42,122 nucleotides of DNA, from IMG/VR virus record IMGVR_UViG_2778261299_000011. One strand, written 5' to 3'. This DNA is from a virus (taxonomy: Duplodnaviria; Heunggongvirae; Uroviricota; Caudoviricetes). Position numbers and translations under genes: made by a program. How positions within the stretch are numbered: position 1 is the first letter of the stretch; each line of letters starts with the position of its first letter. The notes below the pieces were generated by a model. That model worked only from the letters and a program-made list of their open reading frames with translations. It was not told where the DNA came from and did no database searches. Of this stretch, positions 1 through 42,122 are shown piece after piece.

Positions 1-1074
1 TCATTTGTCGATTTCAATTTTGTCCCATTCCCGTCCACGGCTGTCCCTATACCGCGCCGCCATTGAATCTGATTTATGCCCGAGAAGACGTTGAGCAAAC
101 TTATCGCCAGTCTGGTTCCGGTATAGCCTAGCTGACAGGCTACGCAGTTCATGGAATGTTGGCGGGTTTCCATCAAATGAGAGGCCAGATGCATTTCTCG
201 CCTTTGTAAAATACTTTGATACTGTTTTCGGGGAAAGCGGATCGTGATGCTTTGATGCGATTATAGTTTCACTGCTGCTGGCCTCCCTGCATTTCTGTAG
301 TGTATCAGCCAATGAGATATTGAGCGCGTCAATCGTTAGCGTTAGCGGAATGGCGAGTTTAGCCCCTGTTTTACTCTGTTTAATGTGAAGATGGTTGTCG
401 TTTATGTCTGACCATTTCATTCTGCACAAATCGCCGACTCTCTGCCCTGTAACGACGGCCAAATCCATCGCCAGCCTTAGCCAGATAGGGAGAGGTTCGG
501 CTGCATGGTAAATCTCGACATACTCATTAGCTGTCAGCCTTGAGCGCCTTACTTCTGACTTTGCTGTACGGGTTGCTGTTACCGGATTCGTTGCCACATG
601 CCCCTCAGCTATTGCTTCACGAAAAACGTCAACAAGGGTTGACCTGATTAATTTTGCGGAAGCTGCTTTACCTTCTGCTACGTAGGTGTTTAGCATTGCT
701 GCCACTTCTTTCGTTGATATGTCAGTGAGCGGTTTGTCCGGCAATTTTCTTCGGATTGCCCTGATTTTGCTGGCGTAGTCGAGTAGAGTTTTCGGCCTGA
801 TCCCCCTTTCGGTGAGGATTGTTTCATATCGGTCAAGCCACACATGAAGAGTGATTGCGTCACCGCCTTTAATTCTGTCTATTAGTGATTTGCGTCCGCT
901 GTCTGAGAGTAATTCAATATTGGCCTGTATTGCTTCAGTGATTGCTATCCTCCTGTCTCGGCCTAAACCAAACTCTTTACCCGTCCTTGGGTCCCTGTAG
1001 CAGTAATATCCATTGTTTCTTATATAAAGGTTAGGGGGTAAATCCCGGCGCTCATGACTTCGCCTTCTTCCCAT
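1..1074 (-). CDS. int: Tyrosine-recombinase integrase, lambda Int-like
   Basis: 357 aa ORF; N-terminus MGRRRSHERRDLPPNLYIRNNGYYCYRDPRTGKEFGLG and C-terminal HELRSLSARLY...LLGHKSDSMAARYRDSRGREWDKIEI match remembered lambda Int. Confidence 0.95.
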   Translation of the reverse strand: MGRRRSHERRDLPPNLYIRNNGYYCYRDPRTGKEFGLGRDRRIAITEAIQANIELLSDSGRKSLIDRIKGGDAITLHVWLDRYETILTERGIRPKTLLDYASKIRAIRRKLPDKPLTDISTKEVAAMLNTYVAEGKAASAKLIRSTLVDVFREAIAEGHVATNPVTATRTAKSEVRRSRLTANEYVEIYHAAEPLPIWLRLAMDLAVVTGQRVGDLCRMKWSDINDNHLHIKQSKTGAKLAIPLTLTIDALNISLADTLQKCREASSSETIIASKHHDPLSPKTVSKYFTKARNASGLSFDGNPPTFHELRSLSARLYRNQTGDKFAQRLLGHKSDSMAARYRDSRGREWDKIEIDK

Positions 1075-1270
1075 TTCTGATCCTCTTCAAAAGGCTACCT
1101 GTTACTGGTCGATTTAAGTCAACCTTTACCGCTGATTCGTGGAACAGATACTCTCTTCCATCCTTAACCGGAGGAGGGAATATCCTGCATTCGCGCACCC
1201 ATCGACGAACTGTTTCAAGGCTTCTTGGGCGTCGCTGGCGAGCGTTCCACTCCTGAAGTGTCAAGTACAT
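1052..1270 (-). CDS. xis: Excisionase, lambda Xis-like (72 aa from internal Met)
   Basis: MYLTLQEWNARQRRPRSLETVRRWVRECRIFPPPVKDGREYLFHESAVKVDLNRPVTG...KRIRNGKKAKS; overlaps int start as in lambda; the ORF-track N-terminal extension is judged spurious. Confidence 0.9.
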   Translation of the reverse strand: MYLTLQEWNARQRRPRSLETVRRWVRECRIFPPPVKDGREYLFHESAVKVDLNRPVTGSLLKRIRNGKKAKS

Positions 1271-1387
1271 CGCAAAGTCTCCGCAATTACACGCAAGAAA
1301 AAGCCGCATTGATGCGGCGATGGTAGGTCTGGATATCATTGAGCAATGAACAGGCCTCATCGAGTGTGAGGCGGTGTAATTTCATGG

Positions 1388-1732
1388 TTAGTCCTTGCGT
1401 AGCTCGCTGATTCTTCTGTAAGTCTCTGGTGCTTTGTTTCCGTGTATCTTCATTTCAGACTTCAACAGAGCAACGAGGGAATCCCATTCGTTGAGGATTC
1501 CTTTGAATGCCGGAACGCGCTTTGCAACCTTGTTGAATGAATCTCTGATTTCTGGAATCTGCTCAACAAGTGCAACGCATCGTCTGAAATCGGCTGCGTC
1601 ATGGGGAGCGCCGAAGTGATGACCATAGATATTCTTTTTCAGTCCACATGCGATTGAGGCAAGAGTTGCGCTACTGATGCCGACATCGCCAGTCGATTGC
1701 CATTTCAAAACCTTCATAGCCAAATCTGACAT
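1388..1732 (-). CDS. Hypothetical protein (114 aa from Met at 1732)
   Basis: ORF with GGAG SD-like motif upstream of ATG (MSDLAMKVLKWQ...); sits downstream of a minus-strand terminator hairpin. Confidence 0.5.
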   Translation of the reverse strand: MSDLAMKVLKWQSTGDVGISSATLASIACGLKKNIYGHHFGAPHDAADFRRCVALVEQIPEIRDSFNKVAKRVPAFKGILNEWDSLVALLKSEMKIHGNKAPETYRRISELRKD

Positions 1733-1749
1733 TTCTTGTCTCCAATAAA

Positions 1750-1775
1750 AAACCGCCATCAGGCGGCTTGGTGTT
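1750..1775 (-). terminator. Rho-independent terminator (minus strand)
   Basis: Minus-strand sense GCCGCC-TGAT-GGCGG hairpin followed by TTTTTTATTGG. Confidence 0.6.
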
Positions 1776-1926
1776 CTTTCAGTTCTTCAATTCGAATATT
1801 GGTTACGTCTGCATGCGCTATCTGCGCCCATAGCATCCAGTGGTCATAGCAGTCATTGATGTTCTCTGCTTCGATAACTCTGTTGAATGGTTCTCCATTC
1901 CATTCACCTGTGACTCGGAAGTGCAT
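1759..1926 (-). CDS. Small hypothetical protein (55 aa)
   Basis: Hand-translated ORF MHFRVTGEWNGEPFNRVIEAENINDCYDHWMLWAQIAHADVTNIRIEELKEHQAA, below the ORF-track size cut-off; ends in a terminator hairpin. Confidence 0.35.
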   Translation of the reverse strand: MHFRVTGEWNGEPFNRVIEAENINDCYDHWMLWAQIAHADVTNIRIEELKEHQAA

Positions 1927-2009
1927 TTATCATCTCCATAAAACAAAACTCGCCGTAGCGAGTTCAGATATAATTTCCACCAAAGGCAGTAGTTGCTTGA
2001 TGCTAAGAA

Positions 2010-2438
2010 TTATTCAATACCTATTCCTGTAATATCTTTTATCTTTTTCCTTGCAAAGCCTTTTGCTAGTGATTTTGAAACACTCATAAGTGTACTAATT
2101 CCCTCATCCTTAAAGTTTGTTTTTATAGCTTGCCAGACATCCTTTTGACGTAAGTCAGCAATAAAATCATGCCCTCTTGCTGTCAACCTCAGTGGTACTT
2201 CGATCCAACTATATCCAACACCTTCCCCTAACGCTTTGGACATTATATGACCGAACCCAGGTTTTCCATCAACCCTGACTATTAATTCGTAGTCACATAA
2301 TAATCGCATATGGAAAATAAAATCTTGGTCATATCTATTAAAGCCATTATCCTCTAGTTCACTAAGCATCGTGTCAGGGCCACGAGTTTTTTCGAATGCG
2401 ATAAGTAGATCTTTTAGATATTGCTGGTCTAATTTCAT
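2010..2438 (-). CDS. Hypothetical protein, 142 aa (AT-rich accessory gene)
   Basis: Clean ORF in a visibly AT-rich stretch; no family recognised. Confidence 0.55.
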   Translation of the reverse strand: MKLDQQYLKDLLIAFEKTRGPDTMLSELEDNGFNRYDQDFIFHMRLLCDYELIVRVDGKPGFGHIMSKALGEGVGYSWIEVPLRLTARGHDFIADLRQKDVWQAIKTNFKDEGISTLMSVSKSLAKGFARKKIKDITGIGIE

Positions 2439-2466
2439 TGCCGCCTCCGTGACATGTCACAGAGAT

Positions 2467-2727
2467 TTATATCATTAATTTTGTTTCGTGCCAGCCTTTG
2501 GTCACCCAGCATTGTGAGTCACCATTACACGGGCATGAATTAACAGGAACTCTCTCGCCGCACTTACCGCAACGTTTTCTGCTGATCGATTTTATACGCC
2601 AGCGCACACGTGCATCATCCTGGCGGCGCGGATACTTCCGGTATCTTTTTACGCGATATTCCCCTTCAATGGCACATACAAGAAGAGAGCCATCCACAGG
2701 AGTGATTGAGGAATCGACAACCAGCAA
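2467..2727 (-). CDS. Hypothetical small Cys-rich protein, possible zinc ribbon (86 aa)
   Basis: ORF with CGKCGERVPVNSCPC cysteine cluster. Confidence 0.4.
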   Translation of the reverse strand: MLVVDSSITPVDGSLLVCAIEGEYRVKRYRKYPRRQDDARVRWRIKSISRKRCGKCGERVPVNSCPCNGDSQCWVTKGWHETKLMI

Positions 2728-2783
2728 CGCTTAATTATCTATAGTGTCGTATTTGCTTCATAAAATATGGCGAATAACACAAA

Positions 2784-2815
2784 GCCCGCAGCAGCTCATT
2801 GTGCGGGCTTTTCTT
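2784..2815. terminator. Stem-loop terminator candidate, orientation ambiguous
   Basis: GCCCGCA-11 nt loop-TGCGGGC hairpin with TTTTCTT on plus side; lies between two minus-strand accessory genes. Confidence 0.4.
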
Positions 2816-2880
2816 ATACCTACTTCCTAGAGATAATTCTATGGAGGCATTAAATCAATACTGTCATTGGTAATATCATA

Positions 2881-3495
2881 TTATCTAAAAGTCTTTCCAC
2901 TTTTAACATCTAGGTATATTCTGTTCGACAACGTCATTCCTCCGCAATATGTGAAATAGATGTTTTTACCCTTATTGCTTGATGCCATCCACCCTCCGAT
3001 TTCCTTAAAATCGCTTTCCGTGCAGACCCCTTCATTTATTAACTTCCTAGCTGCCGAAGAAAACTCTTTTTTGTATATACGGTAGTCATCAGATCCTTTG
3101 ATTAAAGTATCATCTCCGCTCGCATTTTCAGCAGGATCTGATGGCCTTTCACTGCTAAGATCACTAAGTTTAACCCATTCTGAAAACTTGCCATTAACGA
3201 TTCCATTTTTTCTTGTGCAGGATTTATTACCTTCTTTAATATATTCGCTTTCCCCTCCAACACATGAGGCTGAATATGGCTCAGTTATACGAACCCATTC
3301 ACCTTTTTTTTCTAGAAAATCTACGCCTTCCCTGAAAAATAGTTTCCCAGCCACTCCACATTTACTTGAAGGGCAGGTATGTCTTTCCGTTCGATCAACA
3401 ACAACCCATAGTTTTGATTCATTTTTTGCCATTGCCGATGGTATTTGAGATGAGACAATTAACGTAAGCCCTAAAATTAGTATTGATTTTTTCAT
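2881..3495 (-). CDS. Secreted Cys-rich hypothetical protein with N-terminal signal peptide (204 aa)
   Basis: N-terminus MKKSILILGLTLIVSSQIPSAMA is signal-peptide-like; multiple cysteines; AT-rich codon usage. Confidence 0.65.
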   Translation of the reverse strand: MKKSILILGLTLIVSSQIPSAMAKNESKLWVVVDRTERHTCPSSKCGVAGKLFFREGVDFLEKKGEWVRITEPYSASCVGGESEYIKEGNKSCTRKNGIVNGKFSEWVKLSDLSSERPSDPAENASGDDTLIKGSDDYRIYKKEFSSAARKLINEGVCTESDFKEIGGWMASSNKGKNIYFTYCGGMTLSNRIYLDVKSGKTFR

Positions 3496-3793
3496 TGTAA
3501 TTTCCTTTTACTTTTTACAAAGCGTTTAATCATGGCTGATTATCTCTAAGCGTAGTAACAGCCTTGTGCGAAACATGTTACCAAATCGCCATTTCAGTGT
3601 ATCCGCAGTTAGGCTGCCACTTCAAGGATTCCTAATTACATGGTACGTAAGCGTAAAATCCCGTTGGTTGGCTGGTAATAACTCTGATCAAATCTCCCTT
3701 GTCTTTTGCTCTTACGTATGCAGCTCTTGTGTATTCAACCCAGGCCTCCAGTTCAGTAATACGCTTACTTCCATCCGAGATAACACCTTCTAC

Positions 3794-4045
3794 TCACGCT
3801 GCTCGTTGAGTTTTGATTTTTGCTGTCTCCAGCTCAACACGCAGTTTCCCCACCGTTAGCGCAATATCCTCGTTCTCCTGGTCGCGGCGTTTGATGTATT
3901 GCTGGTTTCTTTCCCGTTCATCCAGCAGTGTCAGCACAATCGATGGTGTTACCAGCTCATGGAAAAGGTCCGCGTCAAATCCCCAGTTGTCATGCATTGC
4001 CTGCTCTGCCGCTTCACGCAGTGCCTGAGAGTGAATTACGCTCAC
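3794..4045 (-). CDS. Hypothetical protein (83 aa), early-left operon
   Basis: ORF overlapping the start of the downstream TraR-like gene by 4 nt (operonic coupling). Confidence 0.5.
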   Translation of the reverse strand: MSVIHSQALREAAEQAMHDNWGFDADLFHELVTPSIVLTLLDERERNQQYIKRRDQENEDIALTVGKLRVELETAKIKTQRAA

Positions 4046-4263
4046 TTCGAACCTCTCTGTTTACTGATAAGCTCCAGATCTTCCTGGCAACTTGCACAAG
4101 TCCGACAACCCTGAACGGCCAGGCGTCTTCGCTCATCTATGGGATCGCCACACTCACAACAATGAGTGGCAGATACAGCCTGGTGGTTCAGGCGGCGCAT
4201 TTTTATTGCTGTGTTGCGCTGTAATTCTTCAATTTCTGATGCTGAATCAATGACGTCTGCCAT
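4042..4263 (-). CDS. TraR/DksA-family C4 zinc-finger protein (73 aa)
   Basis: CCECG...17 aa...CRTCASC Cys4 arrangement characteristic of TraR/DksA-type zinc fingers common in lambdoid early-left operons. Confidence 0.75.
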   Translation of the reverse strand: MADVIDSASEIEELQRNTAIKMRRLNHQAVSATHCCECGDPIDERRRLAVQGCRTCASCQEDLELISKQRGSK

Positions 4264-4314
4264 CTTCCATTAATTCCTGAATTGTTGGTTAATACGCTTG
4301 GGGGTAAAGGCGAG

Positions 4315-4339
4315 CAATAAAAAAGGAGCCTGTAGCTCC
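4315..4339 (-). terminator. Rho-independent terminator (minus strand)
   Basis: GGAGC-5 nt loop-GCTCC hairpin followed on the minus strand by TTTTTTATTG. Confidence 0.6.
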
Positions 4340-4361
4340 CTGATAATTTTGCTTTTCATGT

Positions 4362-4577
4362 TCATCGTTCCTTAAAGACGCCGTTTAACATGCCGATTGC
4401 CAGGCTTAAATGAGTCGGTGTGAATCCCATCAGCGTTACCGTTTCGCGGTGCTTCTTCAGTACGCTACGGCAAATGTCATCGACGTTTTTATCCGGAAAC
4501 TGCTGTCTGGCTTTTTTGATTTCAGAATTAGCCTGACGGGCAATGCTGCGAAGGGCGTTTTCCTGCTGAGGTGTCAT
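4362..4577 (-). CDS. Hypothetical protein (71 aa from MTPQQ), lambda orf61-region-like
   Basis: ORF in the exo-proximal small-ORF cluster; likely start MTPQQENALRSIARQ. Confidence 0.45.
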   Translation of the reverse strand: MTPQQENALRSIARQANSEIKKARQQFPDKNVDDICRSVLKKHRETVTLMGFTPTHLSLAIGMLNGVFKER

Positions 4578-4653
4578 TGAACAAGTCCCATGTCGGCAAG
4601 CATAAGCACACAGAATATGAAGCCCGCTGCCAGAAAAATGCATTCAGTGGTTG

Positions 4654-4845
4654 TCATACCTGGTCTCTCTCATCTGCTTCTGCTTTCGCCACCATCATTT
4701 CCAGCTTTTGTGAAAGGGATGCGGCTAACGTATGAAATTCTTCGTCTGTTTCTACTGGTATTGGCACAAACCTGACTCCAATTTGAGCGAGGCTATGTGC
4801 CATCTCGATACTCGTTCTTAACTCAACGGGAGATGCTTTGTGCAT
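4654..4845 (-). CDS. Hypothetical protein (63 aa), lambda orf63-like
   Basis: [63 protein letters not shown]; position and size as lambda orf63 (from memory). Confidence 0.5.
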   Translation of the reverse strand: MHKASPVELRTSIEMAHSLAQIGVRFVPIPVETDEEFHTLAASLSQKLEMMVAKAEADERDQV

Positions 4846-5009
4846 ACAGCCCCCCCCCGTTTATTATTTATCTCCTCAGCCAGCCGCTGTGCTTTCAGGG
4901 GATTTCGGATAACAGGAAGGCCGGGAAATACCCAGCCTCGCTTTGTAACGGAGTAGACGAAAGTGATTGCGCCTACCCGGATATTATCGTGAGGATGCTT
5001 CATCGCCAT
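4818..5009 (-). CDS. Hypothetical protein (63 aa), lambda orf60a-like; contains a 9-nt homopolymer
   Basis: [55 protein letters not shown]...; overlaps exo stop. Confidence 0.5.
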
Positions 5010-5680
5010 TGCTCCCCAAATACAAAACCAATTTCAGCCAGTGCCTCGTCCATTTTTTCGATGAACTCCGGCACCATCTCGTCAAAACTCGCAATGTACT
5101 TTTCATCCCGCTCAACCACGACATAATGCAGTCCTTCACGCTTCATACGCGGGTCATAGTTGGCAAAGTACCAGGCATCTTTTCGTGTCACCCACATGCT
5201 GTACTGCACCTGGGCCATGTAAGCCGATTTTATGGCCTCGAAACCACCGAGCCGGAACTTCATGAAATCCCGGGAGGTAAACGGGCATTTCAGTTCAAGG
5301 CCGTTGCCGTCACTGCATAAACCATCGGGAGAGCAGGCGGTGCGCATACTTTCGTCGCGATAGATGATCGGGGATTCAGTAACATTCACGCCGGAAGTGA
5401 ACTCAAAGAGGGCTCTGGCGTCGTTCTCGTACTGTTTTCCCCAGGCCAGCGCCTTAGCGTTAACTTCCGGAGCCACACCGGTGCAAACCTCGGCAAGCAG
5501 GGTGTGGAAGTAGGACATTTTCATGTCAGGCCACTTCTTTCCGGAGCGGGGTTTTGCTATCACATTGTGAACCTCTGAAGCGGTGATGACGCCGAGCCGT
5601 AATTTGTGCCACGCATCATCCCCCTGTTCGACAGCTCTCACGTCGATCCCGGTACGCTGCAGTATAATGTCCGGTGTCAT
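5000..5680 (-). CDS. exo: Lambda exonuclease (Red alpha)
   Basis: 226 aa; [65 protein letters not shown] matches remembered lambda Exo. Confidence 0.95.
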
Positions 5681-6462
5681 GCTGCCACCTTCTGCTCAGT
5701 GGCTTTCTGTTTCAGGAATCCAAGAGCTTTCACTGCTTCGGCCTGTGTCAGTTCCGACGATGCGCGAATGTCGCGGCGAAATATCTGGGAACAGAGCGGC
5801 AATAAGTCGTCATCCCATGTTTTGTCCAGGGCAATCAGCAGAGTGTTAATCTCCTGCATGGTTTCATCGTTAACCGGAGTGATGTCGCGTTCCGGCTGAC
5901 GTTCTGCAGTGTATGCGGTATTTTCGACAATGCGCTCGGCTTCATCCTTGTCATAGATACCAGCAAATCCGAAGGCCAGACGGGCACACTGAATCATGGC
6001 TTTATGACGTAACATCCGTTTGGGATGCGACTGCCACGGTCCGGTGATTTCTCTGCCTTCGCGGGTTTTGAATGGTTCGCGGCGGCATTCATCCATCCAC
6101 TCGGTAACGCAGATCGGATGATTGCGGTCCTTGCGGTAAATCCGGCATGTGCAGGATTCATTGTCCTGCTCAAAGTCCATACCATCAAACTGCTGGTTTT
6201 CATTGATGATGCGGGACCAGCCATCAACGCCCACCACCGGAACGATGCCGTTCTGCTTATCAGGGAAGGCGTAAATTTCTTTCGTCCACGGATTAAGGCC
6301 GTACTGGTTGGCGACGATCAACAATGCGATGAACTGCGCATCGCTGGCATCACCTTTAAATGCCGTCTGGCGAAGAGTGGTGATCAGTTCCTGTGGGTCG
6401 ACAGAATCCATGCCGACACGTTCAGCCAGCTTCCCTGCCAGCGTTGCGAGTGCTGTACTCAT
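5677..6462 (-). CDS. bet: Single-strand annealing protein Bet (Red beta)
   Basis: 261 aa; [66 protein letters not shown]; overlaps exo start as in lambda. Confidence 0.95.
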
Positions 6463-6467
6463 CCGTT

Positions 6468-6884
6468 TTATACCTCTGAATCAATATCAACCTGGTGGCG
6501 AGCAATAGTTTCAACCATGTACCGGATGTGTTCTGCCATGCGTTCCTGAAACTCAACATCGTCATCAAACGCACGGGTAATGGCTTTTTTGCTGGCCCCG
6601 TGGCGTTGCAAATGATCGATGCATAGCGATTCAAACAGGTGCTGGGGCAGGCCTTTTTCCATGTCGTCTGCCAGTTTTGCCTCTTTCTCTTCACGGGCGA
6701 TCTGCTGGTAGTGACGCGCCCAGCTCTGAGCCTCAAGACGATCCTGAATGTAATAAGCGTTCATGGCTGAACTCCTGAAATAGCTGTGAAAATATCGCCC
6801 GCGAAATGCCGGGCTGATTAGGAAAACAGGGAAGGGGGGTAGTGAATGCTTTTGCTTGATCTCAGTTTCAGTATTAATATCCAT
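6468..6884 (-). CDS. gam: Gam, RecBCD inhibitor
   Basis: 138 aa; [61 protein letters not shown] matches lambda Gam. Confidence 0.95.
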
Positions 6885-6982
6885 TTTTTATAAGCGTCGA
6901 CGGCCTCACGAAACATCTTTTCATCGCCAATAAAAGTGGCGATAGTGAATTTAGTCTGGATAGCCATAAGTATTTGATCCAT
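6818..6982 (-). CDS. kil: Kil (host-killing/FtsZ-inhibiting small protein)
   Basis: [43 protein letters not shown]; 32-nt overlap with cIII 3' end as in lambda. Confidence 0.8.
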
Positions 6983-7115
6983 TTTTTGGGACTCCTGGCT
7001 GATTAAGTATGTCGATAAGGCGTTTCCATCCGTCACGTAATTTACGGGTGATTCGTTCAAGTAAAGATTCGGAAGGGCAGCCAGCAACAGGCCACCCTGC
7101 AATGGCATATTGCAT
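6951..7115 (-). CDS. cIII: CIII (FtsH inhibitor, stabilises CII)
   Basis: Hand-translated [54 protein letters not shown] (54 aa) matches lambda CIII; the ORF track merged this with another frame. Confidence 0.85.
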   Translation of the reverse strand: MQYAIAGWPVAGCPSESLLERITRKLRDGWKRLIDILNQPGVPKNGSNTYGYPD

Positions 7116-7187
7116 GGTGTGCTCCTTATTTATACATAACGAAAAACGACTCGAGTGAAGCGTTATTGGTATGCGGTAACGCCGCGC

Positions 7188-7556
7188 TCAGGCGGCTTTG
7201 ATAGTCATATCATCTGAATCAAATATTCCTGATGTATCGATATCGGTAATTCTTATTCCTTCGCTACCATCCATTGGAGGCCATCCTTCCTGACCATTTC
7301 CATCATTCCAGTCGAACTCACACACAACACCATATGCATTTAAGTCGCTTGAAATTGCTATAAGCAGAGCATGTTGCGCCAGCATGATTAATACAGCATT
7401 TAATACAGAGCCGTGTTTATTGAGTCGGTATTCAGAGTCTGACCAGAAATTATTAATCTGGTGAAGTTTTTCCTCTGTCATTACGTCATGGTCGATTTCA
7501 ATTTCTATTGATGCTTTCCAGTCGTAATCAATGATGTATTTTTTGATGTTTGACAT
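7188..7556 (-). CDS. ea10: Lambda Ea10-like protein (122 aa)
   Basis: MSNIKKYIIDYDWKASIEIEIDHDVMTEEKLHQINNFWSDSEYRLNKHG; position between cIII and ral as in lambda. Confidence 0.7.
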   Translation of the reverse strand: MSNIKKYIIDYDWKASIEIEIDHDVMTEEKLHQINNFWSDSEYRLNKHGSVLNAVLIMLAQHALLIAISSDLNAYGVVCEFDWNDGNGQEGWPPMDGSEGIRITDIDTSGIFDSDDMTIKAA

Positions 7557-7573
7557 CTGTTCATATCCTCACA

Positions 7574-7602
7574 GATAAAAAATCGCCCTCACATTAGAGG
7601 GC
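7574..7602 (-). terminator. Rho-independent terminator in leftward operon (tL-type)
   Basis: Minus-strand sense GCCCTC-TAATGT-GAGGGC followed by GATTTTTTATC. Confidence 0.65.
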
Positions 7603-7726
7603 AAAGAAGATTTCCAATAATCAGAACAAGTCGGCTCCTGTTTAGTTACGAGCGACATTGCTCCGTGTATTCACTCGTTGGAATGAATACACAGTGCAGT
7701 GTTTATTCTGTTGTTTATGCCAAAGA

Positions 7727-7755
7727 TAAAGGCTACCATCAGGCAGCCTTGTTGT
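7727..7755 (-). terminator. Possible terminator hairpin overlapping ral 3' end
   Basis: GGCTGCC-TGAT-GGTAGCC imperfect hairpin followed by TTTATCTTTGG on the minus strand; sequence resembles the hairpin at 1750-1775. Confidence 0.35.
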
Positions 7756-7939
7756 TCTGTTTGTCAAGTTCTCTGGCAATCATTGCCGTCGTTCGTATTG
7801 CCCATTTATCGACATATTTCCCATCTTCCATTACAGGAAACATTTCTTCAGGCTTAACCATGCATTCCGATTGCAGCTTGCATCCATTACATCGTTTGAA
7901 TTGTCCACGCCATTGATTTTTATCAATAGTCGTAGTCAT
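7739..7939 (-). CDS. ral: Ral, restriction alleviation protein
   Basis: 66 aa; MTTTIDKNQWRGQFKRCNGCKLQSECMVKPEEMFPVMEDGKYVDKWAIRTTAMIARELDKQNNKAA matches lambda Ral. Confidence 0.9.
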   Translation of the reverse strand: MTTTIDKNQWRGQFKRCNGCKLQSECMVKPEEMFPVMEDGKYVDKWAIRTTAMIARELDKQNNKAA

Positions 7940-8009
7940 ACGGATAGTCCTGGTATTGTTCCATCACATCCTGAGGATGCTCTTCGAACTCTTCAAATTC
8001 TTCTTCCAT
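7923..8009 (-). CDS. Very small acidic ORF (28 aa) translationally coupled to ral
   Basis: Hand-translated MEEEFEEFEEHPQDVMEQYQDYPYDYDY preceded by AAGGTGA SD; its stop overlaps the ral ATG. Confidence 0.3.
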   Translation of the reverse strand: MEEEFEEFEEHPQDVMEQYQDYPYDYDY

Positions 8010-8152
8010 ATATCACCTTAAATAGTGGATTGCGGTAGTAAAGATTGTGCCTGTCTTTTAACCACATCAGGCTCGGTGGTTCTCATGTACCCCTACAGCG
8101 AGAAATCGGATAAACTCTATTCACCCCTACAGAGAGCAAAAGAGAAACGCCG

Positions 8153-8734
8153 ATGAACAACTCATGGTGGCAGGAACTAATGCATTTTTTCCTGCAAGGA
8201 ATGACACTTAAACAGTTGATTCATATGCTAATCATTCTGATCATATTGATTATTGTTATGCCGGTAAGCGTAAAAGAATGGATAAACCTGCATAATCCAG
8301 AAATCCTTCCTCATTACTGGATGTATTACATCCTGTTGTTTTGCGTTAGCTATGTGCTTAACGGCGTTGTTAATTCCGCTTATCACGCTGTGACTGAAAG
8401 AATTGAGGTATCCGCTGCTCAGAAGCGCAAATCTAAAGAAGAAAAATATGTGCAAGATTTGTTTGATTCATTAACTCTTGGAGAAAGAGCGTATTTGGCA
8501 TTCGCTGTAGCCGCTAATAACCAGCTACAAACGGAAAAGGGAGCTCATGAATCAATTTCATTGCTCAAAAAAGGACTCCTCGTTCGAAGGCCTCCTGCTG
8601 TTGGATATCCTGATACCGACCGTTTCGTTATCCCTGAAAGCTATAGACATGAGTGCTACATTAGGTTTGCCGGGAAGGCAGACAGCCTTATGGATGAACT
8701 TATCGCTCAGGATAAGCATGGCAAAAACAAGTAA
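8153..8734 (+). CDS. sieB: Superinfection exclusion protein B-like membrane protein (193 aa)
   Basis: Size, opposite-strand position between ral and N, and two N-terminal hydrophobic segments (LIHMLIILIILIIVMPVSV, YWMYYILLFCVSYVL) fit lambda SieB. Confidence 0.65.
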   Translation: MNNSWWQELMHFFLQGMTLKQLIHMLIILIILIIVMPVSVKEWINLHNPEILPHYWMYYILLFCVSYVLNGVVNSAYHAVTERIEVSAAQKRKSKEEKYVQDLFDSLTLGERAYLAFAVAANNQLQTEKGAHESISLLKKGLLVRRPPAVGYPDTDRFVIPESYRHECYIRFAGKADSLMDELIAQDKHGKNK

Positions 8735-8750
8735 TTAGCAAATGAATTTA

Positions 8751-9023
8751 TCATCTCGCCGTCAGTTGTTTTGATTTCCGGTAGCCTGCCGCGTAAATGG
8801 CTACGTTTGGCAGGCAAATACTTCCACTGCATTCATCTGCCTTCTTGCAGCGAAGGCTTCCGAGTGATGCTGCTTTGTCTGCTCTGACGCAACCAGAGAG
8901 CTTTAGCGCAATTTTTCGCGCCAGTCGCTGTTCTTGCATTGCCTGCTCACGTTGAGCCTGTCTGCGTGCTCTGCGGCGATTTCTGGCGTTATCGTTAGCC
9001 AGATATGTAATGACTACTGCCAT
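8751..9023 (-). CDS. N: N-type transcription antiterminator with arginine-rich motif (P22 gene 24-like)
   Basis: ARM NARNRRRARRQAQREQ near N-terminus; C-terminus AIYAAGYRKSKQLTAR resembles P22 gp24; GGAGG SD before ATG; located just downstream of nutL. Confidence 0.8.
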   Translation of the reverse strand: MAVVITYLANDNARNRRRARRQAQREQAMQEQRLARKIALKLSGCVRADKAASLGSLRCKKADECSGSICLPNVAIYAAGYRKSKQLTAR

Positions 9024-9131
9024 GTTGACCTCCGATGATTGACTTTGGCGGTGACGCGCCGGGTGCTTATCTTCCGGTTGCCGTCGTGCAGCTGCACTTC
9101 ACGTCACCCCAAAGCCAACTACTCTTTGGTT

Positions 9132-9171
9132 CCCGCATTTCGGCGGGACAATCCCATCAATGTTAAAGAGC
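9132..9171 (-). promoter_or_regulatory. nutL: boxA (GCTCTTTAACA) and boxB hairpin (CCCGCCGAAATGCGGG)
   Basis: Minus-sense boxA at 9161-9171 followed by 16-nt boxB stem-loop at 9132-9147, upstream of N; identical boxB on the rightward side. Confidence 0.7.
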
Positions 9172-9204
9172 CTGCCAATCTGTTCCGTTTGGCTACCAGC
9201 GTCC

Positions 9205-9300
9205 TGCTGATGACTTAAATTTAAGATTTCTTTAATTGTTGGTCAAGGGTGTTTTGAAGAAAACTTAAATTTTATTGCGAAGTTTAAGTTTTGCTTTGAT
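9205..9300 (-). promoter_or_regulatory. OL operator repeats and pL promoter region
   Basis: Repeated TTAAGnnnnCTTAA-type operator half-sites (ATTTAAGATTTCTTTAAT etc.) as at OR. Confidence 0.6.
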
Positions 9301-9307
9301 TTTTAAA

Positions 9308-9337
9308 GGAAAGAAAAAAAGGGGCGAATGCCCCTTA
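9308..9337 (-). terminator. Rho-independent terminator downstream of repressor gene
   Basis: Minus-sense AAGGGGC-ATTC-GCCCCTT hairpin followed by TTTTTTTCTTTCC. Confidence 0.65.
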
Positions 9338-9985
9338 TGGAAGGTTTGCTATTTTTGCATCGACAACTACACCGATGATTTTGCAGTTCCCGTTGATCTC
9401 AATCATCGGATATTGTGGGTTAAGTGGTTTTAGAAACCTTCTACCAGCATCAATAACTAACTTCTTGAAAGTTGCCTCGTTTTCTCCTTCGAGCTTTGCC
9501 ACTACCAGCTTCCCATTACGAGGTTCTACTTCAGGATCAACAAGTATTATCATCCCTTCCGGGATGCTAAGACCGGCTGGAGCCGTCATCGAATCACCCT
9601 TTACGTCCAGCCAAAACGAATCTTCTGAACAATCTACGGTTGTATCGTACCAGTTATCTATTGCACGCTTATGATATGGCTCTACAGCTTCCATCCAACA
9701 TCCTGCGCTTACCCAACTAATTAGAGGATACGAACCTCTTGGATCATGCCTGCTGTGATAGGCAATGTTTGAAAGACTATCTTCTCCTTTCAACAAGTAA
9801 TCAGGGGAGCACTGTAAAGCCTTGGCTAAAGCCAATAGGTTTTCGCCATTGGGCTCAGTTTCAGAACGCTCCCATTGGGAAATAGCAACATTAGACACGC
9901 CAACCATCTTGCCAAGGGCAGCCTGCCTAATCTTAAGTTCTTTTCTGCGAGCGCGAATACGCTCACCCATCAGTTGTGTATTCAT
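9335..9985 (-). CDS. c2: Prophage repressor, P22 C2-type (LexA-like S24 peptidase fold)
   Basis: 216 aa; MNTQLMGERIRARRKELKIRQAALGKMVGVSNVAISQWERSETEPNGENLLALAKALQCSPDYLL and C-terminal ...VAKLEGENEATFKKLVIDAG... match remembered P22 C2. Confidence 0.95.
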   Translation of the reverse strand: MNTQLMGERIRARRKELKIRQAALGKMVGVSNVAISQWERSETEPNGENLLALAKALQCSPDYLLKGEDSLSNIAYHSRHDPRGSYPLISWVSAGCWMEAVEPYHKRAIDNWYDTTVDCSEDSFWLDVKGDSMTAPAGLSIPEGMIILVDPEVEPRNGKLVVAKLEGENEATFKKLVIDAGRRFLKPLNPQYPMIEINGNCKIIGVVVDAKIANLP

Positions 9986-10065
9986 AGTTAAGACATCTTA
10001 AATAAACTTGACTTAAGATTCCTTTGATAGATAATTTAAGTGTTCTTTAATTTGGTGGCGAGTCT
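9986..10065. promoter_or_regulatory. OR operators with divergent pRM/pR promoters
   Basis: 80-bp divergent intergenic region with three 18-bp imperfect palindromes, including ATTTAAGTGTTCTTTAAT at 10034-10051. Confidence 0.75.
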
Positions 10066-10251
10066 ATGTACAAGAAAGATGTTATCGACCACTTCGGAAC
10101 CCAGCGTGCGGTAGCTAAAGCGTTAGGCATTAGCGATGCAGCAGTCTCTCAGTGGAAGGAAGTCATCCCAGAGAAAGACGCCTATCGACTGGAAGTCGTT
10201 ACAGCTGGCGCCCTGAAGTATCAAGAAAGTGCTTATCGCAAAGCGGCATAA
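10066..10251 (+). CDS. cro: Cro, P22-type
   Basis: 61 aa; MYKKDVIDHFGTQRAVAKALGISDAAVSQWKEVIPEKDAYRLEVVTAGALKYQESAYRKAA. Confidence 0.9.
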   Translation: MYKKDVIDHFGTQRAVAKALGISDAAVSQWKEVIPEKDAYRLEVVTAGALKYQESAYRKAA

Positions 10252-10258
10252 GCAAATT

Positions 10259-10300
10259 GCTCTTTAACAGTCATGGTCCTTATTCCCGCCGAAATGCGGG
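10259..10300 (+). promoter_or_regulatory. nutR: boxA (GCTCTTTAACA) and boxB hairpin (CCCGCCGAAATGCGGG)
   Basis: boxA 10259-10269 and boxB 10285-10300 downstream of cro; inverted copy of nutL. Confidence 0.7.
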
Positions 10301-10359
10301 AATACAACGCGCATCAGTTGGTGCGTATAACTTCTTATTTGTTAAGGAAATACTTACAT

Positions 10360-10638
10360 ATGCAACTTACAAGTACTCGCAAGAAAGCGAATGCAATCAC
10401 AAGCAACATCCTGAATCGAATTGCTGTACGTGGTCAGCGAAAGGTTGCTGATGCATTAGGGATTAATGAATCGCAAATTTCGCGATGGAAAGACAGCTTT
10501 ATCCCAAAGATGGCCATGCTTCTGGCTGTGCTGGAGTGGGGTGTTGAAGACGAGGAATTAGCAAAGCTAGCAAAGAAAGTAGCCATGGTGCTGACAAAAG
10601 AAAAGCCTCAAGACTGCTGCAACAGTTTTGAGGCCTGA
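10360..10638 (+). CDS. c1: CII-like transcriptional activator (P22 C1-type)
   Basis: From MQLTSTRKKANAITSNILNRIAVRGQRKVADALGINESQISRWK; AAGGAAA SD before ATG at 10360; the ORF-track N-terminal extension covers nutR and is not coding. Confidence 0.85.
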   Translation: MQLTSTRKKANAITSNILNRIAVRGQRKVADALGINESQISRWKDSFIPKMAMLLAVLEWGVEDEELAKLAKKVAMVLTKEKPQDCCNSFEA

Positions 10639-10672
10639 TGTAGAAAGACTGGATCAATCCACAGGAGTCATT

Positions 10673-11572
10673 ATGACAAATACAGCAAAAATACTCAACT
10701 TCGGCAGAGGTAACTTTACCGGACAGGAGCGTAATGTGGCAGATCTCGATGATGGTTACGCCAGACTATCAAATATGCTGCTTGAGGCTTATTCAGGCGC
10801 AGATCTGACCAAGCGACAATTTAAAGTGCTGCTTGCCATTCTGCGTAAAACCTATGGGTGGAATAAACCAATGGACAGAATCACCGATTCTCAACTTAGC
10901 GAGATTACAAAGTTACCTGTCAAACGGTGCAATGAAGCCAAGTTAGAACTCGTCAGAATGAATATTATCAAGCAGCAAGGCGGCATGTTTGGACCAAATA
11001 AAAGCATCTCAGAATGGTGTATCCCTCAAAACGAGGGAAAATCCCCTAAAACGAGGGATAAAACATCCCTCAAATTGGGGGATTGCTATCCCTCAAAACA
11101 GGGGGACACAAAAGACACTATTACAAAAGAAAAAAGAAAAGATTATTCGTCCGAGAATTCTGGCGAATCCTCTGACCAGCCAGAAAACGATCTTTCTGTG
11201 GTTAAACCGGATGCTGCAATTCAGAGCGGCAGCAAGTGGGGGACAGCAGAAGACCTGACCGCCGCAGAGTGGATGTTTGACATGGTGAAGACTATCGCAC
11301 CATCAGCCAGAAAACCGAATTTTGCTGGGTGGGCTAACGATATCCGCCTGATGCGTGAACGTGACGGACGTAACCATCGCGACATGTGTGTACTGTTCCG
11401 CTGGGCATGCCAGGACAACTTCTGGTCCGGTAACGTGCTTAGCCCGGCCAAACTCCGCGACAAGTGGACCCAGCTCGAAATCAACCGTAACAAGCAACAG
11501 GCAGTCGTGACAGCCAGCAAACCAAAACTCGACCTGACAAACACAGACTGGATTTACGGGGTGGATCTATGA
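10673..11572 (+). CDS. O: Replication initiator O
   Basis: MTNTAKILNFGRGNFTGQERNVADLDDGYARLSNMLLEAYSGADLTKRQFKVLLAILRKTYGWNKPMDRI matches lambda O; contains iterons. Confidence 0.95.
   Translation: MTNTAKILNFGRGNFTGQERNVADLDDGYARLSNMLLEAYSGADLTKRQFKVLLAILRKTYGWNKPMDRITDSQLSEITKLPVKRCNEAKLELVRMNIIKQQGGMFGPNKSISEWCIPQNEGKSPKTRDKTSLKLGDCYPSKQGDTKDTITKEKRKDYSSENSGESSDQPENDLSVVKPDAAIQSGSKWGTAEDLTAAEWMFDMVKTIAPSARKPNFAGWANDIRLMRERDGRNHRDMCVLFRWACQDNFWSGNVLSPAKLRDKWTQLEINRNKQQAVVTASKPKLDLTNTDWIYGVDL
11021..11150 (+). repeat. ori-lambda: four ~18-bp iterons plus AT-rich region inside O
   Basis: ATCCCTCAAAACGAGGGA-type repeats four times, followed by an A-rich tract. Confidence 0.9.
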
Positions 11573-12270
11573 AAAACATCGCCGCACAGATGGTTAACTT
11601 TGACCGTGAGCAGATGCGTCGGATCGCCAACAACATGCCGGAACAGTACGACGAAAAGCCGCAGGTACAGCAGGTAGCGCAGATCATCAACGGTGTGTTC
11701 AGCCAGTTACTGGCAACTTTCCCGGCGAGTCTGGCTAACCGTGACCAGAACGAACTGAACGAAATCCGCCGCCAGTGGGTTCTGGCTTTCCGGGAAAACG
11801 GGATCACCACAATGGAACAGGTTAACGCAGGAATGCGCGTAGCCCGTCGGCAGAATCGACCATTTCTGCCATCACCCGGGCAGTTTGTTGCATGGTGCCG
11901 GGAAGAAGCATCCGTTATCGCCGGACTGCCAAACGTCAGCGAGCTGCTTGATATGGTTTACGAGTATTGCCGGAAGCGAGGCCTGTATCCGGATGCGGAG
12001 TCTTATCCGTGGAAATCAAACGCGCACTACTGGCTGGTTACCAACCTGTATCAGAACATGCGGGCCAATGCGCTTACTGATGCGGAATTACGCCGTAAGG
12101 CCGCAGATGAGCTTGTCCATATGACTGCGAGAATTAACCGTGGTGAGGCGATCCCTGAACCAGTAAAACAACTTCCTGTCATGGGCGGTAGACCTCTAAA
12201 TCGTGCACAGGCTCTGGCGAAGATCGCAGAACTCAAAGCTAAGTTCGGACTGAAAGGAGCAAGTGTATGA
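11569..12270 (+). CDS. P: Replication protein P (DnaB helicase loader)
   Basis: 233 aa; MKNIAAQMVNFDREQMRRIANNMPEQYDEKPQVQQVAQIINGVFSQLLATFPASLANRDQNELNEIRRQW matches lambda P. Confidence 0.95.
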   Translation: MKNIAAQMVNFDREQMRRIANNMPEQYDEKPQVQQVAQIINGVFSQLLATFPASLANRDQNELNEIRRQWVLAFRENGITTMEQVNAGMRVARRQNRPFLPSPGQFVAWCREEASVIAGLPNVSELLDMVYEYCRKRGLYPDAESYPWKSNAHYWLVTNLYQNMRANALTDAELRRKAADELVHMTARINRGEAIPEPVKQLPVMGGRPLNRAQALAKIAELKAKFGLKGASV

Positions 12271-12557
12271 CGGGCAAAGAGGCAATTATTCATTACCTGG
12301 GGACGCATAATAGCTTCTGTGCGCCGGACGTTGCCGCGCTAACAGGCGCAACAGTAACCAGCATAAATCAGGCCGCGGCTAAAATGGCACGGGCAGGTCT
12401 TCTGGTTATCGAAGGTAAGGTCTGGCGAACGGTGTATTACCGGTTTGCTACCAGGGAAGAACGGGAAGGAAAGATGAGCACGAACCTGATTTTTAAGGAG
12501 TGTCGCCAGAGTGCCGCGATGAAACGGGTATTGGCGGTATATGGAGTTAAAAGATGA
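12267..12557 (+). CDS. ren: Ren (Rex exclusion alleviation)
   Basis: 96 aa; MTGKEAIIHYLGTHNSFCAPDVAALTGATVTSINQAAAKMARAGLLVIEGKVWRTVYYRF; overlaps P stop. Confidence 0.85.
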   Translation: MTGKEAIIHYLGTHNSFCAPDVAALTGATVTSINQAAAKMARAGLLVIEGKVWRTVYYRFATREEREGKMSTNLIFKECRQSAAMKRVLAVYGVKR

Positions 12558-12583
12558 CCATCTACATCACTGAGCTAATAACA

Positions 12584-12614
12584 GGCCTGCTGGTAATCGC
12601 AGGCCTTTTTATTT
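12584..12614 (+). terminator. Rho-independent terminator (tR2-like) before nin region
   Basis: GGCCTGC-8 nt loop-GCAGGCC hairpin followed by TTTTTATTT. Confidence 0.7.
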
Positions 12615-12630
12615 GGGGGAGAGGGAAGTC

Positions 12631-13071
12631 ATGAAAAAACTAACCTTTGAAATTCGATCTCCAGCACATCAGCAGAACGCCATTCAAGCTATCCAGCAAA
12701 TCCTTCCAGACCCAACCAAACCAATCGTAGTAACCATTCAGGAACGCAACCGCAGCTTAGACCAGAATCGAAAGCTTTGGGCTTGCCTTGGTGACGTCTC
12801 TCGTCAGGTTGAATGGCATGGTCGCTGGCTGGATGCAGAAAGCTGGAAGTGCGTTTTTACAGCAGCATTAAAGCAGCAGGACGTTGTTCCTAACCTTGCC
12901 GGGAATGGCTTTGTGGTAATAGGCCAGTCAACCAGCAGGATGCGTGTAAGCGAATTTGCGGAGCTATTAGAGCTTATACAGGCATTCGGTACAGAGCGTG
13001 GCGTTAAGTGGTCAGACGAAGCGCGACTAGCTCTCGAATGGAAAGCGCGATGGGGAGAGCGGGCTGCATGA
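12631..13071 (+). CDS. ninB: NinB (Orf family recombination protein)
   Basis: MKKLTFEIRSPAHQQNAIQAIQQILPDPTKPIVVTIQERNRSLDQNRKLWACLGDVSRQVEWHGRWLDAESWK matches lambda NinB. Confidence 0.9.
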   Translation: MKKLTFEIRSPAHQQNAIQAIQQILPDPTKPIVVTIQERNRSLDQNRKLWACLGDVSRQVEWHGRWLDAESWKCVFTAALKQQDVVPNLAGNGFVVIGQSTSRMRVSEFAELLELIQAFGTERGVKWSDEARLALEWKARWGERAA

Positions 13072-13508
13072 CTATCAAATCAAATACGCCAGCACACGAC
13101 AAGGACTGCTGGCAAACGCCGCTTTGGCTTTTTGATGCACTGGATATTGAGTTTGGATTCTGGCTGGATTCGGCAGCGAGCGACAAAAATGCTCTGTGCG
13201 CTCACTGGTTAACTGAGGCCGACGACGCGCTAAATTCTGAGTGGATAAGCCACGGTGCAATCTGGAATAACCCACCGTACAGCAATATCAGGCCGTGGGT
13301 GGAAAAAGCCGCTGAGCAGTGCATACAACAGCGACAGACGGTAGTGATGCTTGTGCCAGAGGATATGTCTGTCGGATGGTTCAGCAAGGCTCTGGAGAGT
13401 ATTGACGAAGTTCGCATCATCACTGATGGACGGATTAATTTTATCGAACCATCGACAGGGCTGGAGAAGAAGGGAAACAGCAAAGGTTCCATGCTGCTGA
13501 TTTGGTGA
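13068..13508 (+). CDS. Phage DNA N6-adenine methyltransferase (Dam-like)
   Basis: NPPY catalytic motif ([18 protein letters not shown]) typical of N6-adenine MTases; ATGA overlap with ninB stop. Confidence 0.8.
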
Positions 13509-13591
13509 CCGTTCATCAGTCCTCGACGGATGTTTACTACCGTATCCAAAGCGGCATTGATGGCGATCGGGCAGGGCGTCAGGAGGGCAGC

Positions 13592-13774
13592 ATGAGACGA
13601 CAGCGACGAAGTATCACCGACATCATCTGCGAAAACTGCAAATACCTTCCAACGAAGCGCTCCAGAAATAAACGCAAGCCAATCCCAAAAGAATCTGACG
13701 TAAAAACCTTCAACTACACGGCTCACCTGTGGGATATCCGGTGGCTTAGAGAACGTGCGAGGAAAACAAGGTGA
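13592..13774 (+). CDS. ninE: NinE
   Basis: [60 protein letters not shown] with AGGAGG SD; lambda NinE-like. Confidence 0.7.
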
Positions 13775-13941
13775 TTGACCAAAATCGAAGTTACGAACAA
13801 GGAAGTGTCGAGCGAGCTTTAACGTGCGCTAACTGCGGTCAGAAGCTGCATGTGCTGGAAGTTCACGTGTGTGAGCACTGCTGCGCAGAACTGATGAGCG
13901 ATCCGAATAGCTCGATGCACGAGGAAGAAGACGATGGCTAA
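13771..13941 (+). CDS. ninF: NinF (GTG start)
   Basis: Hand-translated [56 protein letters not shown]; overlaps ninE stop and ninG start. Confidence 0.55.
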
Positions 13942-14545
13942 ACCAGCGCGAAGACGATGTAAAAACGATGAATGTCGGGAATGGTTTCACCCTGCATTCG
14001 CCAATCAGTGGTGGTGCTCTCCAGAGTGTGGAACCAAGATAGCACTCGAACGACGAAGCAAAGAACGCGAAAAAGCGGAAAAGGCAGCAGAGAAGAAACG
14101 ACGACGAGAGGAGCAGAAACAGAAAGATAAACTTAAGATTCGAAAACTCGCCTTAAAGCCCCGCAGTTACTGGATTAAACAAGCCCAACAAGCCGTAAAC
14201 GCCTTCATCAGAGAAAGAGACCGCGACTTACCATGTATCTCGTGCGGAACGCTCACGTCTGCTCAGTGGGATGCCGGGCATTACCGGACAACTGCTGCGG
14301 CGCCTCAACTCCGATTTGATGAACGCAATATTCACAAGCAATGCGTGGTGTGCAACCAGCACAAAAGCGGAAATCTCGTTCCGTATCGCGTCGAACTGAT
14401 TAACCGCATCGGGCAGGAAGCAGTAGACGAAATCGAATCAAACCATAACCGCCATCGCTGGACTGTCGAAGAGTGCAGGGCCATCAAGGCGGAGTATCAA
14501 CAGAAACTTAAAAAACTGCGAAACAGCAGAAGTGAGGCTGCATGA
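13934..14545 (+). CDS. ninG: NinG / Rap, recombination-associated Holliday-junction endonuclease
   Basis: 203 aa; [41 protein letters not shown]... matches lambda NinG. Confidence 0.9.
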
Positions 14546-15213
14546 ATATCTACGAAAGAATTGATGGCAGCAAATACCGAAATATTTGGGTAGTTGGCGA
14601 TCTGCACGGATGCTACACGAACCTGATGAACAAACTGGATACGATTGGATTCGACAACAAAAAAGACCTGCTTATCTCGGTGGGCGATTTGGTTGATCGT
14701 GGTGCAGAGAACGTTGAATGCCTGGAATTAATCACATTCCCCTGGTTCAGAGCTGTACGTGGAAACCATGAGCAAATGATGATTGATGGCTTATCAGAGC
14801 GTGGAAACGTTAATCACTGGCTGCTTAATGGCGGTGGCTGGTTCTTTAATCTCGATTACGACAAAGAAATTCTGGCTAAAGCTCTTGCCCATAAAGCAGA
14901 AGAACTTCCGTTAATCATCGAACTGGTGAGCAAAGGTAAAAAATATGTCATCTGCCACGCCGATTATCCTTGTGACGAATACGAATTTGGAAAGCCAGTT
15001 GATCATCAGCAGGTAATCTGGAACCGCGAACGAATCAGCAACTCACAAGACGGGATCGTTAAAGAAATTAAAGGCGCGGACACGTTTATCTTTGGTCATA
15101 CGCCAGCAGTGAAACCACTCAAATTTGCCAACCAGATGTATATCGATACTGGGGCAGTGTTCTGCGGAAATCTCACATTGATTCAGGTACAGGGAGAAGG
15201 CGCGTGGGCATAA
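14542..15213 (+). CDS. ninI: Ser/Thr protein phosphatase (lambda NinI / PPase)
   Basis: GDLHGCY and GDLVDRG-ENVE-GNHE metallophosphatase motifs; matches lambda phosphatase. Confidence 0.9.
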
Positions 15214-15692
15214 GAGAACTAAACCTCACCAAAGAACAGCATGAGTGGCTGAATGGCTGGCTTGAACTGTGGGGCGCATGGGTTTATTCAGGTCGTCTGG
15301 AAAAGCGCATGAGCAGCGTAATAGCGAAGTTCATGGAGAGCGTAGAGCCGGGAAGAGTTATGACAAGGCCAATGTGTAATGATGATGATGGAATGTTGAT
15401 TTCTCAGGTCGTCGATTCCGTCATGTACATTGACAAGAAAGCCTTTGGAATCCTCCTCAGCTACTACGCTCATGGCTCTTCCAAGCACGCCATTGCATCT
15501 TACTATCATCGCGTCGCAAGACCTCGCAAGATGTTATGCCGTGGCGGCGGGCGCATTCAAAAACCATCGCTCGCAACCTGTCGACGGGAAGTTGACGAAA
15601 TCCTTAATGCCTCGTTGTTTATGATTTACCCGGTTCTGGATAGTGCGTTTAAAAATCGGAAACGTGTAGAGAAAATTAAACATGTAGCATAG
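15204..15692 (+). CDS. Q: Late-gene antiterminator Q (short, non-lambda Q family; GTG start)
   Basis: 162-aa ORF in the Q position between nin genes and the lysis cassette; Cys cluster PMCNDDDG...CRGGG; AGGGAGAAGG SD. Confidence 0.75.
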
Positions 15693-15694
15693 AA

Positions 15695-15736
15695 CGTGTT
15701 GACATCATTGAGCAAATGAGCAACACTATTGGCATA
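15695..15736 (+). promoter_or_regulatory. Putative late promoter (pR' analogue) / Q-utilisation region
   Basis: TTGACA at 15699-15704; no clean -10 hexamer could be assigned, so the start site is uncertain. Confidence 0.35.
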
Positions 15737-15783
15737 AGCTGCCGTTAGTGACTCTTAAGTTGCAACGGTGGCTTTTTTTATTT
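15737..15783 (+). terminator. Stem-loop plus T-run terminator (tR' analogue) preceding tRNA genes
   Basis: AGCTGCCGTT...AACGGTGGCT extended hairpin followed by TTTTTTTATTT. Confidence 0.55.
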
Positions 15784-15858
15784 GGGTCAGTCGTATAAAG
15801 GTCATTACGGAAGGCTGTTAACCTTCTTATCGTGGTTCGAGTCCACGCTGTCCCGCCA
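15784..15858 (+). tRNA. tRNA-Asn(GTT)-like, phage-encoded, somewhat divergent
   Basis: Hand-folded cloverleaf: acceptor GGGTCAG/CTGTCCC (one mismatch), anticodon stem GAAGG/CCTTC with loop CTGTTAA, T-arm CGTGG-TTCGAGT-CCACG, 3' GCCA; D-arm weak. Confidence 0.5.
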
Positions 15859-15863
15859 AATAT

Positions 15864-15939
15864 GCTGGTTTAGCTCCAATGGTAGAGCAGTCGCCTTGTA
15901 AGCGAATGGGTAGCGGTTCAAGTCCGTTAACCAGCACCA
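15864..15939 (+). tRNA. tRNA-Thr(TGT)-like, phage-encoded
   Basis: Hand-folded: acceptor GCTGGTT/AACCAGC, D-arm GCTC-CAATGGTA-GAGC, anticodon loop CTTGTAA, T-arm AGCGG-TTCAAGT-CCGTT, 3' ACCA; overall resembles E. coli tRNA-Thr. Confidence 0.65.
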
Positions 15940-16181
15940 TAACTGAGCCGTAGCCACTGGCTATCCTGAATTCATCAGTGATAGTTACGCTGCGGCATTC
16001 TACGCATGACCTTCGTGAAAGCGGGTGGCAAGAGGCTGCGCTAACAACCTCCTGCCGTTTTGCCCGTGCATATCGGTCACGAACAAATCTGATTACTAAA
16101 CACAGTAGCCTGGATTTGTTCTATCAGTAATCGACATTATTTCTAATTAAATAGAGCAAATCCCCTTATTGTGGGTAAGAC

Positions 16182-16505
16182 ATGAAGATGCCAGAAAAAC
16201 ATGACCTGTTAGCCGCCATTCTCGCGGCAAAGGAACAAGGCATCGGGGCAATCCTTGCGTTTGCAATGGCGTACCTTCGCGGCAGATATAATGGCGGTGC
16301 GTTTACAAAAACAGTAATCGACGCAACGATGTGCGCCATTATCGCCTGGTTCATTCGTGACCTTCTCGACTTCGCCGGACTAAGTAGCAATCTCGCTTAT
16401 ATAACGAGCGTGTTCATCGGCTACATCGGTACTGACTCGATTGGTTCGCTTATCAAACGCTTCGCTGCTAAAAAAGCCGGAGTAGAAGATGGTGGAAATC
16501 AATAA
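16182..16505 (+). CDS. S: Holin S (dual-start MKM motif)
   Basis: 107 aa; [64 protein letters not shown] matches lambda S. Confidence 0.95.
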
Positions 16506-16965
16506 TCAACGTAAGGCGTTCCTCGATATGCTGGCGTGGTCGGAGGGAACTGATAACGGACGGCAGAAAACCAGAAATCATGGTTATGACGTCATTGTAG
16601 GCGGAGAGCTATTCACTGATTACTCTGATCACCCTCGCAAACTTGTCACGCTAAACCTCAAACTCAAATCAACAGCAGCCGGTCGCTACCAGCTTCTTTC
16701 ACGCTGGTGGGATGCCTACCGCAAGCAACTTGGCCTGAAAGATTTTTCTCCAGAAAGCCAGGATGCTGTAGCGCTGCAGCAGATTAAAGAGCGTGGCGCT
16801 TTACCGATGATTGACCGCGGCGATATTCGTCAGGCAATCGACCGTTGCAGCAATATCTGGGCTTCGTTGCCGGGGGCTGGTTACGGTCAGTATGAACATA
16901 GAATCGGTGACCTGATTGCCCGATTTAAAGAAGCGGGTGGGGTGGTAAATGAAGCTGAGATATAA
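16489..16965 (+). CDS. R: Endolysin R (lytic transglycosylase)
   Basis: 158 aa; [56 protein letters not shown] matches lambda R. Confidence 0.95.
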
Positions 16966-17341
16966 GCTGGTTATTGTTGCCTTCTTTGTTACCGTCATCG
17001 GTTCTTTTATCTGGTCTGCCGGGCATTACTACAGCAAATATCAGCACGAAAAGGAGCGTGCTGATGAGGCTGTACGAAATGCTGAATCTGCAACAGCCAT
17101 TACCAGTAACGTCCTGCAATCTCTGCAAATCATCAATACAGTTATAGAGGCTAACCAGCATGCAAAACAGCAGATCGCACTGGAGTCACAGAGAACCCAG
17201 GAAGATATCAAAGTGGCTGTTTCGGGTGATGATTGCGCTGTTCGTATCGTTCCTTCTGGCGCAGTTAAGCGGTTGCACGAATACGCGAACGGTATACGTG
17301 TCGGTGCCGGTCGTTCCGTTACCAGCCAGTCTGACGGATGA
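16949..17341 (+). CDS. Rz: i-spanin (Rz-like, non-lambda sequence type)
   Basis: N-terminal TM segment (LVIVAFFVTVIGSFIW) then coiled-coil-like region; position after R. Confidence 0.7.
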   Translation: MKLRYKLVIVAFFVTVIGSFIWSAGHYYSKYQHEKERADEAVRNAESATAITSNVLQSLQIINTVIEANQHAKQQIALESQRTQEDIKVAVSGDDCAVRIVPSGAVKRLHEYANGIRVGAGRSVTSQSDG

Positions 17342-17504
17342 AACACCCCAGCCAGATTTACCCGACCCGTTTACGTGGGGAGCTAGCCTTAACCTGAATG
17401 TTGCGTTGTTGTCAGCGTTAGCACAGTGCAACAGGGATAAGGCTGATATCAGGGCTTTTGAGAAAAACAGGGCAGCACAAACCAATGGCACGATTAAACG
17501 TTAA
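17229..17504 (+). CDS. Rz1: o-spanin (Rz1-like lipoprotein) in +1 frame, overlapping and extending beyond Rz
   Basis: MIALFVSFLLAQLSGC lipobox-containing signal then Pro-rich mature region; start codon uncertain (ATG 17229 or GTG 17226). Confidence 0.5.
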   Translation: MIALFVSFLLAQLSGCTNTRTVYVSVPVVPLPASLTDETPQPDLPDPFTWGASLNLNVALLSALAQCNRDKADIRAFEKNRAAQTNGTIKR

Positions 17505-17670
17505 AGTTATCCCACCAGACAGCGAAACGATGAACGGGATTTTTGCAGAGATTGAACGTAAATATGCGCATCAGCCGATGACGCCAAAAGTTATCGATGA
17601 AATGCAACGCGAAGCGGCGCGCCTTGTACGGCGAGCGACAAACACGAAGGTTACGTTCGTTCGGGACTGA
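17485..17670 (+). CDS. Hypothetical small protein (61 aa from MARLNVKV)
   Basis: ORF downstream of spanins; start uncertain. Confidence 0.35.
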   Translation: MARLNVKVIPPDSETMNGIFAEIERKYAHQPMTPKVIDEMQREAARLVRRATNTKVTFVRD

Positions 17671-17802
17671 CATTACAGAAGCTCCTTTGATAAGGGGCTT
17701 CGATAATGTCACTAAGAGGAAAAATTCATGGCAAAACCGGACTGGGAGGCCATCGAAACGGCGTACCAGTGGCGGGTGAAGTATAGGGCATCTATTTATT
17801 CA

Positions 17803-18351
17803 TCATTTGAAAAAAGAGTTGTCCGGATAGGTTTCAATAACGGTTATGTTTGAAAGACGCGAGGGGTTAACCGTGAACTCATTTTCACCAAGATAACGAC
17901 TGTGGGCATTGGGGCCAGCTAATATAGAACAGGCTGGAGCTTCAGCTCTTAACAGCAAACCTGGTGATTTGTATGCATTCAATCCACGACCAAACTTCTC
18001 GGCGACTGAAATGTCCGTTGTCCAGCAAAATCCAATGAGTCCTTTATCGAACCTGTCTTTATTTTCCCCCCGATAAAGTACAAGGCTGTCACCATCATAT
18101 GTTGGCAATAAGAGCGTTAATAGTTTGAGGAGAATTGAGTCGTCGTTGATCTTTTCACGTATAAAGGCCCCAGACTCAACCCATTGACTATGGAATGAAT
18201 TTTTCATGGCAATTGATACTGGCTTTGCGTTATCGATGCTTTTGATAAACTCAACCCATCTGTTCCGACTGTGAATGTAATCAAGAAATTTCCTCTCATC
18301 GGACACCTTCGATTGAGGGCGGTTATAAGCTGCGAAATCTTCTAACTTCAT
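17803..18351 (-). CDS. Orphan hypothetical protein (182 aa) on opposite strand between lysis and packaging modules
   Basis: Clean ORF from ATG at 18351 with GAGGAAATT SD; AT-richer than flanks; the 314-aa ORF-track version is an antisense read-through into terS and is rejected upstream of 18351. Confidence 0.6.
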   Translation of the reverse strand: MKLEDFAAYNRPQSKVSDERKFLDYIHSRNRWVEFIKSIDNAKPVSIAMKNSFHSQWVESGAFIREKINDDSILLKLLTLLLPTYDGDSLVLYRGENKDRFDKGLIGFCWTTDISVAEKFGRGLNAYKSPGLLLRAEAPACSILAGPNAHSRYLGENEFTVNPSRLSNITVIETYPDNSFFK

Positions 18352-18370
18352 AATTTCCTCAGGTATATCA

Positions 18371-18922
18371 ATGGCACTCACCGACAAGCAAGAAATGTTC
18401 TGTCGCGAGTACCTCATCGATTTAAACGCCACGCAAGCGGCTATTCGGGCGGGGTACAGCGCAAAGACAGCTAACCGTACCGCATCCGAAAACCTGTCAA
18501 AACCTGACATACAATTCAGAATCGCTGAACTGAAAGCGCAACGCAATGATCTTGTTGGTATTAATGCAGAATATGTACTTAATCGCCTTATTGAAATCGA
18601 CCAGATGGATGTGCTCGACATTCTCCTGCAAAACGGTGAGCTAAAGCCCATTAAAGACTGGCCTAAGGTATGGCGCACAACGCTATCAGGAATGGATGTC
18701 GTGGAGATGGTATCCGCAGATAGCGCCGCACTTCTGAAGAAAATCAAATGGCCTGATAAGGTTAAAAACCTTGAGTTGCTTGGGCGTCATGTTTCTGTTC
18801 AGGCGTTTAAAGACAACGTCAAAAATGAAGTGACTGGCGCTGATGGAGGACCAGTCAGAACAGAAATTACCAACTTAACGCCGGAGCAGGCTGCAGAGGC
18901 GTATAGAAAAATGATGGGCTAA
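18371..18922 (+). CDS. Terminase small subunit
   Basis: N-terminus [34 protein letters not shown] typical of small-terminase HTH domains; directly precedes large terminase. Confidence 0.8.
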
Positions 18923-18924
18923 GT

Positions 18925-20547
18925 ATGCCGTTACCATTCCCCTTCGATTTTAAACATCCTGATTACCAGATGGTTTTTGAATGGCGGATGGAACGCCTAC
19001 AGCGCATTCGCCAGAATCCTGAAATATTGCCCGTATTGAAGCAGTTTTACCGAACCAATCCGGCTCAGTTCATCATCGACTGGGGCATGACAACGGACCC
19101 GCGTAATATTGATTATGGCCTGCCGGTGACCATTCCGTTTTTACTCTTCCCTAAGCAGGAGGAGTGGATCCACTGGATTATGGAACGCTGGGGCAATCGG
19201 GAGAATGGTATTACCGAAAAATCCCGTGAAATGGGGCTCAGTTGGACCGCGATCGGACTGGCCTGCTCGCTTTGTCTCTTCAACAAAGAAATGGTTATCG
19301 GTTTCGGCTCCCGTAAAGAGGAATACGTCGACAGCACTGGTGACCCGAAAGCATTGTTCTGGAAGGCACGCAAGTTCGTGGAAACGCTACCTGTAGAGTT
19401 TCGCGGTTCGTGGAGTGAGAAGAAGCACGCGCCATATATGCGTGTTGAGTTTCCTGAAACTGGTGCCGTTATCAAAGGCGAGGCTGGCGATAATATTGGT
19501 CGTGGTGACCGTACCACGCTTTATCTGGTTGATGAGGCTGCATTCCTTCAGCGTCCTCTGCTGATTGATGCGGCGTTGTCACAAACGACGCGTTGCCGTA
19601 TCGACCTGAGTTCAGTTAACGGCATGGCTAACCCGTTCGCTCAGAAGCGTCATGGCGGGAAGATACCGGTATTCACATTCCACTGGCGGGATGATCCTCG
19701 CAAGGATGAAGAGTGGTATCGCAGGGAATGCGAGAAAATCGATAATCCGGTGGTGGTGGCACAGGAACTTGATCTGAACTACAGCGCATCAGCGGAAGGC
19801 GTTCTGATTCCATCCGAATGGGTACAGGCTGCCGTTGATGCGCATATCAAACTGGGTATCCAGCCAACAGGCAAACGACTTGGCGCGATGGATGTCGCCG
19901 ACGAAGGCAGGGACAAAAATGCCTTTTCCACCCGTCATGGCTTCCTCCTGGAAAATGTGCGGGAATGGTCCGGTGTGGGCAGCGACATTTATCAGTCCGT
20001 CGAGAAGGTTTTCGGCTTTTGCGAACAGGACAACCTCGAAGAGTTTCGCTTTGACGAGGACGGGCTGGGCGCTGGCGTTCGCGGCGATGCACGCGCTATC
20101 AACGAACTGCGTAACGCTGCGCGTCGACCGTCAATACTTGCCACACCGTTTCGAGGTAGTGGCGCGGTATTTGATCCGGATGATGAAGCTGTTCGCGGGG
20201 ACAACGGGCAAGCCGCACGTCTGAACAAGGACTTCTTCGCTAACGCCAAAGCCCAGAGCTGGTGGCGGTTACGTAAACTTTTTCAGAATACCTGGCGCGC
20301 CGTGGTTGAAGGTATGGCTTACAACCCGGACGAAATCATCTCAATCAGCAGTAGCATGGCACTCAAAGATAAACTCATCATCGAGCTTTCGCAGCCGACC
20401 TATTCCATTAATGGTGTGGGAAAAATCGTTATTGATAAACAGCCTGATGGAACCCGATCGCCAAACCTTGCCGACTCGGTGATGATCAACTATGCCCCAA
20501 TGAATTCAGCCCTGAACATCTGGGAACTGCTAGGGAGACAGGCCTGA
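18925..20547 (+). CDS. Terminase large subunit (ATPase/nuclease)
   Basis: 540 aa; Walker-B-like [10 protein letters not shown]; position between TerS and portal. Confidence 0.85.
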
Positions 20548-22016
20548 TGGCACGAAACAAACAAGCCCTGCGGCGAACTGCGCAGGCCACAGCTGATGGT
20601 TATGAGAATTTTATTGCCCGCGTAGGGATACAGACGCCTAACCAGCACTCAGCATCGACCTACCGGGCTAACTTCACCAGCCGCAACCGCATGCTGGTGG
20701 AATGGTCCTATCGTTCGTCCTGGATCATCGGCGAAGCGGTCGACGCTATCCCGGACGATATGACCCGGAAAGGCATTCGCATCACTTCGGAGATTGACGC
20801 CAAAGACCGTGGCACCCTGGAAGCGCAGCTGGATGAGTTGCAGATCTGGGATGCGCTGAACGACGTGCTGAAATGGTCGCGCCTCTACGGCGGCGCGGTC
20901 GGCTTCATCATGATCGAGGGGCAGGCACCAATGACCCCGCTGCGGCTCGAAACCATTGGAGAAGGCAAGTTTAAGGGCATTCTCCCGCTCGACCGCTGGA
21001 TGATTAACCCGGTCCTGACCCGCCGCATTAAAGAGATGGGGCCGGATCTCGGCAAACCTGAGTTTTACGACGTGGTGACCACTGCCACGGGCATTCCAGC
21101 CTGGCGCATCCATCACAGCCGCCTGATTCGCTTCGACGGGGTGACGCTGCCATTCCAGCAGAAGATGACCGAAAACGAATGGGGAATGTCGGTTGTAGAG
21201 CGTATCTGGGATCGGCTTACTGCGTTCGACAGCGCCACTGTCGGCGCGGCGCAGCTGGTCTACAAAGCGCATTTGCGTACCTACAGCGTGGAGAAGCTAC
21301 GCGAGCTTATCGCACTTGGTGGTCCTGCGTATGAAGCGTTGCTGAAGAATATCGACCTGATTCGACAGTTCCAGAGCAATGAAGGCATGACGCTCATGGA
21401 CTCGCGGGATAAGTTTGAAACGCATCAGTACAGCTTCAGTGGTCTGGATGACATCCTATCGCAGTTTGCAGAACAGATTAGTGGCGCTGTTGGTATTCCA
21501 CTGGTGCGGTTGTTCGGACAGTCCCCGAAAGGATTTTCTACCGGTGATGCAGATCTTGCCAACTATTACGACCGGGTGAGCTCATTGCAGGAGCGCCGCT
21601 TACGGCTGCCGATGCGCCGGATACTGGACATTATGCACCGCTCGGAACTCGGTAAGCCACTGCCGGACGATTTCACGTTTGAGTTTAACCCGCTATGGCA
21701 AATGTCTGACGTTGACCGCTCAACGGTGGCCGTAAATACCACCAACGCGATCAGCACCGCGCTGGGCGACGGATTGATGACGCGTAAGGCGGCAATGACC
21801 GACCTGCGCGAAAACTCTGACGTCACCGGCATCGGGGCATCCATTACCGACGAGGACATAGAGAATGCCGAAGACGAAGCGCCGCCAGGCATCGGCGAAC
21901 TTGGCGACAACCCGCCAGAGTCGCCAGGCGGAGATCCGATATCGAACGAGCCTACGGCAGATAGCGCGGGCGGTCGGGGATATCGTAAATGGGCGCTACG
22001 ATGGTTCAAACGATAG
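20547..22016 (+). CDS. Portal protein
   Basis: 489-aa ORF after TerL with ATGA-type overlap; acidic low-complexity C-terminal tail. Confidence 0.8.
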   Translation: MARNKQALRRTAQATADGYENFIARVGIQTPNQHSASTYRANFTSRNRMLVEWSYRSSWIIGEAVDAIPDDMTRKGIRITSEIDAKDRGTLEAQLDELQIWDALNDVLKWSRLYGGAVGFIMIEGQAPMTPLRLETIGEGKFKGILPLDRWMINPVLTRRIKEMGPDLGKPEFYDVVTTATGIPAWRIHHSRLIRFDGVTLPFQQKMTENEWGMSVVERIWDRLTAFDSATVGAAQLVYKAHLRTYSVEKLRELIALGGPAYEALLKNIDLIRQFQSNEGMTLMDSRDKFETHQYSFSGLDDILSQFAEQISGAVGIPLVRLFGQSPKGFSTGDADLANYYDRVSSLQERRLRLPMRRILDIMHRSELGKPLPDDFTFEFNPLWQMSDVDRSTVAVNTTNAISTALGDGLMTRKAAMTDLRENSDVTGIGASITDEDIENAEDEAPPGIGELGDNPPESPGGDPISNEPTADSAGGRGYRKWALRWFKR

Positions 22017-22638
22017 CGTCACCGAAATCATGGATGCGCTGGAGCGCTACAGCGAAATCATCACCCCCTGGGCGACGAAGGTTGCTGAGAACTTTACCGC
22101 CGACATTGCGCGCCAGAATGAAAAGCAGTGGCGTCAGCACAGCCGGAACATCAGTGCAGAGCTGCGCAACATGGTTGACCGCGCCCCGGTAGGCCAGGTG
22201 ATGAAATCCATCGTTGCCGAGCAGATTAAGTACATCAAATCGCTACCTCTTGAGGCCGCCGATCGGGTGTATGACATTCAGAACAAAGCCATCGAGGCCG
22301 TTGTGACTGGTGGCCGCGCTGAGCCATTCGCGAAAGAGATAGCTGCGTCCGGTGACGTGTCACGCTCACGAGCGAACCTTATCGCCCGTACCGAGCTTGG
22401 ACGCGCAACCGGCGCGCTCGATCAGGCGCGTGCGCTGTCAATCGGCTCGAATGGTTATATCTGGCGTACAGCCGAAGATGGCGACGTCCGGCATTCTCAT
22501 CGGGAGATGGAAGGTAAGTTTGTCGAATGGGGCCGACCTCCAACGCTTGACGGTATGACCGGTCACGCTGGTGAGCTGCCGAACTGCCGCTGTTACAAAG
22601 AAATCGTCTTCCCCAACCCTCATTCTTATCTCGCCTGA
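21865..22638 (+). CDS. Head morphogenesis protein (Mu F / SPP1 gp7-like); alternative start at 22030
   Basis: C-terminal region ...GYIWRTAEDGDVRHSHREMEGKFVEWG...NCRCY resembles Mu-F-type minor head proteins; the long form overlaps portal by 152 nt. Confidence 0.7.
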   Translation: MPKTKRRQASANLATTRQSRQAEIRYRTSLRQIARAVGDIVNGRYDGSNDSVTEIMDALERYSEIITPWATKVAENFTADIARQNEKQWRQHSRNISAELRNMVDRAPVGQVMKSIVAEQIKYIKSLPLEAADRVYDIQNKAIEAVVTGGRAEPFAKEIAASGDVSRSRANLIARTELGRATGALDQARALSIGSNGYIWRTAEDGDVRHSHREMEGKFVEWGRPPTLDGMTGHAGELPNCRCYKEIVFPNPHSYLA

Positions 22639-22652
22639 ATCGCAGGTAAACC

Positions 22653-23873
22653 ATGAAATATTTTTTCAATACCCGGCTGGGGGAAACCCGCTATCAGCTG
22701 GCTGACGGCTCGCTGCTGTGCAAAGACGTGCCGATAGGTCGAACGGGTAAGCAGCTCTACGGCGCTGCCGATCTGCCAAACCTCAAACCCGACAAGCTCG
22801 GTGAGATAGTCGTAACGCGTTCTCCTGAGCAGGTATTCCATCCGGCCACGCTCGCCTCATTCGAAGGGATGAGCATCACGATCCTGCATCCTGAAGATGA
22901 AAACGGGAATGTGCGGCTGGTAAATCCCGAGAACTGGAAAGAGCTTGCTGTCGGGCATCTTCAGAATGTGCGGCGCGGGACGGGTGAGCTGTCTGATTTG
23001 ATGCTGGCTGACCTTATCGTCAAAGACGAAAGCGCCATTCAGCTTATCGAAGATGGCCTGCGTGAAGTGTCGTGTGGCTATGACGCGGAGTACGAGCAGA
23101 CCGAGCCAGGTAAAGCCGAGCAGGTCGATATTACCGGAAACCATGTGGCTCTTGTCCCTAAAGGCAGAGCCGGAAATCGTTGTGCAATTGGAGACAGAGA
23201 CACAATGGCAAATCAAAAGAAAAGCTGGTGGACCCGCATGCGCACGGCCATCAAAACGGGTGACGCTGATACCATGAACGAACTGGTGGAGTCGGCTCCC
23301 GCATCGGTTACAGGAGATGAGGGGGATTTGCCGCAGGGCGTTAATCTCAACATCAACCTGTCCCCGCAGCAACCGCTACCGGACAAAGCACCAGAGATGG
23401 GCGGAGGTCCAACCGGCGACAGTGATGATGACCTCAAAACATTACTGAAAGCCCTGCTGGCTAAGCTGGAAGGAAATACCACGGGCGATAACGATAATAA
23501 ACCTGACGCTAATCCGACCGGTGACGGCGAGGACGATGAAGAGGAAACCACGATTACTGGTGACTCAGCCTGGCGTGCCGAAGTTATCGTTCCGGGTATC
23601 GATCTGAGCCGTAAGATGAAACCGACCGCGTTCAAACGCGAGGTTCTGGCTTCCGCTGACAAAACGCTGGTTCGCCAGATAGTCGGTGATGCGGATATCC
23701 GCAAATTACCGAAACAATCGGTCGACATGGCGTTTAATGCCGTGTCTGAGATTGCCAAAGGGCAAAACACCCGCGCCACCACCGGCGATGCACAGCGCCC
23801 AAACATGGGCATGACCAGTATCGCTTCCCTGAACAAACAAAACGCTGAATTCTGGGCAAACCGTAAAGGGTAA
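22653..23873 (+). CDS. Putative prohead protease / scaffolding protein
   Basis: 406 aa; position after head morphogenesis gene; acidic repetitive middle region (TGDSDDD, TGDNDNK, TGDGEDDEEE) typical of scaffolds. Confidence 0.5.
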   Translation: MKYFFNTRLGETRYQLADGSLLCKDVPIGRTGKQLYGAADLPNLKPDKLGEIVVTRSPEQVFHPATLASFEGMSITILHPEDENGNVRLVNPENWKELAVGHLQNVRRGTGELSDLMLADLIVKDESAIQLIEDGLREVSCGYDAEYEQTEPGKAEQVDITGNHVALVPKGRAGNRCAIGDRDTMANQKKSWWTRMRTAIKTGDADTMNELVESAPASVTGDEGDLPQGVNLNINLSPQQPLPDKAPEMGGGPTGDSDDDLKTLLKALLAKLEGNTTGDNDNKPDANPTGDGEDDEEETTITGDSAWRAEVIVPGIDLSRKMKPTAFKREVLASADKTLVRQIVGDADIRKLPKQSVDMAFNAVSEIAKGQNTRATTGDAQRPNMGMTSIASLNKQNAEFWANRKG

Positions 23874-23876
23874 AAA

Positions 23877-24383
23877 ATGAATAATGTATTTCTGTACCGG
23901 ATGCCTGTTGGCATTGCCGGGGCTGTTTCTCGCCCGCAGGACTTAACCGTCGAACCGGTGGTCCTTAAATCCGATAACGCCTTTGCTGCCTATGGCCTGG
24001 CTGGTAAATACGATGATGACGGTTTTTTCGTGCCGCTGGCAGATGGTGATACCGCAGACAAGGTGAAGGGGATCTACGTGCGCCCTTATCCGACCACTTC
24101 GCAGCCGGACATGGTTCGCCAGGTGGGGAGTGGCAAGAACTTCCCGGGCGACGCCATGAAGCGTGGCTACGTGACCGTTAATCTCGGTTCTGATTTTGAT
24201 GCCAGCACCATCAAAAAAGGCGACCCGGTATACGTTGTCGTCTCCACTGATGAATCCATCAAAGTGCCGCTGGGTGGATTCATGTCCACGTCAGTCAGTG
24301 GCAAAAACGTGGTGCTGACCAACGCTGAATTCACAGGTGCCGGTGATGCTAACGGCAATGCAGAAATTTCCTGGAAGATTTAA
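23877..24383 (+). CDS. Hypothetical head protein (168 aa)
   Basis: ORF between scaffold-like gene and major capsid gene. Confidence 0.45.
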   Translation: MNNVFLYRMPVGIAGAVSRPQDLTVEPVVLKSDNAFAAYGLAGKYDDDGFFVPLADGDTADKVKGIYVRPYPTTSQPDMVRQVGSGKNFPGDAMKRGYVTVNLGSDFDASTIKKGDPVYVVVSTDESIKVPLGGFMSTSVSGKNVVLTNAEFTGAGDANGNAEISWKI

Positions 24384-24394
24384 GGAACAGACGA

Positions 24395-25336
24395 ATGATT
24401 ACTTTTGATCAGGCAACCGTTGACAGCTCTGGTGCCTTTCTCATCGGGGAGCTGGAGCGACTCGACCAGACGCTGAACCTGCCACTGGTGGGGTACACCT
24501 GGACCCGCGATATTCAGTTGCGTGAAGATGTCTCTATCGCAGATGACATTTCCAGCTGGACGAATACCAGCTTCGCCGCTGCGGGTACTGGTGCAAATCC
24601 GAATGGCAAAAACTGGGTAGGCAAAGACTCAACCGCTATTGCTGGCGTAAACGTGGATATCGGCAAATCCGGTAACCCGCTGAACCTGTGGGGGATGGAA
24701 CTTGGCTGGACGGTCATAGAATTGCAGGCTGCTCAGCAGGTCGGACGCCCGATCGATACGCAGAAGTATGACGGGATGCAACTGAAATGGCAGATGGATA
24801 ACGATGAACAGGTGTATGTTGGCGATTCCGCATTAAACCTGAAAGGCCTTGTTACCCTGAACGGCGTGCCTGTCAACAACGCTGCCAAAACGTGGGCAAC
24901 CTCAACACCGGACGAAATCCGCGCAAGCATTAACCAGGTGCTGTCTGATGCGTGGGCCGCTTCCGGTTACTCTGTGGTTCCGCGTGATTTGCTGATCCCG
25001 CCTGAGCAGTTTGCTCTGTTGTCCAGCATCATCGTTTCATCTGCGGGTAACCAGTCCCTGTTGACGTACCTTCAGACCAACACCATCAGCTATCACCAGA
25101 ACGGTGTTCCGCTGAATATCCGCGCGGTTAAATGGCTGAAAGGCCGTGGTGTGGGGAATAAGGATCGCATGGTTGCGTACACCAACGATAAAAAATACGT
25201 CCGCTACCCGCTGGTTCCGCTTCAGAGCGTGCCGGTGCAGTATCGCGGTCTGTATCAGATCGTCACTTACTACGGCAAGCTGGGTGCAGTCGAGCCAGTG
25301 TACAAAGAAACCATTTCGTACGTTGATGGCATTTAA
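24395..25336 (+). CDS. Putative major capsid protein
   Basis: 313-aa ORF in canonical capsid position; no motif-level confirmation. Confidence 0.6.
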   Translation: MITFDQATVDSSGAFLIGELERLDQTLNLPLVGYTWTRDIQLREDVSIADDISSWTNTSFAAAGTGANPNGKNWVGKDSTAIAGVNVDIGKSGNPLNLWGMELGWTVIELQAAQQVGRPIDTQKYDGMQLKWQMDNDEQVYVGDSALNLKGLVTLNGVPVNNAAKTWATSTPDEIRASINQVLSDAWAASGYSVVPRDLLIPPEQFALLSSIIVSSAGNQSLLTYLQTNTISYHQNGVPLNIRAVKWLKGRGVGNKDRMVAYTNDKKYVRYPLVPLQSVPVQYRGLYQIVTYYGKLGAVEPVYKETISYVDGI

Positions 25337-25377
25337 CAGCCATATGGCCCCCTGGCGGGGCCATTAAGGATGACCCG

Positions 25378-25599
25378 ATGGCAAAAAATAATGCAGTAAT
25401 ACACGTACATACCCCGTTTGTGCTCACGCTTCCCGACGGTTCGCGGCGCGAGTTTGTTAAAGGCCGTCATGCTGTGGAGGAAGACGTTGCCACGCACTGG
25501 TTCACTCGTGCGCACGCGGAAGTATCCGTTGGCAAAGCCACAGACGCGCGTAACGAGGTAAAAAATGCCAAAGAATCAAAGTCTGCCAGCGGTAAGTGA
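25378..25599 (+). CDS. Hypothetical small protein (73 aa)
   Basis: ORF after capsid gene. Confidence 0.4.
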
Positions 25600-25972
25600 T
25601 TTTCGCCGCGACTTCCCGCAGTTTGCTGACCCTGCCAAATATCCCGAAGCGCAAATCCAGTTTCGTCTGAATCTGGCCGATGAACTGCTGAGCGAAAACG
25701 TCACCGGAAAAAAGTTGTTTCCGTACTTTGCCGGGTTGTTCGTTGCGCACTACATGACGCTCTGGGCGGCAGACAGCCGGGCGATGCTGGCTGGTGGTCC
25801 GGGCGGTTCAACCAATGGTGTTCAGTCCTCAAAGTCCGTGGATAAGGTAAGCGTCAGTTATGACACCAGCGCGACGCTGAATCCTGATGCAGGTTTCTGG
25901 AATAACACCCGATATGGCGCTGAATTTTATCAGTTGATCACGATGTTCGGTGCAGGCGGTCGCCAGCTATGA
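25565..25972 (+). CDS. Hypothetical head-tail connector/completion protein
   Basis: 135-aa ORF with GAGGT SD; position between head and tail modules. Confidence 0.45.
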
Positions 25973-26523
25973 GTTTCAAAAGCGGTGTAACAACGAGGGT
26001 GGATAACGCTCAGGCCATTCTGGATGCGCTCAGGTCGTTAACCAAAAAAGATGTGCTGGTCGGCATCCCTTCGGAAGACAGCGAGCGGGATGATGTTCCG
26101 TTTGGTAATGCGGGCATCGGTTACCTCAACGAATACGGCTCACCGGCGCAAAACATCCCGCCACGACCTCACCTGGTCCCCGGCGTTAAATCGGTAGAAG
26201 AACAGACAGTGCCGCAGCTCAAAGCAGCGGCGCAGGCTGCGCTTGATGGTAATGCGGCGGGTGCGGAAAGAGCGCTCAACCGTGCCGGAACGCTGGCCGC
26301 TAATGGCGTCAGGCGTTACATGACCATTACCGGCTTTACGCCGCTTGCTGACAGTACTGTTGAAGCCCGGGCTCGTCGGGGGCGCAAGGGGGCAACACTG
26401 GAACTTACCCGGCGTGCTGCTGGCGAATCCCCGGGAACCGAACTGGCGAAACCATTAATTGACACCGGGCAATATCGCAGAGCGATTACCCATGTAGTGA
26501 GGGATAAAGATGCCGACTCTTGA
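25969..26523 (+). CDS. Hypothetical virion structural protein (184 aa)
   Basis: ORF coupled to neighbours in the head-tail joining region. Confidence 0.45.
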
Positions 26524-26899
26524 TGTAACAGATGTGCTTTTTGACCCCGATTTTTGCGACTTCAATTTGTGGGTAACACGCCGAGTGCAAACGGTTGATG
26601 AGGACGGGATCGGCAGCGACAGTGAAGTTAAAAAGCAGTTTGCCGGAGTCGTAACTGTTGATCGCTCTCTGGAAAACCGCCGTATGCAGGCAGGGCAGGT
26701 AATCAGCGGTGCAATTCTGATTGTGACGACTGAGCGACTGACGCAGGGACAGACTGGCCGTGATGCCGATATCGTGACGTATCAGGGTCGTGATTATCGT
26801 GTGACCTTCGTCGACCCGTATACAGCTTATGGGGCCGGATTCGTTCAGGCGCATTGTGAGTTGATGCCGTTTGATGGGGGAACTCCGGTTGAGCAATAA
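26510..26899 (+). CDS. Hypothetical head-tail adaptor-like protein (129 aa)
   Basis: ORF in the structural operon. Confidence 0.45.
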   Translation: MPTLDVTDVLFDPDFCDFNLWVTRRVQTVDEDGIGSDSEVKKQFAGVVTVDRSLENRRMQAGQVISGAILIVTTERLTQGQTGRDADIVTYQGRDYRVTFVDPYTAYGAGFVQAHCELMPFDGGTPVEQ

Positions 26900-27437
26900 C
26901 ACCAGTACAGAGCGCGGATGGTTAATACCAACCAGTGGCGATCCGGATTATGACGAAGCGCTCGACAGGCTGTTAAGCCAGTGGATGCGTAACGTTTCCG
27001 GCCTGTCTGCCGGGATGGTTCGCCCGCGCTGGCAGAAAGAGCAGCCGCCACTGCTACCGGTTGAAACGAACTGGTGTGCGTTTGGGGTTATCGGATGGTC
27101 AGGTGATGACAGTCCGGCATTCACCAGACAGACCGATAATGGCTCTCAGCTCTGGCGGCATGAAACGATTGAGTGTATGGCTTCGTTTTATGGACCGGCG
27201 GGGATGGTGTATGCGTCCCGGTTTCGTGACGGTATATCTGTGCCGCAGAACAATGCAGCACTGAATGCGCTGGGGCTGTCTCTTGGTGATTACACAGGTC
27301 TGACTCCCTTCCCTGAACTTATTAATCAGCAATGGGTCCGCCGCTACGATATGACGGTGCGTCTGCGCCGGAAGGTTGTGCGCGAGTACGGTATTAAATC
27401 GCTGGTGGAAGCACCAGTCATCTTTTTCGGAGATTAA
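26871..27437 (+). CDS. Hypothetical tail completion-like protein (188 aa)
   Basis: ORF immediately upstream of sheath gene. Confidence 0.45.
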   Translation: MMGELRLSNNTSTERGWLIPTSGDPDYDEALDRLLSQWMRNVSGLSAGMVRPRWQKEQPPLLPVETNWCAFGVIGWSGDDSPAFTRQTDNGSQLWRHETIECMASFYGPAGMVYASRFRDGISVPQNNAALNALGLSLGDYTGLTPFPELINQQWVRRYDMTVRLRRKVVREYGIKSLVEAPVIFFGD

Positions 27438-27440
27438 GCT

Positions 27441-28586
27441 ATGGCACAGGGCTTGCCTGTATCAAACGTTGTTAATGTTGATGTGATCATGTCGCCGCGT
27501 GCAGCATCAGGGCGAAATTTTGGTGCATTACTCATTCTCGGCCCGTCCACAATAATTCCGGTAAGTGAGCGCATTCGCCGTTATTCTGCCGCGGAAGATA
27601 TTGGAAAAGATTTTGGCGTGGAATCACCAGAATATAAGGCTGCGCAGGTGTTTTTCTCACAATCACCGAAACCTCAGGAGGTTTTTGTTGGTCGTTGGGT
27701 GAAAACGAAGGGAGACAGCGAACAGGCCACGCCTGAGACGCTGGAGCAGGCTGTGAATGCCATGCTCGATTATACTTCATGGTATGGGCTGGGGATTGCA
27801 GACGATGAAGATATTCCGGATGCAGACTGGCTGAAAGTGGCTGCGGCGATCGAATCCTCTTCTGTAAGCCGTATTCTGGCGATTACGACAAGCGATGAGA
27901 AATGCCTGCAGACTGCATCCAGCGATGATTTGGCATCAAAACTGAAAACCGCCGGATATTCACGCAGTTTTATTCAATATTCATCGGGTAATAAATACGC
28001 TGCGTTATCTGCATTTGGCCGGGCATTCACGGTTAATTTCAATGGCAGTAATACCGCGATTACGCTCAAGTTTAAGCAGGAGCCGGGTGTCGGGTATGAA
28101 ACACTGACAGTCAGCCAGGCATCGGCACTTGATGCAAAAAACTGCAATGTGTTCGTGTACTACCAGAATGATACAGCTATCCTCCAGCAGGGAGTGATGG
28201 CTAACGGCGATTTCTTTGATGAACGCCACGGCCTGGACTGGTTACAGAATTATGTGCAGACCAACCTCTATAACCTGCTTTATACCAGCACCACGAAAGT
28301 TCCCCAGACTGAAGCCGGTATTACCCGACTGTTATCAAATGTTGAAAAATCACTGGATCAGGCCGTTCAGAATGGACTGATTGCTCCGGGCGTATGGAAC
28401 GGGGGCGACCTTGGCCAGTTGTCATCAGGTGACACGCTGCCCAAAGGTTATTACGTATACGCCCAGCCGCTGGATGAACAGGCACAATCAGAACGTGAAG
28501 CCCGTAAGGCTCCGGTGATTCAGGCTGCAATAAAACTTGCAGGCGCGGTTCATTACGCTGACGTACAGATTAACGTTGTTCGCTAA
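27441..28586 (+). CDS. Putative contractile tail sheath protein
   Basis: 381 aa; precedes tube, chaperone and tape measure in the myovirus order. Confidence 0.65.
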
Positions 28587-28596
28587 GGGGAAGTGA

Positions 28597-38142: not shown

Positions 38143-38960
38143 TGGCAAAAAATGACTTTAAAGCATTCGCAACGGGTAAAAATGCCAATGTTATGTCGCA
38201 GGAGGAATGGGAAGCGTTGCCTGCGCTTTTATCCGGATTTACAGCAGGGAAAGCATCCAGTGCGCAAGTCAATAAGGTTATTCGGCAGGCCAGCTTTATT
38301 GCTGCAGCTCTGGCCCAGTTTGTAAGTGACAAAACGCAACGGGATGTGCTTGATAATGGTGATCTGCCCGGTTTTGTTGAATTGCTGGGATCGGGGTTTG
38401 CTGTTGAATACCTGAGCCGCAAGAATCCGTTTGGTGATATCAAATCGGATGGCACGGTGAAAACGGCTCTCGAAAACCTTGGTTTGGGAGAAGGCTCAGC
38501 ATTACCTGTTGGGGTGCCTGTTCCGTGGCCTTCAGCCACTCCGCCAACAGGCTGGTTGAAATGCAATGGTGCGGCTTTTTCTGCTGAAGAATATCCCAAA
38601 CTGGCAAAGGTTTATCCGACAAATAAATTGCCTGATTTACGTGGTGAGTTTATTCGTGGCTGGGATGATGGGCGTGGTATTGATGCTGGGCGTGCTTTAT
38701 TGAGCCTTCAGGCTGGAATGCTGGAAAAACACCGCCATATGGTTGTAGCCAACGATGGGTATGATTCAAAAGAGGAATGGGAACTGGCGGCAATCTTCAG
38801 AAAAGCATATACGCAAGGCCGGGGGCTTGATGCTGCCGATGCCGGAGGGACTCTGATTCCATCACCAACGCTACATACACGAGGGAGTATTGGTAACACA
38901 GGTGGGAGAGAAACCCGTCCACGAAATATTGCATTTAACTATATCGTGAGAGCTGCGTAA
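38142..38960 (+). CDS. Tail fibre protein, variable C-terminus within an invertible segment
   Basis: Start ATG overlaps previous stop (ATGA); crossover repeat at 38479-38493 lies inside the gene. Confidence 0.75.
38479..38493 (+). repeat. Left inversion crossover site (inverted repeat partner of 40357-40371)
   Basis: TTGGTTTGGGAGAAG with flanking AAACC; exact reverse complement at 40357-40371; AAACC...GGTTT core resembles Gin/Pin crossover sites. Confidence 0.6.
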
Positions 38961-39562
38961 TGGATAAAGCCGTATTAAATAGCGAACTTATTGCCACGAA
39001 GGCGGGGAATATTACCGTCTATAACTATGATGGTGAAACACGGGAATATATTTCTGAATCAACTGAATATCTTGCTGTTGGCGTCGGTATTCCCGCACAT
39101 TCGTGTTTAGATGCTCCTGGTTCATATAAGTCAGGTTATGTGTCCTGTCGAACTCTGGATTTGAGATCATGGGAATATGTGCCAGACCATCGCGGTGAAA
39201 TCGTCTATAACACCGAAACGGGGGACTCAAAAGAAATCACAGTGCCGGGAGATTACCCTGAAAAGACAACCACTATTGCTCCGTTAACACCATACGATAA
39301 GTGGGATGGTGAGAAATGGGTGACGGATACCAAAGCGCAACATAACGCAGCAGTGGAAGGGGCTGAACTGCAACGCCAGTCACTGATTGATGATGCCATG
39401 TCTTCCATTGTTCTGATTCAACTAAAATTGCAGGCCGGGCGGAAGCTGACGCAGGCAGAAACCACCCGACTTAACGCTGTGCTGGATTACATTGACGCGG
39501 TGACGGCAACAGATTCCAGCACCGCGCCGGATGTCATCTGGCCTGAACTGCCGGAGGCGTAG
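38960..39562 (+). CDS. tfa: Tail fibre assembly protein (Tfa)
   Basis: C-terminal SSTAPDVIWPELP motif characteristic of Tfa chaperones. Confidence 0.8.
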   Translation: MDKAVLNSELIATKAGNITVYNYDGETREYISESTEYLAVGVGIPAHSCLDAPGSYKSGYVSCRTLDLRSWEYVPDHRGEIVYNTETGDSKEITVPGDYPEKTTTIAPLTPYDKWDGEKWVTDTKAQHNAAVEGAELQRQSLIDDAMSSIVLIQLKLQAGRKLTQAETTRLNAVLDYIDAVTATDSSTAPDVIWPELPEA

Positions 39563-39977
39563 GCCATTCAATATCTGGCGCACTGGAGGTATCAACCAGT
39601 TCCAGTGCGTCCAGATAATCCAGCCACAAATTATATTGCGCCAGTTCGTCACCTTTCAGACGACCAATAGCGGCTTTACCGGGCCATTGCTTACTGTTCA
39701 TGTATTCGTTGGCCTGGTTAATTAGTAGCTGTCTTTCTGATTCAGTAATTTCAATAAGCTCTTCATGAGTAGGTGGAGGAATATCTGCCCACGCAGGCAG
39801 CCCATCATCTCCGGCAATACGGATTTTTCCTTGTGGCGGTTCAGCCATAAACTCACTGATAATATTTTGATTTACTTCCTTAGCGTCTGATAAATCCCAT
39901 CCCTCTGATTTATATTTATCAATCATATCCACAGGAAAAAAAGCATTATGCCTTGCGCTATAAACATATTCGTTCAT
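39534..39977 (-). CDS. Alternative tail fibre assembly protein (Tfa'), convergent
   Basis: C-terminal TSSAPDIEWPTPP motif; start MNEYVYSA with AGGGTG SD; 3' ends of the two tfa genes overlap. Confidence 0.75.
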   Translation of the reverse strand: MNEYVYSARHNAFFPVDMIDKYKSEGWDLSDAKEVNQNIISEFMAEPPQGKIRIAGDDGLPAWADIPPPTHEELIEITESERQLLINQANEYMNSKQWPGKAAIGRLKGDELAQYNLWLDYLDALELVDTSSAPDIEWPTPPAVQAR

Positions 39978-39997
39978 ATAAATCACCCTGAATAAAA

Positions 39998-40371
39998 TTA
40001 CTCACCAACAGCCCACCAACTGTAATTCATCGATACCGTGTCGCTGGTTGATGACGTTCTGTAAGCAGAATTAAAGCCGGTTAACGTTGGGCCTTCTGCA
40101 GTCATCACGAACCCTCGCCCAGCGCCTAAAGGCGCACCGCCATCACCAGAATGAGTAAGCATGGCGCAGTCCGCTTTTTTGGGGAAAGGGATGCTGAATG
40201 TAATTCTCATTGTTTGCGTCGATAATGTCGGCGTAACCGCACCACGACCATATTGCAGGATTTTCCCGTTGGGTAATTTCATCCATCCATCACCACTGGC
40301 AAAAGAGGCCATGTCCGGTATCTGATTTCCCCCTGTCCCCACATCCCGTTTTGCCGCTTCTCCCAAACCAA
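39998..40371 (-). CDS. Alternative tail-fibre C-terminal segment (promoterless until inverted)
   Basis: Minus-strand ORF bounded upstream by the inverted crossover repeat; would fuse to the constant fibre N-terminus after inversion. Confidence 0.55.
40357..40371 (-). repeat. Right inversion crossover site
   Basis: Exact reverse complement of 38479-38493. Confidence 0.6.
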
Positions 40372-40437
40372 CGTTTATGAAAATGCAGAAATAATGAGCA
40401 AATGGCATCATTCCTGCTTTTGTCAGGGGGATCTACC

Positions 40438-40548
40438 ATGCTTATTGGCTATGTACGCGTGTCAACAAATGACCAGAACACAGATCTACAACGTAATGCA
40501 CTGAACTGTGCAGGATGCGAGCTGATTTTTGAAGACAAGATAAGTAGT
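40438..40548 (+). pseudogene. Truncated Gin/Pin-family serine DNA invertase (first ~37 codons only)
   Basis: MLIGYVRVSTNDQNTDLQRNALNCAGCELIFEDK matches the conserved N-terminus with catalytic Ser; similarity stops near 40546 where composition turns AT-rich. Confidence 0.7.
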
Positions 40549-40551
40549 GCT

Positions 40552-41142
40552 ATGGGGGTTAGGCATTATAATTGGTTGTTAAAAATCAATAAGTTTTGTA
40601 TTGTTGTGATGATATTACCATCATGTTACAAGGTGTGGATTTTGGCGAAGTTACTATATGTAAAACCTATAACGATAAAAAAAGCAAATGAATTTGTTTC
40701 TATTTATCATCGACACCATCGACCAACGTCAAGGAATTCGGGCAGATGGGCTATAGCTGCCTACCACATAGATTCTGATGAATTGGTTGGTGTAGCGATA
40801 GTTGGAAATCCCGTATCTGCAACGTACATGGATGGTGTGACGGCAGAGATTACACGATTATGTGTCAGTGACAAATCTCCAAAAGGAACTTGCTCCTTTC
40901 TGATTAGTCGATGTAGCACAATCTGGAAAATGATGGGAGGAGAAAAAATTATTACCTATACTCTAAGCAGTGAAACAGGCGCATCTTTAAAAGGTGCTGG
41001 GTGGCAGTTAGTTGGGACTGTACATCCTCATAATCGTTGGGCCGATAAAGCAAAGCAGGATGGAATAATTAGGGATAATTTAGAAATATATAAACTGAAG
41101 AAATTTCGTTGGGAATGTTTACTCGGGGAGGTTCTAATATGA
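40552..41142 (+). CDS. Hypothetical protein in AT-rich cassette (start uncertain; in frame with invertase remnant)
   Basis: Open frame continuing from the invertase remnant; contains HRHHRP His cluster; no family recognised; stop overlaps next ATG (ATGA). Confidence 0.45.
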   Translation: MGVRHYNWLLKINKFCIVVMILPSCYKVWILAKLLYVKPITIKKANEFVSIYHRHHRPTSRNSGRWAIAAYHIDSDELVGVAIVGNPVSATYMDGVTAEITRLCVSDKSPKGTCSFLISRCSTIWKMMGGEKIITYTLSSETGASLKGAGWQLVGTVHPHNRWADKAKQDGIIRDNLEIYKLKKFRWECLLGEVLI

Positions 41143-42122
41143 GAGTTATGGCAGCGTTTAGCTCTGATTCCAGAGAACAATATAAAGCTGATATATTCAA
41201 GGTGTTAAGTTTGCCAAAAGGTGATGTCATTCATTTTAGATACAAAAAGAAATATGTTGAGGCTTGCATTTATCAACAACGGCAAGCGATAGTTGGTAGT
41301 GATGTATTCATTTATTTTTCGCAAGGAAATACAATGAATGAAAATAAAAAATTGATCCATAAATCAATTAGGAAGGCGAAAATAATTTCGTTTGACTGGA
41401 GTGATATGACCGAACTTTATCATGTTCGGATGATTCTTGGGGATTTTATTAATGCTGAAATTTGTAATCAGGGAGATGATGGGCTTTTCTTAAAATATAT
41501 AGAATGTAACGATTCTGATTATTATAGCAACTGGAAAAGTAGGGTGGAAGAAGTTAGGTGCGCATTTCCTGATATGATGTTTTTTTCTATTGATGGTATC
41601 CTTGACTCTCTAGGAAGAAGAGTTATTCCGAAATACAACCCTCAAAGTAAAGGGTGTTTCTATGAAGTATATCATGGTGATAGGTACACTATAAATATAA
41701 AAGTAGCGAATCTTGATGGAGCTTCTAAAAAATTACTTATAAATTGTAGTCCTGATGATGTTGTGATTGCACATTGTAATCCTATAGAATCATCTGTTGA
41801 TTATGATGATATTTATATTCCACTTAATATCAAAACGTTGCCTTTTTTTAAACACTCAAACTTTTTATCATATAAAGTAATTAATGTAGAAAGTGACGGC
41901 ACTAGTGGGAATTCTAATGGTGAAATTAAAGGGGGTGGGGTGGGTAAAAATGTTGACTTTGATATGTATACAGTGGCACAAGAACTATGTCTGAGACTTA
42001 ATTTAAAAAGTGCTATTATGTTTGGATTGTTATGTTTGATGGCTTTTTTGGCAATGGTATTCGTTAGTGATAAAAATACAATGATTGTTTGGCCCTATAT
42101 TAAAATAGGTATGTCGGCTATT
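41139..42122 (+). CDS. Hypothetical protein, at least 328 aa, C-terminal hydrophobic segment; 3' end beyond window
   Basis: Hand-translated frame open from ATG 41139 to window end (absent from ORF track, which has no downstream stop); hydrophobic stretch AIMFGLLCLMAFLAMVFV. Confidence 0.6.
   Translation, partial: MRVMAAFSSDSREQYKADIFKVLSLPKGDVIHFRYKKKYVEACIYQQRQAIVGSDVFIYFSQGNTMNENKKLIHKSIRKAKIISFDWSDMTELYHVRMILGDFINAEICNQGDDGLFLKYIECNDSDYYSNWKSRVEEVRCAFPDMMFFSIDGILDSLGRRVIPKYNPQSKGCFYEVYHGDRYTINIKVANLDGASKKLLINCSPDDVVIAHCNPIESSVDYDDIYIPLNIKTLPFFKHSNFLSYKVINVESDGTSGNSNGEIKGGGVGKNVDFDMYTVAQELCLRLNLKSAIMFGLLCLMAFLAMVFVSDKNTMIVWPYIKIGMSAI

Follow-up and report, generated by a model that had tools for sequence, protein, structure and literature searches.

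Between exo and xis, phage lambda carries ea8.5 and ea22; the question raised by the locus described here is what has taken the place of these genes in a lambda-like prophage, and whether the newcomers are working genes or gene debris. The DNA analysed, referred to below as the window, is a stretch of 42,122 nucleotides from a virus of the Caudoviricetes (IMG/VR record IMGVR_UViG_2778261299_000011). A first-pass annotation made from its letters had proposed an AT-rich cluster of three minus-strand accessory genes in this slot, and the three open reading frames, of 142, 86 and 204 amino acids, were recovered exactly where it had placed them (Table 1).

The insert and its boundaries

The blastn match between the window and the lambda genome (J02459) ends at position 1974 and restarts at 3747, window 1743-1974 corresponding to lambda 29102-29333 and window 3747-6552 to lambda 30094-32900, and no match to lambda DNA occurs within 1975-3746. 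Lambda 29334-30093, which holds ea8.5 and the 3' part of ea22, has been swapped for the insert, and the lambda matches on both sides bear out the earlier assignment to the ea8.5/ea22 slot of the exo-xis region. The GC content of the insert is 0.398, compared to 0.48-0.50 in the flanks and 0.49 in the whole window; the description as AT-rich fits the 142-aa and 204-aa genes (0.366 and 0.379), but not the 86-aa ORF (0.48). While ea8.5 is absent from the slot, ea22 persists as a truncated gene whose 78 residues are 94% identical to residues 1-78 of the 182 of lambda Ea22 (BLASTP), residues 79-182, including the C-terminal domain, having been lost at the insert boundary.

Compared to lambda (PMC7093339, PMC10834534), the slot and the strand are shared, and residues 1-78 of Ea22 survive, but neither Ea8.5 nor Ea22 shows any sequence relation to the three insert ORFs. 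The Pfam family Ead_Ea22 matches the neighbouring truncated ORF alone, and, as had been anticipated, the three ORFs are all without a match among the lambda early proteins. Further searches yielded no RNA family over 1900-3900 (Rfam), no Pfam match for a plus-strand ORF at 3566-3859, and no defence family of PADLOC-DB 2.0 matching one of the three ORFs at E <= 0.1. Judged from these comparisons, the region, in a lambda-like prophage, is a foreign patchwork of 1.77 kb that has displaced ea8.5 together with most of ea22. Two of its cargo genes are intact, low in GC and mobile separately from each other, and what lies between these two is gene debris. Three genes are one too many, the 86-aa ORF being a fusion made by deletion. 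It is of note that DUF2513 membership of the 142-aa protein, the SH3b-type fold of the 204-aa protein and the adjoining truncated ea22 had been passed over in the first-pass annotation.

Two hairpins lie in or next to the insert. The terminator-like structure that had been reported between two of the genes was found after the 204-aa gene, before the 86-aa ORF; on the minus strand its RNA has a folding energy of -22 kcal/mol (z -2.17) and is followed by UUUGUGUUAUU, and with T-rich tails on both strands it looks like a bidirectional intrinsic terminator. The second hairpin, at -13.1 kcal/mol (z -2.76), lies inside the lambda match 1743-1974.

Table 1. Features of the insert and its surroundings (window coordinates; a dot marks features given no strand)
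Feature	Position	Strand	Basis
Terminator-like hairpin GAACTCGC-TACG-GCGAGTTTTGTTTTAT, downstream of DUF2513 gene	1946..1965	-	pattern scan; folding
Mosaic accessory insert, 1.77 kb	1975..3746	.	lambda homology gap (blastn vs J02459) and GC
142-aa DUF2513 (winged-helix-like) gene, intact	2010..2438	-	Pfam PF10711; phrog_585
Perfect 12-bp palindrome GTGACATGTCAC, candidate operator	2449..2460	.	conservation in six contexts
Predicted DUF2513 promoter	2466..2494	-	relaxed in-house scan, 10/13; TGnTATAAA conserved in 5/6 contexts
86-aa chimeric ORF	2467..2727	-	TTG start; split PHROG matches; NCBIfam HumD partial; 218-bp comparison
Deletion junction, 7-bp microhomology	2621..2627	.	GCCGCCA on minus strand; three-way comparison, blastn overlap
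Internal P1-type humD (S24 peptidase) fragment, ~35 codons	2625..2730	-	DNA identity; NF051876 partial match
GC-rich hairpin AAAGCCCGCA...TGCGGGCTTT, T-rich tails on both strands	2782..2811	.	pattern scan (plus strand flagged); RNA folding
204-aa exported protein gene	2881..3495	-	ORF; signal peptide and two domains
Alpha/beta C-domain, no described relatives	aa 125-204, 2884-3123	-	
SH3b-like domain with Cys-containing insertion	aa 28-109, 3169-3414	-	
Signal peptide of 204-aa protein	aa 1-23, 3427-3495	-	read from sequence
Conserved 5' region of 204-aa gene	3496..3637	-	identity to P1-like phage-plasmid copy; hexamers conserved
Truncated ea22	3794..4045	-	BLASTP; Pfam Ead_Ea22; pseudogene in strain PK8568 annotation

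The 86-aa reading frame and the DUF2513 cassette

On comparison with its relatives, the 86-aa ORF proves to be chimeric: a 218-bp deletion at a 7-bp repeat fused a piece of humD to the 3' half of a 112-aa gene. The PHROG matches of the ORF are split, residues 1-36 being UmuD-like and residues 24-85 matching phrog_536; the NCBIfam HumD model is matched over positions 47-82 of 129 with 50.1 bits against a cut-off of 120, Pfam Peptidase_S24 stays below its own (14.1 against 23.3), and the ORF does not qualify as a full-length HumD/UmuD', which would include the Ser-Lys catalytic region. In terms of DNA, the first part is 86-91% identical to humD/umuD-like genes of P1-like phages and plasmids, and the phrog_536 half is 95% identical to the 112-aa gene. 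Relatives contain 218 bp more, with the 112-aa gene and the humD remnant annotated apart, and the junction was located by comparing the window with L002 3990-3901 and L002 3770-3691. Both halves resemble known proteins, P1 HumD/UmuD' and the phrog_536 'transcriptional regulator' of phiV10/TL-2011b-type phages, as fragments only.

Phage Chlobot and 131 complete E. coli genomes have the 112-aa gene in undamaged form. This gene encodes a basic, ribbon-helix-helix-like N-terminal half and a C-terminal part with a Cys cluster. The deletion took its start codon, its ribosome-binding site and the N-terminal 61 residues, including the invariant C40, leaving the last 51 residues with the C79-C99 cluster, while the HumD piece is internal and includes neither end of that protein. 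Read from the sequence, neither parent protein can be made from the window.

These data weigh on the idea of three functional accessory genes, in which an 86-aa zinc-ribbon protein would form its own unit after the hairpin. The frame is open for 86 codons and keeps a CxxC...CxC...C cluster, so that the Cys cluster reported by the first-pass annotation is real, but it is merely the C-terminal part of a family whose N-terminal half has been deleted. The exact 86-aa sequence is present on 35 E. coli contigs, and this inheritance implies that it is stable, and translation of it is possible. However, the ORF spans the deletion, lacks the C40-containing region, and begins at a TTG that directly follows a stop codon and lacks a Shine-Dalgarno sequence upstream, and when 5,426 complete E. 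coli genomes were searched for the junction, the best 15 records listed all had the undeleted form; such a third functional gene is quite unlikely. The best-ranked E. coli and phage records had also suggested that the deletion was private to the window, which the 35 contigs rule out.

Searches of the PDB with DUF2513 and the 112-aa family, by single sequence and by profile, returned nothing, and the intact 112-aa protein has no Pfam match. A match between the A1 profile and de novo designed TIM barrels (E ~1e-6) covered one helical stretch only and was rejected as a composition artefact.

The 142-aa protein, from its match to the whole Pfam model, is a full-length member of DUF2513 (PF10711, 42.7 bits against a cut-off of 29.6, E 7.7e-11; residues 2-115 aligned to model positions 1-100 of 100). 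It also matches phrog_585 (E 2e-34), and has 91 homologues in Enterobacterales and an invariant RLT..GH motif; a full-text literature search on DUF2513/PF10711 found no paper on function. The GGAGG ribosome-binding site of the gene (2444-2448) is directly preceded by the palindrome GTGACATGTCAC, which is kept, with no more than one mismatch, in six genomic contexts that are independent of each other (the window, L077, L078, L009, L012 and L015), and of which the window holds one exact copy, extra copies being not above chance. No minus-strand promoter was found by a strict scan; the relaxed scan predicts one from CTGGCA (2494-2489), a 17-nt spacer, TG (2474-2473) and TATAAA (2471-2466); the last lacks the usual final T of a -10 element and is not kept in the Serratia copy. 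This predicted promoter falls within what is left of the 112-aa gene, at its 3' end, and the 218-bp deletion spared the DUF2513 upstream block exactly. The arrangement could be explained by a DNA-binding DUF2513 protein that uses the palindrome, at the transcription start, to repress its own promoter, with the 86-aa ORF as a non-functional remnant whose kept part carries that promoter.

The probably exported 204-aa protein

The 204-aa product starts with MKK, SILILGLTLIVSS and QIPSAMA|K, where a positive n-region, a 13-residue hydrophobic core and a c-region with an AxA cleavage motif make up the signal peptide that had been recognized at first reading, with no Cys that could form a lipobox. 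The several cysteines mentioned at that stage number six (C41, C46, C78, C93, C158 and C184), each invariant or at least 90% conserved among 40 homologues; the protein is very probably exported and disulfide-bonded. Structure prediction, which had been proposed as a check, gave an AF2 model (pLDDT 90, residues 1-23 disordered) with an SH3b-type beta-barrel followed by a small alpha/beta C-domain. Pfam SH3_3 reaches 16.2 bits against a cut-off of 27 (E 0.012), below the gathering score, which some homologues pass. No NCBIfam model matches the 204-aa or the 142-aa protein, the C-domain searched alone has no Pfam match, and a literature search on WP_000748282 or on SH3 and superinfection exclusion found nothing useful. 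The SH3b fold, by itself, suggests that the protein may bind peptidoglycan.

The best structural matches, to domains of endolysins, NlpC/P60 peptidases and lysostaphin (PDB 9ovi, 4krt, 6rk4), raise the possibility of a lysis-related or wall-degrading enzyme, or of an endolysin accessory, and one stand-alone homologue of the C-domain does sit between a holin and an endolysin. Yet the matched parts, of 55-96 aligned residues, are non-catalytic SH3b binding domains only, and no catalytic family was found in the protein in Pfam, NCBIfam or PHROGs. Unlike those enzymes, it has no catalytic domain, carries an insertion of about 35 residues with two conserved Cys, and comes from a Gram-negative prophage with a predicted periplasmic location. 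In the window its gene lies in the exo-xis region, beside no annotated lysis gene, and L071 carries it on the opposite strand from the lysis genes. A role in lysis is thereby rendered very improbable.

The protein has 83 homologues, which include variants with a signal peptide, a lipobox or a TM anchor, and whose long members have N-terminal extensions made of zinc ribbons and ankyrin repeats, with no enzyme domain found in them. The gene has been found adjoining integrases in Pseudomonas islands, in an Aeromonas prophage, and in a P1/P7-like phage-plasmid, where an intact humD lies upstream of it, and the stand-alone C-domain forms an opposite-strand insert in one lysis module and one tail module. 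The P1-like phage-plasmid copy is 85% identical from 142 bp upstream of the ATG through the stop codon; on this identity, the gene moves with about 140 bp of upstream DNA. Within this segment, AAGGA (3508-3504) precedes the ATG by 9-13 nt. TTGAAG (3625-3620), an 18-nt spacer and TACACT (3601-3596) make up a weak promoter-like site (8/12), both hexamers of which are conserved; the 5' leader shows no unusual structure (z -0.67).

The dN/dS of the gene is 0.078, and in comparisons with the Pseudomonas and Aeromonas copies synonymous sites are saturated while non-synonymous divergence is low; by these rates the gene is under strong purifying selection. The whole insert could instead be decaying hitch-hiker DNA, of no use to phage or host, as the humD fragment, the half-deleted 112-aa gene and the truncated ea22 might indicate, together with the passive transport of the same block on plasmids between transposable elements. 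The low dN/dS, the full-length state of both intact ORFs in many genera and the exact survival of the DUF2513 upstream block speak against such decay, which is the least probable of the readings weighed here, and scarcely credible.

Proposed moron-like cassettes and their expression

Morons of lambdoid phages were reportedly defined for HK97/HK022 by Juhala et al. 2000. The insert shares their main traits, being foreign, lower in GC, placed between genes that are neighbours in related phages and followed by predicted intrinsic terminators, and its intact genes occur as stand-alone units in many unrelated mobile elements. It differs from them in that the 204-aa gene has no evident strong promoter of its own, and in that the insert replaced resident genes rather than merely coming to lie between them. 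The weak promoter of the 204-aa gene (8/12), the below-cut-off SH3_3 match and the lack of a PADLOC match count against the explanation preferred below.

A different possibility is that the two intact genes are ordinary pL early genes, active during infection or induction only, and tuning the lysis-lysogeny decision or host physiology. All insert genes are oriented like int, xis, exo, bet and gam, and since they share the strand of the pL operon, pL-only expression is possible; the promoter predictions in the insert are weak, and lambda exo-xis genes reportedly are expressed early from pL and affect lysogenisation (PMC7093339, PMC3824215). On the other hand, two terminator-like hairpins flank the cassettes, the same genes adjoin integrases in islands that have no lambda-type pL operon and are also found on the opposite strand within late operons, and an exported protein of wall-binding type would be an odd tool for a cytoplasmic decision circuit. 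We regard expression of this restricted kind as possible but on the unlikely side. The pL-early and moron readings are not mutually exclusive.

The explanation that we prefer, and hold to be probable by a narrow measure, combines a mosaic insert, moron-like intact genes, an envelope-acting 204-aa protein, an autorepressing DUF2513 protein and a dead 86-aa ORF. Both intact genes would be morons transcribed on their own in the lysogen, and in lytic growth would also be read through from pL under N antitermination. The 204-aa protein would be exported by Sec, fold with disulfides and dock on peptidoglycan via its SH3b domain, allowing the C-domain to act on an envelope target, most likely an incoming phage or a wall-degrading enzyme, with an effect resembling superinfection exclusion. 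T4 Sp, T5 Llp and phi80/N15 Cor are periplasmic or lipoprotein superinfection-exclusion factors; they are likewise small, exported, phage-encoded and envelope-acting, a likeness that constitutes a functional analogy only.

The variable exo-xis region of this lambdoid prophage provides a routine case of mosaic cargo, and the understanding of lambdoid phages would stay unchanged unless a clear phenotype appears. The 86-aa ORF illustrates that a small deletion can make a plausible-looking reading frame. The DUF2513 cassette offers a concrete candidate operator-promoter pair for a family without literature, and the exported proteins that join an SH3b domain to the C-domain form a large family, under purifying selection, that mobile elements of very different kinds have taken up time and again as stand-alone cargo.

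Position and boundaries of the insert

The window is a lambda-like prophage and follows the lambda map orientation, and the three minus-strand ORFs proposed in the first-pass annotation match exactly those found in it. In blastn comparisons with lambda (J02459), lambda 29102-29333 corresponds to window 1743-1974 (95.7% identity) and lambda 30094-32900 to window 3747-6552 (96.6%), with no lambda match within window 1975-3746. Since homology breaks at these points, the insert takes the place of lambda 29334-30093, a segment which contains ea8.5 (29374-29655) and the 3' 247 nt of ea22. The adjoining ea22 stump, an annotated pseudogene in a related strain, encodes 78 residues with 94% identity to residues 1-78 of the 182 of Ea22, and the proposed location in the ea22/ea8.5 slot is thus correct. 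The region is demonstrably mosaic, and we hold the anatomy described here with high confidence. Its presumed AT-richness applies to the two larger ORFs (GC 0.366 in 2010-2438, 0.379 in 2881-3495; whole window, 0.49) but not to the 86-aa ORF (0.48). It is of note that ea8.5 is reported as the only exo-xis gene absent from Stx phages (PMC7093339).

Features of the exo-xis region and further elements of the prophage
Feature	Position	Strand	Remark
int	1-1074	-	
xis	about 1052-1270	-	
123-aa ORF	1388-1759	-	phrog_1229 (unknown function)
hairpin	1946-1965		terminator-like; 3' of DUF2513
142-aa ORF	2010-2438	-	DUF2513
86-aa ORF	2467-2727	-	
deletion junction	2621-2627	-	7-bp repeat GCCGCCA
hairpin	2782-2811	both	terminator-like; 7-bp GC stem between A and T runs
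204-aa ORF	2881-3495	-	
97-aa ORF	3566-3859	+	overlaps ea22 stump; probably spurious
ea22 stump	3794-4045	-	
73-aa ORF	4042-4263	-	TraR/DksA-type zinc finger
exo	5000-5680	-	
bet	5677-6462	-	
gam	6468-6884	-	
Lambda_thermo	7070-7128	-	Rfam, cIII thermoregulator; 88.5 bits
tRNA-Asn(GTT), tRNA-Thr(TGT)	15784-15939	+	side by side

Several neighboring features were also observed. The 123-aa ORF, located between xis and a lambda orf55-like ORF, is frameshifted in strain PK8568 and missing from phage Chlobot; because window 1319-1742 is without lambda match, it marks a second variable insert. The 73-aa protein, encoded within DNA 96.6% identical to lambda, fits the description of lambda Orf73, for which reprogramming of host transcription has been reported (PMC9239242). 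The 97-aa ORF, a hypothetical protein in the Chlobot annotation, has no Pfam match.

An 86-aa reading frame generated by deletion

The 86-aa ORF had been counted as a third independent gene, but it is an artefact of deletion. Family matches divide it in two: residues 1-36 are UmuD/HumD-like (positions 47-82 of the 129-position NCBIfam HumD model, scoring 50 bits where the cut-off is 120), and residues 24-85 match phrog_536. The closest relatives are phage Chlobot (PP925838) and, among 5,426 complete E. coli genomes, 131. In these, the full 1.7-kb region aligns at 99.5-99.8% identity but in two pieces, with 218 additional bases that contain the start, the ribosome-binding site and the initial 61 codons of a distinct 112-aa gene (WP_001129736.1); their humD piece is annotated as an incomplete 'DNA repair protein'. 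The identity of the debris is clear. In a junction search of the complete-genome set, the 218 bp are present, and the match is split in two, in all of the best 15 records listed. The exact 86-aa sequence is present in 35 E. coli contigs, which rules out a sequencing error and identifies the deletion as an inherited lineage variant. This recurrence, and the cysteines that the ORF retains, could evoke a functional 86-aa protein; its TTG start, however, lies immediately 3' of a TAA stop and is preceded by no Shine-Dalgarno sequence, and we regard such a product as unlikely.

The invariant cysteines of the 112-aa family are C40, C79, C82, C91, C93 and C99, of which the window retains the last five only. 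The 'zinc-ribbon-like' cluster recognized earlier is therefore a genuine conserved motif, belonging to a parent protein whose N-terminal half is gone here; the missing half is basic and bears a weak resemblance to the LexA-regulated protein family PRK11675 (E 0.007). Beyond Chlobot and the 131 genomes, the undeleted block occurs in 36 IMG/VR contigs (88-100% identity) and in 16 large plasmids of Citrobacter, Klebsiella, Enterobacter and E. coli (99.4-99.5%). In the one plasmid examined (L020 5000-9000; pA18-1, NZ_CP022274.1, IncA), it is part of a Rac/lambda-like prophage fragment that lies between Tn5403 and IS5 and also comprises TraR, DUF1317/DUF1382, a lysis protein and trkG.

The DUF2513 gene and its upstream block

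The 142-aa protein belongs, as a full-length member, to Pfam DUF2513 (42.7 bits; cut-off 29.6) and to phrog_585, and carries an invariant RLT..GH motif that we read as typical of winged-helix proteins; neither a solved structure nor literature on the family was found. Cronobacter phiV10-like prophages carry the 112-aa gene and DUF2513, 28 nt apart as in the window, just ahead of the small terminase gene. DUF2513 alone is encountered in Citrobacter prophages, within the nin region, and in Serratia, near the integrase. The gene is mobile on its own and is always accompanied by the 60-70 bp that precede it, which include the final codons of the 112-aa gene. Six independent contexts conserve this block, which contains CTGGCA, a 17-nt spacer, TGaTATAAA, the perfect palindrome GTGACATGTCAC and GGAGG. 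Distant DUF2513 genes (45-49% identity; loci L082 and L086-L089) display another conserved block, GGCATTCACTGAGTGCCTGTGATAATGCTAAATTA, which precedes their start (locus position 3001) by about 40-70 bp and is an inverted repeat beside an extended -10-like motif. From these sequences we infer a self-contained expression unit, probably self-repressed, in which DUF2513 would bind the palindrome; such a unit would explain why the 3' end of the 112-aa gene escaped the deletion. In phiV10/TL-2011b-type phages (loci L015-L017, 4635-6113; L008, 2279-3332), the small terminase gene is directly preceded by the 112-aa phrog_536 gene, alone or together with DUF2513, a site that would fit a late-gene regulator.

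The probably exported 204-aa protein and its settings

The signal peptide and several cysteines attributed to the 204-aa product are both present: MKK, a 13-residue hydrophobic core and QIPSAMA precede the cleavage point, K follows it, the N-terminus has no lipobox cysteine, and six cysteines are invariant or at least 90% conserved in an alignment of 40 sequences. The AF2 model (mean pLDDT 90) is disordered only in residues 1-23 and displays an SH3b fold. Homologues number 83 at 90% clustering, while a profile search yields 1,547 clusters at 50% identity (E <= 1e-3); they occur in E. coli, E. fergusonii, Pseudomonas, Aeromonas and many metagenomes, all named ones being 'hypothetical'. Strong purifying selection acts on the gene (dN/dS 0.078 in comparison with the E. 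fergusonii copy), and it is highly improbable that the insert is hitch-hiker DNA without function.

No conserved partner gene was found across the contexts examined. Homologues lie immediately 3' of integrases in two kinds of Pseudomonas island, in an Aeromonas prophage, among insertion sequences, in one apparently chromosomal setting, and directly downstream of intact humD in a P1/P7-like phage-plasmid; this gene, too, is mobile on its own. Homology with the phage-plasmid copy begins 142 bp ahead of the start codon and ends at the stop codon, indicating that the gene travels together with its 5' region. In that phage-plasmid, from E. fergusonii samples (L018 3681-6440; L019 3093-5851), the homologue faces a convergent block including dUTPase and Tad2-like (PF11195) genes, pointing to a possible hot spot for accessory or anti-defence genes.

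The C-domain also occurs alone in viral contigs, behind a signal peptide, lipobox or membrane anchor, which suggests that the function resides in it and that SH3b serves as a tether. Its C-domain-only relatives lie on the opposite strand within one lysis module and one tail module, the classic moron position; the former location could evoke a lysis or wall-degrading role, which we consider quite unlikely. The exported protein would dock on peptidoglycan and act on an envelope target, a superinfection-exclusion-like role specifically being a tentative proposal. Both intact genes would most likely represent moron-type cassettes expressed in the lysogen. The predicted terminator-like hairpin between two of the genes is present, and the best promoter candidate of the 204-aa gene, TTGAAG-N18-TACACT, is weak, although conserved in the phage-plasmid copy. 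The exo-xis region is reported to undergo early transcription from pL (PMC7093339); that both are early genes served by pL only is less probable, and is compatible with moron-type cassettes.

Mosaic cargo in the exo-xis region is a known kind of element, and the families involved are already catalogued as hypothetical (PF10711, phrog_8310, phrog_536). The only modestly new element is the 204-aa family, which pairs an SH3b tether with an undescribed, widespread extracytoplasmic domain.

Follow-up and report, generated by a model that had tools for sequence, protein, structure and literature searches.

The window (the whole stretch of viral DNA that was analysed, 42,122 bp) carries a tail-fibre segment that is bracketed by inverted crossover sites and adjoins a truncated invertase gene, and the most likely reading is that of an orphan host-range switch that can still be activated in trans. 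We hold with good confidence that it is a Fis-enhancer-dependent invertible segment of the e14/Mu type, which is still flipped by invertases of the Pin family supplied from elsewhere. The segment sits at the right end of an E. coli prophage of ~42 kb, and its inversion exchanges the receptor-binding C-terminus of the fibre (Collar versus Gp53-like) together with the matching chaperone. AT-rich cargo, comprising a Mom-like gene of the XF1762 family and a second gene, has replaced everything after codon 36 and thereby destroyed a PinE-type invertase. The cis-acting parts have outlived this truncation: the two 26-bp sites are intact, and so are the first 107 bp of the invertase gene, which hold a predicted Fis-bound enhancer. 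In the mechanism that we propose, enzymes from other prophages or plasmids (PinE of e14, PinQ and PinR of Qin and Rac, and similar ones) would flip the segment. Because all cis-acting parts survive, the segment should remain a substrate for such enzymes in trans, and because identical copies of the allele in other E. coli genomes are found in both orientations, it is probably flipped by invertases elsewhere in the cell and not frozen.

Crossover sites and alternative fibre ends

The preliminary description of this DNA had placed an exact 15-bp inverted repeat, extending to a looser ~26 bp, in the tail-fibre region, and both elements were recovered. The sequence TTGGTTTGGGAGAAG is found without mismatch at 38479-38493 (+) and 40357-40371 (-), and these are its only two copies in the window, one per strand. 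A chance origin of the repeat was rejected, given two exact copies as compared to a mean of 0.12 matches in 100 shuffles with up to two mismatches allowed, and given the identity of the sites to those of e14. The pairing grows to 20 nt when one mismatch is included (38474-38493 with 40357-40376), and the looser surroundings resolve into two 26-bp crossover sites, each made up of two 12-bp half-sites and a 2-bp core: the left site, CTCTCGAAAACC-TT-GGTTTGGGAGAA, which is located within the fibre gene at 38467-38492 and whose inner half corresponds to one of the two arms (38479-38493) of the exact repeat, and the right site, TTCTCCCAAACC-AA-CGTTTATGAAAA, at 40358-40383. The cores, at 38479/80 and 40370/71 and thus 1.89 kb apart, are complementary, and the two sites are inverted relative to each other.

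The genes between the sites make up two alternative fibre ends, each with its own chaperone, and the site in the fibre gene is what divides the constant part from them. In the current assembly the fibre gene spans 38124-38960 (+) and encodes 278 aa when read from the ATG at 38124 of the ORF list; the product matches the Pfam Collar domain (E 9.7e-15, residues 130-177) as well as PHROG tail-fibre families. The start is more probably the ATG at 38142, where the fibre gene would overlap the stop codon of the DUF2612 baseplate gene upstream of it, since the annotation of relatives puts the fibre start at the equivalent position. The constant N-terminal part ends at ~38478 and the variable, Collar-containing C-terminus comprises 38481-38960. 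It is followed by the gene of its partner, a TfaE-like tail-fibre assembly chaperone of 200 aa (38960-39562, +; Pfam Caudo_TAP, E 1.6e-29), the homologue of which is annotated as tfaE in one of the flipped loci described below (L002). Convergent with it lies a second gene for a tail-fibre assembly chaperone of 147-150 aa (39534-39986, -; Caudo_TAP, E 3.6e-31), the partner of the silent C-terminus, and beyond that the silent C-terminus itself, which carries a Gp53-like_C domain (39998-40369, -; Pfam E 1e-12). Its open frame runs past the end of the segment to an ATG at 40411, as is the case for stfE in e14. On the minus strand around 40371-40460, a consensus scan recovered no promoter that could serve the silent C-terminus, and the overall promoter counts were below the shuffle mean; this agrees with a promoterless C-terminus and tells no more. 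When the stretch 38480-40370 is inverted in silico, the constant part and the alternative C-terminus join in frame to yield a fibre of 242 aa. The ORFs and Pfam matches thus bear out the convergent tfa genes and the alternative fibre C-terminus that had been described between the repeats.

The closest counterpart is the P segment of the cryptic prophage e14 in E. coli K-12. In both 26-bp sites every base agrees with that of the corresponding e14 site (L008, 2779 and 4606), and the sites contain the repeats that are given as the PinE/PinQ inversion sites in PMC12529663 (2025). The layout is also alike: constant part, site, C-terminus with tfa, convergent tfa with C-terminus, site and start of the invertase gene. 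From the right site onwards into the invertase gene, 188 bp align with e14 at 95% identity. Within the segment, identity is 85-96% in parts (those of the StfE/TfaE-like cassette), which lie the opposite way round from the K-12 reference. Unlike e14, the window has an invertase gene that ends after codon 36, where it is fused to the XF1762/Mom-like gene; and whereas e14 resides at icd, the window represents a full-size prophage of ~42 kb (with integrase, replication and terminase genes and a Mu-like contractile-tail baseplate), the right end of which adjoins torT or intS/argW in relatives.

The G segment of Mu with Gin follows the same logic, i.e. a constant part, two alternative C-termini with chaperones and an invertase gene next to the right site. 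The Mu sites are likewise 26 bp long with an AAACC-NN-GGTTT centre, but their outer halves differ and the cassettes are unrelated to those of the window. The 5' part of gin is strongly conserved in the remnant found here, although Mu encodes a complete Gin, and in Mu, too, a Mom gene is located directly downstream of gin. The C segment of P1 with Cin is another system of this kind. The arrangement had been likened before to those of Mu G and P1 C, and the anatomy indeed is that of the Mu G, P1 C and e14 P type. Judged from the sequence, every defining feature of an e14/Mu-type switch would be present except a complete adjacent invertase, with the enhancer assigned by homology only.

The invertase remnant, its cargo and the predicted enhancer

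The adjacent invertase had been described as truncated, with an end coordinate of 40548, and it is: the remnant comprises codons 1-36 (40438-40544, +), as delineated by alignment with intact pinE, e14 pinE and Mu gin, and the breakpoint falls within 4 nt of that coordinate. The remnant protein, MLIGYVRVSTNDQNTDLQRNALNCAGCELIFEDKIS, starts at the ATG at 40438 and is identical to residues 1-36 of K-12 PinE. Similarity to intact pinE genes, e14 pinE and Mu gin ends at 40544/40545, after codon 36 of ~184. A close relative, strain STEFF_1, has an intact pinE of 184 aa and provides the comparison with an invertase-proficient prophage that had been suggested; it is 94% identical to the window across 37400-40544 and the similarity stops at the breakpoint. 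In line with this, the Pfam Resolvase match covers only residues 3-38 (profile positions 2-45 of 145), HTH_7 is absent, and the match to the PHROG DNA invertase family is limited to residues 1-37. A complete serine invertase, with catalytic domain, E helix and HTH domain, is thus not found next to the segment, and a tblastn search of the window with full-length PinE, as had likewise been suggested, retrieved the remnant and no other invertase or serine recombinase. Since only codons 1-36 have been kept, the resident invertase is dead: most of the catalytic domain and the entire HTH domain are missing. We also considered whether the fusion described next could still be an active invertase and rejected this, because only 36 recombinase residues remain in its 234 aa.

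The 3' four-fifths of the invertase gene have been replaced by AT-rich cargo, and the GC content falls from ~0.47-0.50 to 0.31-0.40 beyond 40544/40545. The cargo starts with a gene of the XF1762 family (Mom-like; 40545-41142, +), which is fused in frame to the remnant so that the whole ORF (40438-41142) encodes 234 aa. The fusion protein matches NCBIfam XF1762_fam (NF045478) with 168.9 bits against a cut-off of 50 (residues 75-226) and the XF1762 gene matches the Mom-like phrog_1384 (E 2.9e-38), while the score for Pfam Mom (23.5 bits) is under the cut-off of 27.1. A literature search on 'XF1762' returned no paper. Annotation pipelines label the fusion just 'XF1762 family protein', which leaves the invertase remnant hidden. 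The second cargo gene (41139-42122, +) extends beyond the end of the window and encodes 344 aa in relatives; its homologue in locus L003 matches phrog_30351 (E 4.5e-196), and searches of Pfam, NCBIfam and PADLOC gave no match. A defence-system identity of the cargo was considered and rejected, as PADLOC yielded no credible match.

What is left of the invertase gene includes the stretch in which the recombinational enhancer is expected. Enhancers of this class are located inside the invertase genes. Inversion of the hin type needs two crossover sites and a 65-bp enhancer with a Fis site at each end, the enhancer usually lies ~100 bp from one of the crossover sites, and an AT-rich TAATG is among the motifs of the hin enhancer (PMC3798978); for Mu, the title of Kahmann et al. 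1985, as cited in PMC3798978, places the stimulating site 'within the invertase gene'. In the window, homology and geometry predict an enhancer at 40459-40522, delimited by two Fis-type 15-mers of the form G-N13-C: GTGTCAACAAATGAC at 40459-40473, the centre of which is ~96 bp from the right crossover core, and GTGCAGGATGCGAGC at 40508-40522, with TAATG in between at 40494-40498. The deletion ends 22 bp past the second, distal 15-mer, and the 107 bp that were kept are nearly invariant with respect to two pinE genes and Mu gin. The 107-bp remnant includes the region that corresponds by homology to the Fis-bound enhancer of gin and hin, and we infer that inversion would make use of Fis and of this remnant enhancer. 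With both 26-bp sites and the predicted enhancer stretch of the invertase 5' end surviving, all known cis requirements therefore appear to be intact.

These findings bear on the alternative that the switch is frozen, i.e. that with the loss of the invertase the segment has become a fossil and the phage has been fixed on its Collar-type fibre, as the preliminary description had proposed for the current orientation. The non-functional invertase in cis and the lack of another serine recombinase in the window are what such a state would entail, but so complete a set of sites and predicted enhancer is not, and for this and for the reasons given in the following sections we consider a frozen switch unlikely.

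Orientation of the truncated allele in other genomes

Of 5426 complete E. coli genomes, six have the same truncation junction, and it recurs in three contigs from IMG/VR and in two from metagenomes; among species-representative genomes it gave no match. The exact fusion protein of 234 aa is indexed in 612 blocks of a large assembly collection. The orientation of the segment could be read in 17 distinct loci, 13 of which have it as in the window and four of which have it flipped (L002, L004, L015 and L019). Other genomes thus have the truncated allele in either orientation, both where the prophage adjoins torT and where it adjoins intS/argW, and both orientations are present on each of three sequence backgrounds, as defined by the 176 bp that separate the junction from the right site. 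In three of the flipped loci (L002, L015 and L019) the Gp53-like C-terminus is the expressed form by annotation. The predominance of the window's orientation is in keeping with a frozen switch, and flipping may be rare given the 13 of 17 loci; the occurrence of flipped copies on three backgrounds, one of them an exact inversion of a locus that is otherwise the same, argues against it and, for the allele in general, contradicts it. The earlier proposal that the switch is frozen in its current orientation was therefore not upheld, and its proviso, that another invertase might act in trans, has become the best-supported reading.

The exact inversion was found between L002 (MEI1A-0323) and L016 (GCA_037165205.1). 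The flanks of these loci are identical (3062/3062 nt on the left and 1764/1764 nt on the right), and the 1870-nt segment between the core dinucleotides is 100% reverse complement. From its sequence, this pair bears the mark of conservative, site-specific inversion in an allele with no invertase of its own.

Both orientations could also have arisen by homologous recombination or gene conversion with related, invertase-proficient prophages, in which case the truncated allele itself would not have inverted. Exchange of this kind does occur, since copies differ in some of their cassettes and in the spacer that separates the invertase ATG from the right site: the sequence from the right site to the junction varies, the other flipped copies vary in cassette content as well, and L015 and L019 share only ~95% identity in the segment with their partners on the same background. 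An imported segment would, however, be expected to carry differences, and a crossover would need to land within the 176 bp from site to junction, whereas L002 and L016 are identical in flanks and segment, and their breakpoints fall precisely on the 2-bp cores. Import does not account for this pair, and we regard it as a very improbable source of the two orientations taken together. Recombination between the 15-20-bp inverted repeats by RecA, with no invertase involved, would leave a product that looks the same in sequence as that of site-specific inversion. Repeats of 15-20 bp are below the length needed for efficient RecA-dependent recombination in E. coli, they are here the exact substrates of the e14 invertases, and the inversion has recurred on three backgrounds, all of which makes a RecA-dependent origin extremely doubtful. 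Site-specific inversion by an invertase of the Pin family remains our preferred explanation, and we infer that this particular lysogen would be able to switch in the same way.

Anchored by the unique junction, one of the metagenome contigs stops one nucleotide inside the right repeat. A contig end at this position is what mixed orientations would be expected to produce, and may be taken as a weak hint of them.

Candidate invertases in trans and consequences for host range

Several cases have been described in which an enzyme that is encoded elsewhere flips a segment to which it is not adjacent, and the same mechanism is proposed here. PinQ, PinR and PinE have all been reported to invert the segment of e14 (PMC12529663), the G segment of Mu has been published to be inverted by PinE, and Fin of Fels-2 inverts the H segment of Salmonella without Hin, according to work cited in PMC4122451. 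The e14 and Salmonella segments have nevertheless kept an invertase of their own (PinE and Hin, respectively), whereas in the window the resident gene has been naturally destroyed, so that switching would rest wholly on outside enzymes.

Candidates for such enzymes were searched for in the genomes that contain the truncated allele, using chimeric queries in which the unique cargo was joined to invertase genes; such queries give counts of matches, and the matches are to be read as candidates. The cargo alone, which served as the baseline, matched exactly one place in each of the six complete E. coli chromosomes with the allele. Over this baseline, each of the six had one extra megablast match to pinQ and one to four extra places with sequence like that of serine recombinases. 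In complete E. coli genomes at large, pinQ-like sequence is present in ~52%, and sequence like the pix site plus the pinE 5' end in ~39%. Candidate sequences for an invertase in trans are thus found in every complete genome that has the allele, which again argues against a frozen segment. In favour of the frozen state, a deletion of pinE in K-12 has been reported to lock the e14 segment despite the presence of pinQ and pinR (PMC12529663). This result is not decisive for the allele studied here, because the deletion would also have removed the enhancer: the lock could reflect native PinQ and PinR levels that are too low, and it could equally reflect the loss of the enhancer along with pinE, a region that is retained in the window. 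The enzyme that flips the segment in trans would be PinQ, PinR, PinE or a similar one, and in a host without a compatible invertase the segment would be static.

A more far-reaching reading, which we put forward only tentatively and think somewhat improbable, is that the 107-bp stump is not debris but a retained cis-acting module, by which the host-range switch has been handed over to PinQ, PinR and PinE of co-resident prophages. The basis for this reading is that the distal Fis site, as predicted, is spared by the deletion with 22 bp to spare, that the allele is widespread and that it is still flipping. If true, whether and how fast tropism is switched would be set by the prophage content of each host. 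By analogy to what has been reported for StfE2 of e14, a flip-dependent anti-phage protein that serves the host could be encoded by the short ORF on the minus strand, the start of which (40411) lies outside the segment.

What is slightly new here is that an allele which is natural and widespread has had its invertase exchanged for cargo and yet keeps flipping its segment. As an orphan segment it mirrors PinQ and PinR, which are orphan invertases. That such enzymes complement one another has long been known, and the case is an incremental addition to a well-studied system and not a new mechanism. It provides a natural example of cross-talk between prophages, and it implies that a truncated or missing invertase beside an invertible segment does not by itself equal a locked switch: as long as the sites are intact and the 5' stump with the enhancer is retained, the switch can be kept going by other enzymes of the Pin family in the cell, and predictions of host range or receptor for such prophages should take in both forms of the fibre.

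The silent fibre terminus and the right inverted repeat

The silent C-terminus, which is the Gp53-like alternative fibre end on the minus strand that becomes joined to the fibre after inversion, was found to lie in a frame that stays open through the right crossover site (40358-40383), and the predicted ORF (39998-40411, minus strand) starts with an ATG at 40411, beyond the segment boundary. The counterpart of this ORF in the K-12 cryptic prophage e14 is stfE, and the flipped e14 version, StfE2, has been reported to block the adsorption of T2 (PMC12529663). One metagenome contig (L014, OAVX01000574.1) includes the unique junction at which the invertase gene of the window is truncated (40544/40545), and its sequence breaks off 1 nt into the right inverted repeat (locus position 7129); a break at the repeat would be expected if the sample held both orientations.

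A probably rearranged copy and an independently truncated relative

The truncated allele was also recovered from E. coli LH10-b-1 (L004, 2100-5100), together with three crossover-type sites (at 2853, 3367 and 4982), and three Collar-type C-terminal cassettes. On its left side this locus encodes a full-length serine recombinase of 190 aa that points away, and it lacks the tail and baseplate module. The arrangement looks like the product of further rearrangement, possibly mediated by an invertase. The related phage vB_EcoM-606R2 (L001) carries an independently truncated invertase of 104 aa (5970-6284; Resolvase profile positions 2-98, no HTH), of which the 5' end is again kept beside the invertible segment and is followed by a different cargo.

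Variable slot, chromosomal neighbours and right-end cargo

Directly upstream of the baseplate spike gene the window encodes a YafO-type toxin (34699-35115, plus strand; 138 aa; Pfam E 4e-17), and in relatives this slot is filled by other small genes, such as DUF2335 (L002, MEI1A-0323) or two hypothetical genes (L003). The right end of the prophage, with fibre switch and cargo, is >98% identical among the genomes in which it adjoins intS/tRNA-Arg (argW) (L002, L016, L018 and L023) and those in which it adjoins torT (L003, L005, L015, L017, L019 and L022). In the window the AT-rich cargo at this end (40545-42122) comprises two genes: the first, XF1762-family/Mom-like, continues the reading frame that opens at the start codon of the invertase, the entire fusion being labelled only 'XF1762 family protein' in RefSeq, and the second encodes a 344-aa phrog_30351 protein. 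Phage Mu carries the G segment, gin, com and mom, and the window parallels it with a segment, an invertase and a Mom-like gene in the same order.

Follow-up and report, generated by a model that had tools for sequence, protein, structure and literature searches.

A horizontally mobile two-gene cassette encoding a Mom-like GNAT and a predicted membrane-anchored partner replaces most of a prophage tail-fibre invertase gene

What is the AT-rich sequence that stands where the body of a tail-fibre invertase gene would be expected, and what might it do for the element that carries it? The window examined here, the whole stretch of 42,122 nt from a tailed-phage record (IMG/VR IMGVR_UViG_2778261299_000011), had been described in an earlier note as holding an invertase match of about 37 codons that gives way near 40546 to an unrelated, AT-rich cassette replacing the rest of the gene, and both points held. 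Search and nucleotide alignment place the invertase ATG at 40438 and end the identity to the intact pinE of e14 (98%) at 40544, leaving 36 invertase residues (...FEDKIS) with the catalytic-serine motif YVRVST among them, and the G+C content falls from about 0.46 to 0.52 across the tail genes to 0.28 to 0.45 downstream. The complete resolvase domain and C-terminal HTH of serine invertases (Pin/Gin/Hin) are lacking, as only the 36 N-terminal residues remain of an intact gene that measures 555 nt in pinE, and the Pfam Resolvase match is confined to amino acids 3 to 38 of the frame (28.2 bits). A foreign, AT-rich two-gene cassette has replaced most of the tail-fibre invertase gene, and its DNA, with two coupled genes, starts at about 40575. 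The features of this junction are as follows.

38474 to 38493, no strand assigned: left crossover site of the invertible tail-fibre segment, an inverted repeat of pix/gix-like type; 20-nt repeat, 95% complementary to 40357 to 40376, within the tail-fibre gene at 38124 to 38960
40357 to 40376, no strand assigned: right crossover site of the invertible segment, partner arm CTTCTCCCAAACCAACGTTT
40438 to 40544, plus strand: what is left, at 36 codons, of the gene for the Pin/Gin-type serine invertase; 98% identity to pinE, Pfam Resolvase at amino acids 3 to 38
40545 to 40574, no strand assigned: junction filler between the invertase breakpoint and the conserved cassette; no match to pinE or to the cassettes of other taxa
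40575 to 40641, plus strand: upstream region belonging to the cassette itself, in which a Shine-Dalgarno-like AAGGTG occupies 40630 to 40635; shared with K. oxytoca (L004) and two viral contigs (L103 and L105), one of them a P2-like phage
40642 to 41142, plus strand: ORF1, assigned by NF045478, PHROG 1384 and Pfam Mom matches as an XF1762-family Mom-like GNAT of 166 aa with a TTG start; homologues of 160 to 166 aa starting MAK...

The left edge of the conserved unit is set by the cassettes of other taxa, which become similar from position 12276 of the E. coli WAT locus (L001), equivalent to window 40575. As described earlier, the invertase frame does stay open as far as the TGA at 41140 to 41142, but it does not represent a single gene: the native start is the TTG at 40642, because homologues are 160 to 166 aa long and begin MAK.... 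The RefSeq protein WP_000905006.1 (234 aa) is therefore an in-frame chimera with 36 invertase codons, and its annotation needs correcting. A scan for sigma-70 promoters returned 12 sites against 10.4 expected from shuffles, no better than chance. The identical cassette with the identical junction occurs in 6 of 5,426 complete E. coli genomes, in three of which similarity to the window starts exactly at the right crossover site (query position 58).

The cassette belongs to the prophage: downstream of it, before torT, comes a lambda-type att arm. Because this prophage arm separates it from torT the cassette is not host DNA, which refutes the suggestion that it might be chromosome lying outside a prophage whose end was lost. 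At this position, other prophages integrated at torT have different cargo. The cassette is a horizontally mobile two-gene operon that would span about 1.64 kb, from window 40575 to some 50 to 90 nt beyond the window end, and would have entered the right-end cargo slot of a prophage integrated at torT, with deletion of all but 36 invertase codons. It differs in this from the pinE-mcrA type of cargo slot in e14, where the insertion lies beside the invertase; here the invertase body has been removed.

Neither reading frame had been recognisable to the earlier note, but ORF1 is, on its sequence matches, a minimal XF1762-family Mom-like GNAT. The NCBIfam model NF045478 (XF1762 family) matches it at 168.9 bits against a cutoff of 50, over profile positions 2 to 143 of 143; RefSeq likewise names the protein XF1762 family, and the broader 'Mom-like' family PHROG 1384 matches at 1.7e-38. 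The Pfam Mom model (PF25680) scores 24.8 bits (E 2e-5; profile positions 2 to 133 of 202), below its gathering threshold of 27.1. [quoted passage not shown] In two independent weak alignments (hhalign and a broader HMM), the invariant H23, R72 and S85 of ORF1 align with H58, R111 and S124 of Mu Mom. The two proteins appear to share the same broad GNAT family, these invariant residues, a strongly basic character (net charge of about +10 for ORF1) and a gene position that directly follows that of the tail-fibre invertase at a prophage right end, but Mu Mom is 241 aa long against 166 aa for ORF1. Compared by eye, beyond the point where the alignments end, the segment between the last two core strands measures about 23 aa in ORF1 and about 43 aa in Mom, and since this counterpart of Mom's essential HTH-like insertion is some 20 residues shorter, ORF1 need not act on DNA. 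By analogy with Mu Mom, we infer that ORF1 may acylate or aminoacylate a base of a nucleic acid. Sequence searches of the PDB with ORF1 and with its profile gave chance matches or none and did not retrieve Mom itself, PADLOC-DB v2 returned one spurious SduA match (E 0.005), and a literature search for XF1762 found no paper.

The second gene starts at 41139 by an ATGA overlap with ORF1, to which it is translationally coupled, and runs beyond the window end, as had been reported; on extension in E. coli WAT (L001 12840 to 13874) it encodes 344 aa ending ...FYFFNKK, so the window lacks the last 17 codons. The C-terminal hydrophobic segment noted earlier was also borne out, as an AlphaFold2 model places helices at residues 289 to 310 and 318 to 341 and a hydrophobicity scan across homologues agrees, and with it the picture of a small soluble protein coupled to a larger, membrane-anchored one. 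The parts of ORF2 within the window are given below.

41139 to 41576, plus strand: N-terminal PUA-like beta-barrel domain as modelled, aa 1 to 146, with most of the invariant residues
41577 to 41894, plus strand: predicted Ig-like/PapD-like beta-sandwich domain, aa 147 to 252
41895 to 42002, plus strand: disordered, length-variable linker (aa 253 to 278; pLDDT below 50 at 253 to 271, gap-rich in the alignment) and conserved pre-membrane strand with invariant E282
42003 to 42122, plus strand: predicted membrane hairpin, TM1 at aa 289 to 310 and the start of TM2 (aa 318 to 341), the gene being cut by the window end; from the AlphaFold2 model and the hydrophobicity scan across homologues

Most of ORF2 is predicted to lie in the cytoplasm; it has no signal peptide, and the two-helix hairpin would serve as its anchor. 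Its modelled N-terminal domain has a PUA-like beta-barrel at the level of fold only, and Foldseek ranks the protein-binding Lon-N branch above EVE; the domain carries conserved aromatic and basic residues at a roughly neutral overall charge, and many polar residues of ORF2 are invariant in the homologue alignment. ORF2 has no match in Pfam, NCBIfam or PADLOC v2, Pfam found nothing on its longer relatives, and a PDB search with a profile of the N-terminal domain gave chance matches or none. No fusion of this domain to nucleases or other effectors was seen among the best 150 of 467 clusters, nearly all of which have the same architecture of about 335 aa. A hairpin lies 3' of the ORF2 stop codon.

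Within a tight clade of ORF1 the pairing with ORF2 is obligate and the two genes co-evolve. An ORF2 homologue lies directly downstream in all 12 loci of this clade found by genome scan, counted as spanning four phyla (the loci are species representatives from Gamma- and Alphaproteobacteria, Desulfobacterota and Bacteroidota), and all XF1762 homologues with scores of 275 bits or more are accompanied on the same strand by an ORF2 homologue at a distance of 0 to 33 nt, a spacing shared by the enterobacterial and Pseudomonas loci found by searching with ORF2. None of about 60 more distant XF1762 homologues has an ORF2 homologue. Pairwise identities of the two proteins correlate with a Mantel r of 0.84, which none of 5,000 permutations reached; ORF1 evolves slowly (mean identity 66%, and 56 to 83% across phyla within the tight clade, identical E. 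coli copies aside) and ORF2 fast (37%). One distant ORF2 relative has no recognisable Mom-like neighbour. To our knowledge, the chemistry of Mom was resolved only in 2026 and has so far been tied to one stand-alone anti-restriction enzyme. A tight Mom-like clade that never occurs without a specific partner, predicted to be membrane-anchored and PUA-like, suggests a second biological use of that chemistry.

Most loci belong to prophages or integrative elements, and an integrase or att site is the usual neighbour of the pair. Klebsiella and Serratia carry it between icd and int (between attL and int), it adjoins int in Enterobacter and Desulfoluna, and a Vibrio PM2-like prophage has it beside int with ORF1 split and ORF2 intact; the P2-like phage contig L105 carries it between the late tail-completion genes R/S and the baseplate gene V, in late-gene orientation. 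Several loci show no phage genes nearby and are either tiny islets between housekeeping genes or neighbours of Gabija and other defence genes. The defence-type neighbours comprise Gabija GajA (9e-274), a PDC-S04 Fic protein, restriction-like HNH proteins and an REase-like DUF4365 protein, associations that are anecdotal rather than a matter of statistical enrichment. As candidates for a third conserved gene, the Fic protein, phrog_32975 and the HNH proteins were rejected and judged neighbours rather than components, since they stand upstream in some loci only and belong to different families. Among 2.9 million viral contigs the pair was found in seven, mostly at a contig end.

The pair is probably a module of phage conflict, and we propose, tentatively, that the cassette is best read as an anti-phage or exclusion module carried by the lysogen, consisting of a base-modifying writer and a membrane reader or effector. 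The ORF1 GNAT would install or use a Mom-type modification; the PUA-like pocket of ORF2 would recognise a modified or unmodified nucleotide, a nucleic acid or a partner protein, and ORF2 would act at the inner membrane, with abortive infection or exclusion as the outcome. The enzymatic activity, the PUA-like ligand, the membrane effect and the anti-phage phenotype in this scheme are all ones that we infer, and a role in defence or abortive infection is a reasonable leading hypothesis given the prophage cargo slots by att or int and the occasional GajA or other defence neighbours. Were it correct, the cassette would link acylation of DNA, RNA or tRNA to immunity at the membrane and extend the recent idea that modified nucleotides act as danger signals. 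Several observations run against a defence role, namely the late-gene position in L105, the neutral charge of the ORF2 N-terminal domain, its Foldseek preference for Lon-N and its lack of effector fusions in the clusters surveyed, besides the lack of a credible PADLOC v2 match for either protein, the distant ORF2 relative lacking a Mom-like neighbour and the short HTH-like segment of ORF1.

Sensing of modified mononucleotides by PUA-like or membrane proteins is known to abort infection (10.1101/2025.11.05.686725; 10.64898/2026.01.15.699771). Type II Metis (MisC-MisB) and PUA-Cal-HAD share with the proposed module a two-gene conflict logic in which a sensor of a modified adenine mononucleotide triggers abortive infection, a likeness that is one of functional analogy only. 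In type II Metis the membrane effector is MisC, whose ligand pocket is cytoplasmic, and a PUA-like domain is the sensor in PUA-Cal-HAD; however, MisC lacks PUA and Ig domains and is predicted to have three membrane helices, whereas ORF2 has a predicted two-helix hairpin and, in its model, a PUA-like and an Ig-like domain, and neither cassette protein has a HAD, Calcineurin-CE or MisC-like match. Both systems rely on the host Dam mark, whereas the cassette would bring its own writer. Such a self-contained mark-and-sense form of abortive infection, in which ORF1 would label the resident genome with a hypermodified adenine peculiar to it and ORF2 would detect either the modified nucleotide as a phage degrades host DNA or unmarked incoming DNA at the membrane, and then collapse membrane integrity, strikes us as unlikely in its particulars; if true, it would be Metis-like logic equipped with its own writer and a use of tRNA-dependent DNA chemistry for immunity. 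The (PIN-)GNAT-EVE proteins of prophages and defence islands (Bell et al. 2020, PMC7641849) likewise combine a GNAT with a PUA-superfamily domain on proteobacterial prophages and have a predicted nucleic-acid base or aminoacyl-tRNA target, but these are fused soluble proteins with ASCH/AAA_17 partners, whereas the cassette has separate genes for a Mom/XF1762-type GNAT and a membrane-anchored, Ig-bearing PUA-like protein. The Mom-REase fusions of jumbo phages (PMC7824862), described as 'momylation' systems akin to restriction-modification, also join a Mom-family writer to a second conflict component, there a nuclease; the conserved pair contains no REase or HNH domain. Our literature search (Mom, GNAT, PUA, defence) found no description of the pair.

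The main rival, which we hold to be somewhat less likely, is counter-defence: ORF1 would hypermodify phage (and host) DNA in the manner of Mom late in the lytic cycle so that progeny resist restriction, and ORF2 would be an accessory subunit, either a membrane-tethered restraint on a toxic enzyme or a factor conferring specificity or targeting, making the pair a two-component variant of momylation. It draws on the Mom-like grouping of ORF1 with its retained catalytic residues, on the place of mom in Mu, directly after the gin invertase at the right end and so in the same relative position, and on the placement of most loci on prophages or integrative elements, and the position of the pair between R/S and V in L105 suits a late-expressed, DNA-protecting modification. 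The Klebsiella and Serratia pairs between attL and int, however, lie outside any late operon, several loci are islets or defence-gene neighbourhoods in which no phage genes are seen, and the pair is rare among viral contigs. In ORF1, moreover, the segment corresponding to the insertion that momylation requires appears much shorter, there is no com-like regulator, and Mu Mom functions without a membrane partner, which is absent from Mu and obligate here.

That the cassette is instead a toxin-antitoxin or addiction pair, with a GNAT toxin acting on aminoacyl-tRNA (cf. TacT, AtaT) or DNA and neutralised by ORF2, such that the element is stabilised without any dedicated anti-phage role, we regard as quite unlikely. 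Two tightly coupled, co-evolving genes on mobile elements are what such a pair would look like, the expression of Mom is toxic, and the split ORF1 beside an intact ORF2 in Vibrio is as expected if ORF1 is costly; GNAT toxins that act on charged tRNA do exist, and Mom uses Gly-tRNA (PMC13219725). Known GNAT pairs such as TacAT and AtaRT, however, have a small DNA-binding (RHH or HTH) antitoxin upstream of an acetyl-CoA-dependent toxin, and the conserved unit here includes no such partner; as an antitoxin, ORF2 would be over-built, with its 344 aa, three domains, membrane location and many polar residues that do not vary, and no toxin-antitoxin model in PADLOC or Pfam matched.

A very improbable alternative is modification of the envelope, in which a tRNA-dependent GNAT recruited to the membrane would aminoacylate a lipid or cell-wall precursor (cf. 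FemX, MprF) and bring about lysogenic conversion or receptor masking. Serotype-conversion genes often lie near tail-fibre genes and att, the partner appears membrane-anchored, and ORF1 is a basic GNAT from a family that uses aminoacyl-tRNA; yet ORF2 is predicted to be mostly cytoplasmic, with a hairpin only and neither a signal peptide nor a flippase or polytopic transferase domain, and neither protein resembles the FemX, MprF, Oac or Gtr families. Finally, we see next to no chance that the cassette is flanking host DNA or decaying junk with accidental ORFs, as its rarity in E. coli and the truncated invertase might suggest, given the lambda-type prophage arm before torT and two intact ORFs that retain invariant residues and stay together in four phyla; that these are not chance ORFs is confirmed by the recurrence of one and the same junction in six E. 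coli genomes and of the pair in many other taxa.

The right end of the window carries an invertible tail-fibre segment, followed by an invertase gene that breaks off early and an AT-rich cassette of two genes, ORF1 and ORF2:

38124-38960, tail-fibre gene in the prophage tail-fibre region
38960-39562, tail-fibre assembly gene, opposing the inverted alternative gene set
39534-39986 and 39998-40411, minus strand, inverted alternative tail-fibre set
38474-38493 and 40357-40376, pix/gix-like inverted repeats of 20 nt, bracketing the invertible segment
40438, start of the invertase gene

In a nucleotide comparison, 98% identity to pinE, the intact invertase gene of e14, ends at 40544, so that 36 invertase residues are left, and the Pfam Resolvase match is confined to residues 3-38. 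Beyond this breakpoint the GC content drops from about 0.5 to 0.28-0.45, the invertase-derived frame stays open up to a TGA at 41140-41142, and ORF2 starts at 41139 by ATGA overlap and extends beyond the window end, bearing out every detail of the earlier note's account of an abrupt break, AT-rich DNA, an open frame and a coupled second ORF. The complete 1.8-kb stretch with the identical junction occurs in 6 of 5426 complete E. coli genomes. Against K. oxytoca, a P2-like phage contig and one further viral contig, nucleotide similarity runs from window 40575 (12276 in L001, the E. coli WAT locus) to L001 13873-13910, a shared span from 67 nt before ORF1 to the ORF2 stop codon and a GC-rich hairpin that overlaps it in L001; positions 40545-40574 of the window had no match among the sequences compared.

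The invertible segment (38474-40376) and its two crossover repeats are intact and the invertase is cut to 36 codons, so host-range switching would need invertase in trans. In three cassette-bearing E. coli genomes (H4-H6), the right repeat (40357) is exactly where similarity to the window begins, and the upstream tail-fibre genes differ, which suggests recombination at this repeat later than the arrival of the cassette.

It had also been considered that the AT-rich DNA was host chromosome past a deleted prophage end. The downstream layout, read in L001 (window coordinate = L001 coordinate + 28299), contradicts this: between the cassette and torT lies a 127-bp element (L001 14025-14151), beyond the window end and adjoining torT, which we read as a lambda-type att arm. 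Non-functional flanking DNA was excluded. The cassette stands directly upstream of torT in both loci inspected, WAT and LH10-b-1, and the 3' extension proposed as a check places the ORF2 end at L001 13874, giving a full length of 344 aa with the final 17 codons outside the window. Copies of the 127-bp element, 92-96% identical, also stand at the classical lambda attachment region, beside ybhB-bioA, in genomes where prophage genes (for tail-fibre assembly and nle effector cargo) adjoin it; given this presence at both places, prophages at two distinct integration sites appear to share one att arm. The torT-upstream sequence of K-12, a torT locus without this prophage, begins near L001 14207. Among the 198 genomes that have a torT prophage with the 127-bp arm, the genes just inside it vary, with a diguanylate cyclase in one prophage and unrelated hypothetical genes in another. 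Because these genes differ, the site just inside the putative arm, at the right end of the prophage, is a slot for variable cargo, occupied here by the cassette, whose insertion deleted the invertase body.

A sensor-domain diguanylate cyclase gene lies just inside the arm both at torT (L099 4210-5541) and beside ybhB/bioA (L096 2210-3541), and another torT prophage has a glycine-rich-domain protein in this position (L100 5064-5882). An e14-like element with intact pinE (L094) carries a LEM-3-like GIY-YIG nuclease gene (4751-5524) directly downstream of pinE, the place where the e14 of K-12 has mcrA, and is a further case of cargo turnover beside the invertase.

ORF1 homologues are 160-166 aa long with the N-terminus MAK..., which puts the native start at TTG 40642, with AAGGTG ahead of it; in K. 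oxytoca the codon at this position is GTG. The RefSeq entry WP_000905006.1 (window 40438-41142), named 'XF1762 family protein' and 234 aa long from the invertase ATG, is thus an in-frame chimeric gene model that joins 36 codons of invertase to the native protein of 166 aa through a 32-codon spacer. Not recognised in the earlier note, ORF1 matches NCBIfam XF1762 (168.9 bits, cutoff 50) and PHROG 1384, 'Mom-like DNA modification protein' (1.7e-38), and scores 24.8 bits against Pfam Mom, slightly under the 27.1 threshold. In two independent weak alignments its invariant H23, R72 and S85 align with H58, R111 and S124 of Mom, the DNA-modifying enzyme of phage Mu. Mom is a Gly-tRNA-dependent N6-adenine transferase in which R111 and S124 are essential and mutation of H58 drastically reduces activity (PMC13219725). 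Compared to Mu Mom, ORF1 is 75 residues shorter, and where Mom has its essential HTH-like insertion, the matching segment of ORF1 has about half the length. Members of the family are strongly basic (mean net charge +10), and we infer that ORF1 is a putative nucleic-acid-directed acyl or aminoacyl transferase.

The earlier note's impression that ORF2 resembles no recognised protein stands for Pfam, NCBIfam and PADLOC, none of which holds a matching model, but not for PHROGs, where family 30351, without known function, matches it over its whole length. Modelling with AlphaFold2 on 28 homologues (pLDDT 85.9) predicts an alpha/beta N-domain (aa 1-146) and a beta-sandwich (147-252), followed by a disordered linker, a conserved strand and two C-terminal membrane helices, the latter accounting for the hydrophobic segment noted before; the C-terminus is a near-invariant FYFFNKK motif. 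ORF2 has no signal peptide and has basic residues at both ends of the membrane hairpin, which suggests that most of it is cytoplasmic. The modelled N-domain has a PUA-like fold, ambiguous in branch between modified-base readers and protein-binding Lon-N, and contains the majority of the invariant residues (S8 S9 D10 R12 Y15 D18 H32 R34 Y35 R78 H95 W132). Its charge is about neutral, which fits a pocket for a small ligand or a protein more readily than binding of bulk DNA. Among 1.84 billion representative proteins, a profile search gave 467 ORF2 clusters; nearly all of the best 150 are 320-360 aa with one common layout, and none of these 150 is fused to a known effector. In one metagenomic member of the family (P0243, 868 aa) the hairpin is followed by about 500 residues of polytopic membrane sequence with no Pfam match, either a genuine fusion or a gene-calling artefact.

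At loci found via ORF2, the homologue always lies behind a Mom-like gene:

Vibrio PM2-like prophage
K. oxytoca and Serratia, between icd and int
Morganella P2/HP1-like prophage, at the prophage end
a short assembled contig (L012), its pair identical to the one at a Pseudomonas genome locus (L024)
an ICE-like element (L013)

Conversely, a scan for ORF1 in one genome per species returned 79 loci, and an ORF2 homologue follows 0-33 nt downstream in all 12 with an ORF1 score of at least 275 bits (Enterobacter, Polaribacter, Teredinibacter, Desulfoluna, Myroides, Stutzerimonas, Luteimonas, Hyphococcus, Arenibacter, Pseudomonas, Pedobacter and a Desulfobacteraceae MAG) and adjoins none of the approximately 60 lower-scoring homologues in the same scan. 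Identities of the two proteins correlate across 17 distinct pairs (Mantel r 0.84, 0/5000 permutations), with means of 66% for ORF1 and 37% for ORF2. It is firmly supported that the cassette is a mobile two-gene operon whose genes are obligately paired and co-evolve, that its products are a GNAT of the Mom family and a PUA-like/Ig-like protein tethered to the membrane, and that prophages carry it as cargo. No recognisable Mom-like gene adjoins one distant ORF2 relative (P0268), and remote ORF2 branches may use other partners.

In Vibrio phage 10N.286.55.F1_PE001 (L003, PM2-like, Vinavirales) the Mom-like gene (12047-12542) forms two CDSs, apparently split by a frameshift, beside an intact ORF2 homologue. 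The ICE-like metagenomic contig L013 encodes, before its ORF2 homologue, a 472-aa protein (6557-7975) with the Mom-like domain at residues 105-269 joined to additional N- and C-terminal regions.

An integrase or excisionase adjoins the pair in Enterobacter, Desulfoluna, Vibrio, Klebsiella and Serratia, and other mobile-element neighbours are an IS1595 transposase (L022) and an ImmA/HTH pair (L016). Individual examples of defence-type neighbours include Gabija GajA (9e-274), a PDC-S04 Fic protein, restriction-like HNH proteins, a DUF4365 REase-like protein and a GHKL ATPase. At some loci the two genes form an islet by themselves amid housekeeping genes, and the pair occurs on only 7 of 2.9 million viral contigs.

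The earlier note proposed a defence or abortive-infection module, and we tentatively favour an anti-phage or exclusion function, in which the ORF1 GNAT would act as writer and the ORF2 membrane protein as reader/effector. Pointing this way are the location of the pair in cargo slots, its occurrence in chromosomal islets and beside defence-type genes (examples, not statistics), the membrane hairpin, a typical trait of abortive-infection effectors, and the unequal pace at which the partners evolve, one slowly and one fast. There are recent precedents for PUA-like or membrane proteins that sense modified adenine nucleotides and abort infection (10.1101/2025.11.05.686725; 10.64898/2026.01.15.699771), and an association of GNAT with EVE domains in prophages was noted earlier (PMC7641849). 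The main rival, a Mom-type hypermodification of DNA that would evade restriction and in which ORF2 would be the regulator or a targeting subunit, seems only somewhat less likely to us; the Mu-like placement after the invertase speaks for it, as does the late-region locus of one P2-like phage, where the pair lies between the tail-completion genes R/S and the baseplate gene V in late orientation. A toxin-antitoxin role is improbable, and a role in envelope modification very unlikely.

Both protein families are already listed in NCBIfam and PHROGs, unnamed or as 'XF1762', a name for which our literature search found no paper, and the pair is not described in PADLOC v2 nor in the literature within reach of the search. 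Since fusions of Mom to restriction nucleases (PMC7824862) and of GNAT to EVE domains (PMC7641849) are known concepts, what is new here is the obligate coupling of a Mom-like enzyme to a membrane-anchored PUA-like protein, not a new category.

In Teredinibacter, about 830 nt separate the pair from a full-length Gabija GajA homologue on its downstream side (L017 7402-9801, E 9e-274). Directly upstream of the pair in Pseudomonas (L024 3168-4967) and on the short contig (L012 403-2202) are genes for a Fic protein (PADLOC candidate PDC-S04) and a phrog_32975 protein of 318-334 aa, in the same orientation as the pair, which could be a separate system or part of an extended four-gene island.
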